Numbered from the stretch's first letter, positions 1 through 64,000 are shown. The stretch: DNA of 64,000 bases from Candidatus Aenigmatarchaeota archaeon (GCA_032249395.1 JAVVFY010000002.1:1-64000); one strand, 5' to 3'. Notes: generated by a model from the sequence alone, not told the origin. Numbers and translations are program-made.

Positions 1-233
1 TATCTAGGTATTTTGGGTGTATGGACCACAACCTCAAATTTTCTCACCTAAAAATATAAGCTACAGCTTCTTCAACATAGTTGAACCCATAAACAACTCC
101 ATTATATTTCTTAAATTAGCTGAATTCTTAATTCTTATAAGAATATTAGCAACTATATCCGATGTGGCAATAAATTAACCTAATTAATTTAAAAGAAAAG
201 TTTGTATAAAAATTTATCTGTTTATATGGTTTT

Positions 234-1088
234 CTAACGGCCACCAAAGAGATATATTATTATGTCAATTATGAACAAAAGAACTATCAAAGTTTCTAAA
301 AGCTCCGTCTTTTTTTCATAAGTAACCCTCGAAGCGAAGTCCATTAAATTGCTAAGATAGTTTAGTTTAGTATTCAATACTCCTAATCTGTATCTAAACT
401 CAAAGAAATCTCTCAAGGAATAATAAACCTTTTGAACTTTTTGACTCGTTGATGCTATCTCTGGCCTCTCAATGAGCATTAAATCAGATATTATCGCACT
501 CTTTATCTTTGTTGTATTAATAATATACTCAAAAATTTTTCCGCTTCTGGCAAGAATTGCCGGTCTTTTTACATAAGAAATTATCTCATTTGTTGAGTCT
601 ATCAACATCTCAACATCTTCTTCAATACCACTCAAGGATGCATCTTGAGCAATAGCTAAAGCAATAACCTTTTTTGTTTCCTCATCGAATGATTTTTTAA
701 GCATGTAAACATTTTCTTCTGTAACAAAAACTGGATTTTTTATATTTTTAGCTAAATTTTCGATTTCTTTCAAAGAATCGAGAAGGATTACTTCTATAGT
801 AGAGACGGTTTGTTTTTCTTTCTTACCAATCAAATATCTTTTGAATTCTTTTATAACATCTTCTTTAAGATTATCTGATGGATTCTCTAAAACTATTGTT
901 CCAAAGGCAAAAACATAGGCCCTTCCTTTCTCATAATCAATTATTAATGGTTCTTCCCAACTTTTCCTCCACACCTTTTCAAATTTATCTGAGTAGTATT
1001 TCTTAATATCAACTTCATCCGCAATAGAGTATGCTGAAAATATTACCTTTTCCATAGAATCTATCCAATTTATATTTGAATTGGGCAT
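234..1088 (-). CDS. RMD1/DUF155 family protein
   Basis: YVFAFGTIV motif, IALAIAQ..L..IE, FEF..R..LN.KL, C-terminal LETLIVLL TM segment. Confidence 0.8.
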   Translation of the reverse strand: MPNSNINWIDSMEKVIFSAYSIADEVDIKKYYSDKFEKVWRKSWEEPLIIDYEKGRAYVFAFGTIVLENPSDNLKEDVIKEFKRYLIGKKEKQTVSTIEVILLDSLKEIENLAKNIKNPVFVTEENVYMLKKSFDEETKKVIALAIAQDASLSGIEEDVEMLIDSTNEIISYVKRPAILARSGKIFEYIINTTKIKSAIISDLMLIERPEIASTSQKVQKVYYSLRDFFEFRYRLGVLNTKLNYLSNLMDFASRVTYEKKTELLETLIVLLFIIDIIIYLFGGR

Positions 1089-1154
1089 TTAAACGCTTAT
1101 TTCATACTGATTCACTATATTCTTTAACTAAATAAAGCTTTAACAATTTACTAG

Positions 1155-1193
1155 AGATAAATTGCATACAGTCTCAGGTACTCTCCCCAGAAA
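1155..1193 (+). repeat. 39-bp dispersed non-coding motif, copy 1
   Basis: agataaattgcatacagtctcaggtactctccccagaaa; 36/39 identical to 16553-16591. Confidence 0.85.
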
Positions 1194-1235
1194 AGAAAGG
1201 GTATATAAAATGCTAATTAATAAGCGGTGATAAGG

Positions 1236-1418
1236 ATGAAGAGAATAATAAGATGTCCACCAACAAGAGTTATAAGGTTCATTGATGGGTTTGGAAATAG
1301 AAGAGTGTTCATAAGAGGGATCGGAAGCTTTTTGGAAGATGAGGTAATAATAGATACATCTAGCTTCCAGAAAAAGCTTCCCGATTTCATGAATTTTGGG
1401 TACTATAAGGAGGCATAA
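1236..1418 (+). CDS. small hypothetical protein (60 aa)
   Basis: TATA-like gtatataaaa at ~1201, GGTGA SD before ATG 1236; family not recognised. Confidence 0.45.
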   Translation: MKRIIRCPPTRVIRFIDGFGNRRVFIRGIGSFLEDEVIIDTSSFQKKLPDFMNFGYYKEA

Positions 1419-1528
1419 GAATGAAGGTATTAAGAGAAATAAAGATTGCACTGGTTGAAGACAGGAATGTACTAAAGTGGAACATACAATTTGTAAAAGA
1501 TGGAAAGATATTTGGGGTTATAAAGCCC

Positions 1529-2197
1529 TTATAGTTTTTGTAAAACGACAAACAAATGATATTTTTCGTATGGATCTAGCTCAACCTTATCCAAAATCTT
1601 GAAATGCCTCTCAAGCTCTTCTAGACATCTTTGATAAATGACTTTCGGATCTTCCACAGAGCTAATACTTTGCGATTTTATTGCTATGGCTGCATAGCCA
1701 CTAGGCTTCAAAAACTTCTCACTATTTTTAATCAATATAGGTACCTGATCTTCCGAAGCGACATCTTCATAAACAAAATCAACCTTTCCTAAAACGAACT
1801 TTTCATAAGTTTCTGGTTTTCGCGCATCTGCAAGCAAAGGAACAATGTTTTTATATTTTTCTGAAACGAGAAGAGCGTCCTTCAAAACTCTTTCAGCTAT
1901 GTCAACTCCTATAATTAAGCCTTTTGGTCCAATAATATTGCTAAAATAAGTAGCAGTCTTTCCAGCAGCTATTCCTAAATACAAAACTTTCATTCCTTGC
2001 TTTAGAGGAAATGTCTTTATGCCTTTGACTATAGCTGCAGCAGGTTTAGAAGTATGAGGATCCCAAATCCTATATTCAACATTTTCCACTTTAACAATTT
2101 CTTCTCCAAAAGGCCTATAGCCTGGAACTGTATTTACTGTGGCTAATCTTCCATCTACTAAATAAACTCCTTCAAATGGGGTTTTCTCGATCTTCAT
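1529..2197 (-). CDS. flpA: fibrillarin-like rRNA/tRNA 2'-O-methyltransferase
   Basis: EYRIWDP..SK.AA, KVLYLG.A.G.T, DAR.P..Y, LDPYEK.H; next to nop5. Confidence 0.95.
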   Translation of the reverse strand: MKIEKTPFEGVYLVDGRLATVNTVPGYRPFGEEIVKVENVEYRIWDPHTSKPAAAIVKGIKTFPLKQGMKVLYLGIAAGKTATYFSNIIGPKGLIIGVDIAERVLKDALLVSEKYKNIVPLLADARKPETYEKFVLGKVDFVYEDVASEDQVPILIKNSEKFLKPSGYAAIAIKSQSISSVEDPKVIYQRCLEELERHFKILDKVELDPYEKYHLFVVLQKL

Positions 2198-2425
2198 ACT
2201 TTATATTTTCATTTTTATTAGAGAAAAAGTTTTTGACTCAATTTTTCCATATTAAACATAATCTTAATTTTAAAAAACTAATAATCATAAGTATTCTTTT
2301 GACTTTTCTTTGTGAATAACTTTCAAAAACCAAATAGTAGTCTTTCTCAATCTTAAAATAAAATTGATACACTATACACATAAAGAGTTTATTACTACAT
2401 AATCAGTTAAAAGAAACAGAGCCCT

Positions 2426-3499
2426 TCATCCATTTTTATTGTTAAGAATTTCCTTCAACTTCTCTTCCAAATCTCTTTTCAATTCCTCTCTTTTATCATC
2501 TTTTGTATAGTAATCAATCCTAACAGCCAAAGATATTTTGTTTGCAAGTATTCTAGCAACTTTGCCCCTATCTTCTTTCTTCGCATTTTGAATATAGGGA
2601 TGTAAATATATCAAACCATGCTTTGGTGCTTTTCCCTTTCCATGTAAGTATCTAAACAAAGATTTTTCTGCACCTATAAGTTGAATGAGAGATGAAGGTG
2701 CTTTAGCTAACTTCTCTAAACTTCCAGCTTTTGATAAAATTCTAGCAGCTAGTAATGGTCCTGCAATCTCAGAAAAGTTTGGTGCCATTTCCTTCATGGT
2801 AGCAACAACATACTTTTCCAGTCTTTCCCTCAAATCAAAAAGTTTCTCTAAAAATGAAGCATATTCTTTCAAAATTTTTTCATCTTCCTCATTAATCTCT
2901 ATTCCTATACTTTCTTCGGCAAGCTTTTCATAACCTTCTACATTTTCTCTTTTTCCATATTTGGCAACAAGCTTAGCAAATTTTTCATGAGAGGCAACAG
3001 CTCTATTCAGCTCGGGAAAATGCAAACCATACCACTCTCTAAGTCTTTCTGAAAAGACATTCAAAACTTTATCGATTTCATCTAGCGCCCTAACAGCTTG
3101 AACAACTAAAGAATCTCTTTTGGCAGAGATTTTTATTTGAACTTTTGTGAGTTCTACACTAACCTCTCTAAACAAATTGTTAAACTCTTCTTCATCTTTA
3201 ACAATCTTTCTTTCTAAAGCAATTTGTAAAAGATTTTCTTTAATGTAATTCTCGGCTTTACTATTTTCTTCAACATGCTTTACATCTTGTTTGTTTATAG
3301 GATAAACGAACTCTTTAAAGCCTTTTTTCCAAAGTTGAGTTTGTAGTTTCTTTTCCTCATCTATAACCTTTAGATCAGATTCTTTCAATTTTCTCGCTAT
3401 CTCTTTTGCATCCTTCTTAAATGGAACAAAACCTACAATTTTATTGTTTTCGTCTACCCCAAAAACTCCTAGGAATGTAGTTATAATATAAGCTTTCAT
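2426..3499 (-). CDS. nop5: C/D box sRNP protein Nop5/Nop56
   Basis: RLREWYGLHFPEL, APN, IQLIGAEK, PKHGLIY. Confidence 0.95.
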   Translation of the reverse strand: MKAYIITTFLGVFGVDENNKIVGFVPFKKDAKEIARKLKESDLKVIDEEKKLQTQLWKKGFKEFVYPINKQDVKHVEENSKAENYIKENLLQIALERKIVKDEEEFNNLFREVSVELTKVQIKISAKRDSLVVQAVRALDEIDKVLNVFSERLREWYGLHFPELNRAVASHEKFAKLVAKYGKRENVEGYEKLAEESIGIEINEEDEKILKEYASFLEKLFDLRERLEKYVVATMKEMAPNFSEIAGPLLAARILSKAGSLEKLAKAPSSLIQLIGAEKSLFRYLHGKGKAPKHGLIYLHPYIQNAKKEDRGKVARILANKISLAVRIDYYTKDDKREELKRDLEEKLKEILNNKNG

Positions 3500-3533
3500 A
3501 AAATTTTTAATGAAACGTAAGTTTAAAAGGAAT

Positions 3534-3767
3534 ATGGAGCTTATCGGGTTGGCACTAATTTCAATAGGAATATTCGCGATAGTAGTTGGTTTATTGATTC
3601 TAGCATTTTCGAAATCAACAAAAGTTGAAGGCGGAGGAGTAGTACTAGTTGGACCTTTACCAATAATTTTTGGAAGTAGTGAAAGAATTGTTTATATTGT
3701 TTTAGCTATAACTTTGACGATAATAATGCTTTTATACTTATTCATAATATTATTTTCATGGCGTTGA
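3534..3767 (+). CDS. DUF131/TIGR00304 family membrane protein
   Basis: EGGGVVLVGPLPIIFGS signature between two TM helices. Confidence 0.85.
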   Translation: MELIGLALISIGIFAIVVGLLILAFSKSTKVEGGGVVLVGPLPIIFGSSERIVYIVLAITLTIIMLLYLFIILFSWR

Positions 3768-4726
3768 AATTAGTATTCTCAATGTTTTTAACAATAGCTC
3801 TACTCTTTGGTTTGCTATTTGGAATTTTGGCAACAATAGGATATTACTTTGGAATTAGCGGATATGCCATAGTATTGATGGCACTACTCCTAGTATTTCT
3901 ACAATGGTACATAAGTCCTTACATAATAATGTGGACTACAAACATGCAAGAAGCTGATAGGAAAAAATATGGATGGATTTACGATATGGTTGAAAAGATT
4001 TGTAAGAAAACAAAAACCCCTGTGCCAAAGAAAATATTTATTGTAAATTCCGGTGCACCAAACGCTTTTGTTTTTGGAAGAACACCAAAATCGGCTTACC
4101 TTGCAATAACAAGAGGACTAATTAACACTCTTGATAAGGAAGAAATTGAGGCCGTAATAGGACATGAAATGGGACACATAAATCATAAAGACATGGTAGT
4201 GATGACTGTCGTTGCAGCAATCCCTGTTTTAGCATATTTTGTCGCTAGATTTCTGATATTTGCTCCAAAAGAAAGCGAAAGGAGAAATGTTGGTGCAGCA
4301 ATCTTAGTTGGTATAATAGCATACATAATTTATTTCTTATCAAACTTGCTTGTTCTTTATCTTTCTAGATTAAGAGAATTTTACGCTGATAGATTTTCTG
4401 GAGAGCATACAAATCCTCGAGCATTGGCAAGAGCTTTAGCAAAAATAACTTATGGGTTATCAACTAGTGAAGATAGGATTGAAAATTCTGCAGTAAGATC
4501 GTTCTTTATTGCAGACCCAATAACGGCAACAAAAGAGATTTCAACATTCAGAAACGAATATGATGACTTAGAAATCGATGAAACTGAATTGAAAAAAGCA
4601 ATGGAATGGGAGAAAAAGAATATATTCGCTCGGGTAGCTGAAATATTTTCGACCCACCCACTGACTTTTAAAAGGATAAAGGCGCTTAAAGAACTGGAAG
4701 TAGAATTAAAGTCAAAAAATAAATAA
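3758..4726 (+). CDS. htpX: membrane zinc metalloprotease HtpX (M48)
   Basis: PNAF, HEMGH zincin motif, SR.RE..AD, STHP. Confidence 0.93.
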   Translation: MALKLVFSMFLTIALLFGLLFGILATIGYYFGISGYAIVLMALLLVFLQWYISPYIIMWTTNMQEADRKKYGWIYDMVEKICKKTKTPVPKKIFIVNSGAPNAFVFGRTPKSAYLAITRGLINTLDKEEIEAVIGHEMGHINHKDMVVMTVVAAIPVLAYFVARFLIFAPKESERRNVGAAILVGIIAYIIYFLSNLLVLYLSRLREFYADRFSGEHTNPRALARALAKITYGLSTSEDRIENSAVRSFFIADPITATKEISTFRNEYDDLEIDETELKKAMEWEKKNIFARVAEIFSTHPLTFKRIKALKELEVELKSKNK

Positions 4727-4730
4727 TTTT

Positions 4731-5450
4731 ATGAAATACTTGTTGCTCTCAAAAGATTTTAAAATTGTAGTAGAAGAGGGAAAAAGTAAAATATCGACTC
4801 ATCTTGGAAATATTGATTTGAAGAACCTGAAAAAGAGAAAGAAAATAAAATCGCATTTGGGAAAAGAATTTTTTGTAGTTAAACCAAACATTCTTGATTT
4901 AATAGAAGAAATGAAAAGAGGCGCACAAGTTATATTGCCTAAAGATGTTGCAATTATAATTGCTTATACTGGTTTAATGCCTTACTGGAAAGTTTTAGAT
5001 GTTGGAACTGGAAGTGCTTTCTCTTCAATATTTCTTGCAAATTATTTGACTAAAGGAAAAGTTGTTACCTATGAAAAGGATGAAAGATTCTATAAAATTG
5101 CAAAAGAAAACATTGAGTTTTCGGAGTTGAAAAACATCAAGATCGTAAAAAAAGATTTTCTTAAAGGAATTAAAGAAAAAGATTTTGACCTAATACTTCT
5201 TGATTTAGAAGAAGCAAACAAAGCGATAAAGATTGCTTATAAATCTCTTAAAGTTGGTGGATATCTTGTTGTTTATTCACCGACCGTAAATCATTTGATG
5301 AAAGTTTGCAAAGAGATGAAAAAGTTTGATTTTACAGAGATGAAAATAGTTGAGAATATTGTTAGAGAGTGGCAATTTGAAAAAACTCTTAGACCAAAAA
5401 CAAAAGGAATAATGCACACTGGCTTTATAACAATAGCAAGAAAGATTTAA
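4731..5450 (+). CDS. trmI: tRNA m1A57/58 methyltransferase TrmI
   Basis: KRGAQVILPKD, DVGTGS, C-terminal RP...HTGF. Confidence 0.9.
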   Translation: MKYLLLSKDFKIVVEEGKSKISTHLGNIDLKNLKKRKKIKSHLGKEFFVVKPNILDLIEEMKRGAQVILPKDVAIIIAYTGLMPYWKVLDVGTGSAFSSIFLANYLTKGKVVTYEKDERFYKIAKENIEFSELKNIKIVKKDFLKGIKEKDFDLILLDLEEANKAIKIAYKSLKVGGYLVVYSPTVNHLMKVCKEMKKFDFTEMKIVENIVREWQFEKTLRPKTKGIMHTGFITIARKI

Positions 5451-5464
5451 AAAATCATACAAAC

Positions 5465-5916
5465 AAAACCTTTGCTCAAAAATGGAATTAAAGCACAAAT
5501 TATTGCTAGGATATACCAACTTTTAATATTAATTGCTCCTTTAGTTGACTCTCCGTCTTCTCCCTATTCCTTCCAATTCTTTATTTCATTTACAAAAATA
5601 CGTGGGATTGGAATAACGAATCAGCATCATAACCATCTTTACCATTTTTATCCAAAATGTAAATTACATCAAAACAAACCAATTATCGAAATGTTAATTA
5701 TTATACCTTTTCTATTCCTACATAAAATCTGTTTCAGACTTTTTCAATTCCTCTATCCTATTCTTAGCGCAACAAAACTCTCCGAACCAATTGGCTGTCT
5801 TGAAACCTTTGAATCAACCTCAATTCCAACTATTTCAATATCATAAGAATATTTCTTACATTCTTCTTTAGTATCCTCGATTTCTACTGGATTTTTGAGC
5901 TTACTAAAACTTTCAT
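5465..5916 (-). pseudogene. yjjX: degraded inosine/xanthosine triphosphatase (YjjX/NTPase_I-T family)
   Basis: minus-strand fragments in shifting frames: MKVLVS-, KNPVEIE, VDSKVSRQPIG, KNRIEELKK, YVGIEKG, KGAI, AIICALIPF; several frameshifts. Confidence 0.75.
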
Positions 5917-5948
5917 TAATAGATTTGATAAAGAAATTAAAAATTGGT

Positions 5949-6023
5949 GGGGCCGTGGTGTAGCTTGGTTAGCACGCGAGCCTCGGGCGCTCGAAGTCCT
6001 GGGTTCAAATCCCAGCGGCCCCA
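5949..6023 (+). tRNA. tRNA-Pro(CGG)
   Basis: GGGGCCG/CGGCCCC acceptor, CGAGC-CT CGG GC-GCTCG anticodon arm, TTCAAAT T-loop. Confidence 0.95.
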
Positions 6024-6056
6024 ACTAGTTTATGAATTGATAAGAAAATTCATTTT

Positions 6057-6368
6057 ATGAGAAGAGGCAAAAAACCTGAGTGGCAAAGAAAGATTGCAAA
6101 AGAGAGAATAGAGATTCTTTTGAATCTAGCAAAAATCGAAGTAAAAAAGAATTTGGAAAGAGCAAGAAGATATGTAGAGTTAGCGAGAACGATTGGAAAG
6201 AGATACAATGTTAGACTAACAAGAGAACAAAAAGATTCTTTTTGTAAAAAATGTAATACTCCTTTAATTCCAAGCTTTACAATGAAGACTTGGCTGGATC
6301 CTCAAACTAAAACAAAAATTATTAAATGTCTAAAATGCAATTATATTTATAGAAAACCATATAAGTGA
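6057..6368 (+). CDS. rnp4: RNase P protein Rpp21
   Basis: IAKERIEIL, ARRYV.LA, CKKC...CLKC zinc ribbon. Confidence 0.93.
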   Translation: MRRGKKPEWQRKIAKERIEILLNLAKIEVKKNLERARRYVELARTIGKRYNVRLTREQKDSFCKKCNTPLIPSFTMKTWLDPQTKTKIIKCLKCNYIYRKPYK

Positions 6369-6372
6369 TAAT

Positions 6373-6603
6373 ATGAGAATGATAACCATATTGGCATTTT
6401 TGGTGATGTTTTTTTCTGCATTTGGTATTTTATTTATATTTGACAATATAAATAAAATAGCAGAAGAATGTCAAAAAGGTCTGCTTAATCCAACTGTTTG
6501 TAGAAACTTCACCGGTTTTGGTATGAATGTGATAATGATTCTTCTGATAATTGCAGGCTTCGTTTTAGTAATTTCCTCTACATTCTTTATAATAATTAGA
6601 TGA
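6373..6603 (+). CDS. small two-TM membrane protein
   Basis: two hydrophobic helices separated by a Cys-containing loop; co-oriented with neighbours. Confidence 0.6.
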   Translation: MRMITILAFLVMFFSAFGILFIFDNINKIAEECQKGLLNPTVCRNFTGFGMNVIMILLIIAGFVLVISSTFFIIIR

Positions 6604-6650
6604 CTACTTGCTAAAAGTAATATTTATAAGCTTTATTTATAAGTGATATT

Positions 6651-7466
6651 ATGATTTCGGTATCCCAAAAAACGATGGATGCATTAAAATCGATAGGCTT
6701 AAACTTGTATGAAAGAAAATTGTGGGTAGCTCTTTTGGCTAGGGGTTCGTCTTCGGTAGGAGAGTTAGCCGATGCTGCAAATGTTCCAAGAAGTAGAGCT
6801 TATGACGTACTACAGAGTTTAGCAAATAAAGGTTTTGTTGTTCTACAGCCATCAAAACCATTAAAAGCTGTAGCTTTGCCTCCAGAAGAGGCTTTAGAAA
6901 GAGTAAAGAAAAGATTGGAAGAAGAATACAGAGAAGCTGTAGCGAGAATTGAAGAACTAAAAGCTAGTCCAGTAATTAGAGAACTAAAAGAAATATATCA
7001 AAAGGGAATCAAATCAATTTCTCCAGAAGAAATAACTAGCGCATTAAAGGGAAGAACTCTAGTATTCCAAAGATTGGAATCTATGTTTAAAGTAGCTTCA
7101 AAAAATATAAGCATAATTACAACTAATGAAGGATTGAAAGAATTAGTAGCTAATCATCTAGAACACTTAAAGCAAGCAAAAGAAAGAGGAGTAGAAATAA
7201 AAATTGTTGTCACACCAACAGAAGAAGCAAAAGAAGAGATAAAAGCATTGAAAGATGTAGGAGATATCAGATTTATAAATGAAAAAGAAATTCCAATAAA
7301 AGGTAATATTGCAATAGTAGATAATAAGGAAGTCATTATGGGATTGGTAAATCCTGAAGAAGAAAAAAGCGAAGAAATAGCAATTTGGACAAAAAGCCCG
7401 CACGCGGCAAGCAACGTATTAGCTCCTATTTTCAACCTAATATGGCAAAAGTCTAGATCAATTTAA
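6651..7466 (+). CDS. TrmB family transcriptional regulator
   Basis: GLNLYE...VPRSRAYDVL.SL..KG wHTH plus C-terminal PLD-like domain (AIVDNKE). Confidence 0.9.
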   Translation: MISVSQKTMDALKSIGLNLYERKLWVALLARGSSSVGELADAANVPRSRAYDVLQSLANKGFVVLQPSKPLKAVALPPEEALERVKKRLEEEYREAVARIEELKASPVIRELKEIYQKGIKSISPEEITSALKGRTLVFQRLESMFKVASKNISIITTNEGLKELVANHLEHLKQAKERGVEIKIVVTPTEEAKEEIKALKDVGDIRFINEKEIPIKGNIAIVDNKEVIMGLVNPEEEKSEEIAIWTKSPHAASNVLAPIFNLIWQKSRSI

Positions 7467-9277
7467 AAACCAGGTCTCTTAGAAACTTCAATCGGCAAAT
7501 TAATCATCTTCTTTGGAAATTCTTTAGTCTCTTCTTCTATTTCTTTTATTAGATCTTCCTCTATCATTTCCCTTATTTGACCTCTTTTTCTATCTCTAAC
7601 CATTAATTTTTTACTTGCAATCTCCTTCTCCCCAAAAACTATTATATAATTTATCCAAGAAGTTTCGGCGTCCCTCACTTTCTTCTCCACAGTCTCTTCC
7701 CTATCGTCTAAGTCGGCTCTAATCATCCTTTCTCTCAACCTAACTACCAGTTTCTTTGCCTCTTCTATGTACTTACTTGAAACTGGTATTATTCTTACCT
7801 GAATAGGAGAGAGCCATAAAGGTAATGTTGGATTTTCCTCCTTTACTAAATTGTCGAAGATCGTGTACATAAATCTCTCCAAACTTCCTAAAATTGCAGT
7901 ATGTAAAATTATTGGATGTCTTTTCTTCCCGTTGTTGTCAACATAAGTTATACCGAATCTCTCAGCATTACCTAAATCTATTTGAACTGTACCTATCTCT
8001 CTTGCTCTACCCAACTCATCTATAATATGATATTCTATATTCAAAACCCAATAGTAGTTTATTCCTGGAGGATAAACACAAATTAAAACCGGATAGTGTT
8101 CTCTTTCAAGCAACTTCATGAAAAATTCTCTATTTTTCTCCAAAAATTCTAAAGAAGTTAGGTTGTATAATGAAACATACTTTCTGCCTAGCTTTTCCAT
8201 TTCTGAATGAATTGTTTTGTGTAAAATTAAAAACTGTTCTTTAGCTTCTTCCAAATCTTTACAAAAAACGTGAAGATCTGGCATCATAAGTCTCCTAACT
8301 CTGAATCCAAGTAAAAGCTCACCAGATTGCTCGAATCTATAACTATCTGCAATCTCAAAAGCTCCAAAAGGCAAACTACTATAACTCAATTGCCAATGTT
8401 TTATCATAGCAAACTGTTGAAAGCATGCTGCATATCTTAGAACTAAATGTCTATCTTCTGACTTTGATACATACATTCTCTGACCAAATAAGGAAGCGTG
8501 TTCTGCGATAGCTTTCTCTTTTAAATTGAACATATTAGTTCCTCTCACAAAGTATACTGGAAATGGTAACTTAGAAACAACACTAGAAACATACTCCCCT
8601 AGCATATCCAAAATAAAAGCACCTAGAGGTCCATACCTCATATGACCCAAATCTGACATTTCTTCCCATTCAATTCCAAATTTCTTCATGAATTTTATAT
8701 AAGAGGGTTCTGGATTTTCTCTTCCTTTAGCACCAAAAGCTTCCTGTTCCACTAAAATCTTAAAATCTTCTTCTCCTTCTTTAAACTTATATCTATCTAC
8801 TTCAATTAAACTTCCATCTTTAGTTAAAACAAAGTACTTCTTCTCTATTTTTCTCTCTAAGGGTTTTCCTTTTATTATATCTTTTAACTGCTCCGCCAAA
8901 GGGTGTCCTTTAACTGAAAAACTTAATCTCTTTATCCAACCGAAAGGTGCCCTATAGACTTCTATTCCCTTCTCTTTTGCCAACCTCTCCATTTCTATTA
9001 GTATTGAAAGAGATGTTGAAGGATCTGCAAGCCTATTAGAAAGATGAGCATATGGATAGATTAATATTTTATTAACTTTTAAGACTTTTAAAGACTTCTC
9101 TATTTCTTCTATGGCCATGTTAGCAAAGCTTTTATCATCATCTTCTTCAATTGTGATTAGTAAAAGAAGGCATTCATCTATTCTTATTCTTCTTTTTTCT
9201 ACTTCTTCTGCTGCACTCATTTCTTTTTGAATTGGTTCATACTCAACAAAGTCTACATGAAGTTGCAATATCTTCAT
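7463..9277 (-). CDS. thrS: threonyl-tRNA synthetase, archaeal type
   Basis: N-terminal editing domain (YPYAHLS, RAPFGW), LRYAACF, FEQSGE, anticodon-binding domain. Confidence 0.97.
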   Translation of the reverse strand: MKILQLHVDFVEYEPIQKEMSAAEEVEKRRIRIDECLLLLITIEEDDDKSFANMAIEEIEKSLKVLKVNKILIYPYAHLSNRLADPSTSLSILIEMERLAKEKGIEVYRAPFGWIKRLSFSVKGHPLAEQLKDIIKGKPLERKIEKKYFVLTKDGSLIEVDRYKFKEGEEDFKILVEQEAFGAKGRENPEPSYIKFMKKFGIEWEEMSDLGHMRYGPLGAFILDMLGEYVSSVVSKLPFPVYFVRGTNMFNLKEKAIAEHASLFGQRMYVSKSEDRHLVLRYAACFQQFAMIKHWQLSYSSLPFGAFEIADSYRFEQSGELLLGFRVRRLMMPDLHVFCKDLEEAKEQFLILHKTIHSEMEKLGRKYVSLYNLTSLEFLEKNREFFMKLLEREHYPVLICVYPPGINYYWVLNIEYHIIDELGRAREIGTVQIDLGNAERFGITYVDNNGKKRHPIILHTAILGSLERFMYTIFDNLVKEENPTLPLWLSPIQVRIIPVSSKYIEEAKKLVVRLRERMIRADLDDREETVEKKVRDAETSWINYIIVFGEKEIASKKLMVRDRKRGQIREMIEEDLIKEIEEETKEFPKKMINLPIEVSKRPGF

Positions 9278-9368
9278 TTATCTCCACCTCTTGTCAAAAT
9301 TAAAGAAACACTAAATAATTTAACTATTAAAGAATAAAAGAAATCTAAACTAAAAAAGTGTTTGGTGT

Positions 9369-9557
9369 TCACCTTGCATAATTTTGTTTTACTTTTTTTA
9401 TATTTAAGCTTTTCTTTTTAAGTAGTGAACTTAAGTAAGCTATCTTTTCCTGCCAAAATTTTGCCTCTTTTAGAGTTCTAGCTTGAAATAGGCATTCTTT
9501 TGCTATTTCCAGTTGCTCCATTATGTAATTTTTTTCTAAGTCAGCTTTACCTCTCAT
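9369..9557 (-). CDS. small hypothetical protein
   Basis: 62-aa ORF filling an intergenic gap; GTGA SD-like element upstream. Confidence 0.5.
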   Translation of the reverse strand: MRGKADLEKNYIMEQLEIAKECLFQARTLKEAKFWQEKIAYLSSLLKKKSLNIKKVKQNYAR

Positions 9558-9648
9558 ATCACTATTTAGTAGTTAAATATTTAAGTTTTACTATTAAACA
9601 GTAATAATGATATTTTGTTTATATTTCTAACCTTATAAAAATAAAAAA

Positions 9649-11067
9649 ATGGATGCTAAATCGTTTCTTAAGAAAGTTCTTAAACAAATACTACCCGATA
9701 GAAAAACAGAGAGAGAGTTAAAAATCTTAGCCAAAAAAGTTTTATCTTTGGCAAAAAAGAAAGCAAAAAAATATAAAGCTGAAGCCATGATTGTTGGGAG
9801 CATAACCCGAGATACTTGGCTCCCCGATAAGAAAGAGTTTGACATCTTTATTCTTTTTCCACCCAATTTAACTATTCAAGAATTGGAAAAGTATGGTTTG
9901 GATATTGGCAAGCAAATCGTTAAAGAAATGAAAGGAAGTTTTACTTTAAAATATGCGCAACATCCGTATTTATCTGCAAAAATAAACGACGTAGAAGTAG
10001 ATATTGTACCTTCATATAAAATAAGAGACGTATCAGAAATGAAAAGTGCTGTAGATAGAACTCCATTTCATGTTAAGTACTTAGAAAAACATTTGAAGAA
10101 AAATCAAAGTAATGAAGTTAGACTCCTAAAAAAGTTTTTAAAATCTCACAACTTATACGGAGCTGATGCAAAGACGGAAGGGTTTTCTGGCTATTTGTGT
10201 GAGCTTTTGATAATAAAATATAAGACATTTTTAAACTTGTTAAAATCTGCTACAAAATGGAAGCTTCAGGAAATAATTGACATAGAAAATTTTTATAAAA
10301 AGGAAGAATACGAAGCAGTCAGAAGAATATTCAAAGATCAGCCTTTAATAGTAATAGATCCTACGGACAAGAATAGAAATGTTGCTGCAGCTTTAAGCGT
10401 AGAAAATTTTTATAAATTCAAAAAAGTATCGGAAGAATTTCTTATCAATCCTTGCGAGGAAACATTTTTTGGAAAAACGAATTATATTACTGATTTGGAG
10501 TTTTCTAGAATAATTTTGAAGAGAAACACAGAAATCCTTTTAATAAAATTTAAGCCACCAAAAGTTTCTCCAGACATACTTTGGCCTCAGCTAAGAAAAT
10601 TTGCAAACCGTATTGAGAATATACTAGAAGAAAGAAAGTACGAGTTTAAAGTTTATGGAAAAGGTGTATACACTGACGAAAATGAATTAGCACTAGTTTT
10701 ATTAGAAATGGAAGTAAATTCTTTACCGAATGTCCAAAAAATTATTGGACCTATTGTGTTTGACGAAAAAAACTCTAAATCATTTCTCGAAGCTCACAAA
10801 AATCCATTAGTTGGCCCTTATATTGAAGACAAAAGATGGGTAGTCGAGGTGGAGAGAAAATTCAAAACTGCTAAGGAAAAAATTGTTGACACCCTTAATA
10901 AGCCTTTAGATATACTTAAAGCTAAAGGGATACCAAACTATATCGCTGAAGCTATATCAAAAGGTTTTGAAGTTATTAGCGGCGAAGAAATTGAAAAGCT
11001 ATTAAGAGAAAGGAGAGATGTTGGAGTATTCTTTTATAATTATTTCTACAAGAAAAAACTAATTTAA
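9649..11067 (+). CDS. cca: CCA-adding enzyme (class I)
   Basis: GSITRDTWL..EFDIF, YAQHPY, SAVDRTPFH, GFSGYLCEL. Confidence 0.96.
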   Translation: MDAKSFLKKVLKQILPDRKTERELKILAKKVLSLAKKKAKKYKAEAMIVGSITRDTWLPDKKEFDIFILFPPNLTIQELEKYGLDIGKQIVKEMKGSFTLKYAQHPYLSAKINDVEVDIVPSYKIRDVSEMKSAVDRTPFHVKYLEKHLKKNQSNEVRLLKKFLKSHNLYGADAKTEGFSGYLCELLIIKYKTFLNLLKSATKWKLQEIIDIENFYKKEEYEAVRRIFKDQPLIVIDPTDKNRNVAAALSVENFYKFKKVSEEFLINPCEETFFGKTNYITDLEFSRIILKRNTEILLIKFKPPKVSPDILWPQLRKFANRIENILEERKYEFKVYGKGVYTDENELALVLLEMEVNSLPNVQKIIGPIVFDEKNSKSFLEAHKNPLVGPYIEDKRWVVEVERKFKTAKEKIVDTLNKPLDILKAKGIPNYIAEAISKGFEVISGEEIEKLLRERRDVGVFFYNYFYKKKLI

Positions 11068-11069
11068 TA

Positions 11070-11993
11070 ATGATAGTTTTAACATTTTTGGGCACAGTAT
11101 CAGGAATACCTAGCAAAGAAAGAAATCATCCAGCAATAGTTTTAGAGTATTTTTATTACAAAAAAGATACTTTGCTTTTTGATTGTGGTGAAGGAACACA
11201 AAAACAACTTATGAATGCTGGAATAAGCTTTATGGACATAAGTAAGATTTTTATAACTCATTGGCATGCAGACCACTTTGGAGGATTAATACCATTACTA
11301 CAAACTATGAACCTAGAAAAAAGGAGAAGCGAACTAACAATATTCGGACCTGAAGCAAGTAGATTTGTTCAAACCATATTAAATTTAGGATATTTTGGAT
11401 TGAGATTTCCTGTGAAAGCGGTAGACGTACCTTATGAGGGAAAACAAATTGTTAAAGTATATGAACACAAGTTATACGAAATACTTTCCATTCCGGTATT
11501 GCATACAATACCATCTGTTGCTTTCGCCTTTAAGGAAAAGGATGTGTGGAGGATCGATGAGAGAAGGCTAAAGGAATTGGGCTTGAAAAAAGGGAAGTGG
11601 CTAAAAGAATTGAAAGAAAAGGGAGAAGTTGTTTATAACGGGAAAAAAATTAGGATAGAAGAAGTAGCAAAGCTTCAAAAGGGTTTAAAAGTTGTATATA
11701 GTGGAGATACAAAACCTTGCGATAACATTATAGAATTATCAAAAGATGCTGATGTATTAATTCATGATGCAACCTTTTTGGAAGAAGATGAAGATACGCA
11801 AAAATATCATTCAAGTGTTAAAGATGCAGCAATAGTAGCAAAAAAGGCAAATGTCAAAAAACTGATTTTAACTCATATTAGTAGAAGATACAGAAATGAT
11901 GATATAGAAAGAATTATAAATGAAGCTAAACAAGTCTTCGACAATGTTGAAGTTGCATATGATTTAATGAAAGTTGTTTTAAAAAGAGAATAA
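11070..11993 (+). CDS. rnz: ribonuclease Z
   Basis: FLGT, DCGEGT, THWHADH, YSGDT, HDATF, LTHIS.RY. Confidence 0.96.
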   Translation: MIVLTFLGTVSGIPSKERNHPAIVLEYFYYKKDTLLFDCGEGTQKQLMNAGISFMDISKIFITHWHADHFGGLIPLLQTMNLEKRRSELTIFGPEASRFVQTILNLGYFGLRFPVKAVDVPYEGKQIVKVYEHKLYEILSIPVLHTIPSVAFAFKEKDVWRIDERRLKELGLKKGKWLKELKEKGEVVYNGKKIRIEEVAKLQKGLKVVYSGDTKPCDNIIELSKDADVLIHDATFLEEDEDTQKYHSSVKDAAIVAKKANVKKLILTHISRRYRNDDIERIINEAKQVFDNVEVAYDLMKVVLKRE

Positions 11994-12124
11994 AAGAGCA
12001 AAATTATGAAGCATAAAAGCTAGTCTCTAGAGATAATTATATTTATCTCTAGCCAAAAATGTCATTTTTTTGAACTTTATTTATAGTTTTTGTATTCTAC
12101 AGAATATATTTCAGTGTGAATGAA

Positions 12125-12331
12125 TCATTCATAAATCACATTAGCCTCCAGAACAATTGCTTTTCCTCCCCTCGCCCTTATAAAAGAAGCTATTTCTATT
12201 AATTTTTGAGTGCTTTCATGGGTCCAAACAGACTTCTGGATCATTCTTGCACCAATTTTGTTCAATTTTCTGTTTATCTTCAGTTTCAAAGCTGAAGAAC
12301 CACTTCCAAGTTGAAAAATAATCAAATACAT
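12125..12331 (-). CDS. stand-alone Cas2/PaaX-like ferredoxin-fold mini-protein
   Basis: YLIIF...K.KINRKL..IGA.MIQKSVW matches the Cas2/PaaX central-domain pattern; Q replaces the Cas2 catalytic Asp. Confidence 0.65.
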   Translation of the reverse strand: MYLIIFQLGSGSSALKLKINRKLNKIGARMIQKSVWTHESTQKLIEIASFIRARGGKAIVLEANVIYE

Positions 12332-12855
12332 TATGATACTTTAGTATCAAAAATATAAATACATTTATATACCGAAAAATATATATTAGTGTGAAGTAAC
12401 GAAAAAGAATGAATCAAAAAATATATAATATAAAATAAATTTTAAAAAAACAATATTATAAAATATAGTATGGTGTGAATATAAACTAAAGATAAAATAA
12501 GCTAAAGATAAAATTCGAAAAAGTGAAGATTTTGATAACGTGAGATGAGTTAAAAATAAAATCTGGCGTTGAAAGGTATCAAAAAAATTTAATAAGATAA
12601 ATTAAAAGTGATGAAAACCGTAGGTAAAATTCGAATCAAAAATATTGAAAATAAATAAAAAGAAAAGAAACAGAGATGTGAGAATTATTAAACATAAAAA
12701 ATATAAAATCACAAAGTGATGAAATTAGGAAAAGCAACTAACATCAGAAATAAAAATGAAAATTTAGAAAGCGTGATATAAACAATAGATAAATTCAAAC
12801 AATATGAAGGTGAGAGTTCTGAACAAAAATTTAAATACAAAAACTAATTACTTAG
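12332..12855. promoter_or_regulatory. 524-bp AT-rich, A-skewed intergenic region with repeated GTGA motifs (candidate origin/nucleoprotein site)
   Basis: 9 plus-strand GTGA vs 1 TCAC; ATCACAAAGTGAT palindrome 12708-12720; ctaaagataaaat direct repeat at 12486 and 12502; tgatact-tt-agtatca 12334-12349. Confidence 0.5.
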
Positions 12856-13707
12856 ATGGGCGTGATATCTTTTATAAAGAAAATATTATTTGGAGAAAAA
12901 CAACCTGAACGATTCAGCGATTCACAGCGATTTGAATCGATGAATCAATTGATTCGTATCGATTTGAATCGAGCTGAATCGGAAAGAATCGAGCTGAATC
13001 GAGCTGAATCGATGAATCAATCGATTGAATCGCCCAAATCAACAATTATCTCTAGCGAAAAGGAGGAAAAACCAACAATTTCTATCGATAAAGAATCTCT
13101 TAAGGTTGGCATGGCAGCTGGCTATATCTCACGCTCCCTAATAAGTATAGAAGATGGAATAGAAAGGATAGAAATTTCAATGCCATCCAAAGAATGGATA
13201 ACCATGAACATTCTTCCAAAAATAGAGCAAGTACAACAAGCAATATACAACATAAGGGAAATCCTAATGGATCATGAAAGAAACGAGGAAAAAAGATTTG
13301 AAGTATTATTAGAAGCAATAAACAAACTAAAAACTATGGCACCCTCACTACCAGAACCGATAAAAACTGAAATTTTATCTACAGTTGCGTCATTGAAATC
13401 TGCTACCCTAACTCCCAAAATGCAACAAATTCTCGACATTCTCAAAGAAAGAAGAGAAATTAGTTACCAAGAACTTGCTGAAAAACTTGGAATAACAACA
13501 GATGGTCTAAGAGGTATACTCTCCAGAATGGTAAAAGTATGTGACGAAATCGAGCGATTTGAAAAAGATGGTAAGGGATGGATAAGAATTAAATCGATTC
13601 AAAGCGATTTGAATCGATCAGAATCGCTAGATCAAAGCAGTAGACTAGAAATAAAAGAACAAAAAGAGGAAAATAAGGAAAATAAAGACCTTTCAGATAT
13701 GCCATAA
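12856..13707 (+). CDS. amphipathic-helix / coiled-coil / C-terminal winged-HTH protein
   Basis: N-terminal FIKKILFG; heptad-rich middle; LTPKMQQILDILKE..ISYQELAEKLGIT..GLRGILSRM wHTH. Confidence 0.75.
   Translation: MGVISFIKKILFGEKQPERFSDSQRFESMNQLIRIDLNRAESERIELNRAESMNQSIESPKSTIISSEKEEKPTISIDKESLKVGMAAGYISRSLISIEDGIERIEISMPSKEWITMNILPKIEQVQQAIYNIREILMDHERNEEKRFEVLLEAINKLKTMAPSLPEPIKTEILSTVASLKSATLTPKMQQILDILKERREISYQELAEKLGITTDGLRGILSRMVKVCDEIERFEKDGKGWIRIKSIQSDLNRSESLDQSSRLEIKEQKEENKENKDLSDMP
12909..13033 (+). repeat. intragenic GAWTC/GAATCG repeat array
   Basis: 12 GAWTC in ~125 bp, five at exact 10-bp spacing (12966, 12976, 12986, 12996, 13006). Confidence 0.9.
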
Positions 13708-13905
13708 ATTCACACTCTCAATAATTTCGATTCAATAAGAGATAAAATGAAAAAGAAAAAATATTGAAAAACAGAAGAAAATAAGAAAAAATATAAAGGT
13801 TTAAAGAGTATGATTTTACCTTTTAGTCTCACTCACGATCTATAGAATTGTAAAAAACGCGTTTCACAAACAATAACTTTTAAACACAAAAATACAAATT
13901 TGTGA

Positions 13906-14745
13906 ATGGAGGGAATCGAAAACATAGCAAAGATTCTTTGGAATTTGGGAATAACAATAACGAAAATAGAGAAAAATCGAATTTATGCAAAAGACTCTAA
14001 CGGAGAGTTATTGATAAGAATTAGCAATGTCGGACCAAAAATCAAAACCTACGATAAGAGGATTATAGTTATTTCGCCGTACGCTGCAAAAAGAATTGAG
14101 GAGGAAAGAATGAAGAAAATAATAGAAGGATACTCACAACCAGTATTCGTAAACAAGAAAAATCTCGAAGAGCTAGCCCCATCAACTCTATTCAAGATAG
14201 TAAATTATCTCAAGGAAAATCCTAATACTTACATAAAGAAGATCTCAGAAGACTTGAAAATTCACCCAGAGATAGTTAGAAGAAATTTGATAAAGATAAA
14301 AGATTACCTAGAAATAAAAGAATTTGAAAGTGGAATGAGTTTGCCAAAATTACCAAAGCTAATTTCTTTAAAAGAAGAAATACCTCCTGAAAAACTAACT
14401 GAACTCTCTAAAAATAAAATATCAATTTTACCAACTAGAAATAAAAGAAAAAGAAGAATTAGATACGAAAAAACAAGTAAATCTGAGGCCTTGTTTAAAG
14501 TACTGAAGTTTATAGAGGAAAACCCGGGAACTTACCTAAGAGAAATCTCACGAGAATTGAAAATATCTCCTTCTTTAGTTTACTCTTGTTTAAAAGAGGT
14601 AAACGAATTTCTAGAGCTCTCATCTCCCATAGGAAAAGAAGATATCGAACTACCAAATTTGCCGATTTCCATAAAGCTAAAACAAGGTTATACAGCTGAG
14701 GGAATTATAAGATACTTAAGATTCAGAAGAATGCTAAAGTTTTGA
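13906..14745 (+). CDS. tandem winged-HTH protein
   Basis: two internal repeats LFK(I/V)...ENP.TY(I/L)..IS..LKI.P..V, each followed by LP.LP..I.LK. Confidence 0.8.
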   Translation: MEGIENIAKILWNLGITITKIEKNRIYAKDSNGELLIRISNVGPKIKTYDKRIIVISPYAAKRIEEERMKKIIEGYSQPVFVNKKNLEELAPSTLFKIVNYLKENPNTYIKKISEDLKIHPEIVRRNLIKIKDYLEIKEFESGMSLPKLPKLISLKEEIPPEKLTELSKNKISILPTRNKRKRRIRYEKTSKSEALFKVLKFIEENPGTYLREISRELKISPSLVYSCLKEVNEFLELSSPIGKEDIELPNLPISIKLKQGYTAEGIIRYLRFRRMLKF

Positions 14746-15588
14746 ATTTTTTGTTTTTCCAGTAAGTCTACAAAAAGCACAAATTTCAGTATTAGTTGGT
14801 TCTCCACATATTTTACAAAACTTGAGTTGATCTTCATTTTCGAAATAGGCACTCATTTTTATTACAGAGTTCAAAAGTCTTTCCTTAAAGCCTGGAACTT
14901 CTGACTCAAGTTTATCTATAATATCATACCACTTGCTTGTTTTTTCATACAACTTTATCTTTTCCTTAAAGTATATGCAAAGACTTTCTTGAACGTACGG
15001 TACTCCAAGATTTTTTACAAATTCCTCATTTTCTTTTCTGCCAACAAAGAAAAGCGGTCTTATTTTTGTTAACAATTTTGGATTGTTGCTTTCCACTTTG
15101 GGCCTAAACTTACCTATCCAAGAATAGTTCATTCCAAGAATATTTTTGATGAAAAACACAAGAATATCATCTCCATGATGCCCAGTTGCTATCTTAGTTG
15201 CTCCAAGTTCTCTGGGAATTTTATTCATCAGATATCTTTTTATAACCCCACAATCGCTACAAACTGGTCTCCTATTCTTTTTTGCTATTTCGCGAAGATT
15301 GATACCTTCTTTCTTCAAATCGAATACAATAAGTTTTACTCCAGCTAATTCGCATTGTTTTTCAACAATCTCCTGAATTTTTTCTGAACCAATAGTTCCA
15401 AGGTTTATGTGAAATCCTATTATTTCAAAATCCGAATTTCTCTCCTCCTTAAATTTTTTTAACACAAACAAAACCGCCGCACTATCCTTACCTCCGCTCA
15501 AGGCTACAAAAATCTTATCGCCTCTCTCAACAAGCCTGTACTTTTCAATCGTTCTAAAAATTTTATTTAAGTATTCGCTCTGATTCAT
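14734..15588 (-). CDS. tRNA 2-thiolation ATPase, TtuA/TtcA/Ncs6 family
   Basis: SGGKDS PP-loop, CSDC, ATGHH.DD, C-terminal CKIC..CAFC. Confidence 0.88.
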   Translation of the reverse strand: MNQSEYLNKIFRTIEKYRLVERGDKIFVALSGGKDSAAVLFVLKKFKEERNSDFEIIGFHINLGTIGSEKIQEIVEKQCELAGVKLIVFDLKKEGINLREIAKKNRRPVCSDCGVIKRYLMNKIPRELGATKIATGHHGDDILVFFIKNILGMNYSWIGKFRPKVESNNPKLLTKIRPLFFVGRKENEEFVKNLGVPYVQESLCIYFKEKIKLYEKTSKWYDIIDKLESEVPGFKERLLNSVIKMSAYFENEDQLKFCKICGEPTNTEICAFCRLTGKTKNSKL

Positions 15589-15622
15589 AAAAGAAATAGT
15601 AAATAAGTAAAATAATTAGTTA

Positions 15623-15819
15623 ATGAAAGCTTTGATTGCAAACTTGGGCTTAATATTTCAAATTGCTGGTTTGCTCATGCTTCTTCCAATTATAACAGCC
15701 TATTATTATAGTGAGGCTGAACCAATGGTAGCTTTTCTGATTACTTCTATATCATTCTTTTCAAAGGCTTTATGATGAATACATTATCAGAAAGAAAAGA
15801 GTTAGATTATAAAACTTGA
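15623..15819 (+). pseudogene. trkH: N-terminal fragment of TrkH-type K+ uptake permease
   Basis: MKALIANLGLIFQIAGLLMLLPII...E, then frameshift to MMNTLSERKELDYKT; the rest is missing. Confidence 0.65.
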
Positions 15820-15823
15820 AGAA

Positions 15824-16462
15824 ATGGAAAAATATTTTGGGGAATTTAAAAATTTTCTAGGAAGAAGAATTCTTGATGTAGCCTGTGGTGTTGGATTATT
15901 TTCATTTTGGTTAGAGCAAAAAGGTTATGAAGTGGTCGGAGTTGATATAAACAAAAAAATGATAGAACTGGTGCTAAAAACAAAAAAGAAATATAAATTT
16001 AAATCTCAGTTTTTGTTAAGCGATGCGACAAATGTAAAACTAGAAGGAGAATTTGATAGTGCAGTCATTTTTGGAAATACTCTTTTCGTTCTTTCACCAA
16101 AAACTTTTGTCAACATAATCAAAAACGTTAAGAAGCATTTTAAGGAAAATGGCTATGTAATTATAAACTATAGAAGTTTGTTGGAGAAATTGGTAAATAA
16201 AGAATGGAAAGATGTATACTTTGATTCAGAGAGAATAGCTAGCTTTAATTTAAAGTATGATGACTCCAATGCTGGAATAACTAAGCTATATGTAGATCTG
16301 AATGGGGAGAAACTACCAATCAAAGAAACATTTTATGTATGGTCAAGTGGATTTTTAGAGGCAATAATGGAAGCTTTAGGTTTTGTTTTAGTAAAAAGAA
16401 TTAAAACTGAAGTTAGCATGTGCGAAGTTATGGATATTTATCAACTAAAATCAAAAGAGTGA
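15824..16462 (+). CDS. class I SAM-dependent methyltransferase
   Basis: ILDVACGVG, GVDI...M, FD. Confidence 0.85.
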   Translation: MEKYFGEFKNFLGRRILDVACGVGLFSFWLEQKGYEVVGVDINKKMIELVLKTKKKYKFKSQFLLSDATNVKLEGEFDSAVIFGNTLFVLSPKTFVNIIKNVKKHFKENGYVIINYRSLLEKLVNKEWKDVYFDSERIASFNLKYDDSNAGITKLYVDLNGEKLPIKETFYVWSSGFLEAIMEALGFVLVKRIKTEVSMCEVMDIYQLKSKE

Positions 16463-16552
16463 AATTACAGAATTCTAGCAATAACAGAAGTTGATATATA
16501 AGTTTTGCTATAAGATTATTCTAATTTGATTTCAACTTTCTTCATAAGCTAA

Positions 16553-16591
16553 AGATAAATCGCATACAGTCCCAAGTACTCTCCCCAGAAA
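16553..16591 (+). repeat. 39-bp dispersed non-coding motif, copy 2
   Basis: agataaatcgcatacagtcccaagtactctccccagaaa; 36/39 identical to 1155-1193. Confidence 0.85.
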
Positions 16592-16640
16592 GGATTTTTA
16601 TATGGCACTTACAATTTAACATTAGTAAATATAAATTAAG

Positions 16641-18662
16641 GTGGTAATAATGAAAGATAGAGATAAATTAAATGAATGTAATTTGATTACAAAAGCAAGA
16701 GACATAAGAAGATTAAGCGAAGAGGAATTTTTGTCTTTAACTAATCAAATAAAAGAACTAACAAAGAATTTTACTGAATTTAAGCAACTAATCAAAGAGA
16801 ATAGTCAGATTTTGTTGATAATTAGATGTCTCACCGGAATGAAAAGAAAAGATTTTGCTAGTGCTATAGGAATTAACGAAGAAATTTTAAGACAAATAGA
16901 AGTTGGTAGAAGGAAAATTAAAAATGAGAGTAAAATCGATAAGATAAGCAAGAATTTGGAAGAAATTTTCTCTAAAATTTCTGAAATAAGCGTTGAAAAT
17001 GCATTAGAGCTTTTCAAAGAAGTAGCAATCCCAACCGATAATGAAAAAGTAGAGAAGATTAGAAGCGAGTTGGAAGAAATAAGCCTGCCCGAAGACCTTA
17101 GAAAAATGGATGAAGAACAATTTTTGAAAGTTTTTGAATGGTTGAAAGAAAAAACAAATAACTTTAAGATTTTCCCAGAAGAGGTCTTTTTAGCAAAAAA
17201 TCAGCTTATCCTAATTTTGAGGTGCGCTTTGGGAATGACTAGACCTAGTTTTGCAAGAAAAGTTGGAATATTTCAAGAAACGTTAAGACATGTAGAAGCT
17301 GGGAGAAAAGGTCTACAGTTTTCACAAAAAACAGTCGAAGATTGGTGTAGAAAAATAAATGAATTTTTAAAAACCCAAGAAATCTCTCCGAATATCGAAA
17401 AATCGTTATCTATTTGGAAAGAAATAAGCATTCACCAAACAGAAGAAAACATAACAGAAATAGAAAAAATAAAAAGCGAGATGAATAAGCTTGGATTGAT
17501 TGACTGGGATAAAAAAGATTCAAAAATTTTACCTGAATTTTTCAATTTCTTTAGAGAAAAAACAAATAACTTTACTATATTCCCAATTTCTCTTTTTCTA
17601 GCGGATAGTAGTCTATCGATATTTTTCATTAGATGTTGCAACGGAATGACGCAAAAGGAATTGGCAGAAAAAATTGGATGTACAAAAGATCTTATTAGAC
17701 ATCTAGAGAACAAACACGGAAGAATTGTGCATGCAGGACCAGCACTAAGATGGATAAATAAATTACAAGCATTGCTGCCAAAAAACATAAATTTCGAAAA
17801 ATTCGAACAAAATTGGAAGAAAATAATTTTTTCGAAGATTGAAAATATAGAGAAAAAAGAATCTTTCAAAAGTTTATCTACAGAAGCAATTATTAGCAAA
17901 ATAGAAGAATTGAAATCAAGAACAAACAATTTTAATGAGATAAGGGAAGTTTTAGAGAATGATGCTAGGAATATTTTCTTATTTAGAGTAATATGCAGAA
18001 AAAGAACAAAAGAACTGGCAAGAATATTAAAAATTGAACCAAGCGAATTAAGGAGCTGGGAAGATGGGAAAAGAAGAATAAGTCCAGAAACGTTAGAAAA
18101 AATCGCTCCAATTCTGAAAGAAATGCTTAGAGATATTAAGATAGAGAAGGAGACAATATTAAGGAATTTAAAAGATATAAAAAAAGGTAAGATTTGTTTT
18201 AATAAAGATATACAAGTAAAAAATGGTATCAAGTTAGTTGAAAAACTTCCACCGACCGAATTAGAAAATAAAGTAATAAAAGTTCTGTCATCCAATAATA
18301 TTCCATTCGAACTTCACGCTACAATAGATTTCAATGGTAAGTTCTTTAACGTAGATTTTGCTATTCCAAATTCACAGAAACCAAAAATAATAATTGAAGT
18401 TTTTGAGTCAAAAAGTAGTAATAGAAATTTAAAGACTAAATTAATAGTTACTGACCATAGATTTGTGGTTTTAAAAAGCAATAAACCGGATTTGAAAACT
18501 GCTATGATAGGTGAAACTAAATCTTTACTAACGGAAGAGTGGAGAGAACATATGCTTAAAGAAATTATAGCAACTGATTTTATAGTTTTAGGAGATAATG
18601 AGGATGTAGAATCCTCAATAAAAGATACTTTACTTAGTTTCATAAAAACCAACTTACAATGA
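16641..18662 (+). CDS. protein with four XRE-type HTH repeats and C-terminal Vsr/DUF559-like PD-(D/E)xK domain
   Basis: 4x [T(N/K)NF...R...GM...A..(I/V)G.....R..E.G] repeats; C-terminal PTELE..V...L...VDF.....IIIEV. Confidence 0.75.
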   Translation: MVIMKDRDKLNECNLITKARDIRRLSEEEFLSLTNQIKELTKNFTEFKQLIKENSQILLIIRCLTGMKRKDFASAIGINEEILRQIEVGRRKIKNESKIDKISKNLEEIFSKISEISVENALELFKEVAIPTDNEKVEKIRSELEEISLPEDLRKMDEEQFLKVFEWLKEKTNNFKIFPEEVFLAKNQLILILRCALGMTRPSFARKVGIFQETLRHVEAGRKGLQFSQKTVEDWCRKINEFLKTQEISPNIEKSLSIWKEISIHQTEENITEIEKIKSEMNKLGLIDWDKKDSKILPEFFNFFREKTNNFTIFPISLFLADSSLSIFFIRCCNGMTQKELAEKIGCTKDLIRHLENKHGRIVHAGPALRWINKLQALLPKNINFEKFEQNWKKIIFSKIENIEKKESFKSLSTEAIISKIEELKSRTNNFNEIREVLENDARNIFLFRVICRKRTKELARILKIEPSELRSWEDGKRRISPETLEKIAPILKEMLRDIKIEKETILRNLKDIKKGKICFNKDIQVKNGIKLVEKLPPTELENKVIKVLSSNNIPFELHATIDFNGKFFNVDFAIPNSQKPKIIIEVFESKSSNRNLKTKLIVTDHRFVVLKSNKPDLKTAMIGETKSLLTEEWREHMLKEIIATDFIVLGDNEDVESSIKDTLLSFIKTNLQ

Positions 18663-18684
18663 AAGATTGGATGTATTGAAGATT

Positions 18685-19080
18685 TTACACTCGACGACCC
18701 CTACGCCCGCCTTTCCTACGCATATATCCATGAACTATTGGTGTAACATCTTCAATTAAACCTATTTTTAATCCAGCTTTTGCAAGAGCTCTTATAGCAG
18801 CTTGTGCTCCAGGTCCAGGAATTTTTGTCTTTATGCCTCCTGGAGCTCTAACTCTTATGTGCACCCCAGTAATTCCTTTAGCTAAAGCTTCTTCAGCGGC
18901 TTTCTTAGCAGCTAGCATAGCAGGGAAAGGCATCCCTCCCTCTCTATCCTTATCTGTCATCATTCCGCTAGAATACCTTGCTATTGTTTCAGCTCCACTC
19001 AAGTCTGTAATGTGAACTATTGTAGAATTAGGACTACTAAAAATGTGAGCTACCCCCCATCTCTCTTTCTTTTCACTCAT
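18685..19080 (-). CDS. rps11: ribosomal protein uS11
   Basis: [30 protein letters not shown]. Confidence 0.97.
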
Positions 19081-19623
19081 CTAACCACCCTCTTTAACCT
19101 CAACGCTAACTTCAGCTTTGGGCTGTTGTGTTGGTTGTTCTTGTACTGTTGCTTTTGATGTATTTGGTTTTATGTCGCATGTTATTTTATCTTCTTCATC
19201 TCTACTAACCAAATAGCTTGGATATACAATCCTTCTTCCGTTAATTCTTACATGCCCATGGACGATAAACTGTCTTGCCTGCTTTATTGTATTTGCCAAA
19301 CCCTTTTTATAAACAATAGTTTGTAATCTTCTATTCAACAAGTCTTTAACAGTTAGGCTCAAAACATCATCTAGAGTGGCGCTTGGAGACGGTAATAAAC
19401 CAAGCCTATACAACTTTTGAATCAAAACTTTCTCTTTTTCCTTATCTCTTCTTGCGTTTAACTCTCTAGCCATCCTTCTATACTTTCTTAACTCTTCCTT
19501 AGCTCTCCATAGTTCCTTTTTCCTTCTCAATCCAAATTCTATCATTATTCTTCTCTCTTCTTCCAATAGCTTCTTATCCCAAAGTTTCCTCGGCTTTTTA
19601 TACTTTTTTCTAAATCTCTTCAT
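19081..19623 (-). CDS. rps4: ribosomal protein uS4
   Basis: GLRRKKELW, RRLQT.V..KGLA.T..QARQFI.HGH. Confidence 0.97.
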   Translation of the reverse strand: MKRFRKKYKKPRKLWDKKLLEEERRIMIEFGLRRKKELWRAKEELRKYRRMARELNARRDKEKEKVLIQKLYRLGLLPSPSATLDDVLSLTVKDLLNRRLQTIVYKKGLANTIKQARQFIVHGHVRINGRRIVYPSYLVSRDEEDKITCDIKPNTSKATVQEQPTQQPKAEVSVEVKEGG

Positions 19624-19629
19624 CGCTCA

Positions 19630-20232
19630 TCACTTCTTTTCTTCTTTCTTTTCTTTGGATTGCTGTTGAGCCAATTGTTTCATCTTTCCCCTCAAAACAC
19701 CAACAGTCCTTCCATGTCTAAAATGACTTCTAGTCCTTTGACCCCTCACAGGCTGGCCATACATATGTCTAAAACCTTTGTAAGTTTTAAGCTCAATTTC
19801 TCTTTTTATATCCATACTTCTGAAAATATCAACATCAGGTCCGACCAAATGCATATCTAGCCCTGTTTCTGGATCTTTTCTTCTGTTAAATAAAAATGAA
19901 GGAATGTTATATTTTGCTGGATTTTTCAAACAATCTTCAATTTTTTCTATCTCCTCCGGGGTTAAAGTTCCTAACTTTCTATAAGCATCCAAACCAAGAG
20001 CAGCTATCACAGCCTTAGAAAAAGTGTAACTTACGCCTTTAATTCCGGTTAACCCGTAAAGAATATTTTTGTTAGCATCTAAGTCTGTATTTAAAATTCT
20101 AATTATTCCCTCTATTCTTTTTTCGGCTTTCTTTGGTTTTTTAATTTCTTCTTTGGGTTTTTCTTTTTTCTTTTTTTCCTCTTCAGCTTTTTCTTTTTCT
20201 TTTTCTATGTCTTTAACTCTAGATACTCCCAT
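19630..20232 (-). CDS. rps13: ribosomal protein uS13 with Lys/Glu-rich N-terminal extension
   Basis: LTGIKGV, NRRKDPETG, RH..GQPVRGQRTRS. Confidence 0.97.
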   Translation of the reverse strand: MGVSRVKDIEKEKEKAEEEKKKKEKPKEEIKKPKKAEKRIEGIIRILNTDLDANKNILYGLTGIKGVSYTFSKAVIAALGLDAYRKLGTLTPEEIEKIEDCLKNPAKYNIPSFLFNRRKDPETGLDMHLVGPDVDIFRSMDIKREIELKTYKGFRHMYGQPVRGQRTRSHFRHGRTVGVLRGKMKQLAQQQSKEKKEEKK

Positions 20233-20269
20233 ACTGTTGGAATTATCACTTAAGTTTAAAAATATTCGC

Positions 20270-20878
20270 TCATCTTTTTTTCTTAATGAAATTAATAATA
20301 GTTGTTTTACTTAGCCTATCAGCAATCTTTAAAGCTTTAGGATAATTGAAGTTTACCATTTTAAGAAAAACCTCCAAGCTTTCCATATCTATGTTAGAAC
20401 CTATGCTTGCATAATATCTACCAAATTTTATACCAACTTTTTGCTGATCAACAAAAATGTAACTATCTTTTATTTCTCCGTAAAGAAAACTTTTTGCTAT
20501 TCCAATTGTTGGTTTTCCAGTTAATATTCCTATTATAGTTGCTAAGCCCGCTTTTCTAGGATGAGCTAATCCATGGCCATCAACGAGGATTAAATCATAA
20601 TCTTTATCTATTTTTTCAACAGCTTCTAACATTATTGGCGCTTCTCTAAGAAAAAGCAAACCAGGAATGTAAGGAAATTTAACTCTCTCTTTAACTAACA
20701 GCTCCTTCAAAACTTTTTCTTGTTTTAAATCATAAAGAACGGCTGCACAAAAAGCTAAATCATCTTTATAAGAAATATCTAAAGCCAAAACCTTTTCAAT
20801 GTTTTTTACTTTTTTGAATTCAACTAGCTTGCTTAAAACTTTCTGAAGCTTAAAATAAAACTTTGTATTAACATTCAT
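20270..20878 (-). CDS. nfi: endonuclease V
   Basis: D.SY, FPYIPGLL.LRE, VDGHG.AHPR..GLA, IGIAKS. Confidence 0.93.
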   Translation of the reverse strand: MNVNTKFYFKLQKVLSKLVEFKKVKNIEKVLALDISYKDDLAFCAAVLYDLKQEKVLKELLVKERVKFPYIPGLLFLREAPIMLEAVEKIDKDYDLILVDGHGLAHPRKAGLATIIGILTGKPTIGIAKSFLYGEIKDSYIFVDQQKVGIKFGRYYASIGSNIDMESLEVFLKMVNFNYPKALKIADRLSKTTIINFIKKKR

Positions 20879-20919
20879 ACTAAAAATTGTCTTTCAAAAA
20901 TTAACCTAACTACAAATTC

Positions 20920-21207
20920 CTACCATCTTCGGTATAGCTCATATACTGTTATAAGAATGAGCCCTCCTGTTATTACGAATGCTATTGTTAATTTGTCTCC
21001 GTAATGATACTATAACCAATCGTCTAAATGATCTGCCAAAAATGCTTCCCACCAACTAACATTTGCAAGCTCTGGCCTTACTTTTACATTCACTGTTGCG
21101 CTTGCTTTTGCATAAAGTGAATAAACATAACCTGCAAAACCACTAACTCCTCCTGCAGCTATATAGGATGTAATTGTTTTCACGCCTTCTTTAAATTTTC
21201 TCTTCAT
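20920..21207 (-). pseudogene. two-TM membrane protein interrupted by in-frame TAG
   Basis: after the TAG at 21010-21012 the frame continues YHYGDKLTIAFVITGGLILITVYELYRRW*. Confidence 0.55.
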
Positions 21208-21245
21208 ATTAAAAGATAAATAAGGAAAAAATACTTTTTTATTCT

Positions 21246-21431
21246 CTATACTACTTTTACTGTAGCCTTGCTTGCTTTAAAACCTATTTTTGCATGCGTT
21301 CCGTCGCAATAAGGCTTGTTTTTAGATGCTCCACATCTACAAAGAGCTGTAAGTATTTCTTTATCAACTTTTAATAGGTAAGGGTCATTTTCTACTGCCT
21401 CAATAACAACCCCTTTTCCTTTTTCTGCCAT
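21246..21431 (-). CDS. CDGSH iron-sulfur domain protein
   Basis: ALCRCGASKNKPYCDGTH. Confidence 0.93.
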   Translation of the reverse strand: MAEKGKGVVIEAVENDPYLLKVDKEILTALCRCGASKNKPYCDGTHAKIGFKASKATVKVV

Positions 21432-21488
21432 GATAACTATAGGAGAATATTTTTTTGTATTTAAAAATGCTTTCTGCAATATTCATTA

Positions 21489-21504
21489 TAAACGAATTCG
21501 TTTA
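21489..21504. promoter_or_regulatory. perfect 16-bp palindrome, candidate operator
   Basis: taaacgaattcgttta between the divergent CDGSH and CDF genes. Confidence 0.45.
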
Positions 21505-21586
21505 ATTTAGTAAGTTAAAAAAATTAAATTATACCAATAAAAATGAAAATGCAAAATTCAAACATATAAATAGTTTTTATCTGGGT

Positions 21587-22480
21587 TTGTATAACATGAG
21601 AATAAAGATTAAAGAAAAAGACTTAAAAATTGCAATTTATGTAACATCTATCTTTCTCTTCGTAGAAATTTTTGGTGGATACCTTTTTGGAAGCGTTAGC
21701 CCAATAAGCGATGCTATTCATATGAGTAGGGATGTTTTTTCACTATACATTTCCTGGTTTGCGATAAATTTGGCTAAAAAATTGCCTACCAACAAAATGA
21801 CTTTTGGTTATCATAGAGCCGAAGTCTTTGCGACTTTTATTAATGGCTTAATTCTGATTGGAGTGTGCATTGTAATTCTATATAGTTCCTATTTAAGAAT
21901 AGTTAATCCAAACGAAGTTAAAAGTATTGGAATGCTTTTTGTAGCATCTTTAGGATTTTTAGCAAACCTTTACGTCCTTAGAAAATTAAAGAAGTATGAA
22001 GATGACATAAATATAAAATCTGCATATCTACATGTATTAACTGATGCAATTTCTTCTATTTCCATTATAATTGGTGCTATAATAATATTTTTAACAGGAT
22101 TTTATATCATAGACCCTTTACTAAGCATGGGCATAATTTTATTAGTGTTAATTAGTACGATAAAAATTGTAAAGGAATCAATAAACATACTTATGGAGGG
22201 GGTAGCAGGGAACGTCAATATAAGTAAAATTATTGAAGAGATGAAAAAAGTAGAAGGAGTTGTTAGTGTACATGATGTACATATATGGTCGCTATGTCCT
22301 AATGTCAACGTTTTAACTGCTCACATTTATACTTATAATAAAAGCCTGTCCAACACTAAAAAGATAACTAAAATACTAAACAAAAAACTAAGAAAATTTA
22401 AAATATTCCATACAACTTTCCAATTTGAATGTGAAAAATGCAAAAACAGTAGAAACATTGAAAGAATAGAACATCTATAA
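21587..22480 (+). CDS. cation diffusion facilitator (CzcD/ZitB-like)
   Basis: SDAIH, TFGYHRAE, SAYLHVLTD, VHDVHIW, HTTFQ. Confidence 0.92.
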   Translation: MYNMRIKIKEKDLKIAIYVTSIFLFVEIFGGYLFGSVSPISDAIHMSRDVFSLYISWFAINLAKKLPTNKMTFGYHRAEVFATFINGLILIGVCIVILYSSYLRIVNPNEVKSIGMLFVASLGFLANLYVLRKLKKYEDDINIKSAYLHVLTDAISSISIIIGAIIIFLTGFYIIDPLLSMGIILLVLISTIKIVKESINILMEGVAGNVNISKIIEEMKKVEGVVSVHDVHIWSLCPNVNVLTAHIYTYNKSLSNTKKITKILNKKLRKFKIFHTTFQFECEKCKNSRNIERIEHL

Positions 22481-22723
22481 ATGTAAAATTGGTAGTAGTA
22501 GATTTAAAATTTAAAAATAACATGCTCCTTCAGCGTAATAAGCGACTTAATGTTAGAATGATTATAATAATTCTAATCCTTAATCTTTATTTTCAAATAG
22601 AGTTACTTTTTAAATTAATATACAATCTTTTTGCAAATAAAACATTAGCAATTTTAGGTTACGCAGTATTTAAATATGTATTTAATTTAAAAATTTAAAA
22701 ATTGAATACTTTTTGGTGAGCTT

Positions 22724-22954
22724 ATGACGACAACGATATTTGGACAATACATAGGATTTTGGTTTGGTACTTTAAGTGCAATATTCTTTTTACTTATTTT
22801 CTTAACTTGTAGAATTATGCCATTAAAGTTAATTAAACTATGGGGAAGATTGTTCAACGTGGTGCATAAATGGGCATGGATTCTTGGCATTATTTCAGTT
22901 TTCTCTCATATAACTCTAATAACTTTAGCTTATGTTTTTGGAATTCGGCTATGA
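22724..22954 (+). CDS. small membrane protein
   Basis: two TM helices with His residues (VHKW, SHI); GGTGA SD upstream. Confidence 0.55.
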   Translation: MTTTIFGQYIGFWFGTLSAIFFLLIFLTCRIMPLKLIKLWGRLFNVVHKWAWILGIISVFSHITLITLAYVFGIRL

Positions 22955-22967
22955 AAAGCAAATAAGC

Positions 22968-23114
22968 ATGGTAATCAAAGTTAATAGTTATTGGATGTGT
23001 TAAGAATGTGGATTAAAATATGAAGATAAAAATTGGGCTGAAAAATGCGAAGCTTGGTGCAAAAAACATAAAAGTTGTAATTTAGAAATAACAAAACATG
23101 CCGTAAAAGTATAG
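22968..23114 (+). pseudogene. small Cys/His zinc-finger protein with in-frame TAA
   Basis: MVIKVNSYWMC*ECGLKYEDKNWAEKCEAWCKKHKSCNLEITKHA; TAA at 23001 inside CxxC (likely GAA). Confidence 0.7.
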
Positions 23115-23164
23115 AATAAAGTAAAAAAATTATTGTTATATTTAAATTTAGCATAAAATAAAAT

Positions 23165-23521
23165 ATGAAAGTTTTTTGTGAAGTTATGTTGAAGCAAATA
23201 TTCCCATCATTAAGAGCTAGTTTAGCTAGAGAGATGATTAAAAGGTTTAAGATGAATCAAAAAGAAGTAGCAAAATATCTTGGAGTCTCTCAACCTGCAA
23301 TATCTTATTATAAAAACAATTTAAGAGGAAAGTCTATGCTTTTTATTTCAAAAGAAAAAGCAATATCTATTGGAAAGAAGTTTTTAGAAAAAGCTATTAA
23401 AGAAAACACGAACATATATTTTAATATTTGCAATATTTGCAAAGAAGTTAGAAGAGAGGCATTTGGTAAAAAGATGCCAAAAGACTTTTTATGTCTAATT
23501 GAGATAAACAAGAAGATATAA
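23165..23521 (+). CDS. archaeal XRE-like HTH regulator with Cys motifs
   Basis: CE....FPSLRA.LAR, MNQKEVAKYLGVSQPAISYY..RG, CNIC. Confidence 0.85.
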   Translation: MKVFCEVMLKQIFPSLRASLAREMIKRFKMNQKEVAKYLGVSQPAISYYKNNLRGKSMLFISKEKAISIGKKFLEKAIKENTNIYFNICNICKEVRREAFGKKMPKDFLCLIEINKKI

Positions 23522-23576
23522 ATGAATAATTAATATAAAGGCAATGGAAAAGGATTTAAATACTAACAAAAATTAA

Positions 23577-24008
23577 TTGAAGATGAATCGACAAACTACA
23601 ATCTTGATAATTGGAATATTAGTTATAATTGGCTTTATAGCAATATTATCAAGTAGATATATTCTGGAAGCATTTCAAAACCAGAACGTTCAAACTACTA
23701 TTAATGCAGTAACTCGACCTCCAGAAACACTATCGCAACCAATTCAACAATCCCAACCTAGAATAATTGATGTGGAAATAAAAAATTTTGCTTTCAATCC
23801 AGAAACTATAAAAATAAAAGTCGGTGATACTGTAAGATGGACTAACAAAGATTCTGTTCCCCATACTGCCACAGCTGACGATGGTAGCTTTGATACAGGT
23901 TATTTATCGTATGGGAAATCTAAAAGTATAACTTTTAGCAAATCGGGAACCTACGATTATTATTGTATACCACATCCTTGGATGAAAGGTAAAGTTATAG
24001 TAGAATAA
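23577..24008 (+). CDS. membrane-anchored plastocyanin/azurin-like cupredoxin
   Basis: N-terminal TM, F.P..I.IKVGDTV.W.N.D..PH, Y.C.PHP.M.G. Confidence 0.92.
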   Translation: MKMNRQTTILIIGILVIIGFIAILSSRYILEAFQNQNVQTTINAVTRPPETLSQPIQQSQPRIIDVEIKNFAFNPETIKIKVGDTVRWTNKDSVPHTATADDGSFDTGYLSYGKSKSITFSKSGTYDYYCIPHPWMKGKVIVE

Positions 24009-24030
24009 AAAAAGTTATAGTAGAATAAAA
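23991..24030 (+). repeat. exact 20-bp tandem duplication
   Basis: aaagttatagtagaataaaa x2, spanning the cupredoxin stop codon. Confidence 0.9.
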
Positions 24031-24310
24031 TGGTAAAACAAGCTATGCAATTAAAATTTAAAAATAGTTATTAAAAGAAATAGATTATCACAGAGATAAG
24101 CAAGAAACTCAAATTAAATCAAAGTTAAGCTTCCCATAATTTAAAATGAATTAAATGTTGCGAATTCCATAGAAACAATACTATTATAAAGGTGAATGCG
24201 GAATAAGGGGTAATAAAAGGAGCGAATTTTAATTTAATATTCATACAGGCGTCGTTTTTCTTGTTAAGGCCTTATTTAATAGTTTTGTAATAAATATATG
24301 AGGTTAGACC

Positions 24311-24571
24311 ATGAGGAAAAAATACAAAATAATCTACTATAGGGATGTGTGTATAGGCGCTGCTGGATGTGTAGCTGCGGCACCACAAATATGGGAACTT
24401 GATAAAGAGCGTAAAGCAGTTCTGAAAGGTGGTATTGAGACTGATGATCCGGATATTTTTGAGAAAGAAATAGATGAAGAAGAATTGCAAATTAATTTAG
24501 AAGCAGCCCAAGCTTGCCCAGTAAATGCAATTCATATAATCGAAAAAGAAACAGGAAAGAAAATTATTTGA
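24311..24571 (+). CDS. ferredoxin (monocluster, probably 3Fe-4S type)
   Basis: CIGAAGC...AAQACPVNAI. Confidence 0.88.
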   Translation: MRKKYKIIYYRDVCIGAAGCVAAAPQIWELDKERKAVLKGGIETDDPDIFEKEIDEEELQINLEAAQACPVNAIHIIEKETGKKII

Positions 24572-24644
24572 TTACAAGTTTGATATCTTTTAATACTACT
24601 TGTGTGTTGTATCAATGTTTTTGAATCAAAAAACAAGAAATCTT

Positions 24645-25356
24645 ATGACGGCCAAAAGCGAAAATAAAGTTGCAATCGTTACAGGAGGCTCTAGAGGGAT
24701 AGGAAAAAGCAATAGCTATTGCTTTAGCTAAAAAAGGTTATAATGTTGTCATTTGTTCTAGGAATAAAGACGAATTAAATAAAGCAAAAGAAGAATTAGA
24801 GAAATTTAATGTAAAGGTTCTTGCAGTCAAATGCGATGTTAGACATTATAAGCAAGTTAAGAATTTAGTAAAGAAAACAATAAAGGAATTTGGAAGAATT
24901 GACATTCTTATTAACAATGCTGGAATAGCTTTAAAGAAAAATGTTGTAGATACGAGCGAAGAGGAATGGGATAATATCATTGATACTAATTTAAAAGGAC
25001 CTTTTCTATTTACAAAAGAAGTTCTACCTTTTATGATTAAACAAAAATCTGGTTGTATAGTTAACATAAGCTCTGGAGCTGGTAAAACTGGTTTTGCCGA
25101 ATTTTCTGCATATTGTGCTAGTAAATTCGGTTTAATAGGATTTACAGAAAGTTTGGCAAAAGAAGTGAAAGATTATGGAATTAGAGTTTATGCAATTTGT
25201 CCTGGGCCGGTAGCCACAAAAATGCAAGAAGAAATAGTTGGAAAAATGTATCCTTTGATCAAACCTTTCATTCAAAAGCCAGAAGATGTAGCAAAGTTTG
25301 TTATAGAAGCAATAGAAGGAAAGTATGAAACTGGAAGTATCATAGACACTTATTGA
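24645..25356 (+). pseudogene. SDR oxidoreductase with +1 frameshift
   Basis: VAIVTGGSRGIG then an extra A in ggaaaaagc (~24702-24710); NNAG and YCASK downstream. Confidence 0.85.
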
Positions 25357-25405
25357 GATAACCTTGATAAAATGTTTCTCAACACAATCGCTTATAATAA
25401 TAAAG

Positions 25406-25477
25406 TGGACCGGCCGGGATTCGAACCCGGAGCCTCCGCTTTGCAAGAGCGGCGATCTACCATTGATCTACCGGCCC
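25406..25477 (-). tRNA. tRNA-Ala(TGC)
   Basis: cloverleaf, CT TGC AA loop, G3:U70. Confidence 0.96.
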
Positions 25478-25516
25478 TTCTATAAAATATTGATTTAAAA
25501 CGATAAATTAGTATAA

Positions 25517-26545
25517 TTAAATTTTTCTTCTAATTCTCCTCAAAAGCTCTATGTTATCGCAAGCCCTCTTAACGTGACAACCTTTGCAAACTCTTTCTAC
25601 GTAATTTGGTAGCTTACTTTTTGGGGGAATTTTTCCAGTAGAATAAAAAATTTCTATTTTTCTCTTTAATTTAAAGAATTCTCTTTTTAATTTCTCATTT
25701 ATTTCTACTCTAACTAGAGAATTCGTCTGAAAGTAGACTATGTAAGAATATTTAACCTCCTTTCTAAAATAATTACTTAATAATATACTTTCTCCTATTG
25801 CTTGAAGTAAATGCTCTTTTTTAATTCTACCTTTAAACTCAGCATATTTAATTTCGATTGGAACTAAATCATCATTTTTAAACCCTATAACGTCTATAGA
25901 ACCAATGACACCATCTTTTATTGATTCTATAGTTTTTTCTGAATATATTTTAATGAAGTTCTCCTCTTTTATCAGTTCTAAAAATCTCTTAAGAAATTCC
26001 TCTAATGTCTTTTTTTCAATTTGTATTAAGCCTTCATACTTTTTTAAAACTTGTTCTACAGATTTTGATATCAAAAAATTTTCGTCTTTTTCTACACTCA
26101 TGTTATCTAACATTAATTTCAATGCAAAATGAACGGCTTCTCCATCCCAAACTTTCCCTATTTTCTCTTTTTCCTGTCTTGAGAGAACAATCTTCTCTAA
26201 CCATAATCTTCTTGGACACTGATAAAACTTAGCAACTTCTAGTGGAGTAATAAAAACCTTTTTAATTCTTCTTATTCTACCTATAAATCTATTCTTTAAA
26301 TCTGAAATGATATCATCTGGAATTTTACCAATTTTAACAATTCCTTTCCTGCTTTCTATTAGTTTTCTAGAAGAAAGTTCTTGCAAAATCAAAAATAGAT
26401 AGTCAGAGGATACTATACTGTTTTCAAAACAAATCATTATAATATCATCTATCTTCAACTCTTTTCCTTCATTTCTTCTTAATATATCAATTATTTTATC
26501 GAATACATTCTCTTCAATCACTAATTCTAACCTAATAAAAATCAC
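25517..26545 (-). CDS. solo Cas4-like Fe-S nuclease with N-terminal wHTH-like extension
   Basis: YQCPRR, GEAVH, GSID, IEIK, C-terminal CKGCHVKRAC; ~90-aa N-terminal helical/wing domain. Confidence 0.8.
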   Translation of the reverse strand: MIFIRLELVIEENVFDKIIDILRRNEGKELKIDDIIMICFENSIVSSDYLFLILQELSSRKLIESRKGIVKIGKIPDDIISDLKNRFIGRIRRIKKVFITPLEVAKFYQCPRRLWLEKIVLSRQEKEKIGKVWDGEAVHFALKLMLDNMSVEKDENFLISKSVEQVLKKYEGLIQIEKKTLEEFLKRFLELIKEENFIKIYSEKTIESIKDGVIGSIDVIGFKNDDLVPIEIKYAEFKGRIKKEHLLQAIGESILLSNYFRKEVKYSYIVYFQTNSLVRVEINEKLKREFFKLKRKIEIFYSTGKIPPKSKLPNYVERVCKGCHVKRACDNIELLRRIRRKI

Positions 26546-26553
26546 CGCTTAGA

Positions 26554-26715
26554 TTATTGCATCTTTTTTATCCACTTTAACTTTTCTTTTTTCCTTCCCA
26601 TAAGATAGTATCTTTCGCACTTTCGGGAACAAAAGTATAGTATCTCTCCTTTAGTTCTTACAAAAATTTTCCCTGTACCTGGTCTTATTTCTGAATTACA
26701 AAAACTACATATCAT
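26554..26715 (-). CDS. rpl24e: ribosomal protein eL24 (not in ORF track)
   Basis: [19 protein letters not shown]...FCSRKC...LKW. Confidence 0.95.
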
Positions 26716-26719
26716 AAGA

Positions 26720-26926
26720 TTACCTTTGTTCCAACTTTAAAGCTACCTCCATTTCTATTTCTCTTAACATTAATATATCTCCAACTCTAACTGGACCAAC
26801 AACATTTCTTATCAAAATCTTCCCGACTTCAGGACCTTCTATCAATCTACATCTAACTTGTTTAACACCTTTTACTCCTGAAGCTTCCAGAACTTCTATC
26901 ACTTCGGCTGCGTAAGCATCTTTCAT
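26720..26926 (-). CDS. rps28e: ribosomal protein eS28
   Basis: [16 protein letters not shown]7Ae-S28e-L24e order. Confidence 0.95.
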
Positions 26927-26939
26927 TCAAATCACTTCT

Positions 26940-27362
26940 TTATTTCCTTATTTCCTTTATTTCTCTTATAATATCTTCCAATAATTTAGAATATTCTCCT
27001 GCATCTATTATAGCAACAGTAGCTGCAGATACTTCAATCCCTGATGCTTTTCCAAGTTCAAGTTTAGATGGAACATATGTATAAGGAACCCCCTTTTCTT
27101 CGCATAAAGGAGGCAGATGCATAACTATTTCCTCTGGCTCAACATCCATAGCGATAACAACAAGCTTCGCTTTTCCCCTATCTACTGCTTTAGTAACTTC
27201 ATTAGTACCTCTTCTAATCATTTTTTCCTCCAACGTCTTTCCCTCTTTTTTTAATGCCTCCTCTTTATTTTTTTGTAACGCAGCAACAGATTCTACCAAC
27301 TTCAAAGTTTTCTTAATTAATTCTTCTGTTGGCTCAAACTTCACATATGCTTTCTTCTCCAT
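26940..27362 (-). CDS. rpl7ae: ribosomal protein eL8/L7Ae
   Basis: [28 protein letters not shown]. Confidence 0.96.
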
Positions 27363-27672
27363 TCACATCGCCCCCTCTTTATTAATTTTTTAAATACCTT
27401 TAAATTTAAAGCCCAATCTAACTTCAGTTTTTTTAAATATAAATAATTTCATGGTATTAAAACATATAAATATCTAAAAAGGCGAAAAAGTATTAATCCA
27501 AAAAGAAAAGAATATTACAACCAGTACAACTTTAAGTTCTCTTTAAATTAACTTTGTCTTTTTATTTTGGATAATGAAGCAGACATCGTACTCAATGGGT
27601 ATAAACCAAGAATACATAGAAAGGAAGATTTATTAAAAAACTAAACATAGCGAAATGCGTCCACAAAGTAAA

Positions 27673-29334
27673 TTATTTATGTGCAAAGTAAAAAGTAAAA
27701 GTCTTTTTATCGTCTAGTCTACAAAAGCCAATCCTATAAAATTGAACTATATCTCCCTCTTTTAATTCCTTAATTCCTCCTTCAGCTATAGCTTCTTTCT
27801 CTTTTCCATTTGGCATAACTATTATTATATTGACATTTGGTGACGATACCCAATGTATTTTTGGTATTTCTTGAGTTACTTCTTCGCTAATAAACTTAGA
27901 TACCTCCTCTAATTTTATAGTACACATTCCTATTAAACCAACAATGCTTCCTTTCAATTTTTCAAAATCCTCTTTTTCTACGTATATTTCTTTTGGGTTG
28001 ACTAATATTTCTCTTACTCCTCTGTCCAAAAAGTCTGGATGACGTCTAATAGAAATTTTTTCTATAGGATAATCAAGTTCTATTCTGAAAGGATTCAAAA
28101 CTGCGAAGTATCTGTTGGCAATTTTATCAACAATTTTTCTATTTTCAGAGTATAGTATTTCTATTGGCATTGTGATATCGGCTTCGCTCAATCCTAACTT
28201 TAAAATAAAATTCCTTATAGCCTCCGGTTGGAATCCTCTCTTTCTTAAGGATTGTAAACTCCATGTTCTAGGATCGTCCCACCCTTTTATTTCTCCTTTC
28301 TCGATCATTTTCCTAGTTTTTGATTTACTAAGCTTAGCACCCTCCTCCTTAAGTTTTAATAAACCATAGTGAATAAATTTTGCTTTTCTCCAACCAAAAA
28401 TGTTCCAAATGTATTCTTGCATCATATCCTCTATTACGAGCTCCTTTCCTCTCAATATATGAGTAGTTCCAATAAGATAATCATCTATTGCCCAAGAAAA
28501 TTCCAACATAGGCCAAACTCTATATTTTCTCCCAACTCTTGGATGTTCCCTCTCGCTAATTCTAAGCAAAACTCTATCCCTAAATGCTGGATTAGGATGC
28601 TTCATATCAGTTTTTAATCTAACCACCGCTTTTCCTTCTTCTATCTTTCCTTCTAACATTTGTTTAAATAATTCTAAGTTTTCTTCTACGGTTCTTTTTC
28701 TACATAAACATTCAATACCTAATCTTCTATTCTTTTTTATTTCATCTTTACTGCAAGTACAAACATAGGCTTTTCCAATTTTTATTAACTCCTCCGCATA
28801 TTTATAGTAAATCTCAAGTCTGTCAGATTTATACATAACTTCATGATATTCTACACCAAGCCAATCTAAACCATCTTTTATAAGTTCATACGCTTCCTTA
28901 TCTATAGGCTTCTCTTCGCTTCCAATAGTATCGTCATAAAATAAAATGAGCTTCCCACCATATCTTTTAACATAATAGTCGTTAAGTATTGCCATTCTTG
29001 CGTTTCCTATATGAAGAGGTCCGGAAGGAAAAGGAGCCAACCTCATTATAACCTTTCCGTATTCTGCTGACTCTAATTCTGGCAAAATTTCCTTCTTTTC
29101 TTCTTTTTTAACTTCATGAATACCTAATTCAAAAATCTTCTTTTCTATTTCGCTAGTAGACATAGAATTTACTTCAGTAACAACATCCTTAACAATCTCT
29201 ATTAAATCCTTAATTTTTCCCTTAGCATCCGGCACCTCTGCCAAAATCTTTTTTATTACTGCATCCTGACTAGCTTTCCCATATTTTTTTGCATTTAGCA
29301 AAGAATATTTTAGTGCTATCTCCCTCAAATCCAT
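27673..29334 (-). CDS. gltX: glutamyl-tRNA synthetase
   Basis: PSGPLHIGN, YVCTC, LSKS, WDDPR. Confidence 0.96.
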   Translation of the reverse strand: MDLREIALKYSLLNAKKYGKASQDAVIKKILAEVPDAKGKIKDLIEIVKDVVTEVNSMSTSEIEKKIFELGIHEVKKEEKKEILPELESAEYGKVIMRLAPFPSGPLHIGNARMAILNDYYVKRYGGKLILFYDDTIGSEEKPIDKEAYELIKDGLDWLGVEYHEVMYKSDRLEIYYKYAEELIKIGKAYVCTCSKDEIKKNRRLGIECLCRKRTVEENLELFKQMLEGKIEEGKAVVRLKTDMKHPNPAFRDRVLLRISEREHPRVGRKYRVWPMLEFSWAIDDYLIGTTHILRGKELVIEDMMQEYIWNIFGWRKAKFIHYGLLKLKEEGAKLSKSKTRKMIEKGEIKGWDDPRTWSLQSLRKRGFQPEAIRNFILKLGLSEADITMPIEILYSENRKIVDKIANRYFAVLNPFRIELDYPIEKISIRRHPDFLDRGVREILVNPKEIYVEKEDFEKLKGSIVGLIGMCTIKLEEVSKFISEEVTQEIPKIHWVSSPNVNIIIVMPNGKEKEAIAEGGIKELKEGDIVQFYRIGFCRLDDKKTFTFYFAHK

Positions 29335-29384
29335 AAAAATCTTAAAATTGAATAATATTTAAATAACAATACATAAAGTCCTAT

Positions 29385-29666
29385 ATGGGAAGCGATAAAC
29401 CATTAACTTATTTTCTGCATGTGAAACCAATCAAAATTCTACTTGCCTTAAGAAATGGACCAAAATATGTAGCAAGAATAGCAAAAGAGGCAGATATAAC
29501 TTATTCTCATGCAATAAAGTTATTAGACATTTTTAATGAGTTAGGTCTAGTAGAATTCGAAGAAAAAGGAAGAATAAAAATGGTTAAACTAACACTTTCA
29601 GGAGAAGAAATTGCAAGAGCTTGTGAGAATTTGGTTTCAAAGCTTTCTAAGTTGAAAAAATCTTAA
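29385..29666 (+). CDS. winged-HTH protein
   Basis: IAKEADITYSH..KLL..F...GLV....GR...V.LT..G. Confidence 0.85.
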   Translation: MGSDKPLTYFLHVKPIKILLALRNGPKYVARIAKEADITYSHAIKLLDIFNELGLVEFEEKGRIKMVKLTLSGEEIARACENLVSKLSKLKKS

Positions 29667-29668
29667 AA

Positions 29669-30592
29669 TTATTCTAAAATAGTTACGTGTTTCATTCCCT
29701 TAGAATACCATTCTCTAAGCTGATCTTCCGTATAAAGCTCGTATTCATTAGCTAAATATCTTGAATGACCTGTTAATCTATCAACTATCGGTGCTGGTAC
29801 ACCACCTGAAATTAATTGAGTTTTGAACCATTTTCTTAAACAATGAGCATGCAACGAATATCTTTTACCAATTTTTTTAGAATATTTTCTAAAAACTCTC
29901 TCTAATAAATAGTGAATATTTTGATAGCTCATAGGCTTACCATCTTCTCTGGCTATAACCGGAGAGTTTTCATTCAATTCTTCACCCAAACTTCTTCTTT
30001 GATTCAAATATTCTTGCAGAAAATTCTTCGCCTCTATGCTAATAAAAGTTATTCTAGACTTTCTCTCCTTAGCTCCAATACCTTTTATTTTAACAGATGG
30101 TATTTCTTTAGACAAGTCAATATCCCCAAGCCTCAAATTATGAAGCTCCCCAATTCTAATTCCTGAAGAAGCAAGAATTGTTATAATGACCTTCATTCTT
30201 AAATCTACTTCCAACAATATTTTCTTTAAATCCTCCTTATTCGGTAAAACATCTTCATGTACATTAAATATTTTTAGTGGAATGTCAACATTAACCGCCA
30301 ATCCATTTGCACTAAAGAATTTCTTTAAAGACGATAACCAAGCTGCTACAGTCTTTGGAGCTAAATTTTTCCCAGCCAAGTAAACACCAAAATCTTTTAC
30401 TATCTCATTTTGATTTTGATTTTTTCTAACTTCTTCAATAAAAGAATCCAAATCTTGGATCTGCTTATAAACAACAAACTTAAGTAGACCTTTTAAATAA
30501 GTTTTTTTAGTGTTCTCACTTCTCGTTAATAAGTTAAGCTCTCCAAGCATTTTTTTAACGCTTTCGAAATTCTCTATATCTTTAATCTTCAT
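29669..30592 (-). CDS. tyrosine recombinase/integrase
   Basis: SGIRIGEL (R), HCLR (HxxR), LTGH, downstream Tyr; N-terminal SAM-like domain. Confidence 0.9.
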   Translation of the reverse strand: MKIKDIENFESVKKMLGELNLLTRSENTKKTYLKGLLKFVVYKQIQDLDSFIEEVRKNQNQNEIVKDFGVYLAGKNLAPKTVAAWLSSLKKFFSANGLAVNVDIPLKIFNVHEDVLPNKEDLKKILLEVDLRMKVIITILASSGIRIGELHNLRLGDIDLSKEIPSVKIKGIGAKERKSRITFISIEAKNFLQEYLNQRRSLGEELNENSPVIAREDGKPMSYQNIHYLLERVFRKYSKKIGKRYSLHAHCLRKWFKTQLISGGVPAPIVDRLTGHSRYLANEYELYTEDQLREWYSKGMKHVTILE

Positions 30593-30610
30593 TAAAATTA
30601 TAAAAATTTT

Positions 30611-30799
30611 CTATTTTTTAACTTTGATTGCATTAACTGGACACATATTTGCAACTTCTTTTATTTTCTCCAAATGAGCTCCATCTTCATTTCTTACTAT
30701 TGCTTTACCATCGTCTTCCATCTCAAAAACTTCTGGCAACATAGATGCACACAAACCACAACCTATGCAAATATCTTTATCTACCCACACTTTTGGCAT
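30611..30799 (-). CDS. 4Fe-4S ferredoxin
   Basis: CIGCGLC...CPVNAI. Confidence 0.93.
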   Translation of the reverse strand: MPKVWVDKDICIGCGLCASMLPEVFEMEDDGKAIVRNEDGAHLEKIKEVANMCPVNAIKVKK

Positions 30800-30842
30800 A
30801 AATATCCCCTTATTAAGATTATTTGCTAAATATTTAAGGCAA

Positions 30843-31697
30843 TCAATATCTTATTACTTTCTTTATAACTTCTGGAATAAATTCAATCAAATCTGTTGGC
30901 AGAATTCCTTCGCTTAACTTTTTAGAAGCTAGCTCACCGGCTTTACCATTAACAAAAGCTGCAGCACATGCAGCAGTAAAATTATCTACTTTTCTAGCTA
31001 AATAAGCAGCAAGAATTCCAGCCAAAGTATTACCAAAACCAGCCTTTGTCATTGTTGTTGAACCAGAAGTATTTATAGCAACTCTAGTACCATCAGAAAT
31101 AACATCAAAATGACCCTTTAATAAAACTGTTACTGAATATTCTTTTGCAAAATTTTTGACAGCATTTATTCTTTCATTCAAATCATTACTAACTTTTATC
31201 CCACTTAAAACAAAAAATTCGTAAGAATGTGGAGTCAAAACAAAATTTTTTCCTCTTAACTCATTTTTGTATTTCGCAAAAGCATATATTGCGTCATCGT
31301 CTATAACTACCGGCTTATCTATTCTCTTTAAGTACTCGAAAATTGCCTCCATAACTTTTTCGTCTCTTGTTAAACCACCACCTACTTCAATAGCATCTCT
31401 TTTATAAGAAATTTTAACAAGCTCTTCTATAACTTCATTCGAAAGAAAATCTCCTTTAAAAGGATGAACCATTAAGTTTGGAGAATAACTTGCTATTATT
31501 TTAGAAGCTTCCTCAGGAGCAGCAATTGTAACCCAATCCACCCCAGCTCTATAAGCAGACAAAGCTACTAAAATTGGTGTTGTTGGATAAAGTTTACTTC
31601 CTCCTATAACCAACAAATTTCCAAAATCATGCTTGCGAGCCCAATCGTCTCTTTTTTTATAAATTTTTTTCAATATACTCCAATCAACTTTTTCCAT
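30843..31697 (-). CDS. nnrD: ADP-dependent NAD(P)HX dehydratase
   Basis: KHDFG.LLVIGGS..Y, LTPH..E, LLKG. Confidence 0.85.
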   Translation of the reverse strand: MEKVDWSILKKIYKKRDDWARKHDFGNLLVIGGSKLYPTTPILVALSAYRAGVDWVTIAAPEEASKIIASYSPNLMVHPFKGDFLSNEVIEELVKISYKRDAIEVGGGLTRDEKVMEAIFEYLKRIDKPVVIDDDAIYAFAKYKNELRGKNFVLTPHSYEFFVLSGIKVSNDLNERINAVKNFAKEYSVTVLLKGHFDVISDGTRVAINTSGSTTMTKAGFGNTLAGILAAYLARKVDNFTAACAAAFVNGKAGELASKKLSEGILPTDLIEFIPEVIKKVIRY

Positions 31698-31773
31698 AAA
31701 AATCTTTTTATTAATTTCTAAAAAAGCTTAAAAACTTTTCTTTTAGTTTTCAAAATAAATAAAAGTGGTGTTT

Positions 31774-32802
31774 ATGGTAAACGTTGCTGTTCATGGAATA
31801 GGAACAATCGGAAAAAGAATTGCTCATGCAGTAAAATTGCAGAAGGACATGAAGTTGAAAGCAATAGTTGGATATTCTCCAGATGCAACAATAAAAACAC
31901 TTTTGGAACCGCATGGCCCACTATATGGCACAGATCTTTATGCAACAAATGAAGAGTCGCTAAAGAAATTCAGAGACGCTAAAATGATTGTCAATGGAAC
32001 TTTAGAAGACCTTTTGAAAAAGGGAGAAATTGATGTAATAATTGATGCAACACCAGAAGGTTTAGGAAAAGAATACAGAGACAAATACTACTCCAAGTAC
32101 AACGTTAAAGCAATATTTCAAGGTGGAGAAGATGCAGATGTTGCAGAGATGACTTTTAATGCAATAGTAAATTATGAAAAAGCTTTTGGAAAAAAATTCA
32201 TTAGAGTTCCCAGTTGCAATACAACAGGTTTAATAAGAACTTTAAGCGCAATCGAAAAGTTTGGAATTGCTTATGTTTTCGTTGCTATTGCGAGAAGAGC
32301 AGCAGATCCTCATGAATATAAAAAAGGTCCAATAAATGCAGTTGAATTTGAGGAGGTACCATCTCATCATGGAGAAGATGTTAGAACAGTTTTAACAAAC
32401 TTAAACATCTTCACAATGGCCATAAAAGTTCCAACTACTCTGGCTCATACTCATATGGTAGAAGCAACACTTATGAAAAAAGTTAGCAAAGAAGATATAA
32501 TAAAAGCATTTGAAGATCAAACAAGAGTTGTTTTGTTAGACATGAAAGAGTATCCAGCTACATCTAAAATTATAGAAAAGTTCAGAGATTATTGCAGGCC
32601 TAGAAATGATATGTATGAAATTGTTGTATTAAGAGATAGCATAAGCGTAGAAGGAAATAAAGTAAGATGGATGCAAGTTGTTCATCAGGAAGCTGATGTT
32701 ATTCCAGAAAACATTGATGCTATAAGAGCTATAACTGGAATAGAAAATGACAAGTGGAAAAGCATAAAAATGACGAATGAAAGTTTAGGAATTCTGAAAT
32801 AA
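31774..32802 (+). CDS. gap: archaeal type II glyceraldehyde-3-phosphate dehydrogenase
   Basis: G.GTIGKR, FQGGE, SCNTTG, PSHHG.D, HQE.DV.PENID. Confidence 0.95.
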   Translation: MVNVAVHGIGTIGKRIAHAVKLQKDMKLKAIVGYSPDATIKTLLEPHGPLYGTDLYATNEESLKKFRDAKMIVNGTLEDLLKKGEIDVIIDATPEGLGKEYRDKYYSKYNVKAIFQGGEDADVAEMTFNAIVNYEKAFGKKFIRVPSCNTTGLIRTLSAIEKFGIAYVFVAIARRAADPHEYKKGPINAVEFEEVPSHHGEDVRTVLTNLNIFTMAIKVPTTLAHTHMVEATLMKKVSKEDIIKAFEDQTRVVLLDMKEYPATSKIIEKFRDYCRPRNDMYEIVVLRDSISVEGNKVRWMQVVHQEADVIPENIDAIRAITGIENDKWKSIKMTNESLGILK

Positions 32803-32844
32803 ACTCTTTTCTTCTTTTCTTTTTAATTTTTCTACTTCTTATAT

Positions 32845-32930
32845 GGGCCCGTAGCCTAGCAAGGATAAGGCGCCGGGCTTCGGAATTAGAGGATACCCGG
32901 AGATCGTGGGTTCAAATCCCACCGGGCCCA
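32845..32930 (+). tRNA. tRNA-Arg(TCG) with 11-nt intron (32884-32894)
   Basis: CCGGG-CT TCG G[aattagaggat]A-CCCGG. Confidence 0.92.
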
Positions 32931-33146
32931 AAATGAGTGCTTATTATTCACCTCTTCTTTTTTAACCTAATTTATAATAGTTTTTCAACTAAAGAGTTTA
33001 AACCAATAGTCTTTTTACAATAGTTATTATTAGATTGGTATTCGTAGCAACAGGATAAACTGCAAAAATACGAAGAAGGTTTGGGAGTTAGAGAAAATTT
33101 CATCCTCTGGAACTAGAACCCTAACGGGCTCAAAATTAAGTTTCTA

Positions 33147-33530
33147 TTATTTCTTCGCTTCCTCTTTTTTCTTTGCTTTTTTCTTTTCTTTCTTTTCTAC
33201 TTTTTCTTCGCTCTCTACTTTTTCTTCCTTAGCCTGCGCTTGTTTCTTTAATTCAGCTGCTGAAGGCAATTTCAATCCAAATTTTTCGACTAAACCGCTA
33301 TTCTTCCATGCTTCTAATAGTTCTTCGTCGCTCACATCTTCTTTTATTTCTAGCTTATATTGCAAAGGTTGTAAATGAATGACGTTTGCTCTTCTTCTTT
33401 TAACTCCAGTTAAAGCCTTTGGTCCGCTTACGATAACAAAATTCTTATCAACTTTTTTAACGACCACGCAATATTTCCCTTTTTCTTTCCCGACAGTTTT
33501 AACACAAACTTGTCCTATCTCCATTTTCAT
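33147..33530 (-). CDS. rpl14e: ribosomal protein eL14
   Basis: EIG.VCVK..G.E.G..CVVV...D.NFV...GP....GVKRRR.N..HL.P. Confidence 0.95.
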   Translation of the reverse strand: MKMEIGQVCVKTVGKEKGKYCVVVKKVDKNFVIVSGPKALTGVKRRRANVIHLQPLQYKLEIKEDVSDEELLEAWKNSGLVEKFGLKLPSAAELKKQAQAKEEKVESEEKVEKKEKKKAKKKEEAKK

Positions 33531-33988
33531 CTAACCCCCAACATTTTATCAATAATAAAAGTTAATACTAAACATAAAATAGCATATACATATATTAAAC
33601 TAACTTTATTTGGAAAAGAAAAAGGTAGATAGACGTAATAGCCAGAATAATTAAACGACACCCAAGAAAAAAATAAAATTCCTATTAATAGCGAAAAGAT
33701 AGCTACTTTAATATTTTCTTTAATTAACTTTATGTTGGCATCTGCAAGTTCTCCCATTAATCTATTAAATTCTTTTTTGTTTTTGTCCTTTAATATATTA
33801 ATTTTCCTACTAATAGCATCTATTTTTTCTTTTATTTCGACAAAGTTTCTATTACTAAAAACTTTTTTCTTGTAAAAAGATGTAATGATGGAAAAAGCAA
33901 GAGAAAGTATTAAAATTTGTATTAAAGGAGGAAATATAGTAATAGGAAATAAAAATATATCTGCTATTTTTGAGATGTAAACTATCAT
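33527..33988 (-). CDS. EMC3/TMCO1/DUF106 family membrane protein
   Basis: TM / coiled coil / 2 TM architecture directly downstream of secY. Confidence 0.75.
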   Translation of the reverse strand: MIVYISKIADIFLFPITIFPPLIQILILSLAFSIITSFYKKKVFSNRNFVEIKEKIDAISRKINILKDKNKKEFNRLMGELADANIKLIKENIKVAIFSLLIGILFFSWVSFNYSGYYVYLPFSFPNKVSLIYVYAILCLVLTFIIDKMLGVR

Positions 33989-35410
33989 TCAACCACCAAA
34001 CAACTTCTTAACGATTTCAGGCATCCCTTCAATATCCTCATTTCTAATAATTTCATAGTAATTATAAATAATCATCACGCTTAACAATAAACCAACCCCA
34101 CCCCCAATAACTCCAAACAAATCACCAATCACAGCTAAACACCCGACAAAAAATCCACCTAAAACTGATAAAGGTGGTATGTACTTGTTTAAAACGTGTT
34201 CTATAACCCTTTGGTCTCTTCTATATCCAGGTATTTGCATACCTATTATTGTCAATTGTTCGGCAACAGATTTGGCATTCATACCACTGGTCTCAACCCA
34301 AATTACAGAAAATATTGTAGTAAGGATAATCATTATAGTTGAATAAATTATAATCCTCATTATTTCTTTACTCGTTATACCTTCTACCATCAAATTAAAA
34401 ATACTTGTTGGAGTGGAAATATAATATGCAAAGCCACTTATAGCATTTCCGTTTTCGTCAAAACATCCTAGTAAGCCACACATTCTGCCATCAATATTAG
34501 TTAACCCAACTCTAGACATTAATTGCAAATTAGCTAGAAAAGCAAAAGCAAAAATAACAGGGATGTTGCTAGTATAAAGGAGTTTTAAACTCCACGTTCT
34601 TCCGAATCCTCTAAATGCGGAAAAAGCCAACGGTATATCAACGCTTATGCCTTGAATAAAAACAACTATTAAAAATAATATGCCGGTAGAAATTATTGGA
34701 AATAGAGCCAGTAATGCATTTTTTGGATTATTGCTATAGAAGTTTATTAACATATCCCAAAATAGTCCTACAGGCAAGTTGGTTGAAGATGGAATGCACA
34801 TAGATATACTACGAATTGAGCATTCAGGTGGGAAAGGCGAAAATATTCTAACGAATATTTGTGTAGATATACCGGCAACTATGAAAAGGCTTATTCCAGA
34901 TCCAAGACCCCATTTGCTTACTAGATCATCCATCAAAATTACTAAAAATCCTCCTAGAGCAATTTGAAAAACAACAAAAGGTAAAAGAAGTGTCGTTGTA
35001 GTTAAAGGACCGAATATTACGTATGCAAATGCCTCTATTACACAGAAGATAAGAGCTAATAACTTCATCCAACTCTGAAACTTTTTTCTTCCTTCGGGCT
35101 TAGTAGTGTCTAAAGGTAGTATTTTTGAGCCAACTAACAACTGAAGAATTATTCCAGCTGTAACTATAGGACCTATTCCCAAAGTCAATAAACTTCCGAA
35201 TCTCGCACCAAGTAAATGCTGGATTGTTAGAAAAAATTGAGCTTGGGGGGTTAGTGCTAGTCCTATAACTGGAACGTATGATAAAAAGATGTATATAAAT
35301 AATGTCACCAATGTCCACTTTAGTTTTTCTTTAAAGCTTAATCTATATAAAGGTGGCGAAACTATAGGAAAATATTTTACTAGTTTTTCAATAGTATTAC
35401 CAATCTGCAT
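33989..35410 (-). CDS. secY: preprotein translocase SecY
   Basis: LGIGPIVTAGII.QLL.G, WG.GSGISLFI, LYTSNIP, QIPGYR. Confidence 0.96.
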   Translation of the reverse strand: MQIGNTIEKLVKYFPIVSPPLYRLSFKEKLKWTLVTLFIYIFLSYVPVIGLALTPQAQFFLTIQHLLGARFGSLLTLGIGPIVTAGIILQLLVGSKILPLDTTKPEGRKKFQSWMKLLALIFCVIEAFAYVIFGPLTTTTLLLPFVVFQIALGGFLVILMDDLVSKWGLGSGISLFIVAGISTQIFVRIFSPFPPECSIRSISMCIPSSTNLPVGLFWDMLINFYSNNPKNALLALFPIISTGILFLIVVFIQGISVDIPLAFSAFRGFGRTWSLKLLYTSNIPVIFAFAFLANLQLMSRVGLTNIDGRMCGLLGCFDENGNAISGFAYYISTPTSIFNLMVEGITSKEIMRIIIYSTIMIILTTIFSVIWVETSGMNAKSVAEQLTIIGMQIPGYRRDQRVIEHVLNKYIPPLSVLGGFFVGCLAVIGDLFGVIGGGVGLLLSVMIIYNYYEIIRNEDIEGMPEIVKKLFGG

Positions 35411-35420
35411 AAATATTCTT

Positions 35421-35834
35421 CTACTTTGCATTAAAATGAGTTATTATAACGTTTCCACCTTTTTCCTTTAGTTTTTCTATGGCCTTTTTAGAAGCTTCTT
35501 TAACTTCTACAATAATAGGATACTCGACGTTTCCTCTCCCCAATAATTTATCATATCCTAATTCATTCAGATTTATCTTCAAGTTTTCTGAGCTTATATT
35601 CTTTTCTTCAATCATTTTTTTTACTAAATCGTTAAGTTCGTCTAAGTTTATTACGGATTTTTCTTTCCTAAGAGGATACTTGAAACCTTTCTCACGCTCC
35701 TTCCATTTCATTTTGTGCTTATGTAAACTAACATTTCCTCTACCACCCCTCGAGCCTCCACCCCTCCACTTAGCATGTCTACCATGGTAAGTTCTTTCGC
35801 CTCTTCTCCTCTTTTTCTCTCTTCTAACTACCAT
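35421..35834 (-). CDS. rpl15: ribosomal protein uL15
   Basis: RG.G.RGGRG, KLLG.G, AS..A.EK....GG. Confidence 0.95.
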   Translation of the reverse strand: MVVRREKKRRRGERTYHGRHAKWRGGGSRGGRGNVSLHKHKMKWKEREKGFKYPLRKEKSVINLDELNDLVKKMIEEKNISSENLKINLNELGYDKLLGRGNVEYPIIVEVKEASKKAIEKLKEKGGNVIITHFNAK

Positions 35835-36299
35835 CTAAATCATCCTTCTAAGTAACTCATTAATTTCTTTGCCTCTATAACCCAGATCGCCTTTTGGCCA
35901 ATGTTCCTTTATACTTTTTAAACCTTTAGAAGGCGGTCTTAAGCGAAAGAATGGGTGAAATGCCTCAAACTGCTTTAATATTACCCTACCGGATAATAAA
36001 GCGTCTGCAAACTCCTCAAAACTGTTAAATCCTGTTATTTTTCTCAAATCTTCCTCACTCACTTTCTTGTTCCCTTCTCCTTTCATCCTCAATCTCTTTC
36101 TGAGCAATTGTATTAGTGTATCTCTATCTATTTCTCCATAAGTGATGAAATCTTTTACCTTTTCAAGCATTCCCCTTATAGAATCTGTTTCTGGTAAAAT
36201 ATTACAGAAATATAGCCTTTTCAATCTCAAGAGCTTCAACGTATCTTCTATTTTTCTTGGAACTCCAACAACTCCTCTAATTCTTATAACTGCATACAT
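35835..36299 (-). CDS. rpl30: ribosomal protein uL30
   Basis: AVIRIRG, TL.LLRL, FRL.PP..G, LGYRG. Confidence 0.95.
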   Translation of the reverse strand: MYAVIRIRGVVGVPRKIEDTLKLLRLKRLYFCNILPETDSIRGMLEKVKDFITYGEIDRDTLIQLLRKRLRMKGEGNKKVSEEDLRKITGFNSFEEFADALLSGRVILKQFEAFHPFFRLRPPSKGLKSIKEHWPKGDLGYRGKEINELLRRMI

Positions 36300-36305
36300 T
36301 AGCTA

Positions 36306-37007
36306 TCACCTTTGGTATATGTACAAATTTTTAAAAGCTTTGTAAATTGCGGTTATTAAATTTATATGAGTACTAGTTTTTCCAAAAGTTTTTACCCAGA
36401 TATCTTTAATTCCAGCCAATCTTAAAATTTTCTTGCTCTCGTCGTCGGCAACTAGCCCAACACCTTTTGGAGCTGGCATTAAAACTACTTTCACGCTTCC
36501 GCATTTGCCCTCAGTCTTAAATGGTATTGAATGTGGCGTTTCACAACCACATTCCCAACTACCACAACCTCTCAAAACTTTTATTATGTTCATTTTTGCT
36601 CTTCTTCTAGCTTTTTCGACAGCCCTTCTTGCATCCACAGAAACTCCTTTACCAATACCAACATATCCGTCTTCATTTCCGACAACAATAAATGCAGACA
36701 TTCTAAATCTTCTTCCAGATTTAGTAACCCTTGCAGTGATTCTAATTGGAATTCTCTGTGCTCCACCTCCCTTTCCTGTTCTTTTTCCAATAAGTATAAA
36801 CTCTTCTTTTAATCCGGGTAAAAGATAATCAACAATCTCTGGTTCTAATATTCTTTTTCCACTTTCCAAAATCTCATCAATACTCTTTATTTTACCTGCT
36901 AAAACGTCTCTGCCAAGCTGAGTTTTGGGTTTCCAGGCCTTTTCCACCCTAGATAAGCTACCTTCTTCCGAAATTTCAGCTTCTCCTTTTTCACTATTTT
37001 CCCCCAC
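36306..37007 (-). CDS. rps5: ribosomal protein uS5
   Basis: W.PKT.LG, RGCGSWECGC, PAPKG.GL. Confidence 0.96.
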   Translation of the reverse strand: MGENSEKGEAEISEEGSLSRVEKAWKPKTQLGRDVLAGKIKSIDEILESGKRILEPEIVDYLLPGLKEEFILIGKRTGKGGGAQRIPIRITARVTKSGRRFRMSAFIVVGNEDGYVGIGKGVSVDARRAVEKARRRAKMNIIKVLRGCGSWECGCETPHSIPFKTEGKCGSVKVVLMPAPKGVGLVADDESKKILRLAGIKDIWVKTFGKTSTHINLITAIYKAFKNLYIYQR

Positions 37008-37512
37008 TAAACATCACCTCAATATTCCTTTTTACTTCTTCAAAATTTTTAGCTACTTCCTCGCTTATATGCAAACCTTTTATTCTATCTTCAGTAGGAA
37101 ACATTTCCTCACTACAAGGAACATTTAAACCTGCATCTATTGCTCCCTTGGCAAAAGCATACATCCTTCCTCCTTTAGTAGATGTGTAAAGACCAATATC
37201 TAAAACTGCTTCCTTAACTCCTTTTGATAAAGCCATTTTGCCCAATAAATATCCAGTTAAATAACTTGCTGGCGTATTATCACAAGCAAATTTCCATCCG
37301 TATTTTTTCAAAATTTTTGAGGTTATTCCAACTAGCGTCACATCTCCTTTTTTATCAAAATTGATAATTTGGCCAATTATATACTTTAAAGTCTTCCTAT
37401 AGACAAGCCTCGGTTTTTCGGATAAAAGCAACTTTAATCTTTTCTTATAGTTTGTTTTGCCTTCTCTTCTTCTTCTAAAATGAATTCTGTATGTTGGTGA
37501 TATCTTTGGCAT
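36994..37512 (-). CDS. rpl18: ribosomal protein uL18
   Basis: RRRREGKTNY..RL, N.PA.YLTG. Confidence 0.96.
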   Translation of the reverse strand: MPKISPTYRIHFRRRREGKTNYKKRLKLLLSEKPRLVYRKTLKYIIGQIINFDKKGDVTLVGITSKILKKYGWKFACDNTPASYLTGYLLGKMALSKGVKEAVLDIGLYTSTKGGRMYAFAKGAIDAGLNVPCSEEMFPTEDRIKGLHISEEVAKNFEEVKRNIEVMFSGGK

Positions 37513-37944
37513 TTACTCACCCTTTATAAGTTTATGCTGCTCTAAGTATAGCTTCATATGTGCTCTACTCTTAAACATTCCACCTTTTATCCATTTTCTG
37601 ACAAGCTTATAAGTTTTGTTGTCAATCTTACCTTTTTCCTTAAGTTCTCTTGCAAATTCTCTCAAACTTCTAACAAGATTTATCCATCTTCTTTTTCTAG
37701 GAACAATAGAATATTTCTTACCTTTTTTGCTTCCTTCATATCTTCTCTTTTTCTTCTTCTCCTTCGGCTTCTTAAGTTTCTCCTTCCTGGCCTTTATATA
37801 ACCTCTCTCTATAAGCCTTCTTATATCAGCTTTAGTAACGGCTTTCTCAATCTCATCAATTTTAGTAGGATCGAACCAAATTTTACTTTCTCCAACCTTC
37901 AATATCTCTGCTGCAAGCCTTCTTTGTGTCTTCATTTCGATCAC
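37513..37944 (-). CDS. rpl19e: ribosomal protein eL19
   Basis: QRRLAA.ILKVG...IW.DP, GS.KG. Confidence 0.96.
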   Translation of the reverse strand: MIEMKTQRRLAAEILKVGESKIWFDPTKIDEIEKAVTKADIRRLIERGYIKARKEKLKKPKEKKKKRRYEGSKKGKKYSIVPRKRRWINLVRSLREFARELKEKGKIDNKTYKLVRKWIKGGMFKSRAHMKLYLEQHKLIKGE

Positions 37945-38282
37945 TCATTCAAGATTTTTATTTTTAGTTCTTTTGCCTTTTTAACTATTTCCTCTCTTTT
38001 TTTCTTACCAACTGTAGCTGCTATTCTTATTGCTTCTTTTGAAGGATCTATTCTCTCTAAATCTTTCAGATTTCTAACAAGAACCTCTTTAAAACCAGAT
38101 GGATGTAAACCTCTAACTTCTTTTGGCTGTCTATAACCAATGTCTGGCATTTTAGGTTTGCTTTTCTCTTTCTGTCTAACTTTGCTATGCAATCCTCTAG
38201 GCCTTCTCCAACTTTCTTTTATCCTTTTTATAGTTCCGGCCAAAGGTCTTCTAAATTCTGGAATTTTTCTTTTTTTAATCAT
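37941..38282 (-). CDS. rpl32e: ribosomal protein eL32
   Basis: WRRPRG.HSK.R, GY..P..VRGLHPSG. Confidence 0.96.
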   Translation of the reverse strand: MIKKRKIPEFRRPLAGTIKRIKESWRRPRGLHSKVRQKEKSKPKMPDIGYRQPKEVRGLHPSGFKEVLVRNLKDLERIDPSKEAIRIAATVGKKKREEIVKKAKELKIKILNE

Positions 38283-38715
38283 ATTTACCACTCCAGTATG
38301 TTCCTCCTTTCTTCTTCCACTTCAAATAATCTTGAAGTATTTTCGCATGATCAAAAGCAAAATCAATACTTTTAGCGTCTTTAATATTAATCCACATTGC
38401 TTCAGTTTCAAAAGAATTTTTAGTTTTTGTTGTTTTTGGTCTGCAAATAAATACTACGCTAATAGTATGACCTCTTGGGTCTCTATCTTTTTTTGAATAA
38501 ACGCCAAGAATCTCTTTTGGTTCTACCTTAATACCTGTTTCCTCGAAAGTCTCTCTAACAACACAATCTTCTATAGATTCTCCATATTTCAAATGCCCTC
38601 CTGGAAAAGCAAACTTGCCTATAAATGGGGGAATTCTCCTTTTAACTAGTAAAATCTTTCCCTTTCTCTCAGCTATACAATCCGCTGTAATTCTTGTATA
38701 AGGAAATAACATCAC
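38275..38715 (-). CDS. NUDIX hydrolase
   Basis: PGG....GES...C..RE..EETG, RDPRGH, AFDH. Confidence 0.93.
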   Translation of the reverse strand: MMLFPYTRITADCIAERKGKILLVKRRIPPFIGKFAFPGGHLKYGESIEDCVVRETFEETGIKVEPKEILGVYSKKDRDPRGHTISVVFICRPKTTKTKNSFETEAMWINIKDAKSIDFAFDHAKILQDYLKWKKKGGTYWSGKYD

Positions 38716-39242
38716 TCTTCACCTTTACTAACTATAAATATACCATCTTGGAACACTCTCCTATCTTTGCCAACAATTCTTGTTGCTTGTTCTATATTAC
38801 CAGCGGTTTGACCTACAGCATCAATATCAATACCAGAAACTAATATTTCTTGTCCTTTTATTTCAACTTTTGTGTTTCCTATAATTTTTGCCTCTCTGGG
38901 CTTTCTTTCTCCCAAGAAATTTTGAATTATAACTCTATCTCCTTCAACTTTAACGGTTATTGGAAAGTGTGAATAGATTATCTTTAGCTTATACACATAA
39001 CCTTTTGTAACACCCTCAATCATATTTCTTATGTGAGCAGCAATAGTTCCAGCTATGGCTTTTATTTTTCTTCTCTCATTCTCAGTATAAACTCTAACCT
39101 TTCCTTCAACAAGCTCAACTTTGACGTCTTTAGGTATTATGAAGCTCTTTTCTAATTCTCCCTTTGGTCCAACAACCTTAACACTATTTCCTCTAATTTC
39201 AACCTTTACTTCTTGTGGCACTTTAACTTCTTTAACAAACAT
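38712..39242 (-). CDS. rpl6: ribosomal protein uL6
   Basis: GPKG, YSHFP, NFLGE, D.RVFQDGI. Confidence 0.96.
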   Translation of the reverse strand: MFVKEVKVPQEVKVEIRGNSVKVVGPKGELEKSFIIPKDVKVELVEGKVRVYTENERRKIKAIAGTIAAHIRNMIEGVTKGYVYKLKIIYSHFPITVKVEGDRVIIQNFLGERKPREAKIIGNTKVEIKGQEILVSGIDIDAVGQTAGNIEQATRIVGKDRRVFQDGIFIVSKGEE

Positions 39243-39250
39243 ATAAATCA

Positions 39251-39637
39251 CTAATAACAATATGCTAAAAGTTTTCCTCCTAAATGCAGACTTTTAGCAG
39301 TCTTATGATCCATAACGCCCTTACTAGTTGTTAAAATTAAAATTCCAACATCTCTAGCGGGTAAAAATCTTTTTTCCCATTTTTCAAATTCATCAACTCT
39401 AACACTAAATCTTGGTTTAATAACGTTTGTATCTATAATCTTTCCTTTTAACTCAATTTTAAATATTCCAGATTTTCCGTCGTGTATCAACTCGTAAGCC
39501 CCTATGTAATCGTGTTGCTGCAGTACTTTCAAAACCCTTTCTATCAATTTACTCGCTTTTACAAAGCATTCCTTCTTTCCAATCCTATCAGCATTCTTTA
39601 TTGCGCTCAATGCGTCAGCAAGCAAATCGTGCCTCAT
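39251..39637 (-). CDS. rps8: ribosomal protein uS8
   Basis: D.LADAL..I.NA, IKPRF, TT..G.M.H..A.....GG.LLAY. Confidence 0.96.
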   Translation of the reverse strand: MRHDLLADALSAIKNADRIGKKECFVKASKLIERVLKVLQQHDYIGAYELIHDGKSGIFKIELKGKIIDTNVIKPRFSVRVDEFEKWEKRFLPARDVGILILTTSKGVMDHKTAKSLHLGGKLLAYCY

Positions 39638-39677
39638 AACTAAACATTTTGGTTTAAAAGTTTAAAACTATTATCCT

Positions 39678-39750
39678 TGCGCCAGCCGGGATTTGAACCC
39701 GGGCTCCGAGCTTGGAAGGCTCGTGTCCTACCAGGCTAGACGACTGGCGC
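39678..39750 (-). tRNA. tRNA-Gly(TCC)
   Basis: CGAGC-CT TCC AA-GCTCG arm, GCGCCAG/CTGGCGC acceptor. Confidence 0.96.
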
Positions 39751-39926
39751 ATTATTATTGTTATTTTTTACAATCTAAAAAGATTTATGGAAAGAGAAAG
39801 ATTTATAAAGAAAAAGATTGAAGAATTGAAAGAAAAATTGCCAGGTATTGATGAAAAATCTCTAGAAAAAGATCTAATTCCATTAGAAGGAAACGAAATT
39901 GGGATAAAAATAAAAAAGAAAAAGAT

Positions 39927-40415
39927 TTAGAATTTATATCCAATTTTCCTCAAAAATTCTTTTCTTTCTTGAATTTCTTTTTCTCCTTCTATTCCCTTTG
40001 ATTTGAAACCATCAATCACTCCAAGAATTCCCCTTCCTTGCTCAGTTTCTGCGACTATAACTTGAACTGGGTTTCCAGTCGCACAGTAAATATTCGCCAC
40101 CTCTGGAACCTCTTTTAATCTAGGAACTACGTTTATAGGATAGGCATTTCTCATGAAAATTAAGAAAGTATGACCTGCCGCTATTTCAAAAAGTTTTTCT
40201 GTTGCTAATTTCTCTAATTCCTCATCATTTCCACTATGTCTTATTAAACAAGGTCCGGAAGCTTCTGCAAAGGCTAAGCCAAACTTAATATTTGGAACAC
40301 AATTCACTAGACACTCATGAATATCTTCTACCGTCTTTATGAATCCTGCGTGTCCTATTATAACTTGTGTATCCTTTGGAACATCAATATTAATAACTTT
40401 TATTTCGACTTCCAT
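39927..40415 (-). CDS. adenosine-specific kinase (DUF355)
   Basis: HAGFIKTVED, FAEASG, AAGH.F, ATGNP.QV, GRG..GV.DG. Confidence 0.9.
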   Translation of the reverse strand: MEVEIKVINIDVPKDTQVIIGHAGFIKTVEDIHECLVNCVPNIKFGLAFAEASGPCLIRHSGNDEELEKLATEKLFEIAAGHTFLIFMRNAYPINVVPRLKEVPEVANIYCATGNPVQVIVAETEQGRGILGVIDGFKSKGIEGEKEIQERKEFLRKIGYKF

Positions 40416-40465
40416 ATTTTTCGTAAAAGTTACAAGATTTAAAATTTTTTAAAAGACCACTAGTT

Positions 40466-41632
40466 TTATCCACTAATCATTGATTCAAAAAACTTTTGGA
40501 AATCTTTATCCTTTTCCAAAACTTTAAAGTAAGGTAAAAATTCGGTTCTTATTTTTTTGGTGGAACAATTTAGAAGTTTTGAAAGCTTCTTCAATTTTTC
40601 TTTTTCCTGTTCTCTTTCTTCTTTGCTAGAAGCCAAATATCTTAGTTTTGCTGGAAATTGATATTTTGTAAATTTTCTGTACATCTCATCCTTTGCTAAA
40701 GAAACTCCAGCTGTCATTAAGTCATTCATATACCTCATGAGCTTCCAATAGTTTCTGCTCATTATTCTAGCTCTAAACAAATCGGCTTTTGCTAAAGCTT
40801 CATAAGCTCTTGCAATCTCTTCTGGCTTTTCATATTCATTTGGAATATTCTCTTCTATCCACCACATTATAATTTCTGGTTCTAAATCAACATTGGCAAT
40901 ACTTAATTTAGCTCCAATTAAAGAAGTTGTTTTAAACAAAATTTTCAGTGCTTCAAACATATCTCTTTCTCTTTCTCTATAGCCGAGAACCTCTAAATCT
41001 TTCAAAGTTATTTTCTTTTTTCCTCTTGCGATAGTTTCTAAATCATTTATAGCTGCTCTCAAATCTCCCTCGCTCCTCTTCGCCAATTGGTTTAAAACTT
41101 CTTTGTCGTACTCTATGCCTTCTTTTTCACAAATTTCCTTTAGCTTTTTCTCAATATCCCAAACTGGTATATCTCCAAATGGAATTAACTCACAATACTC
41201 TCTCAATACTCTTAATTTCGGATCATACGGATCGTTTGCAGTTAAAACAACAGGATGTTTACTTTTTTTAATTATTTCAATAATTGCTTGAATTCCTCCA
41301 GCATCTTCTTTTCCGGAGATTCCATCAACCTCATCTATCAAAAATATTCTTCCTTTTTTGAAAAAACTAGCAACTGCAGAAGCATGACCAAAAACCTCTT
41401 CTATTTGTTTCTTACTTCTAACATCACTGGCATTCATTTGAATTAACTCTAAATTTTTATCATTAGCAAAAGCTTCAACCAGACAAGTTTTTCCTGTACC
41501 TGGCTTACCATATAGCAATGCTGCATTGGAACCGGGTTTCCAATTTCTGTACCATTCTAAAAATTTTGCCAAAGCTTCTTTTTGGTCTACAAAATCCTTC
41601 AAACTTTTTGGTCTATATTTTATCGTAAACAT
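40466..41632 (-). CDS. rfcL: replication factor C large subunit
   Basis: KYRPK, G.PG.GKT, NASD.R, DEVD, GDLRAAINDL. Confidence 0.95.
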   Translation of the reverse strand: MFTIKYRPKSLKDFVDQKEALAKFLEWYRNWKPGSNAALLYGKPGTGKTCLVEAFANDKNLELIQMNASDVRSKKQIEEVFGHASAVASFFKKGRIFLIDEVDGISGKEDAGGIQAIIEIIKKSKHPVVLTANDPYDPKLRVLREYCELIPFGDIPVWDIEKKLKEICEKEGIEYDKEVLNQLAKRSEGDLRAAINDLETIARGKKKITLKDLEVLGYRERERDMFEALKILFKTTSLIGAKLSIANVDLEPEIIMWWIEENIPNEYEKPEEIARAYEALAKADLFRARIMSRNYWKLMRYMNDLMTAGVSLAKDEMYRKFTKYQFPAKLRYLASSKEEREQEKEKLKKLSKLLNCSTKKIRTEFLPYFKVLEKDKDFQKFFESMISG

Positions 41633-41634
41633 AC

Positions 41635-43860
41635 TTACTTCTTTCCTTTAGATTGAGCATGCAACCAAAAGCTTGCTAGTAGACTTTCTAATTGTATTAA
41701 CTCATTTGCACCCTCTGAAATTCTAAAATCAACTTCTCCACATTTTTCTATTAACTCAACTTTTGCTCTATCATCTATATTCAAAGAAGGAATTTGTCTG
41801 TGAATTTCTGCAATTATATCACTTCCAGCTAAACCCTTCTTGATAATCATTTCTCCTAGCATCTTTCTAGCTTCTATGAATTTTCCATTCAAAGCTAAAT
41901 CAAGCATTTGCCTAACTTCTTGCGGCTTTGCTAAAGAAGCTGCCTCATAAATAGTATCTTCAGTTATTTTTTCTCCTAGAGCAGAAGCTATTTGCAATAT
42001 ATTAGCTGTTCTCCTTAAATCTCCTTCAACAATTCTAACAACAGCCCTTATTCCATCTTCTGTTATTTTTAATTTTTCCCCTTCGACAATTCTTCTAACA
42101 TACTCTTCAACGTGCTCATCGTCTAAAGCTTTAAATCTAAAAACGGCACATCTCGATTGAATTGGTTCAATAATTTTGCTAGAATAATTACAAATCAATA
42201 TAAATCTTGAAATGCTTGCATACATTTCCATCATTCTTCTTAAAGCTTGTTGAGCGTCACTTGTCATTGCATCGGCTTCATCTAAAATTATTAATTTAAA
42301 CGGAACGTCTCCTATAGCAACAGTCCTAGCAAATTCTTTCACCTGACCTCTTATAACATCTATACCTCTTTCATCTGAGTTGTGTAAAAGAACTGGGACA
42401 TTACCAGCAAAAAACATCTCATTACCTGGAACACTAACATCATAAACGAACCCCTCATAGTCTATAATTTCCAATTTCTTGACTTTCAGTACATGTATAT
42501 CTGAAGAAACGAGCTTTTCCAAAAATTCTACAGTGAACTTCTCTTTTTCATCTAATTTTTCCCTATCAACCATCTCTAAAATCTCTTTTAGAATGTTTTT
42601 CGAAACCCTTCTCTTCTTTTCATAAAGTTGATGTCTCAATTTATATCTCCAATTTCCTTTTATTTTCCTTTCAATATCCGTTAAAAGCTTTACTACAATT
42701 TCGGCTGGCAACAATTCGCTTTTCTTCCATTTCATAGCTCCTTTCCATATCAGTCTTACCTCTCTTTTGAAAATAGATGACTCAATGCCAGAAGTCCTAG
42801 CTAACCAAACAACATCAGTTAACAATTCTCTTGAGACAGAAGATATTCTAACAACTTTATTCCATTCTCCGCAGCCATCTCCATCTGCCAAACCTTTTAG
42901 GTAGTTTATTCTTTCTTTGATTGAAGAATGAAAAACAAACGATGGTACCCTCTTGTTATCTGCAATAAAAGGTTTACCATCATAAAAGTTTTCTTTCATA
43001 AATTTTGCTAAATTAGTGCTTAAAAGTCTAAGGTGAATTGCCGATAGTTTTTTTCTATTAAAACCAGAACCAACTAATCTTTCATAAACACTTATTCCTA
43101 AATCATTTGCAAAATTTTTGATTTCATTTATAAGATTCGTTTCGTGAGCACCAAAGGTATATACTACTTGACCTGACGTGTTTCCTTTAAATCCTACACA
43201 CCCTTCTGCAGTAAACAATCCAAAAGAATAGAAAAGGTTGTCTGCTTTAAAAGTAGTTATGTTTGTTGGCAGATTTGCTTCAAGATTAGAGACAAAACTT
43301 ATAATGTAATCTCCTTCTTTTAACTCACTTGCAGATTTTGGCTTTAAACCATTTTTGTCTAACACCATCACGGAATGGTTTCCAGTAAGTTTTAGTTCGC
43401 CTCCACCCTCAAATCTAATTTTTAATATCTTGTTAACTTTGTGTCTTATTATTTTTGAAACTTTTTCCCATTTTACCTTTAGATTATTATCCACCGTGAG
43501 AACCTCTAAATTGTTAACATCTTTGTAAAATTCGTTTTCCTTAAAATAGATACTATCAAGCTCCTCAAAATTTGTCCTTTTTATTTTTCCGTTAATTTTT
43601 ACTAAGATAGGTGTATCTTTTGAAACTGATGCATTGAGCTGTAATACATTTTGCCTCCATTGTTCGCCATATAATTCTCTAGCTAAAACTAATGCAAGAG
43701 TTGTTTTTCCTGTACCTGGTGGCCCTGCGAAAAGCATGTGCGGTATGTTTTTGCTTTTAGCAAAAGCCTTTACCCTTTCAACAACGTTCTCCTGATTAAT
43801 TATTTCGTCAAATTTTTTTGGTCTATACTTTTCTGCCCAAACCTCAAACTCTTTTGCCAT
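41635..43860 (-). CDS. rfcS: replication factor C small subunit, intein-containing
   Basis: WAEKYRP, GPPGTGKT, LNA|intein|SDERG, DEAD, SRC. Confidence 0.96.
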   Translation of the reverse strand: MAKEFEVWAEKYRPKKFDEIINQENVVERVKAFAKSKNIPHMLFAGPPGTGKTTLALVLARELYGEQWRQNVLQLNASVSKDTPILVKINGKIKRTNFEELDSIYFKENEFYKDVNNLEVLTVDNNLKVKWEKVSKIIRHKVNKILKIRFEGGGELKLTGNHSVMVLDKNGLKPKSASELKEGDYIISFVSNLEANLPTNITTFKADNLFYSFGLFTAEGCVGFKGNTSGQVVYTFGAHETNLINEIKNFANDLGISVYERLVGSGFNRKKLSAIHLRLLSTNLAKFMKENFYDGKPFIADNKRVPSFVFHSSIKERINYLKGLADGDGCGEWNKVVRISSVSRELLTDVVWLARTSGIESSIFKREVRLIWKGAMKWKKSELLPAEIVVKLLTDIERKIKGNWRYKLRHQLYEKKRRVSKNILKEILEMVDREKLDEKEKFTVEFLEKLVSSDIHVLKVKKLEIIDYEGFVYDVSVPGNEMFFAGNVPVLLHNSDERGIDVIRGQVKEFARTVAIGDVPFKLIILDEADAMTSDAQQALRRMMEMYASISRFILICNYSSKIIEPIQSRCAVFRFKALDDEHVEEYVRRIVEGEKLKITEDGIRAVVRIVEGDLRRTANILQIASALGEKITEDTIYEAASLAKPQEVRQMLDLALNGKFIEARKMLGEMIIKKGLAGSDIIAEIHRQIPSLNIDDRAKVELIEKCGEVDFRISEGANELIQLESLLASFWLHAQSKGKK
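42379..43629 (-). mobile_element. intein with LAGLIDADG endonuclease (417 aa) in RFC-S
   Basis: starts SVSKDTP, ends LLHN|S; FGLFTAEG and YLKGLADGDG motifs. Confidence 0.93.
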
Positions 43861-43892
43861 AATTCTTTATTTCTTTTTCTTCATTAAAAACT

Positions 43893-46493
43893 TTAAACCA
43901 ATGCTGCAGTTCCTCCGGAATGCCATGATACTCTCGGTCTTATAACAACTGTGAAAACTTTCTCTAAGTTATCATCTAAAATCAGAGCTGCACCAGGCCA
44001 TCTTGGTAGAGAATTCAAGTAAGCTTCTAATTCTTCCTGCATATAGGTTTGCATAACGGCATGAAGTGCTTGAATATCATCTCTGGATGTAAGTCTAAAG
44101 GAAATTACAATATCTGTTTGACTTAAAATCTCCTGATGTATTTTATTAGGCATTTGTGTTATAACTACTAAACCTACTCCAGGTTCTCTACCTTGTTTTG
44201 CAATTATTTTTATTGGTTCACTACTAGCAACTTCTTTATCGCTTGGTATAAAGTTATGAGCCTCTTCTAAAATCAACCAAACTATTGGAAATGTGAATTT
44301 CGGTTTTTCTCCGGTTATTTTAAACTTTTCTTCTTCTTTTCTGGCTAAAACTCTTAATCTATAAATTTCTCTTGCTATTAATGCTACTAACAAATTTCTC
44401 AATTCTTCTGATCTCATTCTGGAAACATCTATAACAGTTATCTTTCCTGGCTCGGCTATTTCTTCTATTTTTGTTCCTTCCTTCACAATAAGTTTCCACT
44501 CGTTAGCAACAGATAACAAACTTACCAAAGCGTCTCTAACTTCTTTTTTCGTTTCTTCATCTTTTCTAATTTCTTCAATCAAGTCAGTCAAATCAAATTT
44601 CTCTTTTTCTCTTTGAAGTTTTGTAAAATTTTTTTCAAGAGCAACTCCTTCTTCACTTAATCTATCCAACCTGAAAGCCAATAATATTTCTTCTGGAGTT
44701 AATTCACTTAAACTCAAAGCAATAGTTCCATCAACTGGAACTCCAGCATTTTTATAGCTCTCTAGCTGACCAATAGGAACTAAAACTTTTAGATTTGTTA
44801 AACCTTTCGGCTCCAATTGCCATTCCTTCAATAAATTCTTTTGTTGTTCATTAGGATATTTCATACTCCAGTAAATTCCAACTGGATCGACAACAATAAA
44901 AGACATTTTGTTTCTGTATTCATCTGGCAAAAAAGAAAATTCTTCAAGAATTGCTCCTGCAGAGTATGAATTGTGTAAAATTACACCATTACCAACAAAA
45001 TTGTGCTCATCGTTTACGGTAATGTCAAATACTTTTGTTCTTTCATTAATTGTAGTCTTCTCAACAACTTTTACCCAAACGATGTCTGGAGAGGAAATTT
45101 TAAGTAGATATTCATCATTAAAATATTCTCCGATTTTTCTGATTGTCGATTTCAAAGGATTATACTTGTATTTTGTAGAAACACCTTTCCAATTCTTATA
45201 TCCCAGAGCTTTACCTATCTCTTTTTTCGAGTATTTTTCTTTTATGTATTTCCATATTGATTTTGGCAAATAATCGAAATTTGAATGATATTTTCTATTG
45301 TTGGCTAAAATCTCACTTATTAGTTTCTCTTTTCCTGGAAAACCTATATGAGTTATGAACTTTTTAATAGATTCTTTATCTGTAACAAAAAGAGTATAGT
45401 AAGTTTCTCCTTTAACCTTTTTCTCTCTTATGTATGAAAATATACCAAATCTGAGAAGCAAATAGAAAACTCCTTCTACCATTTTTCTGGATTTAGAAGC
45501 ATACTCCAAAACATAAACTTGTTTACCTCTACTTTTTTTCTTGTATAGCGAGCCATCTCCTATAAACAAACATCGAAGGAAAAGGGCAATTTTTTTGTTA
45601 GAAAGAGAAAAGATAAACGAAGGTATAAACTTTTCTCCAGCTTTTTTGTTTTTTAATCCAAGCGATTCTAACCAGTTTAGCAGACTATTTCTCTCAAATA
45701 TTAATCTAGATCCTTTAGAAAATTTACCATTTGGTAATCGTCTAACATTATTCTCTTTAAGTTTTAGTTTAGTACCAACAACACGATATGTCGATGGATT
45801 ACTCTTCATTCTCACTACTTTGAGACTTTTGTCAAACTTTTTCACACATTCTATAAAATCGTTAACAACTTCTTTGCTAGAATTTGTAAACCACACAAAT
45901 GTTTTCCCTATGGTTCCTTCTGATAATATGTATCCTAACAATTTTATCTTTTCATCTTCGATGTTATCAGTTCCTTCTACCGGAAAATAAGATGCAACAG
46001 CTATAACATCACCTTCTTTAATATCTTCAGCTCTTTTCCAACCAAAAGGAGTTAAGATCGGGTGTTCTTTTGTGACTTTTATCTCTATTCCATTCCAAAG
46101 TTTCATTTTTATTATGCTATCTACTTCTCTCTCAAAAAAATCGATAGCTTTAGAGGGCTTTATTTTAAAGTTGTCTTGATTTAGTGAAAGCACTCTAGAA
46201 ATTTCTCTTTTCTTAACTAATTCCTCGATAGGCAAAAGTCTTCCATCTCCAAGTTGCACTAGAGTATCTCCAGTTACACACTTTCCGCTACCCCTTTTTC
46301 CACAAATCAAAATAACGTGAATTTTCAAGAAATCTAGATAAACTTTTGTTGTTAAATGAGCATCTTCTCCTTTTCCAACAATGTGTTTACCAATATAACC
46401 AGCACCTATATTTCCAAACTTCTCCAAATCTTTTCTTTCTCTACCAACAACAGTTGGATAAGCTTTAACAATATCCTCATAAAATTCTTCCAT
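43893..46493 (-). CDS. HerA/FtsK-like (DUF87) ATPase, intein-containing
   Basis: GKRGSGK|intein|SY, VVDPVG, LEEAH.F, GREPG, TQ.P. Confidence 0.88.
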   Translation of the reverse strand: MEEFYEDIVKAYPTVVGRERKDLEKFGNIGAGYIGKHIVGKGEDAHLTTKVYLDFLKIHVILICGKRGSGKCVTGDTLVQLGDGRLLPIEELVKKREISRVLSLNQDNFKIKPSKAIDFFEREVDSIIKMKLWNGIEIKVTKEHPILTPFGWKRAEDIKEGDVIAVASYFPVEGTDNIEDEKIKLLGYILSEGTIGKTFVWFTNSSKEVVNDFIECVKKFDKSLKVVRMKSNPSTYRVVGTKLKLKENNVRRLPNGKFSKGSRLIFERNSLLNWLESLGLKNKKAGEKFIPSFIFSLSNKKIALFLRCLFIGDGSLYKKKSRGKQVYVLEYASKSRKMVEGVFYLLLRFGIFSYIREKKVKGETYYTLFVTDKESIKKFITHIGFPGKEKLISEILANNRKYHSNFDYLPKSIWKYIKEKYSKKEIGKALGYKNWKGVSTKYKYNPLKSTIRKIGEYFNDEYLLKISSPDIVWVKVVEKTTINERTKVFDITVNDEHNFVGNGVILHNSYSAGAILEEFSFLPDEYRNKMSFIVVDPVGIYWSMKYPNEQQKNLLKEWQLEPKGLTNLKVLVPIGQLESYKNAGVPVDGTIALSLSELTPEEILLAFRLDRLSEEGVALEKNFTKLQREKEKFDLTDLIEEIRKDEETKKEVRDALVSLLSVANEWKLIVKEGTKIEEIAEPGKITVIDVSRMRSEELRNLLVALIAREIYRLRVLARKEEEKFKITGEKPKFTFPIVWLILEEAHNFIPSDKEVASSEPIKIIAKQGREPGVGLVVITQMPNKIHQEILSQTDIVISFRLTSRDDIQALHAVMQTYMQEELEAYLNSLPRWPGAALILDDNLEKVFTVVIRPRVSWHSGGTAALV
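44970..46280 (-). mobile_element. intein with LAGLIDADG endonuclease (437 aa) in the ATPase P-loop
   Basis: starts CVTGDT, ends ILHN|S; LLGYILSEG and FLRCLFIGDG motifs. Confidence 0.93.
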
Positions 46494-46525
46494 AAAAATT
46501 ATTTCTCTGATAAATTATTATTGAT

Positions 46526-46612
46526 GGGGCCGTAGTCTAGCTTGGTCTAGGACGCCACCTTGGGGAATTATACAAAATGGTGGTAACCCGAGTTCAAATC
46601 TCGGCGGCCCCA
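46526..46612 (+). tRNA. tRNA-Pro(GGG) with 12-nt intron (46566-46577)
   Basis: CCACC-TT GGG G[aattatacaaaa]T-GGTGG. Confidence 0.88.
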
Positions 46613-46650
46613 AAATTGTTTTTTAATTATTCGAAACTATTAGTATTGAT

Positions 46651-47655
46651 ATGAAAATTGCTTTCTATGAGGTAAGAGAAGACGAAAAGGAGTATTTTAA
46701 AGATAAGTTGAAAAATTTTGAGCTATTATTCTTTTCCGATCCTATTAAAGAAGATAATGTTGTTTATGATGCTGATATCATATCTATTTTCGTAGATTCC
46801 AAAATAAACAAGAATTTATTAGATAAACTTAAGAACACCAAACTCATTTGCACGAGATCTACAGGTTATGATCACATAGACTTAGAAGAGTGTAAAAAAA
46901 GAGGAATAGTTGTATCAAATGTTCCCAGCTATGGTATTGAAACTGTTGCCGAACACACATTTGCTCTCATCTTGGCTGCGTCTAGAAGGCTAATCGAAAG
47001 TTTTGAAAGAACTAGAAAAGGAGAATTCTCAAACAAAAATTTGACTGGGTTTGAACTAAGGGGAAAAACAATTGGAATAATAGGAGCTGGGAAAATAGGA
47101 AGGAGGGTTGCGGAAATAGCAAAAGCTTTTGGAATGAGAGTTTTAGCATATGATATTTTCCAGAACATAGATGAGGCAAAAAGAATTGGATATGAGTATG
47201 TTCCGCTAGATACTTTATTGAAAGAATCAGACATAATAACACTTCATGCCAATTTAACAAAAGAAAATTATCACATGATAAACAAAGACGCTTTTGAAAA
47301 AATGAAAGATGGTGTAGTAATAGTTAACACTGCTAGGGGAGCAATAATAGATACTGAGGCTCTTATAAAATATTTGAAATCCGGAAAAGTTTCTTATGCG
47401 GCATTAGATGTTTTAGAGGCCGAGCCAGAAATAAAAGAAGAAATGCAAGTTTTTGAAAAAGAACAAGATATTATTCAAATAAAAAAATTACTTTTCAATC
47501 ACATTCTATTCGAAATGGAAGACAGATTAGAGAGAGTAATAATAACTCCGCATAATGCTTTCAACAGCAAAGAAGCGCTTGAAGAAATAAAGAGAACGAC
47601 AGTTGATAATATCATCTCATTCATAAATGGCAAACCCATTAATGTTGTGGTGTGA
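46651..47655 (+). CDS. D-isomer 2-hydroxyacid dehydrogenase (D-LDH-like)
   Basis: RSTGYDH, GAGKIG, NTARG, LDV.E.EP, TPHNAF. Confidence 0.92.
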   Translation: MKIAFYEVREDEKEYFKDKLKNFELLFFSDPIKEDNVVYDADIISIFVDSKINKNLLDKLKNTKLICTRSTGYDHIDLEECKKRGIVVSNVPSYGIETVAEHTFALILAASRRLIESFERTRKGEFSNKNLTGFELRGKTIGIIGAGKIGRRVAEIAKAFGMRVLAYDIFQNIDEAKRIGYEYVPLDTLLKESDIITLHANLTKENYHMINKDAFEKMKDGVVIVNTARGAIIDTEALIKYLKSGKVSYAALDVLEAEPEIKEEMQVFEKEQDIIQIKKLLFNHILFEMEDRLERVIITPHNAFNSKEALEEIKRTTVDNIISFINGKPINVVV

Positions 47656-47719
47656 TTCTTTAATAGATTAAATAGATTAAGCGGTCAAAAATGTTATTTT
47701 AAGCTGTTTAGATTATATT

Positions 47720-48292
47720 ATGGGCAACGAACTAGTAGAGAAAATTAGAAACATAGTTATAGATGTCTGCAAACAACTGGAAAGACTCGATGATTATAAT
47801 TATCATATATCTGTTGTAGAAAATCTTGCTGTAGATCTTGGAAAAAGATTTGGTGCAGACGAAGAAATACTGAGGATTGCGGCTTTATTACATGAGATAT
47901 GAAGAATTAAATTTGGTTCGGAGAGACATGAAGAAACAGGAGCAATAGAAGCTGAGAAGATTTTGAAAGAATTGAAGTTAGAAGAAAAGACGATAGAAAA
48001 GATTATAGAGTGTATAAAAGAGCATAGACATGAAAAACCAACAATTCCTGTTTCTTTAGAAGCCAAAATCTTGAAGATTGCAGATGCATACTCACATTTC
48101 AAAAAACCTTTGGAGATTGCTTATATGGCAGTTAAGATGGGTTTTGGATTAGAGGAAAGCTTATTGTGGATGAAGAATAAACTAGAAAAAGACTTGAAGT
48201 TTTTGAAGGAGATGAGCAACGAATTAGATATAAAAGATGTTATAGAAGAATGTGAGAAGAAATATGAATGCTTCTCATGCTTATTAAGTTAG
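47720..48292 (+). pseudogene. HD-domain protein with in-frame TGA
   Basis: AALLHEI*R where LLHDIG is expected; frame continues to HEE.GA and EAKILKIADA. Confidence 0.85.
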
Positions 48293-48382
48293 TTTCTTAT
48301 GAATTTCTATAGAGGGGACGTAGTCTAACTTGGCTAGGACGCCGGCCTTGGGCGCCGGGAATCTGGGTTCAAATCCCAGCGT
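48177..48382 (+). repeat. 206-bp exact direct repeat, copy 1
   Basis: identical to 50470-50675; HD 3' end plus most of tRNA-Pro. Confidence 0.95.
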
Positions 48383-48387
48383 CCCCA
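48314..48387 (+). tRNA. tRNA-Pro(TGG)
   Basis: CCGGC-CT TGG GC-GCCGG arm; GGGGACG/CGTCCCC acceptor. Confidence 0.95.
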
Positions 48388-48434
48388 TTTCACAATTGAT
48401 AAATATTTATAAAGTAAGGAAAACCGTAAAACAC

Positions 48435-49058
48435 ATGAAAGAAGATTCTATAAAAAAGTCGATGACAAAAGTTGTCCTTTATATTGTTCTAACAATAATT
48501 GTATTGGCTGTAGTTAAATGGGTTTTTAATGATGGTGTAAAAATTATAGCTAACTTGACACATTATAACGGGATTTATGGCCTAAAAGATTATGAGCTCT
48601 ATACAAACTTGCTAGTAATTATTGTATTTGGTTGGATGATAATTAACTCACTGGCTTCTAAATTTTAACTAATTTTTAATGAGAAATATGGTGAATATAC
48701 GGCAGCTGCAATAAGAAGCCTTGTAAGAATTTTAGGAGTTGGTGGATTAATAGCTGGAATTGCAGGTTTAGTTGGTGGTGGAGTCGCCGCTGTTGCACTA
48801 GGTGGTTTTATAGGAATGGTAATAGGTTTTGCTACTCAACAAGTTTTGGGTCAAGCAATAGCTGGTTTGTTTATAATGATTACAAGACCATTTAAAATTA
48901 ATGACGTCGTAGATGTGGCTGGAGAAAGTGAAGTTGTGGTCAAGGATATAACATCATTGTTTACTGTAGTAGAGAGAAAATATGGATTGATAGATTTAGT
49001 ACCAAGTTCTATGATTATTAGTCAAAAAATTGTATTCAGAAATACATCTGGTAAATAA
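48435..49058 (+). pseudogene. mscS: MscS small mechanosensitive channel with in-frame TAA
   Basis: TAA at 48666-48668; frame continues to IGFATQQVLGQAIAG...RPFKIND. Confidence 0.85.
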
Positions 49059-49072
49059 AAAATACAATGATA

Positions 49073-49861
49073 TTACTCGTATTTTTTAAAAACAACTTCT
49101 TTACCATTTTCTATTAATCTGGCCTCTATTTCCACCATATCATCTATACCAGAGGTTTTTATTTTACTTTTTAGCAACTCATCAACCTGAAATATCCCTG
49201 CAGGATTTGACATTACTATAACTATCTTTATTGGTTTTTTATTTCCCTCTAGAATCTCTACCTTTTCTATTGCTAAGGCAGATACAGAGTGTATGTCGAT
49301 TTTCCCTAATTTGAATGGTATTCTTGCTCTACCCTTTTCCATATCTAAAGCATCTGCAATTTTAACTATTCCAGCTTCAATAGTAAATGGTTCTATATCT
49401 GCTTCATGAGAAAAAATAGCATGTAAAACTTCAAACTTTATTATATCTTTTTTTTCATCATCGTAAACTCCAGAAAGAAGCTCATCTAATATCTTATCTG
49501 CAATAACTATAGAAAAGAATGGATGATATTTCCTATGAACAACATGACCAATATCATGCAACAATGAAGCTAAAGTTACGACGACTTCTGCGTCATCTAT
49601 TCCCATATTATAGTTCTTAACAATGCTTGGAGTTATTCCCTTTTTTACCAATATTCTAAGTATTGTTAACGCATGATTGGCAACTATCTTCACATGGACT
49701 GGTCCATGATCATTATAACCAAGTCTATCTATTGCGTTTATATTAGAAGATTTAAGTAGAGTCAATAATCTTGTATTTTTGTTTATATTAGAAACTAGCT
49801 TAAGCAATTTTTCATTTCCATTATATGTAACCCCAAAAAAATTCCCAGATTTGTTTTCCAT
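49073..49861 (-). CDS. HD-superfamily phosphohydrolase
   Basis: NDHG..H, LLHDIGH, ADALDM..GRAR. Confidence 0.9.
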   Translation of the reverse strand: MENKSGNFFGVTYNGNEKLLKLVSNINKNTRLLTLLKSSNINAIDRLGYNDHGPVHVKIVANHALTILRILVKKGITPSIVKNYNMGIDDAEVVVTLASLLHDIGHVVHRKYHPFFSIVIADKILDELLSGVYDDEKKDIIKFEVLHAIFSHEADIEPFTIEAGIVKIADALDMEKGRARIPFKLGKIDIHSVSALAIEKVEILEGNKKPIKIVIVMSNPAGIFQVDELLKSKIKTSGIDDMVEIEARLIENGKEVVFKKYE

Positions 49862-49921
49862 TTTCCATCACCTCTTTTAAGAGTTTATTTTAAGCTGAAA
49901 ATTTAAATATTTTAAAAGTTC

Positions 49922-50467
49922 TTAGCTGCTGGAATAGTAATATATCCTTAATATGTTGTTGCTGAACAAAACATTACCTTCACTTATTAGAGAGACTGAA
50001 ACATTGTTATTTGGATATAATAAAAGTGGATTACCTGCTAAGTCTCTGGTTATGTTAATGTGAAAAGTTCTAAACATAGGTTTACCAATGAACACTATTT
50101 GGTTGTTAAACTTGATCCGGATTGATGGAAGTTGTTGAGAATCCGACACTAAGATAGAAGAAAATCCTAATGCATAGAAATTATCGATCTCCCATCTAGA
50201 AAGCGGAACCTCAAATATATATGGATAGGACTTATACTTAACTTTAACTTCTGCTCTCACTACATGGTATGACGTTTTAAATAAAATTCCAAAACCCTCA
50301 TTCTCTGCCTCAAGTCTAACAAAGTTAATTTCTTTTAAATAGCTCAAATTCAAAGATATTTCCTCAAAGTATCCGCCACTTTCAATCTTATTTCTATAAA
50401 TAACATTGCCGTTAAGTTTGACCACAAAATATCCAGGTCCGCCTACTTCATCTAAAATTAAATTCAA
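49922..50467 (-). pseudogene. 5'-truncated paralogue of the 52298-53398 surface protein
   Basis: FEVPLS..EIDNFYAL.FSS shared; N-terminal half ends at the repeat boundary 50470. Confidence 0.75.
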
Positions 50468-50469
50468 TT

Positions 50470-50675
50470 ATAAACTAGAAAAAGACTTGAAGTTTTTGAA
50501 GGAGATGAGCAACGAATTAGATATAAAAGATGTTATAGAAGAATGTGAGAAGAAATATGAATGCTTCTCATGCTTATTAAGTTAGTTTCTTATGAATTTC
50601 TATAGAGGGGACGTAGTCTAACTTGGCTAGGACGCCGGCCTTGGGCGCCGGGAATCTGGGTTCAAATCCCAGCGT
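50470..50675 (+). repeat. 206-bp exact direct repeat, copy 2
   Basis: identical to 48177-48382. Confidence 0.95.
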
Positions 50676-50680
50676 TTCCA
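50607..50680 (+). tRNA. tRNA-Pro(TGG) duplicate with altered acceptor stem
   Basis: same as 48314 except 3' CGTTTCCA instead of CGTCCCCA (two G:U pairs). Confidence 0.75.
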
Positions 50681-50716
50681 CTTGAATTAATTAAGTTTAA
50701 TATTCAGAATATCTAT

Positions 50717-51595
50717 ATGGATACGCTAGTAATTAGTGGTATAAACTCTATAAATCTTGCAAAAAGGATTGGAAGAAGAATAAAAGCGAAATTTATAAGT
50801 TTAGAATATAAGAAGTTTCCAGATGGTGAACTATACCTTAGATTGAAAAGCAAAATAAATAAAGGAAACGTAATTTTAGTGGAAACTCTTTACCCTCAAA
50901 ACGATTCTATAATAGAGCTTCTTTTTTTGCTTGATCTAATTAACGAGTTTAAACCAAAGAGTGTTACTCTTGTTTTACCATATTTCGCATACGCCAGACA
51001 ACACAAAAGATACAGAAATTTTGAAGCAATTTCTGCAAAAACTCTTGCTAAACTAATCCAGAGCTTTGGAATCAATAAAATAATAGCAGTTAATCTACAT
51101 TCCGAAGAAGTAATAAAATTTTTTGATATACCTGTTGTAAATTTAGCTGCAGAGAAATTAATAGCTGAATATTTCTTAAGTAAAAACCTAAAAAATCCTT
51201 TTGTTTTAATTCCAGACCAAGAGAGAGAAGAAATGGCAAAGAACGCAGCAGAAATTTTAAAATGCGAATATTCTTTTCTAAAAAAATATAGAAGCAGAGT
51301 TACTGGAGAAATAAAAACTGAAATTTTTAAAGATTTTGATTTGAAAGGCAAAGATGTCATTATTCTAGATGACATAATAAGCAGTGGAAAAACAATGTTA
51401 AATGCAATTAAGATAGTTAAAAAGAAAAAAGCTAGGAAAATATTTGTTTCATGTGTTCATTACATCCCTTCGAGTATATACAAGAAATTTTTAAAACTCG
51501 GCGTTAAAGAAGTTGTAGCTACAAACACAATTCCTTCGGAAATAAGCAAAATAGATATCTCTCCATTAATTTCAAAAGAGATTGAAAATTTATAA
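50717..51595 (+). CDS. prs: ribose-phosphate pyrophosphokinase
   Basis: FPDGE, PYFAYARQ, LH, ILDDIISSGKT. Confidence 0.94.
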   Translation: MDTLVISGINSINLAKRIGRRIKAKFISLEYKKFPDGELYLRLKSKINKGNVILVETLYPQNDSIIELLFLLDLINEFKPKSVTLVLPYFAYARQHKRYRNFEAISAKTLAKLIQSFGINKIIAVNLHSEEVIKFFDIPVVNLAAEKLIAEYFLSKNLKNPFVLIPDQEREEMAKNAAEILKCEYSFLKKYRSRVTGEIKTEIFKDFDLKGKDVIILDDIISSGKTMLNAIKIVKKKKARKIFVSCVHYIPSSIYKKFLKLGVKEVVATNTIPSEISKIDISPLISKEIENL

Positions 51596-51618
51596 AATAG
51601 AAGAATTAAATTAGAGTA

Positions 51619-52296
51619 ATGGAAATAGTTAAAGAAATTATAGAAAATCCAACGAAAATTGCAAACTACATTGAACATACTAACGTTAAAGTTGAATCCA
51701 CAAAGAAAGATATTGAAAATTTGTGTAAAGAGGTTTTAAAGTATAATTTTTATGGTGCTGTTGTTCTTCCTTACCATGTAAAGCTAGCAAGAAAAATTTT
51801 GAAGAATAAAGCTAAAGTTATAACTGTTATTGGATTTCCCTACGGTATACAAAGCACAAGAGCTAAGGTTGCCGAAGTAGAAGATGTTTTTGAATATGTA
51901 GATGAGTTTGATATGGTATTTAATAGAAACGCATTTCTCAACAAAGATTATAAATTAGTTGTAAAGGATATTAAATCTGTAGTAAATGCAGCAAAACCAA
52001 AAGTAGTAAAAGTAATAATAGAAACTCCATCTCTAACAAAAGAGCAAATAAAAATTGCTTCTAAGCTTGTGATTAGAGGTAATGCTCACTTTGTTAAAAC
52101 TGCAGTAGGATATAGCGGAGCAGCTAAAGTCGAAGACGTTAAAATCATAAAAAGAGTAGTGGGTGACAAAATAAAAATTAAAGCGTCTGGGGGGATAAAG
52201 GATTTTAATCAGGCACTAGAAATGATAAAAGCTGGTGCCGATAGAATAGGAAGTTCTCACGGAGTTGATATTATAAAAACTTCACAAAAGATCTAA
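51619..52296 (+). CDS. deoC: deoxyribose-phosphate aldolase
   Basis: VIGFPYG, KVIIET, FVKT..G, KASGGI, GADRIG.S. Confidence 0.94.
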   Translation: MEIVKEIIENPTKIANYIEHTNVKVESTKKDIENLCKEVLKYNFYGAVVLPYHVKLARKILKNKAKVITVIGFPYGIQSTRAKVAEVEDVFEYVDEFDMVFNRNAFLNKDYKLVVKDIKSVVNAAKPKVVKVIIETPSLTKEQIKIASKLVIRGNAHFVKTAVGYSGAAKVEDVKIIKRVVGDKIKIKASGGIKDFNQALEMIKAGADRIGSSHGVDIIKTSQKI

Positions 52297-52297
52297 G

Positions 52298-53398
52298 TTA
52301 AGTGGAATATGAGTATATTTTAACTATATTGTTGCTAAAATAGATTTCTCCTTCTGTAAGCAAAGAAATTGAAACTTTGTTTGAAGGAGATAATAAAAGA
52401 TTGTTACCCATTAAATCTTTAGTTATATTCAATCTAAAAGCAGTAATTGGAAGTTTTCCTATAAACACTTTTTGATTATTGACTTTGATTTCAACTGAGG
52501 GATAACCTTGTTGTACCAATGTAGAAGAAAACTCCAAAGCATAGAAATTATCTATTTCGCTTTGAGACAAAGGAACTTCAAAGGAAAAAGGCATAGATTT
52601 ATACTTAACTATAACTCTAGCATCAAAAATATTGTAAGATGTTTTAGATAAAACTCTGAATCCTTCATTTTTTACTTCAATATTTATAAAATTCATTTCT
52701 TTTATCTCGCTCACATTTATAGGTATCTCTTCAAATCCTTGAGTAGCTTTTTTCATAAATATAACATTTCCATTGAATTTGACTACTAAAAGACCGGAAC
52801 CTTTAACATCTGCTATGGCTATTTTAATTTTAGCTTCCTCGATCTCCATTCTTTCTGGCTTTAAAATAAGCGTTGCCGACTTCGAGGAGAATAAGGACCT
52901 TTCAACTATAAAATCAGACTTACTATCTACTATTTTCTCATTTCCAAAATTAGAAACTTTAAAATCTTCTATAGAAAATGAGCGAGAGGTTAAAGTTAAA
53001 GTTGGTGCAACGTATACTTTAACATAAATTGCGTCTTCTCCACCTTTACCTCTAGCTATTATATAACCTGAATACGTACCATAACCAGTTGGAGAATTTA
53101 GAATTGCTTTTATTTCTTTTTCTCCTATAACATTAAAGTTGTTCTCGCTAAACGAGATTATTTGTGAAAGAGTTTCGTTAGCGATCAGATTTACGTTTGT
53201 CAGGTTTCCTATGACTTTAAACGTTATTGTTTTTTGAGAGTTTGGTAGCATTCTTATTGAAATGCTTCTTGGTTCCAAAGAAGGAGGCAATTCTTGAGGA
53301 GTCGCCCAAAAAATAAGCATAATTCCTATGAAGACTAACGCACCTAATAAAATGAAGACAAACTCATCTATTATCATTTGTTTTGCCTGAGATTTCAT
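52298..53398 (-). CDS. membrane-anchored beta-rich surface protein
   Basis: MKSQA + hydrophobic N-terminal segment (class III signal-like), beta-strand-rich body. Confidence 0.65.
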   Translation of the reverse strand: MKSQAKQMIIDEFVFILLGALVFIGIMLIFWATPQELPPSLEPRSISIRMLPNSQKTITFKVIGNLTNVNLIANETLSQIISFSENNFNVIGEKEIKAILNSPTGYGTYSGYIIARGKGGEDAIYVKVYVAPTLTLTSRSFSIEDFKVSNFGNEKIVDSKSDFIVERSLFSSKSATLILKPERMEIEEAKIKIAIADVKGSGLLVVKFNGNVIFMKKATQGFEEIPINVSEIKEMNFINIEVKNEGFRVLSKTSYNIFDARVIVKYKSMPFSFEVPLSQSEIDNFYALEFSSTLVQQGYPSVEIKVNNQKVFIGKLPITAFRLNITKDLMGNNLLLSPSNKVSISLLTEGEIYFSNNIVKIYSYST

Positions 53399-53431
53399 AA
53401 ATTATGTTGAAAATAAGAAATAAAAATGAAA

Positions 53432-53620
53432 TTAGCCATTAATCTTCTTCAATCTAGTTATATAACCGGCAACAACGTTTCTAAGTTTTTTGGAAGGAAT
53501 GTCTACATATTTTTTAACAATTTCCTTATTTTTCTCAAAATCTGTAGTAAACTCATCCTTATGTTCTCTATAGAGTTTCTCTCCAATGTTCTTTATCATT
53601 GTTGTTTTTATCCTTCCCAC
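53432..53620 (-). CDS. rps17e: ribosomal protein eS17
   Basis: MGRIKT..IK, F..DF..NK, SKKLRN..AGYIT. Confidence 0.96.
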   Translation of the reverse strand: MGRIKTTMIKNIGEKLYREHKDEFTTDFEKNKEIVKKYVDIPSKKLRNVVAGYITRLKKING

Positions 53621-53628
53621 TATATCAC

Positions 53629-54189
53629 CTATGGTTTCAATCTTTTTATTTCATAATATGTGACATCATTTTCCTTATCTACTACAGCCCAAACAAAAGT
53701 AGCCCTTATGTTATGAGCTAATCTTACTGCTCTTGACATTTCTGGTAAAGAGAATGCTGCTTCTTCTGGAACAGCATGAACAATAAACTTAGTATGCTCA
53801 AAAGGCGCCTTAGGTCCTCTTTTTATCTTTACCCCTTTCTCATAAACTCTGAAATGGGCACCAAATTTATAGCCAGTTTTAACCAAATATCCTTTATTTC
53901 TTAAATCTGAGTAGACAACATACTGAGCATGGAACTGATTTAATCTACTTTCTCCTACTTTCATCATCTCTCTCAAATCTAGCATTCTTTTTTTATTGTT
54001 TTCCGTTACATAAATTTTTAACTTTCCTTTCTCGAGCAAATAAGTAGCTTCTATTAAATCTAACTCCAATCTTTCTGGAGCTTCTAGCGGCATTGGTTTT
54101 CCATAGCCGTGCTCATAGTATAAATTCGCCGCTTCCTTATCCCATATTATGACTCTTTCTTCTATCAATTCTCCTTCGAAAGCTTTCAT
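53629..54189 (-). CDS. endA: tRNA splicing endonuclease
   Basis: L.L.EA.YL, VY.DLR..GY.VKTG.KFG.HFRVY, EH; ORF-track start overlaps the tRNA, so MKAFEG start used. Confidence 0.93.
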   Translation of the reverse strand: MKAFEGELIEERVIIWDKEAANLYYEHGYGKPMPLEAPERLELDLIEATYLLEKGKLKIYVTENNKKRMLDLREMMKVGESRLNQFHAQYVVYSDLRNKGYLVKTGYKFGAHFRVYEKGVKIKRGPKAPFEHTKFIVHAVPEEAAFSLPEMSRAVRLAHNIRATFVWAVVDKENDVTYYEIKRLKP

Positions 54190-54230
54190 AATAATATTTA
54201 GATCTTGCTTGTTATAGATTTTAACATAAT

Positions 54231-54316
54231 TGCCCCCGCCGGGATTTGAACCCGGGCCACCGGCTTTTCGCAGAAAACCGCAAGCCGGGGTTCTATCCAA
54301 TCTAAACTACGGGGGC
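54231..54316 (-). tRNA. tRNA-Arg(GCG) with 12-nt intron
   Basis: CCGGC-TT GCG G[ttttctgcgaaa]A-GCCGG. Confidence 0.92.
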
Positions 54317-54355
54317 GTAATACAATTATTTAAAAAACGAAACGAATAAAGAAAG

Positions 54356-54514
54356 ATGAGATGCACAAGCTGCAACATAGAAGTTAAGTCAAAAGAGAAT
54401 TTTGTTATATTTGATTGTCCAAAATGTGGTAAGGTTAAAATAGTTAGATGTAACTCTTGTAAATCTTTAGGAAGAAAATATAGTTGTAACGAATGTGGTT
54501 TTGTTGGACCATAA
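54356..54514 (+). CDS. DUF1610 zinc-ribbon protein (not in ORF track)
   Basis: MRCTSC...F.CPKCG...I.RC..C......Y.C..CGFVGP, upstream of EF-1beta. Confidence 0.9.
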   Translation: MRCTSCNIEVKSKENFVIFDCPKCGKVKIVRCNSCKSLGRKYSCNECGFVGP

Positions 54515-54545
54515 TAGTTTTATATAAATTTTCCATATCTTTAGA

Positions 54546-54800
54546 ATGGCAAAAGTACTAGTAACATTAAGAGTAATGCCTGAGGATGTTAATACAGATT
54601 TAGAAAGTATAAAAAACGAAATATCATCTAAAATTGGTGCTCAAATAAAAGAAGTTCCAATAGCTTTCGGTATCGTTTCTCTTTATGTTTCTACAATTAT
54701 TGAAGATAAAGAAGGTGAAATAGAAAGAGTAGAAAAATTACTTAAAGAAATAAAAGGGGTTGGCGAGATAGAAGTGCTAGAAATAACTAGAACTTTATGA
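54546..54800 (+). CDS. ef1b: elongation factor 1-beta
   Basis: MA.V...RVMPE, PIAFG. Confidence 0.93.
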   Translation: MAKVLVTLRVMPEDVNTDLESIKNEISSKIGAQIKEVPIAFGIVSLYVSTIIEDKEGEIERVEKLLKEIKGVGEIEVLEITRTL

Positions 54801-54925
54801 GTTTTTATTTTTACAATACAATTGTATTACAGGGCAGAGATGCCTACCATAGAAAGAATCAACTCTTTCTATGGTTATTAGCTCGATGATAAGAGGGCTC
54901 TGAACTAAAGGGGGTTAAGGTTTAA

Positions 54926-55186
54926 ATGTTGTTTGAAAAAAGAGGTTTCGTAAGAAGATTTGCAAGAAATAATGCTCCCAAGCCTGTTAAAGTTGGAGAA
55001 GAATATGATGTAGAAATAACAGAGACCGGAAGTAAAGGAGATGGAATTGCTAGGATAAAGAATTTCGTAGTGTTTGTTCCAGGAAGCAAGAAAGGAGAAA
55101 AGAAGCACATAAAAATAAAGGAAGTTAGAACCAAGTTCGCTATAGGAGAAATTATCGAATACACTAAAAATCTTGCAGAAGGTTAA
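54926..55186 (+). CDS. single TRAM-domain RNA-binding protein
   Basis: PVKVGEEYDV.I...G.KGDGIARI..FVVFVP. Confidence 0.92.
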   Translation: MLFEKRGFVRRFARNNAPKPVKVGEEYDVEITETGSKGDGIARIKNFVVFVPGSKKGEKKHIKIKEVRTKFAIGEIIEYTKNLAEG

Positions 55187-55895
55187 TAAAGCGTTTAGAA
55201 TCGTTTAACATGAAAACATTATTAAAATAAACAAATATTTCTTTCGACTTTAATTTTTTTATTTTTTCTTTCATTTCCCTCATTTCATCATCGTTATATT
55301 GATGATAATAGTTTATTTTTCCATTTTTGTAAGAACCATGAAGTCTGAAGTATGAAATTTTTTTCGTGACAGTAGGCAACCTTTGATTCAAATCGCAAAC
55401 GTCTATTACCTCAAATTTCTTGCAGAATTTTTTTATATCATCTTTGTTCCAGCCTCTTAACTCAACACCAATTTCAAAATCTTCCCTCTCAATATTCCTA
55501 AAGAATTTTTCAGCGTTTTCCCAGTTCTCATTATTACTCTTAAAACTTTCTGGAAGTTGAATAACAATAACTTTTGTTTTTAAAATTTTTGCATACTCTA
55601 CCATCTTTCTCCAAAATTCAAAAACCTCTCTAGTTGGTTTTAAATATCCGACTCTCTCCTTGAATTTTGAGACATCGATGTTAGATCTTTTCCAAGTTCT
55701 CGATTTATGAGGATGTGTAATTCCTTGGAATGCTTTGAAATTAAAAATGAAATCTTCCTTAGCCATTTTTCTCCATTTATTCAAAAGCTTCACATCCAAT
55801 ATTTTATAGAATGTTTGTTGAATTTCAACTGTATCGAAATCTGAGAAATATTTTTTTATGGATTCAGGAAAACCGCATGTACCAACATATATCAT
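55164..55895 (-). CDS. DUF72 family protein
   Basis: VGTCGF, VEIQQTFY, KA.Q.ITH, YFRLHG, YFNN. Confidence 0.92.
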   Translation of the reverse strand: MIYVGTCGFPESIKKYFSDFDTVEIQQTFYKILDVKLLNKWRKMAKEDFIFNFKAFQGITHPHKSRTWKRSNIDVSKFKERVGYLKPTREVFEFWRKMVEYAKILKTKVIVIQLPESFKSNNENWENAEKFFRNIEREDFEIGVELRGWNKDDIKKFCKKFEVIDVCDLNQRLPTVTKKISYFRLHGSYKNGKINYYHQYNDDEMREMKEKIKKLKSKEIFVYFNNVFMLNDSKRFINLLQDF

Positions 55896-55925
55896 AGATT
55901 AATTTTACAAAAAACTATAAAATTA

Positions 55926-56387
55926 ATGAAGATCAAAAGCTCTCTAGTATCGCAACTTTTAGATATAACTATAATATTGCTAACACTTATAACAATAGTG
56001 TTTTTAAAGATATACTACGATTTCGAACCGTTCAAACCTTCAATTCAATTTTTGCTAGTCTTATTACTTTTAGCTGCGGATTTGTATGTACTTAACGACC
56101 TAATAATAAGAAGAATATATACATACGAAATAGATGATGCTGGAGTAAAAGAAAATTTCACTATCTTTTCAAAAAGAGAAACATTTATACCATATTATAA
56201 CATAACTAACGTTGAGTTGAAAAAATCGTTCATTGGAAGAGTGTTAAATTATGGAAACGTAGAAGTAAGCTCTCCTAAAACAAAAATTATACTTATAGGA
56301 ATTAAGGACCCTGAAAGAATATACAATAAGATTAAAGAAAAGATTGAAATGTTTAAAACCAAAATAAAAGAAAATGAAGAGCATTAA
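55926..56387 (+). CDS. membrane protein with bacterial PH domain
   Basis: two TM, then Y.I....V, IGR.LNYG.V, I.DP. Confidence 0.75.
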   Translation: MKIKSSLVSQLLDITIILLTLITIVFLKIYYDFEPFKPSIQFLLVLLLLAADLYVLNDLIIRRIYTYEIDDAGVKENFTIFSKRETFIPYYNITNVELKKSFIGRVLNYGNVEVSSPKTKIILIGIKDPERIYNKIKEKIEMFKTKIKENEEH

Positions 56388-57666
56388 AGTTTATATTGAA
56401 ACGTATGGATGTAGCGCAAACAAATCGGATACAGAAATAATGATGGGTCTGCTTAAAGGAGCGGGATTTCAAATAGTAGAATCTCCAGATACTTCAGAGA
56501 TAAACATAATAAATACATGCATTGTTAAAACACCTACAGCAAAAAGAATGGAAAGAAGAATAAAATTTCTCAGCAATTTGAACAAACCGTTAATAGTTGC
56601 TGGATGTATGGCAAAGTCGGAACCTGAAAGAATAGATAAATTTGCCCCAAAAGCTAGCAAAATAACTCCAAACGCCGTAGCTAATATAGTTGAAGTTGTA
56701 GAAAGGACACTAAAAGGAGAGAAAGTATTCTATGATAAAAGCGATATAGAAAAAGTCTTATTACCAAAGATATCATTCAATAAAATAATATCTATAGTTC
56801 AAATAGCCTCTGGTTGTCTATCTGCATGTACATTCTGCGAAACAAAAATATCGAGAGGTATTCTAAAAAGTTTTAGACCTTCATCTATAATAGAAAGAAT
56901 AAAAAAAGATTTGAAGGAGGGGTTCAAAGAATTCTGGATTACTTCTCAAGATAATGGTTGTTACGGGTTTGATTTGAATGTTAATCTAGCTGAGCTTTTG
57001 AAAAAAATTGTAGAGTTAGATGGAGAGTTTATAGTTAGAGTTGGAATGATGAATCCTTTTCATTTAATTAAAAACAAAGAGTTAGTTAATGGTTTAATTG
57101 AAGTTTACAAGTCAGAAAAGATATTTAAGTTCCTACACATTCCTCTACAATCCGGAAGCAATAAAGTTTTGAAAGATATGAGAAGAGGATATACAGTTGA
57201 GGAATTTGAAGAAATAGTAAAAGCTTTTAGAAAAGAGATTAAAGATGTCACAATTGAAACTGATATAATAGTTGGGTATCCTACAGAAACTGAGGAAGAT
57301 TTTGAAAAAACAGTAGAAGTTATAAAAAATATTAAACCTGACGTAGTAAATATTTCTAAATTTTCACCTAGACCAAAAACCCCTGCAGCTAGTTTAGCTA
57401 CTTTGCCCCCAGAAATTGTAAACAAGAGGAGCAAAATTTTGTTTAAATTAACTAGAGAGATTTCGATGAATAAAAACAAATCTTTGATTGGGAAAATAAC
57501 TAAAGTTTTCGTAGATGAAGTAGGAAAAGAAAAAAGCTATATAGCGCGCACTTTACAATACAAACCTGTAGTGATAAAAACTGAAGAAAAAATATTTGGA
57601 AAATTCGTAGACGTAGAAATTGTTGATGTAAAATCTAATTATCTCGAAGGAAAACTTGTTATTTAA
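56374..57666 (+). CDS. tRNA t6A37 methylthiotransferase (MtaB/CDKAL1-like)
   Basis: TYGC..N, NTC.VK, GC, CLSACTFC radical-SAM motif, C-terminal TRAM. Confidence 0.9.
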   Translation: MKSIKVYIETYGCSANKSDTEIMMGLLKGAGFQIVESPDTSEINIINTCIVKTPTAKRMERRIKFLSNLNKPLIVAGCMAKSEPERIDKFAPKASKITPNAVANIVEVVERTLKGEKVFYDKSDIEKVLLPKISFNKIISIVQIASGCLSACTFCETKISRGILKSFRPSSIIERIKKDLKEGFKEFWITSQDNGCYGFDLNVNLAELLKKIVELDGEFIVRVGMMNPFHLIKNKELVNGLIEVYKSEKIFKFLHIPLQSGSNKVLKDMRRGYTVEEFEEIVKAFRKEIKDVTIETDIIVGYPTETEEDFEKTVEVIKNIKPDVVNISKFSPRPKTPAASLATLPPEIVNKRSKILFKLTREISMNKNKSLIGKITKVFVDEVGKEKSYIARTLQYKPVVIKTEEKIFGKFVDVEIVDVKSNYLEGKLVI

Positions 57667-57841
57667 TCAATGGAATACTTTAAAAACTATTATCCCAAAC
57701 ATCAATATGATAGAGACAAAAATAAAGTTATACTTCATTAAAAGAAGTGATTGAATGTCAGCTTTTTTAATAATTGTTTTTAGACAAATAGTATTCATTC
57801 ATTTAATGCCGACAATAGGGAATATGTAAGGAGGTGACTGA

Positions 57842-58003
57842 ATGTCGATCTTTTGGGATGTACTTTTTGCAAACCTGGTTTCTGGAGCACTAAACACGCT
57901 ATTTTTCTGGACTTTTCCAATAATCCTTTTCTTTGTATTAAAGAGGATTCTCGGAAAGCGGTGGAGGAAAATTGAGAAGATAATTAGAAAGGTAGCTAAA
58001 TGA
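57842..58003 (+). CDS. 53-aa hydrophobic peptide with basic C-terminal tail (not in ORF track)
   Basis: GGAGGTGA SD; MSIFWDVLFANLVSGALNTLFFWTFPIILFFVLKRILGKRWRKIEKIIRKVAK. Confidence 0.55.
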   Translation: MSIFWDVLFANLVSGALNTLFFWTFPIILFFVLKRILGKRWRKIEKIIRKVAK

Positions 58004-58301
58004 ATTTTCTCATAACTTATGCTAATCCAATGAAAGATAACAAATTTAGATACAAGCGAATAGAGAAATTATCGATTGGTTAGGTAAGAAAAACCGCTAC
58101 GTTACTTTAGTTGCTACAAAAGGTAGCGAGGAGTTTAAAATTTTTGAAACTCTAAACACTAACTATACAATTCCAGGAATTCTGAGAAAAGAAGAACAAG
58201 CAAAGAACACGGTTGCAAAGTTGCTTAAAAATTAAAGTTTTGAAGTTACTCAATCTTGAGTAAAAATTTGTTATTTAAGCTATATTTTCAAAAAAATTAT
58301 A

Positions 58302-59777
58302 ATGAGAAAGATCGAAAAAATAGAACAAATAGCAAAAAAGAGAGGATTCATTTTTGCATCAAGCGAAATTTATGGTGGCTTAAGCGGAACCTATGATTTC
58401 GGACCATTAGGCACTCTACTTAAAAACAAAATTATAGAGTTTTGGAGAGACTTTTTTGTAAAAAGCGAAGACAATATATTTGAAATTGAAACCAGTCTAA
58501 TTATGCCAGAAAAAGTTTTTGAAGCTTCGGGCCACTTAAAGGGATTTATTGACCCTATAACTCAATGTAAAAAATGTAAGAGTATATTTAGGGCAGACAA
58601 CATAATAGAAGAATCTATAAAAATGTTTGTTGAAGGGTTGAGCAGCGAAGAATTAACAAAAATAATAAGAGAAAAAAACGTTAGATGTCTTAAGTGTGGT
58701 GGGGAGTTGGATGACGTAAAAGTTTTTAATTTGATGTTCTCTATGAATGTCGGTGCTCTAGGAGATACAAAAGGTTATTTAAGACCTGAAACTGCCCAAG
58801 GCATATTTGTTAACTTCAAAAACATATTAGTTGCTACTAGAGCTAAACTTCCATTTGGAGTGGCTCAAATTGGAAAATCTTTTAGAAATGAAATCTCGCC
58901 AAGACAATGGCTAATAAGATTGAGAGAATTTACACAAGCAGAAATAGAATTTTTTATAAATCCTGAAGAGAGAACCTTTGAAAAATTAAAAGATTACGAA
59001 AATGTAAAAATAAGAGTTTTAAGTAGAGAAGCACAAAAATCTGGAAAACCAGAAGAAGAAATGAGTGTTAGAGAAGCCTTGGAGAAAGGAATTATTCCTT
59101 CTGAATATTTGGCCTATTTCATTGCAAAAGAACAAATTTTCTACGAATCTTTAGGTATACCAAAAGAGGCAATAAGATTTAGACAGTTATTGCAAGAAGA
59201 AACTCCACATTATAGTAAAGGGAATGTTGATATGGAAATTCTTTTTGATTTTGGTTGGAAAGAAGTTGTTGGGAATGCTTATAGAAGCGATTATGATTTG
59301 AAAAAACATTCTGAATATTCAAAAACCGATTTGTCCTATGTTTTGGAGAACGGAAAAAAGATTATTCCACACGTTGTTGAGCCTAGCTTCGGAATTGAAA
59401 GAACTATTTATGCTATACTTTTATATTCTTTTGTTGAAGATAAAGAAAGAGGATGGGATTGGTTTAAATTCAATCCAAAAATAGCTCCAATAAGTGTTGC
59501 TGTGTTTCCGTTGCTAAATAAAAAAGAAATGGTTGAAAAATCTATAGAGTTGTTTAAACATATAAAGAAGTATTTTGATGTTATATTTGATAAAAGTGGT
59601 TCTATTGGAAAAAGATACGCAAGAAGTGACGAAATTGGCATACCATATGCTATAACCATAGACCATCAAACTTTCGAAGACAACACTGTAACCATAAGAG
59701 ATAGAAACACTACGAAGCAAGAAAGGGTTAAAATTGAAGAACTTATAGACAAACTAACTAATCTTTTGAAGGTCTAA
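58302..59777 (+). CDS. glyS: glycyl-tRNA synthetase (alpha2 type)
   Basis: EIYGG, LRPETAQG, FRNEISPR, EPSFG. Confidence 0.97.
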   Translation: MRKIEKIEQIAKKRGFIFASSEIYGGLSGTYDFGPLGTLLKNKIIEFWRDFFVKSEDNIFEIETSLIMPEKVFEASGHLKGFIDPITQCKKCKSIFRADNIIEESIKMFVEGLSSEELTKIIREKNVRCLKCGGELDDVKVFNLMFSMNVGALGDTKGYLRPETAQGIFVNFKNILVATRAKLPFGVAQIGKSFRNEISPRQWLIRLREFTQAEIEFFINPEERTFEKLKDYENVKIRVLSREAQKSGKPEEEMSVREALEKGIIPSEYLAYFIAKEQIFYESLGIPKEAIRFRQLLQEETPHYSKGNVDMEILFDFGWKEVVGNAYRSDYDLKKHSEYSKTDLSYVLENGKKIIPHVVEPSFGIERTIYAILLYSFVEDKERGWDWFKFNPKIAPISVAVFPLLNKKEMVEKSIELFKHIKKYFDVIFDKSGSIGKRYARSDEIGIPYAITIDHQTFEDNTVTIRDRNTTKQERVKIEELIDKLTNLLKV

Positions 59778-60266
59778 AATTAATGAAGCAAAGACTTCAT
59801 TCCACCTCTCTCTTTCTAGCCATATAAATTTGCCATATTCTTTATATTCATCTACATAATTTCTATGAACAACAGCTATAACAATTTTGTTGCTTTTTAA
59901 GATGTCTTTAATTTTATCTTCGAACTTTTTACTAAATAACTCCATTTTTCCTATTTCATCTACAACAATAAATCTACACTCTTTTTCTGCAACCTCTAAA
60001 GCAGGAATAGCCACGTCTTCAAAAATGCCTACATCTACAAAATACTTTCCAACTCTGTAGTTAGTATTATAATAAATGCTAGCAAATACTTTCTCTTTTA
60101 GATTTAATAAATCAACAACCTTAAAACCTATTCTAATTCTTCCTTCTCTTACTTCTGGAGAAATTATGCCTCCAACTTTGATGTTTTTCTTTTTTAAAAA
60201 TTCTATTAACTTAACAACTAAAGTTGATTTTCCGGAAGCAGGTGGCCCGCTAATCAAAAACTTCAT
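59754..60266 (-). CDS. NTPase_1 (THEP1) family nucleoside triphosphatase
   Basis: GPPASGKS, EVR..G.RIGF, VGKY.V, DEIGKME. Confidence 0.92.
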   Translation of the reverse strand: MKFLISGPPASGKSTLVVKLIEFLKKKNIKVGGIISPEVREGRIRIGFKVVDLLNLKEKVFASIYYNTNYRVGKYFVDVGIFEDVAIPALEVAEKECRFIVVDEIGKMELFSKKFEDKIKDILKSNKIVIAVVHRNYVDEYKEYGKFIWLERERWNEVFASLILDLQKIS

Positions 60267-60293
60267 AAGCTTATTAATTTTTAATAAGATATA

Positions 60294-60854
60294 ATGATAA
60301 TGAGTCTTGAAAAAATGATCGAACTAGCAAACATTATACAAGATGAAGAACTTAAGAAAAAAACTATAGAAATATTGAAAGATATAAAGCTAACTCATCC
60401 TACGCTTAAAAATTATGAAAGGGAAGATCCAGAAAAAGTTAAAACACCTTTTGTCGTAAATGATACCATAGTTATAAGAGAATTGACAAACCATACTGTT
60501 AGCGTTACTGAAGCATGTATAAAAATCGCTGAAGTAATTGAAAAAAATTACGGGTTTAAAGTTAACAAAGATGCTTTAGTGGCTGGTGCCTTGCTTCACG
60601 ATATAATGAAAGTTTATGAGTTTAAAGATGGTAGACCAACAAAAATTCTATTTGACCATTCAGCTTTAGGTTTTGGAGAACTGTACAAAAGAGGATTTCC
60701 AGAAGAAGTTTTACATTTGGTAATATCGCATGCTGCCCCATCAACAAATCCACCAAGAACACTAGAAGCATTAATATTGCACTACGTTGATACTTTACTA
60801 GCTTTGGCAGAATTTGGAATATATTCTCAAATAGTAGAAAAAGAGGAGAAATAG
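60294..60854 (+). CDS. HD-domain protein (HDIG-like)
   Basis: HT.SV, GALLHDI.K, DH, H...SH, P.T.EA.ILH..D. Confidence 0.85.
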   Translation: MIMSLEKMIELANIIQDEELKKKTIEILKDIKLTHPTLKNYEREDPEKVKTPFVVNDTIVIRELTNHTVSVTEACIKIAEVIEKNYGFKVNKDALVAGALLHDIMKVYEFKDGRPTKILFDHSALGFGELYKRGFPEEVLHLVISHAAPSTNPPRTLEALILHYVDTLLALAEFGIYSQIVEKEEK

Positions 60855-61916
60855 ATGAAAAAATTTATAAAACCTGCTATAAGCTTTTTAAAAAAAGTTA
60901 AAGGAGATTTAGCTATAGTTTTCGGCCACGATTGCGATAGCATTGCTTCTGCTTCAATAATTTATAAGTTGGCAAAAAATTTAGCGCTAAAACCAAAATT
61001 GATTGTTTCCACACACAATTTTGAAATTGATGAAAAAACGGAGAATCGCATCAAAAAATTTGAAAATATAGCAATACTTGATATTGGAGATACGCCAGAA
61101 GAAAGAATAAATAGAATTGCTTCATCCAAAAATCTCTTAATTATTGACCATCATATTCCGAAAAAATATAATTGCTACTATGTAAATCCAAGACTTTATA
61201 ACAAGAACGTTTATATACCAACCAGCTATATATCGTGGTTAATTTACAAAGAGTTTTTTGACGATAAAGATATTTTATGGATTGCTGCATTTGGAACTCT
61301 TGGCGACTTCGGTGCAAAATACAACAAAGACTTGTTTAAAAGGTTAAGAGAGAAAAATCCTGAATTAATTGGAAAAGTTAGAATTGATGATAGAGAACTG
61401 TTTGAAAGGAGCACAATAGGAAAAATAGCAAAAATGGTTGATTCTCATAGAATTTTTGAAGGAATAAAAGGTGTGGAATACGTAACAAAGCTTGTAGCAA
61501 ACTCTAATTCATATCTAGATTTGTTGAATGACAAAAAAACAAATAAAATATATGAAAAACTAGGAAAAGCATTCAAAAATGAACTGAAAAGACTTAAAGA
61601 AAGAAAAATAGAAATTGGAGAATATTTAATTTATGAGATAAAGAGTAAAATTAACCTTAAATCGTCGCTAGCTAGCTATTTGCCAAAGATTTTTCCAAAA
61701 ATGATAATATTTGTAGCACAAAAATCTAAAGAAGGATACTATGAGGTTAGCGTTAGAAGAGGTATTAAAAGAAAAGTTAACTTAGCTAAACTTGTTAAAG
61801 AAATAAGTAAAAATATTAGAGCTAAAGGTGGTGGACATCCCAGTGCTGCAGGAATGAGAATAGATGATTTAAAGGAACTAGTTGAATTCTTAAAAAATAA
61901 AAAAAGAAAGAAATAG
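60855..61916 (+). CDS. DHH/DHHA1 phosphoesterase (RecJ-like)
   Basis: HDCD, LDIG, IDHH, GGGHP.AAG. Confidence 0.88.
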   Translation: MKKFIKPAISFLKKVKGDLAIVFGHDCDSIASASIIYKLAKNLALKPKLIVSTHNFEIDEKTENRIKKFENIAILDIGDTPEERINRIASSKNLLIIDHHIPKKYNCYYVNPRLYNKNVYIPTSYISWLIYKEFFDDKDILWIAAFGTLGDFGAKYNKDLFKRLREKNPELIGKVRIDDRELFERSTIGKIAKMVDSHRIFEGIKGVEYVTKLVANSNSYLDLLNDKKTNKIYEKLGKAFKNELKRLKERKIEIGEYLIYEIKSKINLKSSLASYLPKIFPKMIIFVAQKSKEGYYEVSVRRGIKRKVNLAKLVKEISKNIRAKGGGHPSAAGMRIDDLKELVEFLKNKKRKK

Positions 61917-61919
61917 CAA

Positions 61920-62222
61920 TCATTTAGTTAAAACAATATCAATTGTTGAAACATTAACTTTTCCTTTTCCTTCTACTTCCCTTTCTTCAGTTCCTAGGTC
62001 TATTCTCTTTATTTTAACATCTGGCATAAACCTTCTTTGAATTACTTGAGCTACGTCTACCGCTCTTGATATGCTTTTTCCTCTTGCTTTAATGTGAACT
62101 TCTTTTTGGCCACTTGTGAACTGAGTTATTACTGCTAAAACGTAGCTCATAGTTGGTTTTTTACCTATGAATACAACGTTATCAGCTTGTTGTTCTTTTG
62201 CTTCTTCTGACACTATCAACAC
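61920..62222 (-). CDS. albA: chromatin protein Alba
   Basis: [29 protein letters not shown]. Confidence 0.96.
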
Positions 62223-62289
62223 CTCCCTACTTTAAAGATATCAATTAAAATATAGTTTTAAAATAATTTAAAATTTCTAAAACATCTCA

Positions 62290-63210
62290 TTACAGTTTGA
62301 ACTCTTTTACAACCTTTCTCTTATTCTCAACGCCTTTAGCGTCTAAGACCTGAAATGCTAAATCTTTTAATTTAGGATATAAAGCACCATATTTCTCTGA
62401 GAGCCTATTTACTTCTCTTTCTATGTCTTCGGAACTCAGATTGTCTACCCTCTTCTGAAGTTCATCCAATTTAGATTGTAATTCATTCCAAACATTTTCA
62501 TAAGTCTTAAATGTCTTAACATATTCTTTTGTTGCGACTACAAACCCTCTAAAGAAAACTCCGATCAGAAAAATCGCTGCGAAAACTACGACACTAAATA
62601 TACCCATAAAGCTAAAGAGTACCCAAACAGTCTTCACAAACCAACCCATTGGAATTGTCAAAAATGCAATAATAAAAGCCAAAACTCTGTTAACATTGGG
62701 AGATACATGAGTAAATACTTCTAACATTTGTAGAAATGTCCAAACAAGAGTGTAAATAGCAGCAAAGGGTAAAATAAACAAATAAATTATTGCTGGAACG
62801 TACATCCATTGCTCGGGTAACCCAAGCATTAGAAAAACGTTAGCTGCGAGGGGTGGTAAAGGAGAAACTTTCATATTTTCTGGTACCTCTAATATAGTTG
62901 GATAAGGAATAAAGAGTGGTAGCATGAATAGCAAAAATAAAACAACTGCGTATAAAATTAAACCAAGATTTATGCCTCCTCCTCCTGGTAAACCTGGTAA
63001 ACTCGGCATGCCACCTTTAGCTACTATAAAAAGCAAAACTATGAAACCTAAAATGAACAAAACAGGTATTAAATCTTTAGCAATGTTAACTAATGTTTCT
63101 CTGATTTCATTCATTGTTGTTGTTCCTCCACCAGACTGAGCTAAAGAAACATTTATAGTTAAAAGTAGGAAAAATAACAGAAAAACTAATACTTCTTTAA
63201 TTTTCTCCAT
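62290..63210 (-). CDS. multi-TM hypothetical protein with C-terminal coiled coil
   Basis: signal peptide, several TM segments, ILPF...L....F....N.V.A..IA. Confidence 0.7.
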   Translation of the reverse strand: MEKIKEVLVFLLFFLLLTINVSLAQSGGGTTTMNEIRETLVNIAKDLIPVLFILGFIVLLFIVAKGGMPSLPGLPGGGGINLGLILYAVVLFLLFMLPLFIPYPTILEVPENMKVSPLPPLAANVFLMLGLPEQWMYVPAIIYLFILPFAAIYTLVWTFLQMLEVFTHVSPNVNRVLAFIIAFLTIPMGWFVKTVWVLFSFMGIFSVVVFAAIFLIGVFFRGFVVATKEYVKTFKTYENVWNELQSKLDELQKRVDNLSSEDIEREVNRLSEKYGALYPKLKDLAFQVLDAKGVENKRKVVKEFKL

Positions 63211-63247
63211 TTTACTTAATTGTTTTAAATATTTAAAAGCTTTCTTT

Positions 63248-63496
63248 TTATCTTTTTTTCAAAAAGTAAAAAGAAAGAATTATAAAAATTATAAAAATCA
63301 AAAGGGCTGAAAATGAAAAGAAAGCTAATATAAAAGTTTTATAATAGTAAAAAGAACCAATAACAAAAAAAGAGGAAACCAAAGCTATTATTAAATTAAT
63401 ACTCCTTTCAAAAAATCTAATCTTGCTCAAAATACCATAAACAATTAGGAATGAGAGGAATGAAAATGATAGAGCCAAAATATCCTCAATCATCAA
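63248..63496 (-). CDS. small multi-TM hypothetical protein
   Basis: FLIVYGILSKIRFF...NLIIAL. Confidence 0.65.
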   Translation of the reverse strand: MMIEDILALSFSFLSFLIVYGILSKIRFFERSINLIIALVSSFFVIGSFYYYKTFILAFFSFSALLIFIIFIILSFYFLKKR

Positions 63497-63987
63497 AACA
63501 CCTTTTCTCTAGCTTTTTTATACCATTCCTCCTCATCAATCTTAATTCCACTTATTTTCGCTAAACTTTCCGCCTCAGAAATTTTTTCTCTTATCGCTTT
63601 CTTAATTTCTTGTCTTTTCCCCTCGTCTTTCCCCACTTCAAGCTCTTTAGTTAATCTTTCTACATCTTCCTTTAGTTTCTTTAGCCTCTCCTTCCCTGTT
63701 ATAACAGAAGTAGAATACTTTAAAATTCCCAACAAATAAAGAGAAACAAAAACCAAAACAGTTAAAGCAGCTGCTAAATAAGGCAAAACTTTAGTTAAAC
63801 CAAAAGAATAAAGGGAAAATACAGAAATAGAAGAAATAGTTAAAGCAGTTAAAGAGTAATATAAATTTCCAACATTTCCAAATATGTTAGAGCGCTTGAG
63901 AAAAACGAATAATATCAAGTAGAAAAGAATTAGAGGTAAAAATATGGAAAATATGAACTCATTTAGTTCTAAGCTAAATATTTCCAT
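63493..63987 (-). CDS. multi-TM hypothetical protein with C-terminal coiled coil
   Basis: FLPLILFYLILFVFLKRSNIFG. Confidence 0.7.
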   Translation of the reverse strand: MEIFSLELNEFIFSIFLPLILFYLILFVFLKRSNIFGNVGNLYYSLTALTISSISVFSLYSFGLTKVLPYLAAALTVLVFVSLYLLGILKYSTSVITGKERLKKLKEDVERLTKELEVGKDEGKRQEIKKAIREKISEAESLAKISGIKIDEEEWYKKAREKVF

Positions 63988-64000
63988 AAAATAGTTTTCT

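Follow-up and report, generated by a model that had tools for sequence, protein, structure and literature searches.

DNA repeat arrays inside the gene of a predicted dimeric winged-helix protein of DPANN archaea, a possible motor-less chromosome anchor

The locus and its proteins

The locus was found in a 64,000-nucleotide stretch of DNA (the window) from a ~0.75-Mb Aenigmatarchaeota/DPANN genome with an assembly total of 752,806 bp, that of a small hot-spring archaeon known only from uncultivated material. The original prediction described four parts with an A-skewed composition between an RNase Z-type and a TtuA-type gene. All four parts lie where they had been placed (Table 1), and the AT skew was +0.2 to +0.4 from 12400 to 14400. 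An Rfam search (E <= 1) of positions 11500 to 15000 gave no family at threshold, the lone row being a chance snoRNA match (E = 0.98), and thus no known RNA was detected in the upstream spacer. A promoter/terminator consensus scan returned a single terminator-like match, which is the 3' palindrome; the consensus is bacterial and uninformative for an archaeon. Contigs of two RNA libraries (X19 and X20) lay on the three coding regions with no long piece on the spacer; a gap in such cover is no proof of silence, and the libraries may contain some DNA.

Table 1. Features of the locus, numbered from the first nucleotide of the window
Feature	Position	Strand	Remarks
RNase Z-type gene	11070-11993		flanks the locus on one side
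68-aa ORF	12125..12331	-	divergent from the central gene
Upstream AT-rich spacer, 524 bp	12332..12855	+	nine co-oriented GTGA boxes
Central gene, 283 aa	12856..13707	+	amphipathic helix, linker, helical dimer domain (predicted), wHTH, tail
N-terminal cationic amphipathic helix codons (MGVISFIKKILFG)	12856..12894	+	hydrophobic moment, charge, AF2
5' in-gene array	12910..13032	.	9 GAATCG/CGATTC sites plus palindromes; TRF, word counts
Helical domain, aa 79-183, predicted homodimer interface	13090..13404	+	AF2, homodimer model
Winged helix-turn-helix domain, aa 187-245	13414..13590	+	Pfam HTH_24, Foldseek; recognition helix from ~aa 215
3' in-gene array	13588..13633	.	3 GAATCG/CGATTC sites just after the wHTH; includes a 12-bp-arm inverted repeat, 13592-13619
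Second spacer, 198 bp	13708..13905	-	four GTGA boxes on the minus strand
279-aa protein gene	13906..14745	+	N-terminal beta-rich domain plus two tandem wHTH modules
PP-loop/TtuA-type gene	14734-15588		flanks the locus on the other side

The central gene encodes a 283-aa protein, which was modeled by AF2 with a mean pLDDT of 72. A helix was predicted at residues 3-11, the N-terminal 11-mers of 43 orthologues had a median hydrophobic moment of 0.76 (95th percentile of core 11-mers, 0.67), and the first 16 residues carried a net charge of +1 to +6. The N-terminal amphipathic helix that had been proposed is, by sequence, cationic and amphipathic in 43/43 orthologues, and it would probably be membrane-seeking. 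The linker that follows is disordered in the model (pLDDT 35-57), and the next domain consists of helices at residues 79-108, 112-118, 120-164, and 169-183 (pLDDT 81-94). The homodimer model scored 0.51, against 0.00 for the best of three controls; among proteins of solved structure, 20 of 30 same-chain pairs attained the score mark, as did 1 of 23 single chains. The homodimer runs agreed in at least 94% of contacts, with a partner pLDDT of 81. These models suggest that the protein forms a homodimer through a separate long helical domain, for which Foldseek with the whole 283-aa model gave no match.

The predicted wHTH of the central gene was recovered by Pfam (HTH_24 at aa 190-226, 23.3 bits, cut-off 21.9) and by Foldseek, which matched MarR/ArsR-type wHTH chains, with HpaR, NolR, and SmtB the best (E = 5.6e-4 to 1e-2). 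A PDB sequence search with the family profile returned generic HTH rows only (E >= 0.01). The ParBc/ParB family was absent from the Pfam matches at E <= 1 and from the NCBIfam matches of the 283-aa protein, Pfam found no ATPase or helicase-loader domain in it and no Rep_3 or Phage_rep_O match in it or in the 279-aa protein, and neither ligand-binding nor metal-binding features were recognized in the 283-aa protein.

We examined the genes on either side. The 68-aa ORF is 55-82% identical and syntenic in five loci of genus g1 and appears to be a real gene of this genus; BLAST found no homologue beside the orthologues of other families. Its sole Pfam match was ChrB_N (E = 0.04, below cut-off), with no Cas2 match, and its nearest ESM Atlas clusters were Aenigmatarchaeota-only hypothetical proteins (scores of 0.85-0.89, at lead level); the Cas2/PaaX-like identity first given to it stays putative. 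The 279-aa protein (AF2 model, pLDDT 78) does contain the tandem wHTH attributed to it, as Pfam detected HTH_24 and HTH_5 and an internal duplication is visible in alignment A2. Foldseek with its model gave only weak, generic tandem-WH rows, among them ScpB (E = 1.1e-3, TM about 0.3); ScpB identity was rejected, because this match is weak and canonical ScpB and ScpA lie at C4:22533 and C7:6400. The tandem-wHTH gene adjoins the central gene only in genus g1 (partly, as it lies 2-4 kb off in two members) and in family f3.

The view of the locus as a four-part system was too wide, since the 68-aa ORF is syntenic in the genus only and the tandem-wHTH gene is adjacent only in part of g1 and in f3. 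The element that always accompanies the arrays is the AT-rich upstream spacer with its GTGA boxes. We regard the 68-aa ORF and the tandem-wHTH gene as non-core and the 279-aa protein as a neighbor, and we claim no partnership between the latter and the central gene. Comparison of orthologue neighborhoods revealed no conserved motor or partner gene beside the central gene and no replication gene that is consistently adjacent (PolB once, primase once), and there were no actin-like/tubulin-like (ParM/TubZ) matches among the neighbors here and at nine orthologue loci.

Phased repeats inside the gene and boxes beside it

The GAWTC arrays noted near both ends of the gene are present and lie ~600 bp apart. 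Five sites of the 5' array follow an exact 10-bp period (12966-13011), and TRF reported two arrays, one of period 10 with 5.6 copies at 12958-13013 and a second at 13588-13626. The former is the sole array in the genome that combines more than four copies with a period not divisible by 3. The linker codons are packed with GAATCG/CGATTC sites every 10 bp, so that the repeated DNA unit is translated in each of the three frames in turn, giving RIELNRAES. At the 3' array, the top 6-mer of the 5' array occurs three times within 150 bp, against 0.08 copies expected. GAATCG is found 20 times in the window, 14 of them within 12910-13918, and 139 times in the assembly, 13 of them in the gene region; nowhere else in the whole assembly do three or more copies fall within 150 bp. 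All five genomic occurrences of GAATCG-N4-GAATCG and all three of the 12-mer CGATTTGAATCG are inside the central gene, and these sequence counts make no regulon visible for the 283-aa protein.

Of 40 relatives, 26 have an orthologue of the central gene, and a survey of 301 genomes of the phylum found it in 66, which all belong to one order. The gene was not found in 14/40 relatives and was found in only 1 of the 19 genomes of family f5, so that it cannot serve the whole order as a segregation device. Viral contigs contained no relative, and nothing therefore points to an origin in a mobile element. A key expectation of the original prediction, that orthologues carry internal DNA repeats, was borne out: an array was present in 34 of the 43 orthologous loci, with no clear array in the other nine. 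A linker word with at least five copies occurred in 19 of 23 loci and then in 15 of 20 further loci. In a test free of selection bias, the 5'-array word was found at least twice within the 150 bp that follow the wHTH in 11/23 and 10/20 loci, against 0.01-0.13 copies expected. Altogether 21/43 loci have the word again at the 3' end or beyond it, and in three of them (L009, L015, and L017) the 3' cluster spans or follows the stop codon.

The 34 arrays gave 225 spacings between copies of the top word, of which 57 were 10 bp, 12 were 11 bp, and 36 were 20-22 bp; only 62 were multiples of 3, and 39 were the 4-bp spacings of a (GATT)n microsatellite class. The 10-bp period recurs with differing words in differing families. 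Paired sites lay inside the gene locus in 35 of 36 cases over five other genomes and in 13 of 15 over five genus members, and the arrays were confined to one locus per genome in the genomes tested. Between G000 and G005 there were eight array differences, one in a GAATCG hexamer and seven in spacers or flanks, and the protein lengths in close relatives (283, 280, 273, and 269 aa) reflect in-frame indels. The contigs of four public runs contained no 10-bp array indel; contigs drop rare variants, so this says little on phase variation. We take it as shown that the arrays are unique in the genome, helically phased, and conserved, and we take the architecture of the protein as shown too. The arrays act at the DNA level and not as peptide repeats, as follows from the three-frame reading, the 10-bp and 20-22-bp spacings, the 3' clusters beyond the stop codon, and the retention of hexamers against varying spacers.

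The upstream spacer holds the lowest-GC 400-bp window of the assembly (19.3%; mean 31.9%, sd 3.75), and its AT-richness ranked 1, 1, 2, 2, and 4 in contigs of five relatives (140-786 kb). GTGA starts there at 12391, 12475, 12523, 12540, 12608, 12678, 12716, 12773, and 12810. Mononucleotide shuffles predict 1.2 plus-strand copies of GTGA for the 520 nt that precede the start codon; nine are observed (TCAC occurs once), and this group is the top same-strand cluster in the genome (next best, six). The 200 nt after the stop codon contain four TCAC against 0.4 expected from such shuffles, at 13710, 13829, 13833, and 13864. GTGA motifs therefore do converge on the central gene in this genome, as had been noted; the inverted set after the gene is restricted to genus g1 (four boxes in L008, three in L038). 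The orthologues have 5-12 co-oriented GTGA boxes in the upstream spacer, conserved across the order (p <= 0.05 in 30/41 loci).

Arrays, spacer, and GTGA boxes are found together and are missing together. At four loci (three in genus g2, one in g3) the protein is kept and all three elements are missing, indicating that the protein can exist without them. Among 135 spacer boxes, G precedes GTGA (position -1) in 2%, and the motif extends to GTGAGA(G/A)TT. An identity as Shine-Dalgarno sequences was rejected: genomic GTGA peaks at -10 to -6 relative to start codons (50 of 573 genes), about half of it as GGTGA, versus the 2% in spacers. The motif [AT]GTGAGA[GA][TA]T is rare and not clustered at this locus (1 of 14 matches in G000, the present genome); in G039 it is clustered (4 of 13). 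The AT-rich spacer with conserved GTGA boxes is newly recognized here as a second element.

We compared the dominant half-site with the recognition helix of the host protein in 35 rows, which divided into AAGCG (19), AATCG (8), and AATCA (8). Glu or Gln stands at helix position 2 in 8/8 AATCA rows and in 0/27 others, and an acidic residue stands at position 3 or 4 in 10/16 AAT rows and in 0/19 AAG rows. AATCA is scattered on the protein tree (seven changes on the best tree, two of them forced by well-supported branches), and an independent-pairs test gave two well-supported contrasts, both concordant, which are too few for significance (sign test, p = 0.5). The drift of the half-site appears to go along with changes in the first residues of the recognition helix encoded by the same gene, a phylogenetically weak relation. 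Most likely, judging from these sequences, the wHTH of the 283-aa protein binds the half-sites AA[G/T]C[G/A], here AATCG, i.e., GAATCG/CGATTC. R219 is invariant, and the rest of the helix is highly conserved despite the differing motifs; the conserved GTGA boxes could instead be the true target of the helix.

Proposed role and competing explanations

We tentatively read the locus, with somewhat less than even confidence, as a motor-less chromosome anchor: self-binding, centromere-like arrays carried by the gene of a membrane-anchorable, order-specific, dimeric winged-helix protein. From the data above we infer who binds the arrays, the membrane binding, and the cellular role. The wHTH of the 283-aa protein would bind half-sites in its own linker codons, spaced by one helical turn, and at the 3' end of the gene. 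If it bound cooperatively on a single DNA face, both arrays would be covered with protein, and each chromosome would have one unique nucleoprotein landmark that the amphipathic helices could fasten to the cell membrane. The same complex may also throttle expression of the central gene, and the AT-rich spacer with its GTGA boxes would be an associated control or cis region. The likeliest role would be a centromere-like anchor without a motor, in chromosome positioning or segregation. A bolder version, which we consider rather doubtful, is a chromosomal "auto-centromere," in which the nascent protein would coat its own gene and pin it to the membrane as a Jacob-style site, possibly coupled to unconventional replication control in the most AT-rich spacer, with half-site and helix co-evolving by a simple code.

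The original prediction offered an initiator/origin or a centromere-like tether; the tether is retained as the best reading, and the origin half has skew and a patchy distribution against it. The cumulative GC-skew minimum was never at the locus in the five relatives' contigs tested, and GC skew points to no origin at this site. The locus lies within a monotonic skew arm in two genera: G006:C1 forms a clean V with its minimum at 206 kb and the gene at 287 kb, and in G035:C1 the gene is in the falling arm, 140 kb from the maximum; neither contig has a strand-composition switch at the locus. In genus g15, the locus is near the skew maximum, which is terminus-like by bacterial convention. No cdc6 is nearby, as had been stated, the sole above-cut-off Orc1/Cdc6 of this genome being at C1:105590, on a different contig; in G006, G033, and G039, Orc1/Cdc6 is 66-197 kb from the locus. 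No genes are shared between the skew minima of G006 and G039. Since the locus is never at the skew minimum of these contigs and the gene was not found in 14/40 relatives or in 18 of the 19 f5 genomes, a replication origin here is not supported. A Cdc6-independent or accessory origin, with the spacer as unwinding element, GTGA boxes and/or arrays as iterons, and the wHTH or tandem-wHTH protein as initiator in the manner of lambda O, would agree with the extreme AT-richness of the spacer here and in relatives and with the conserved co-oriented boxes and their inverted set in g1. It would also agree with the lack of a long AT-rich gap adjoining Orc1/Cdc6 in the four genomes checked and with a cdc6 that is likewise not at a skew extreme. 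We nonetheless judge it improbable, given the skew, the relatives in which the gene was not found, and the lack of a consistently adjacent replication gene or of an ATPase/helicase-loader domain; the resemblance to an origin is limited to an AT-rich region flanked by repeated GTGA boxes.

Pure autoregulation, in which the arrays would be promoter-proximal, intragenic, and 3' operators of a membrane-sequestered self-repressor or roadblock with no structural chromosome role, is unlikely in our estimate, although it has a MarR/ArsR-type wHTH, sites that surround and fill the gene, and relatives named "transcriptional regulator" in the sources in its favor; moreover, the centromere-binding proteins StbA and ParR also autoregulate, according to the available part of the source (10.1101/2022.04.29.490116). 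It would require a regulator that targets only itself and has no output, as the paired sites are essentially gene-confined; known autoregulatory operators need far less than 10-15 phased sites, a further array, and the most AT-rich spacer of the genome, and the conserved membrane helix is left unexplained. The strong conservation of the recognition helix despite differing words, and the tandem-wHTH gene downstream in g1 and f3, would fit binding by a different protein (the tandem-wHTH neighbor, the 68-aa protein, or an unlinked factor) with the host gene as a permissive linker. Arrays also occur, however, at many loci where BLAST finds no tandem-wHTH or 68-aa homologue nearby, including L013, L016, and L030-L033, and the half-site class tracks the host protein's own helix, leaving this explanation only a slim chance. 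Least credible is the absence of any DNA function, with the linker being a fast-evolving low-complexity product of replication slippage or a contingency (phase-variable) repeat: the disorder of the linker, the in-frame indels among close relatives, and the microsatellite class are in line with it, but slippage would not account for a word that recurs ~600 bp away in about half of the loci, three times outside the ORF, a 10-bp period built from differing words across families, conserved hexamers between variable spacers, or arrays that come and go with the spacer and boxes.

DPANN archaea have tiny cells and genomes under 1 Mb, and we know of no mechanism described for the organization, anchoring, or segregation of their chromosomes. 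The locus provides a compact, testable cis/trans pair of a protein and a unique site cluster, with a predicted membrane helix, and could be a minimal centromere or tether. It further demonstrates that a disordered linker can owe its seemingly "conserved" residues to DNA sites translated in three frames, a point of relevance to annotation and to evolutionary-rate analyses. In the apparent code, AAGCG, AATCG, and AATCA vary with helix positions 2-4.

Comparison with known systems

Literature searches returned nothing relevant on in-gene arrays of this kind or on DPANN proteins that combine a winged helix with an amphipathic helix. In bacteriophage lambda, ori-lambda is a proven origin that lies inside gene O and contains four ~19-bp iterons. 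Like lambda O, the present gene carries cis-sites in its own inter-domain linker codons, and these are lineage-specific among relatives; self-binding is predicted here. Unlike lambda, it has 5-15 sites of 5-10 bp and a second, 3' array, and the skew gives no support for an origin.

As described in the available part of the source, StbA of plasmid R388 is a single HTH centromere-binding protein that segregates without a plasmid NTPase, and its site stbS consists of two sets of short direct repeats with an 11-bp cycle, is bound on one face, and lies at its own gene, which StbA autoregulates (10.1101/2022.04.29.490116). The two systems share an HTH protein with a variable second part, phased repeats at its own gene, and no motor gene on the element. 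By the same partial account, stbS sits in the promoter and not in coding sequence, and StbA differs from the 283-aa protein in being PadR-like, with an N-terminal HTH, no membrane helix, and a plasmid instead of a chromosomal location. No sequence relationship between StbA and the 283-aa protein was found, Pfam giving generic wHTH matches only. ParR/parC (type II) and TubR/tubC (type III) have arrays of 10-12-bp repeats in two sets that are coated cooperatively by small dimeric proteins, and TubR is described as an HTH centromere-binding protein, in the accessible portions of two sources (10.1101/2022.04.29.490116; PMC6009700). They resemble the present locus in having two helically phased short-repeat sets at the gene of the binding protein; as far as these portions go, they differ from it by an adjacent actin-like or tubulin-like motor and by intergenic repeats.

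In Bacillus subtilis, a parS site lies inside the spo0J/parB gene, and Noc, for which there are about 70 scattered sites, reaches the membrane via its N-terminal amphipathic helix. According to the part of the source available, Noc connects specific DNA sites with the membrane (PMC4331003). Like Noc, the 283-aa protein has an N-terminal amphipathic helix, as judged from its residues; unlike Noc/ParB, it is without a ParB-type CTPase domain, and its sites occupy one locus per genome instead of being scattered. The fold of its C-terminal domain is that of MarR/ArsR-type regulators, from which it is set apart by a separate long helical dimer domain (predicted), the N-terminal amphipathic helix, and the sites within its own gene.

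Locus anatomy and distribution of the central protein

The window (bases 1-64000 of contig C2) comes from a genome of 752,806 bp in 25 contigs (89.5% complete) and carries the locus, flanked by genes of the RNase Z and PP-loop/TtuA types. The ORFs, spacers and AT skew (+0.2 to +0.4 across the locus) were all recovered as originally described. The public runs containing the stretch were hot-spring metagenomes, and metatranscriptome contigs from two libraries matched each of the three coding regions (85-99% identity), which is compatible with, though no proof of, expression of the locus. One contig from RNA library X19 skipped 84 bases (28 codons, in frame; window 13029-13114) between the 5' array of the central gene and its conserved core, which may be a relative's variant or an assembly artefact.

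Features of the locus and its surroundings in the window
Feature	Position	Strand	Remark
68-aa ORF	12125-12331	minus	
Spacer, 524 bp	between 68-aa and 283-aa ORFs		
283-aa ORF	12856-13707	plus	central gene
Exact 10-bp repeat run	12966-13011		five sites
Spacer, 198 bp	between 283-aa and 279-aa ORFs		
GTGA	13902-13905	plus	abuts ATG of 279-aa gene; too close for usual Shine-Dalgarno spacing
279-aa ORF	13906-14745	plus	
673-aa protein	16641-18662		four XRE-type HTH modules (Pfam HTH_3 in 4 stretches)

The original prediction treated the locus as one multi-gene system, and its synteny was kept in part. The spacer and the central gene were constant and are the invariant unit, but conservation and synteny of the 68-aa ORF were restricted to genus g1. 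The Cas2-like label originally given to this ORF stays tentative, Pfam having returned no Cas2 hit. The 279-aa protein combines a beta-rich domain at its N-terminus with a duplicated pair of wHTH modules. Its homologues lay immediately 3' of the central gene at three g1 loci and at L015, L017 and L020 of family f3, and in two g1 genomes the distance was 2-4 kb; none was found beside the central gene outside g1 and f3 loci. Weak Foldseek rows linking this protein to ScpB carry no weight, since the genome encodes a canonical ScpB and a canonical ScpA at other places. The remaining neighbours differed between loci, the sole loosely conserved one across families being a methionine aminopeptidase (Peptidase_M24) within 1-3 kb at L030, L031, L035 and L040, in different genera. 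A XerA-like tyrosine recombinase, PolB and primase occurred at one locus each; the recombinase (Phage_integrase plus SAM-like N-terminal domain; L030 4328-5158, G035:C1) lies ~2 kb upstream of the orthologue.

The central protein family is narrow: a search of 1.84 billion proteins yielded 83 cluster representatives at E <= 1e-30. Relatives of the protein are listed by their sources under 'Candidatus Aenigmatarchaeota', a DPANN lineage. Of 301 genomes from the phylum, 66 encoded it, in five families of a single order (f1, 15/16; f2, 45/58; f3, 3/3; f6, 1/1; f5, 1/19), and was found in no other family searched among these genomes, nor in the viral contigs searched. Between protein variants of 283, 280, 273 and 269 aa, the differences were in frame and fell in the arrays or the tail. 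One orthologue (G230:C26:1715-2428) contained five in-frame stops (2 TGA, 1 TAG and 2 TAA) and is possibly a pseudogene or a product of poor assembly.

Repeat arrays within the central gene

GAATCG/CGATTC occurs 139 times in the genome, 13 of them in the gene region, and no other cluster was found genome-wide. All five genomic copies of GAATCG-N4-GAATCG lie in the central gene, which also holds the genome's only tandem array of more than four copies whose period is not divisible by 3. Five sites follow an exact 10-bp period. Translation of the unit GAGCTGAATC consequently passes through every reading frame and gives RIELNRAES; three copies of ATACGAATCG in relatives from the genus are translated as DTNRYESIRI. 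Comparable searches gave 13 of 15 matches to CGAATCG-N(1-14)-GAATCG inside the central gene in five genus members, and 35 of 36 matches to AAGCGC-N(1-14)-AAGCGC in five genomes.

We surveyed 43 orthologous loci from 43 genomes, in a first set of 23 and a second of 20. A linker word with at least five copies was found at 19 and 15 loci, respectively (34/43), against an expectation of about 0.1 or fewer computed from the rest of each locus, bearing out the expectation that orthologues carry internal DNA repeats. The p-values for these words are biased because each word was chosen from the linker region itself; the counts are unbiased, and recurrence after the wHTH provides an unbiased test. The same word recurred at least twice within 150 bp 3' of the wHTH at 11/23 and 10/20 loci (21/43; 0.01-0.13 expected), and at L009, L015 and L017 the 3' cluster lay beyond or spanned the stop codon. 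A clear array was absent from nine loci, four of which are short, divergent homologues (three from genus g2, one from g3). At L016, L013 and L034, the array word also occurred 4-5 times within the conserved helical core, e.g. in the RFKALESAL segment, and the linker peptide repeats resembled a core helix.

In the 34 arrays with at least five copies, the top word gave 225 same-strand spacings, of which 57 were 10 bp, 12 were 11 bp, 14 were 9 bp and 36 were 20-22 bp; a further 39, from the (GATT)n class, were 4 bp. Only 62 were multiples of 3, so the arrays keep step with the DNA helix rather than with the codons. Between this genome and relative G005, whose central proteins are 95% identical, a manual count gave eight array differences, one in a hexamer and seven in spacers or flanks. 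The in-gene arrays are DNA elements.

The central protein, its candidate half-site and the upstream spacer

Residues 1-13 (MGVISFIKKILFG) are predicted to form a cationic amphipathic helix. The best N-terminal 11-mer had a median hydrophobic moment of 0.76 in 43 orthologues, compared with a 95th percentile of 0.67 for 11-mers from the same proteins' cores, and the net charge of the first 16 residues was +1 to +6 in 43/43. In an AF2 model (alignment of 14 rows, mean pLDDT 72), the linker (~13-75) was of low confidence, residues 79-183 formed long helices (pLDDT 81-94) and residues 187-245 a wHTH. Foldseek with this model matched solely MarR/ArsR-type wHTH chains, and Pfam HTH_24 scored slightly over cut-off. 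Modelling of residues 75-250 as a homodimer gave a score of 0.51 (best of three controls, 0.00), with contact agreement of at least 94% between runs, a partner pLDDT of 81 and an interface along helices 91-187. The homodimer mark was reached by 20/30 proteins solved as pairs of one chain versus 1/23 solved as single chains. The model supports, rather than proves, a homodimeric central protein.

The array words reduce to a single half-site, AA[G/T]C[G/A]. In 35 rows with at least four copies, the dominant form was AAGCG in 19, AATCG in 8 (window included) and AATCA in 8, co-varying with the opening four residues of the recognition helix (TTDG in the window). Glu/Gln occupied helix position 2 in 8/8 AATCA rows and 0/27 others, and an acidic residue occupied position 3 or 4 in 10/16 AAT rows and 0/19 AAG rows; the helix call of row L154 was set by eye, replacing a regex mis-hit. 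On a tree built without the four recognition-helix columns, AATCA needed 7 changes (7.3 with shuffled labels) and therefore looks repeatedly derived. Well-supported branches forced only two of these changes, and an independent-pairs test gave two concordant pairs (p = 0.5). This co-variation suggests, but does not prove, that the wHTH encoded by the gene recognises its arrays.

The upstream spacer is the second conserved element. The lowest-GC 400-bp window of the whole assembly starts at 12321 (19.3%; mean 31.9%, sd 3.75), and the corresponding spacers ranked first in low GC on G033:C5 and G035:C1, second on G039:C2 (786 kb) and within the initial 140 kb of G031:C1, and fourth on G006:C1 (481 kb). 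The window's spacer contains 9 co-oriented GTGA boxes (1.2 expected from shuffles keeping mononucleotide content only) and those of relatives 5-12, with 0-2 in the opposite orientation. Enrichment reached p <= 0.05 at 17/23 loci and 13/18 testable further loci, and the four divergent array-less loci also lacked the boxes; at one of them, L036, another ORF ends 3 bp upstream of the gene. In genus g1, four inverted boxes lie downstream, and the originally noted convergence of GTGA on the central gene held for this genome. The box consensus is W-GTGA-G-A-(G/A)-T-T, and in several families the boxes lie at -22, -48, -74 and -100, a 26-nt period. An identity as Shine-Dalgarno sequences was rejected. 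The boxes could serve as a target of the helix's conserved part, as promoter elements or as sites of a different factor.

Origin or DNA landmark

An origin-type role, one of the two originally proposed, is kept alive by the spacer's AT-richness, but the tests run did not support it. On the G039, G033, G031, G006 and G035 contigs, there was no consistent skew switch at the locus, which never lay at a minimum, and the gene was not found in 14/40 relatives. Cumulative GC skew on G039:C2 had a broad maximum at 294-360 kb and a minimum at ~708 kb, with the central gene at 360.5 kb on the last shoulder of the maximum; the picture was similar in G033 and G031, from the same genus. G006:C1 showed a clean V that reached its minimum at 206 kb, with the gene at 287 kb on the rising arm, and on G035:C1 the gene lay on the falling arm, 140 kb past the maximum. 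No genes were shared between the skew-minimum regions of G006 and G039. As originally noted, cdc6 is not beside the locus: Orc1/Cdc6 is on a different contig here and 66-197 kb away in relatives. No long AT-rich gap flanked cdc6 in four genomes checked, so cdc6 marks no obvious origin either. Orc1/Cdc6 lies off the skew extremes on both G039:C2 (163 kb) and G006:C1 (353 kb); in these genomes either the origin is away from cdc6 or the skew is not replication-driven.

The best-supported reading is that a dimeric wHTH protein would bind the phased half-sites of two arrays that its own gene carries. Binding to both arrays would create one unique nucleoprotein landmark bearing at least two membrane-seeking helices. 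A literature search found no paper on this protein family or on the in-gene array arrangement. New here are the 43-genome survey, the genome-uniqueness and phasing statistics of the arrays, the co-variation of half-site and recognition helix, the homodimer model, the negative skew test and the finding that the AT-richest spacer, with its GTGA boxes, is conserved.

The defining domains, motors and positions of the StbA, ParR, TubR, Noc and Lambda O families were looked for in the central protein and at its locus and were not found; the protein is a member of none of these families. Likenesses to each can nevertheless be drawn. In Lambda O/ori-lambda, binding sites are hidden in linker codons, as they appear to be in the central gene. 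Noc links DNA to membrane (PMC4331003), as is proposed for the central protein. The closest functional parallel to the proposed system would be plasmid centromeres, whether motor-less or motor-assisted, among which ParR/parC and TubR/tubC resemble the central protein with its arrays. The motor-less likeness is to StbA/stbS, an autoregulating HTH protein with no NTPase and with two groups of five 9-bp repeats that follow an 11-bp cycle (10.1101/2022.04.29.490116).
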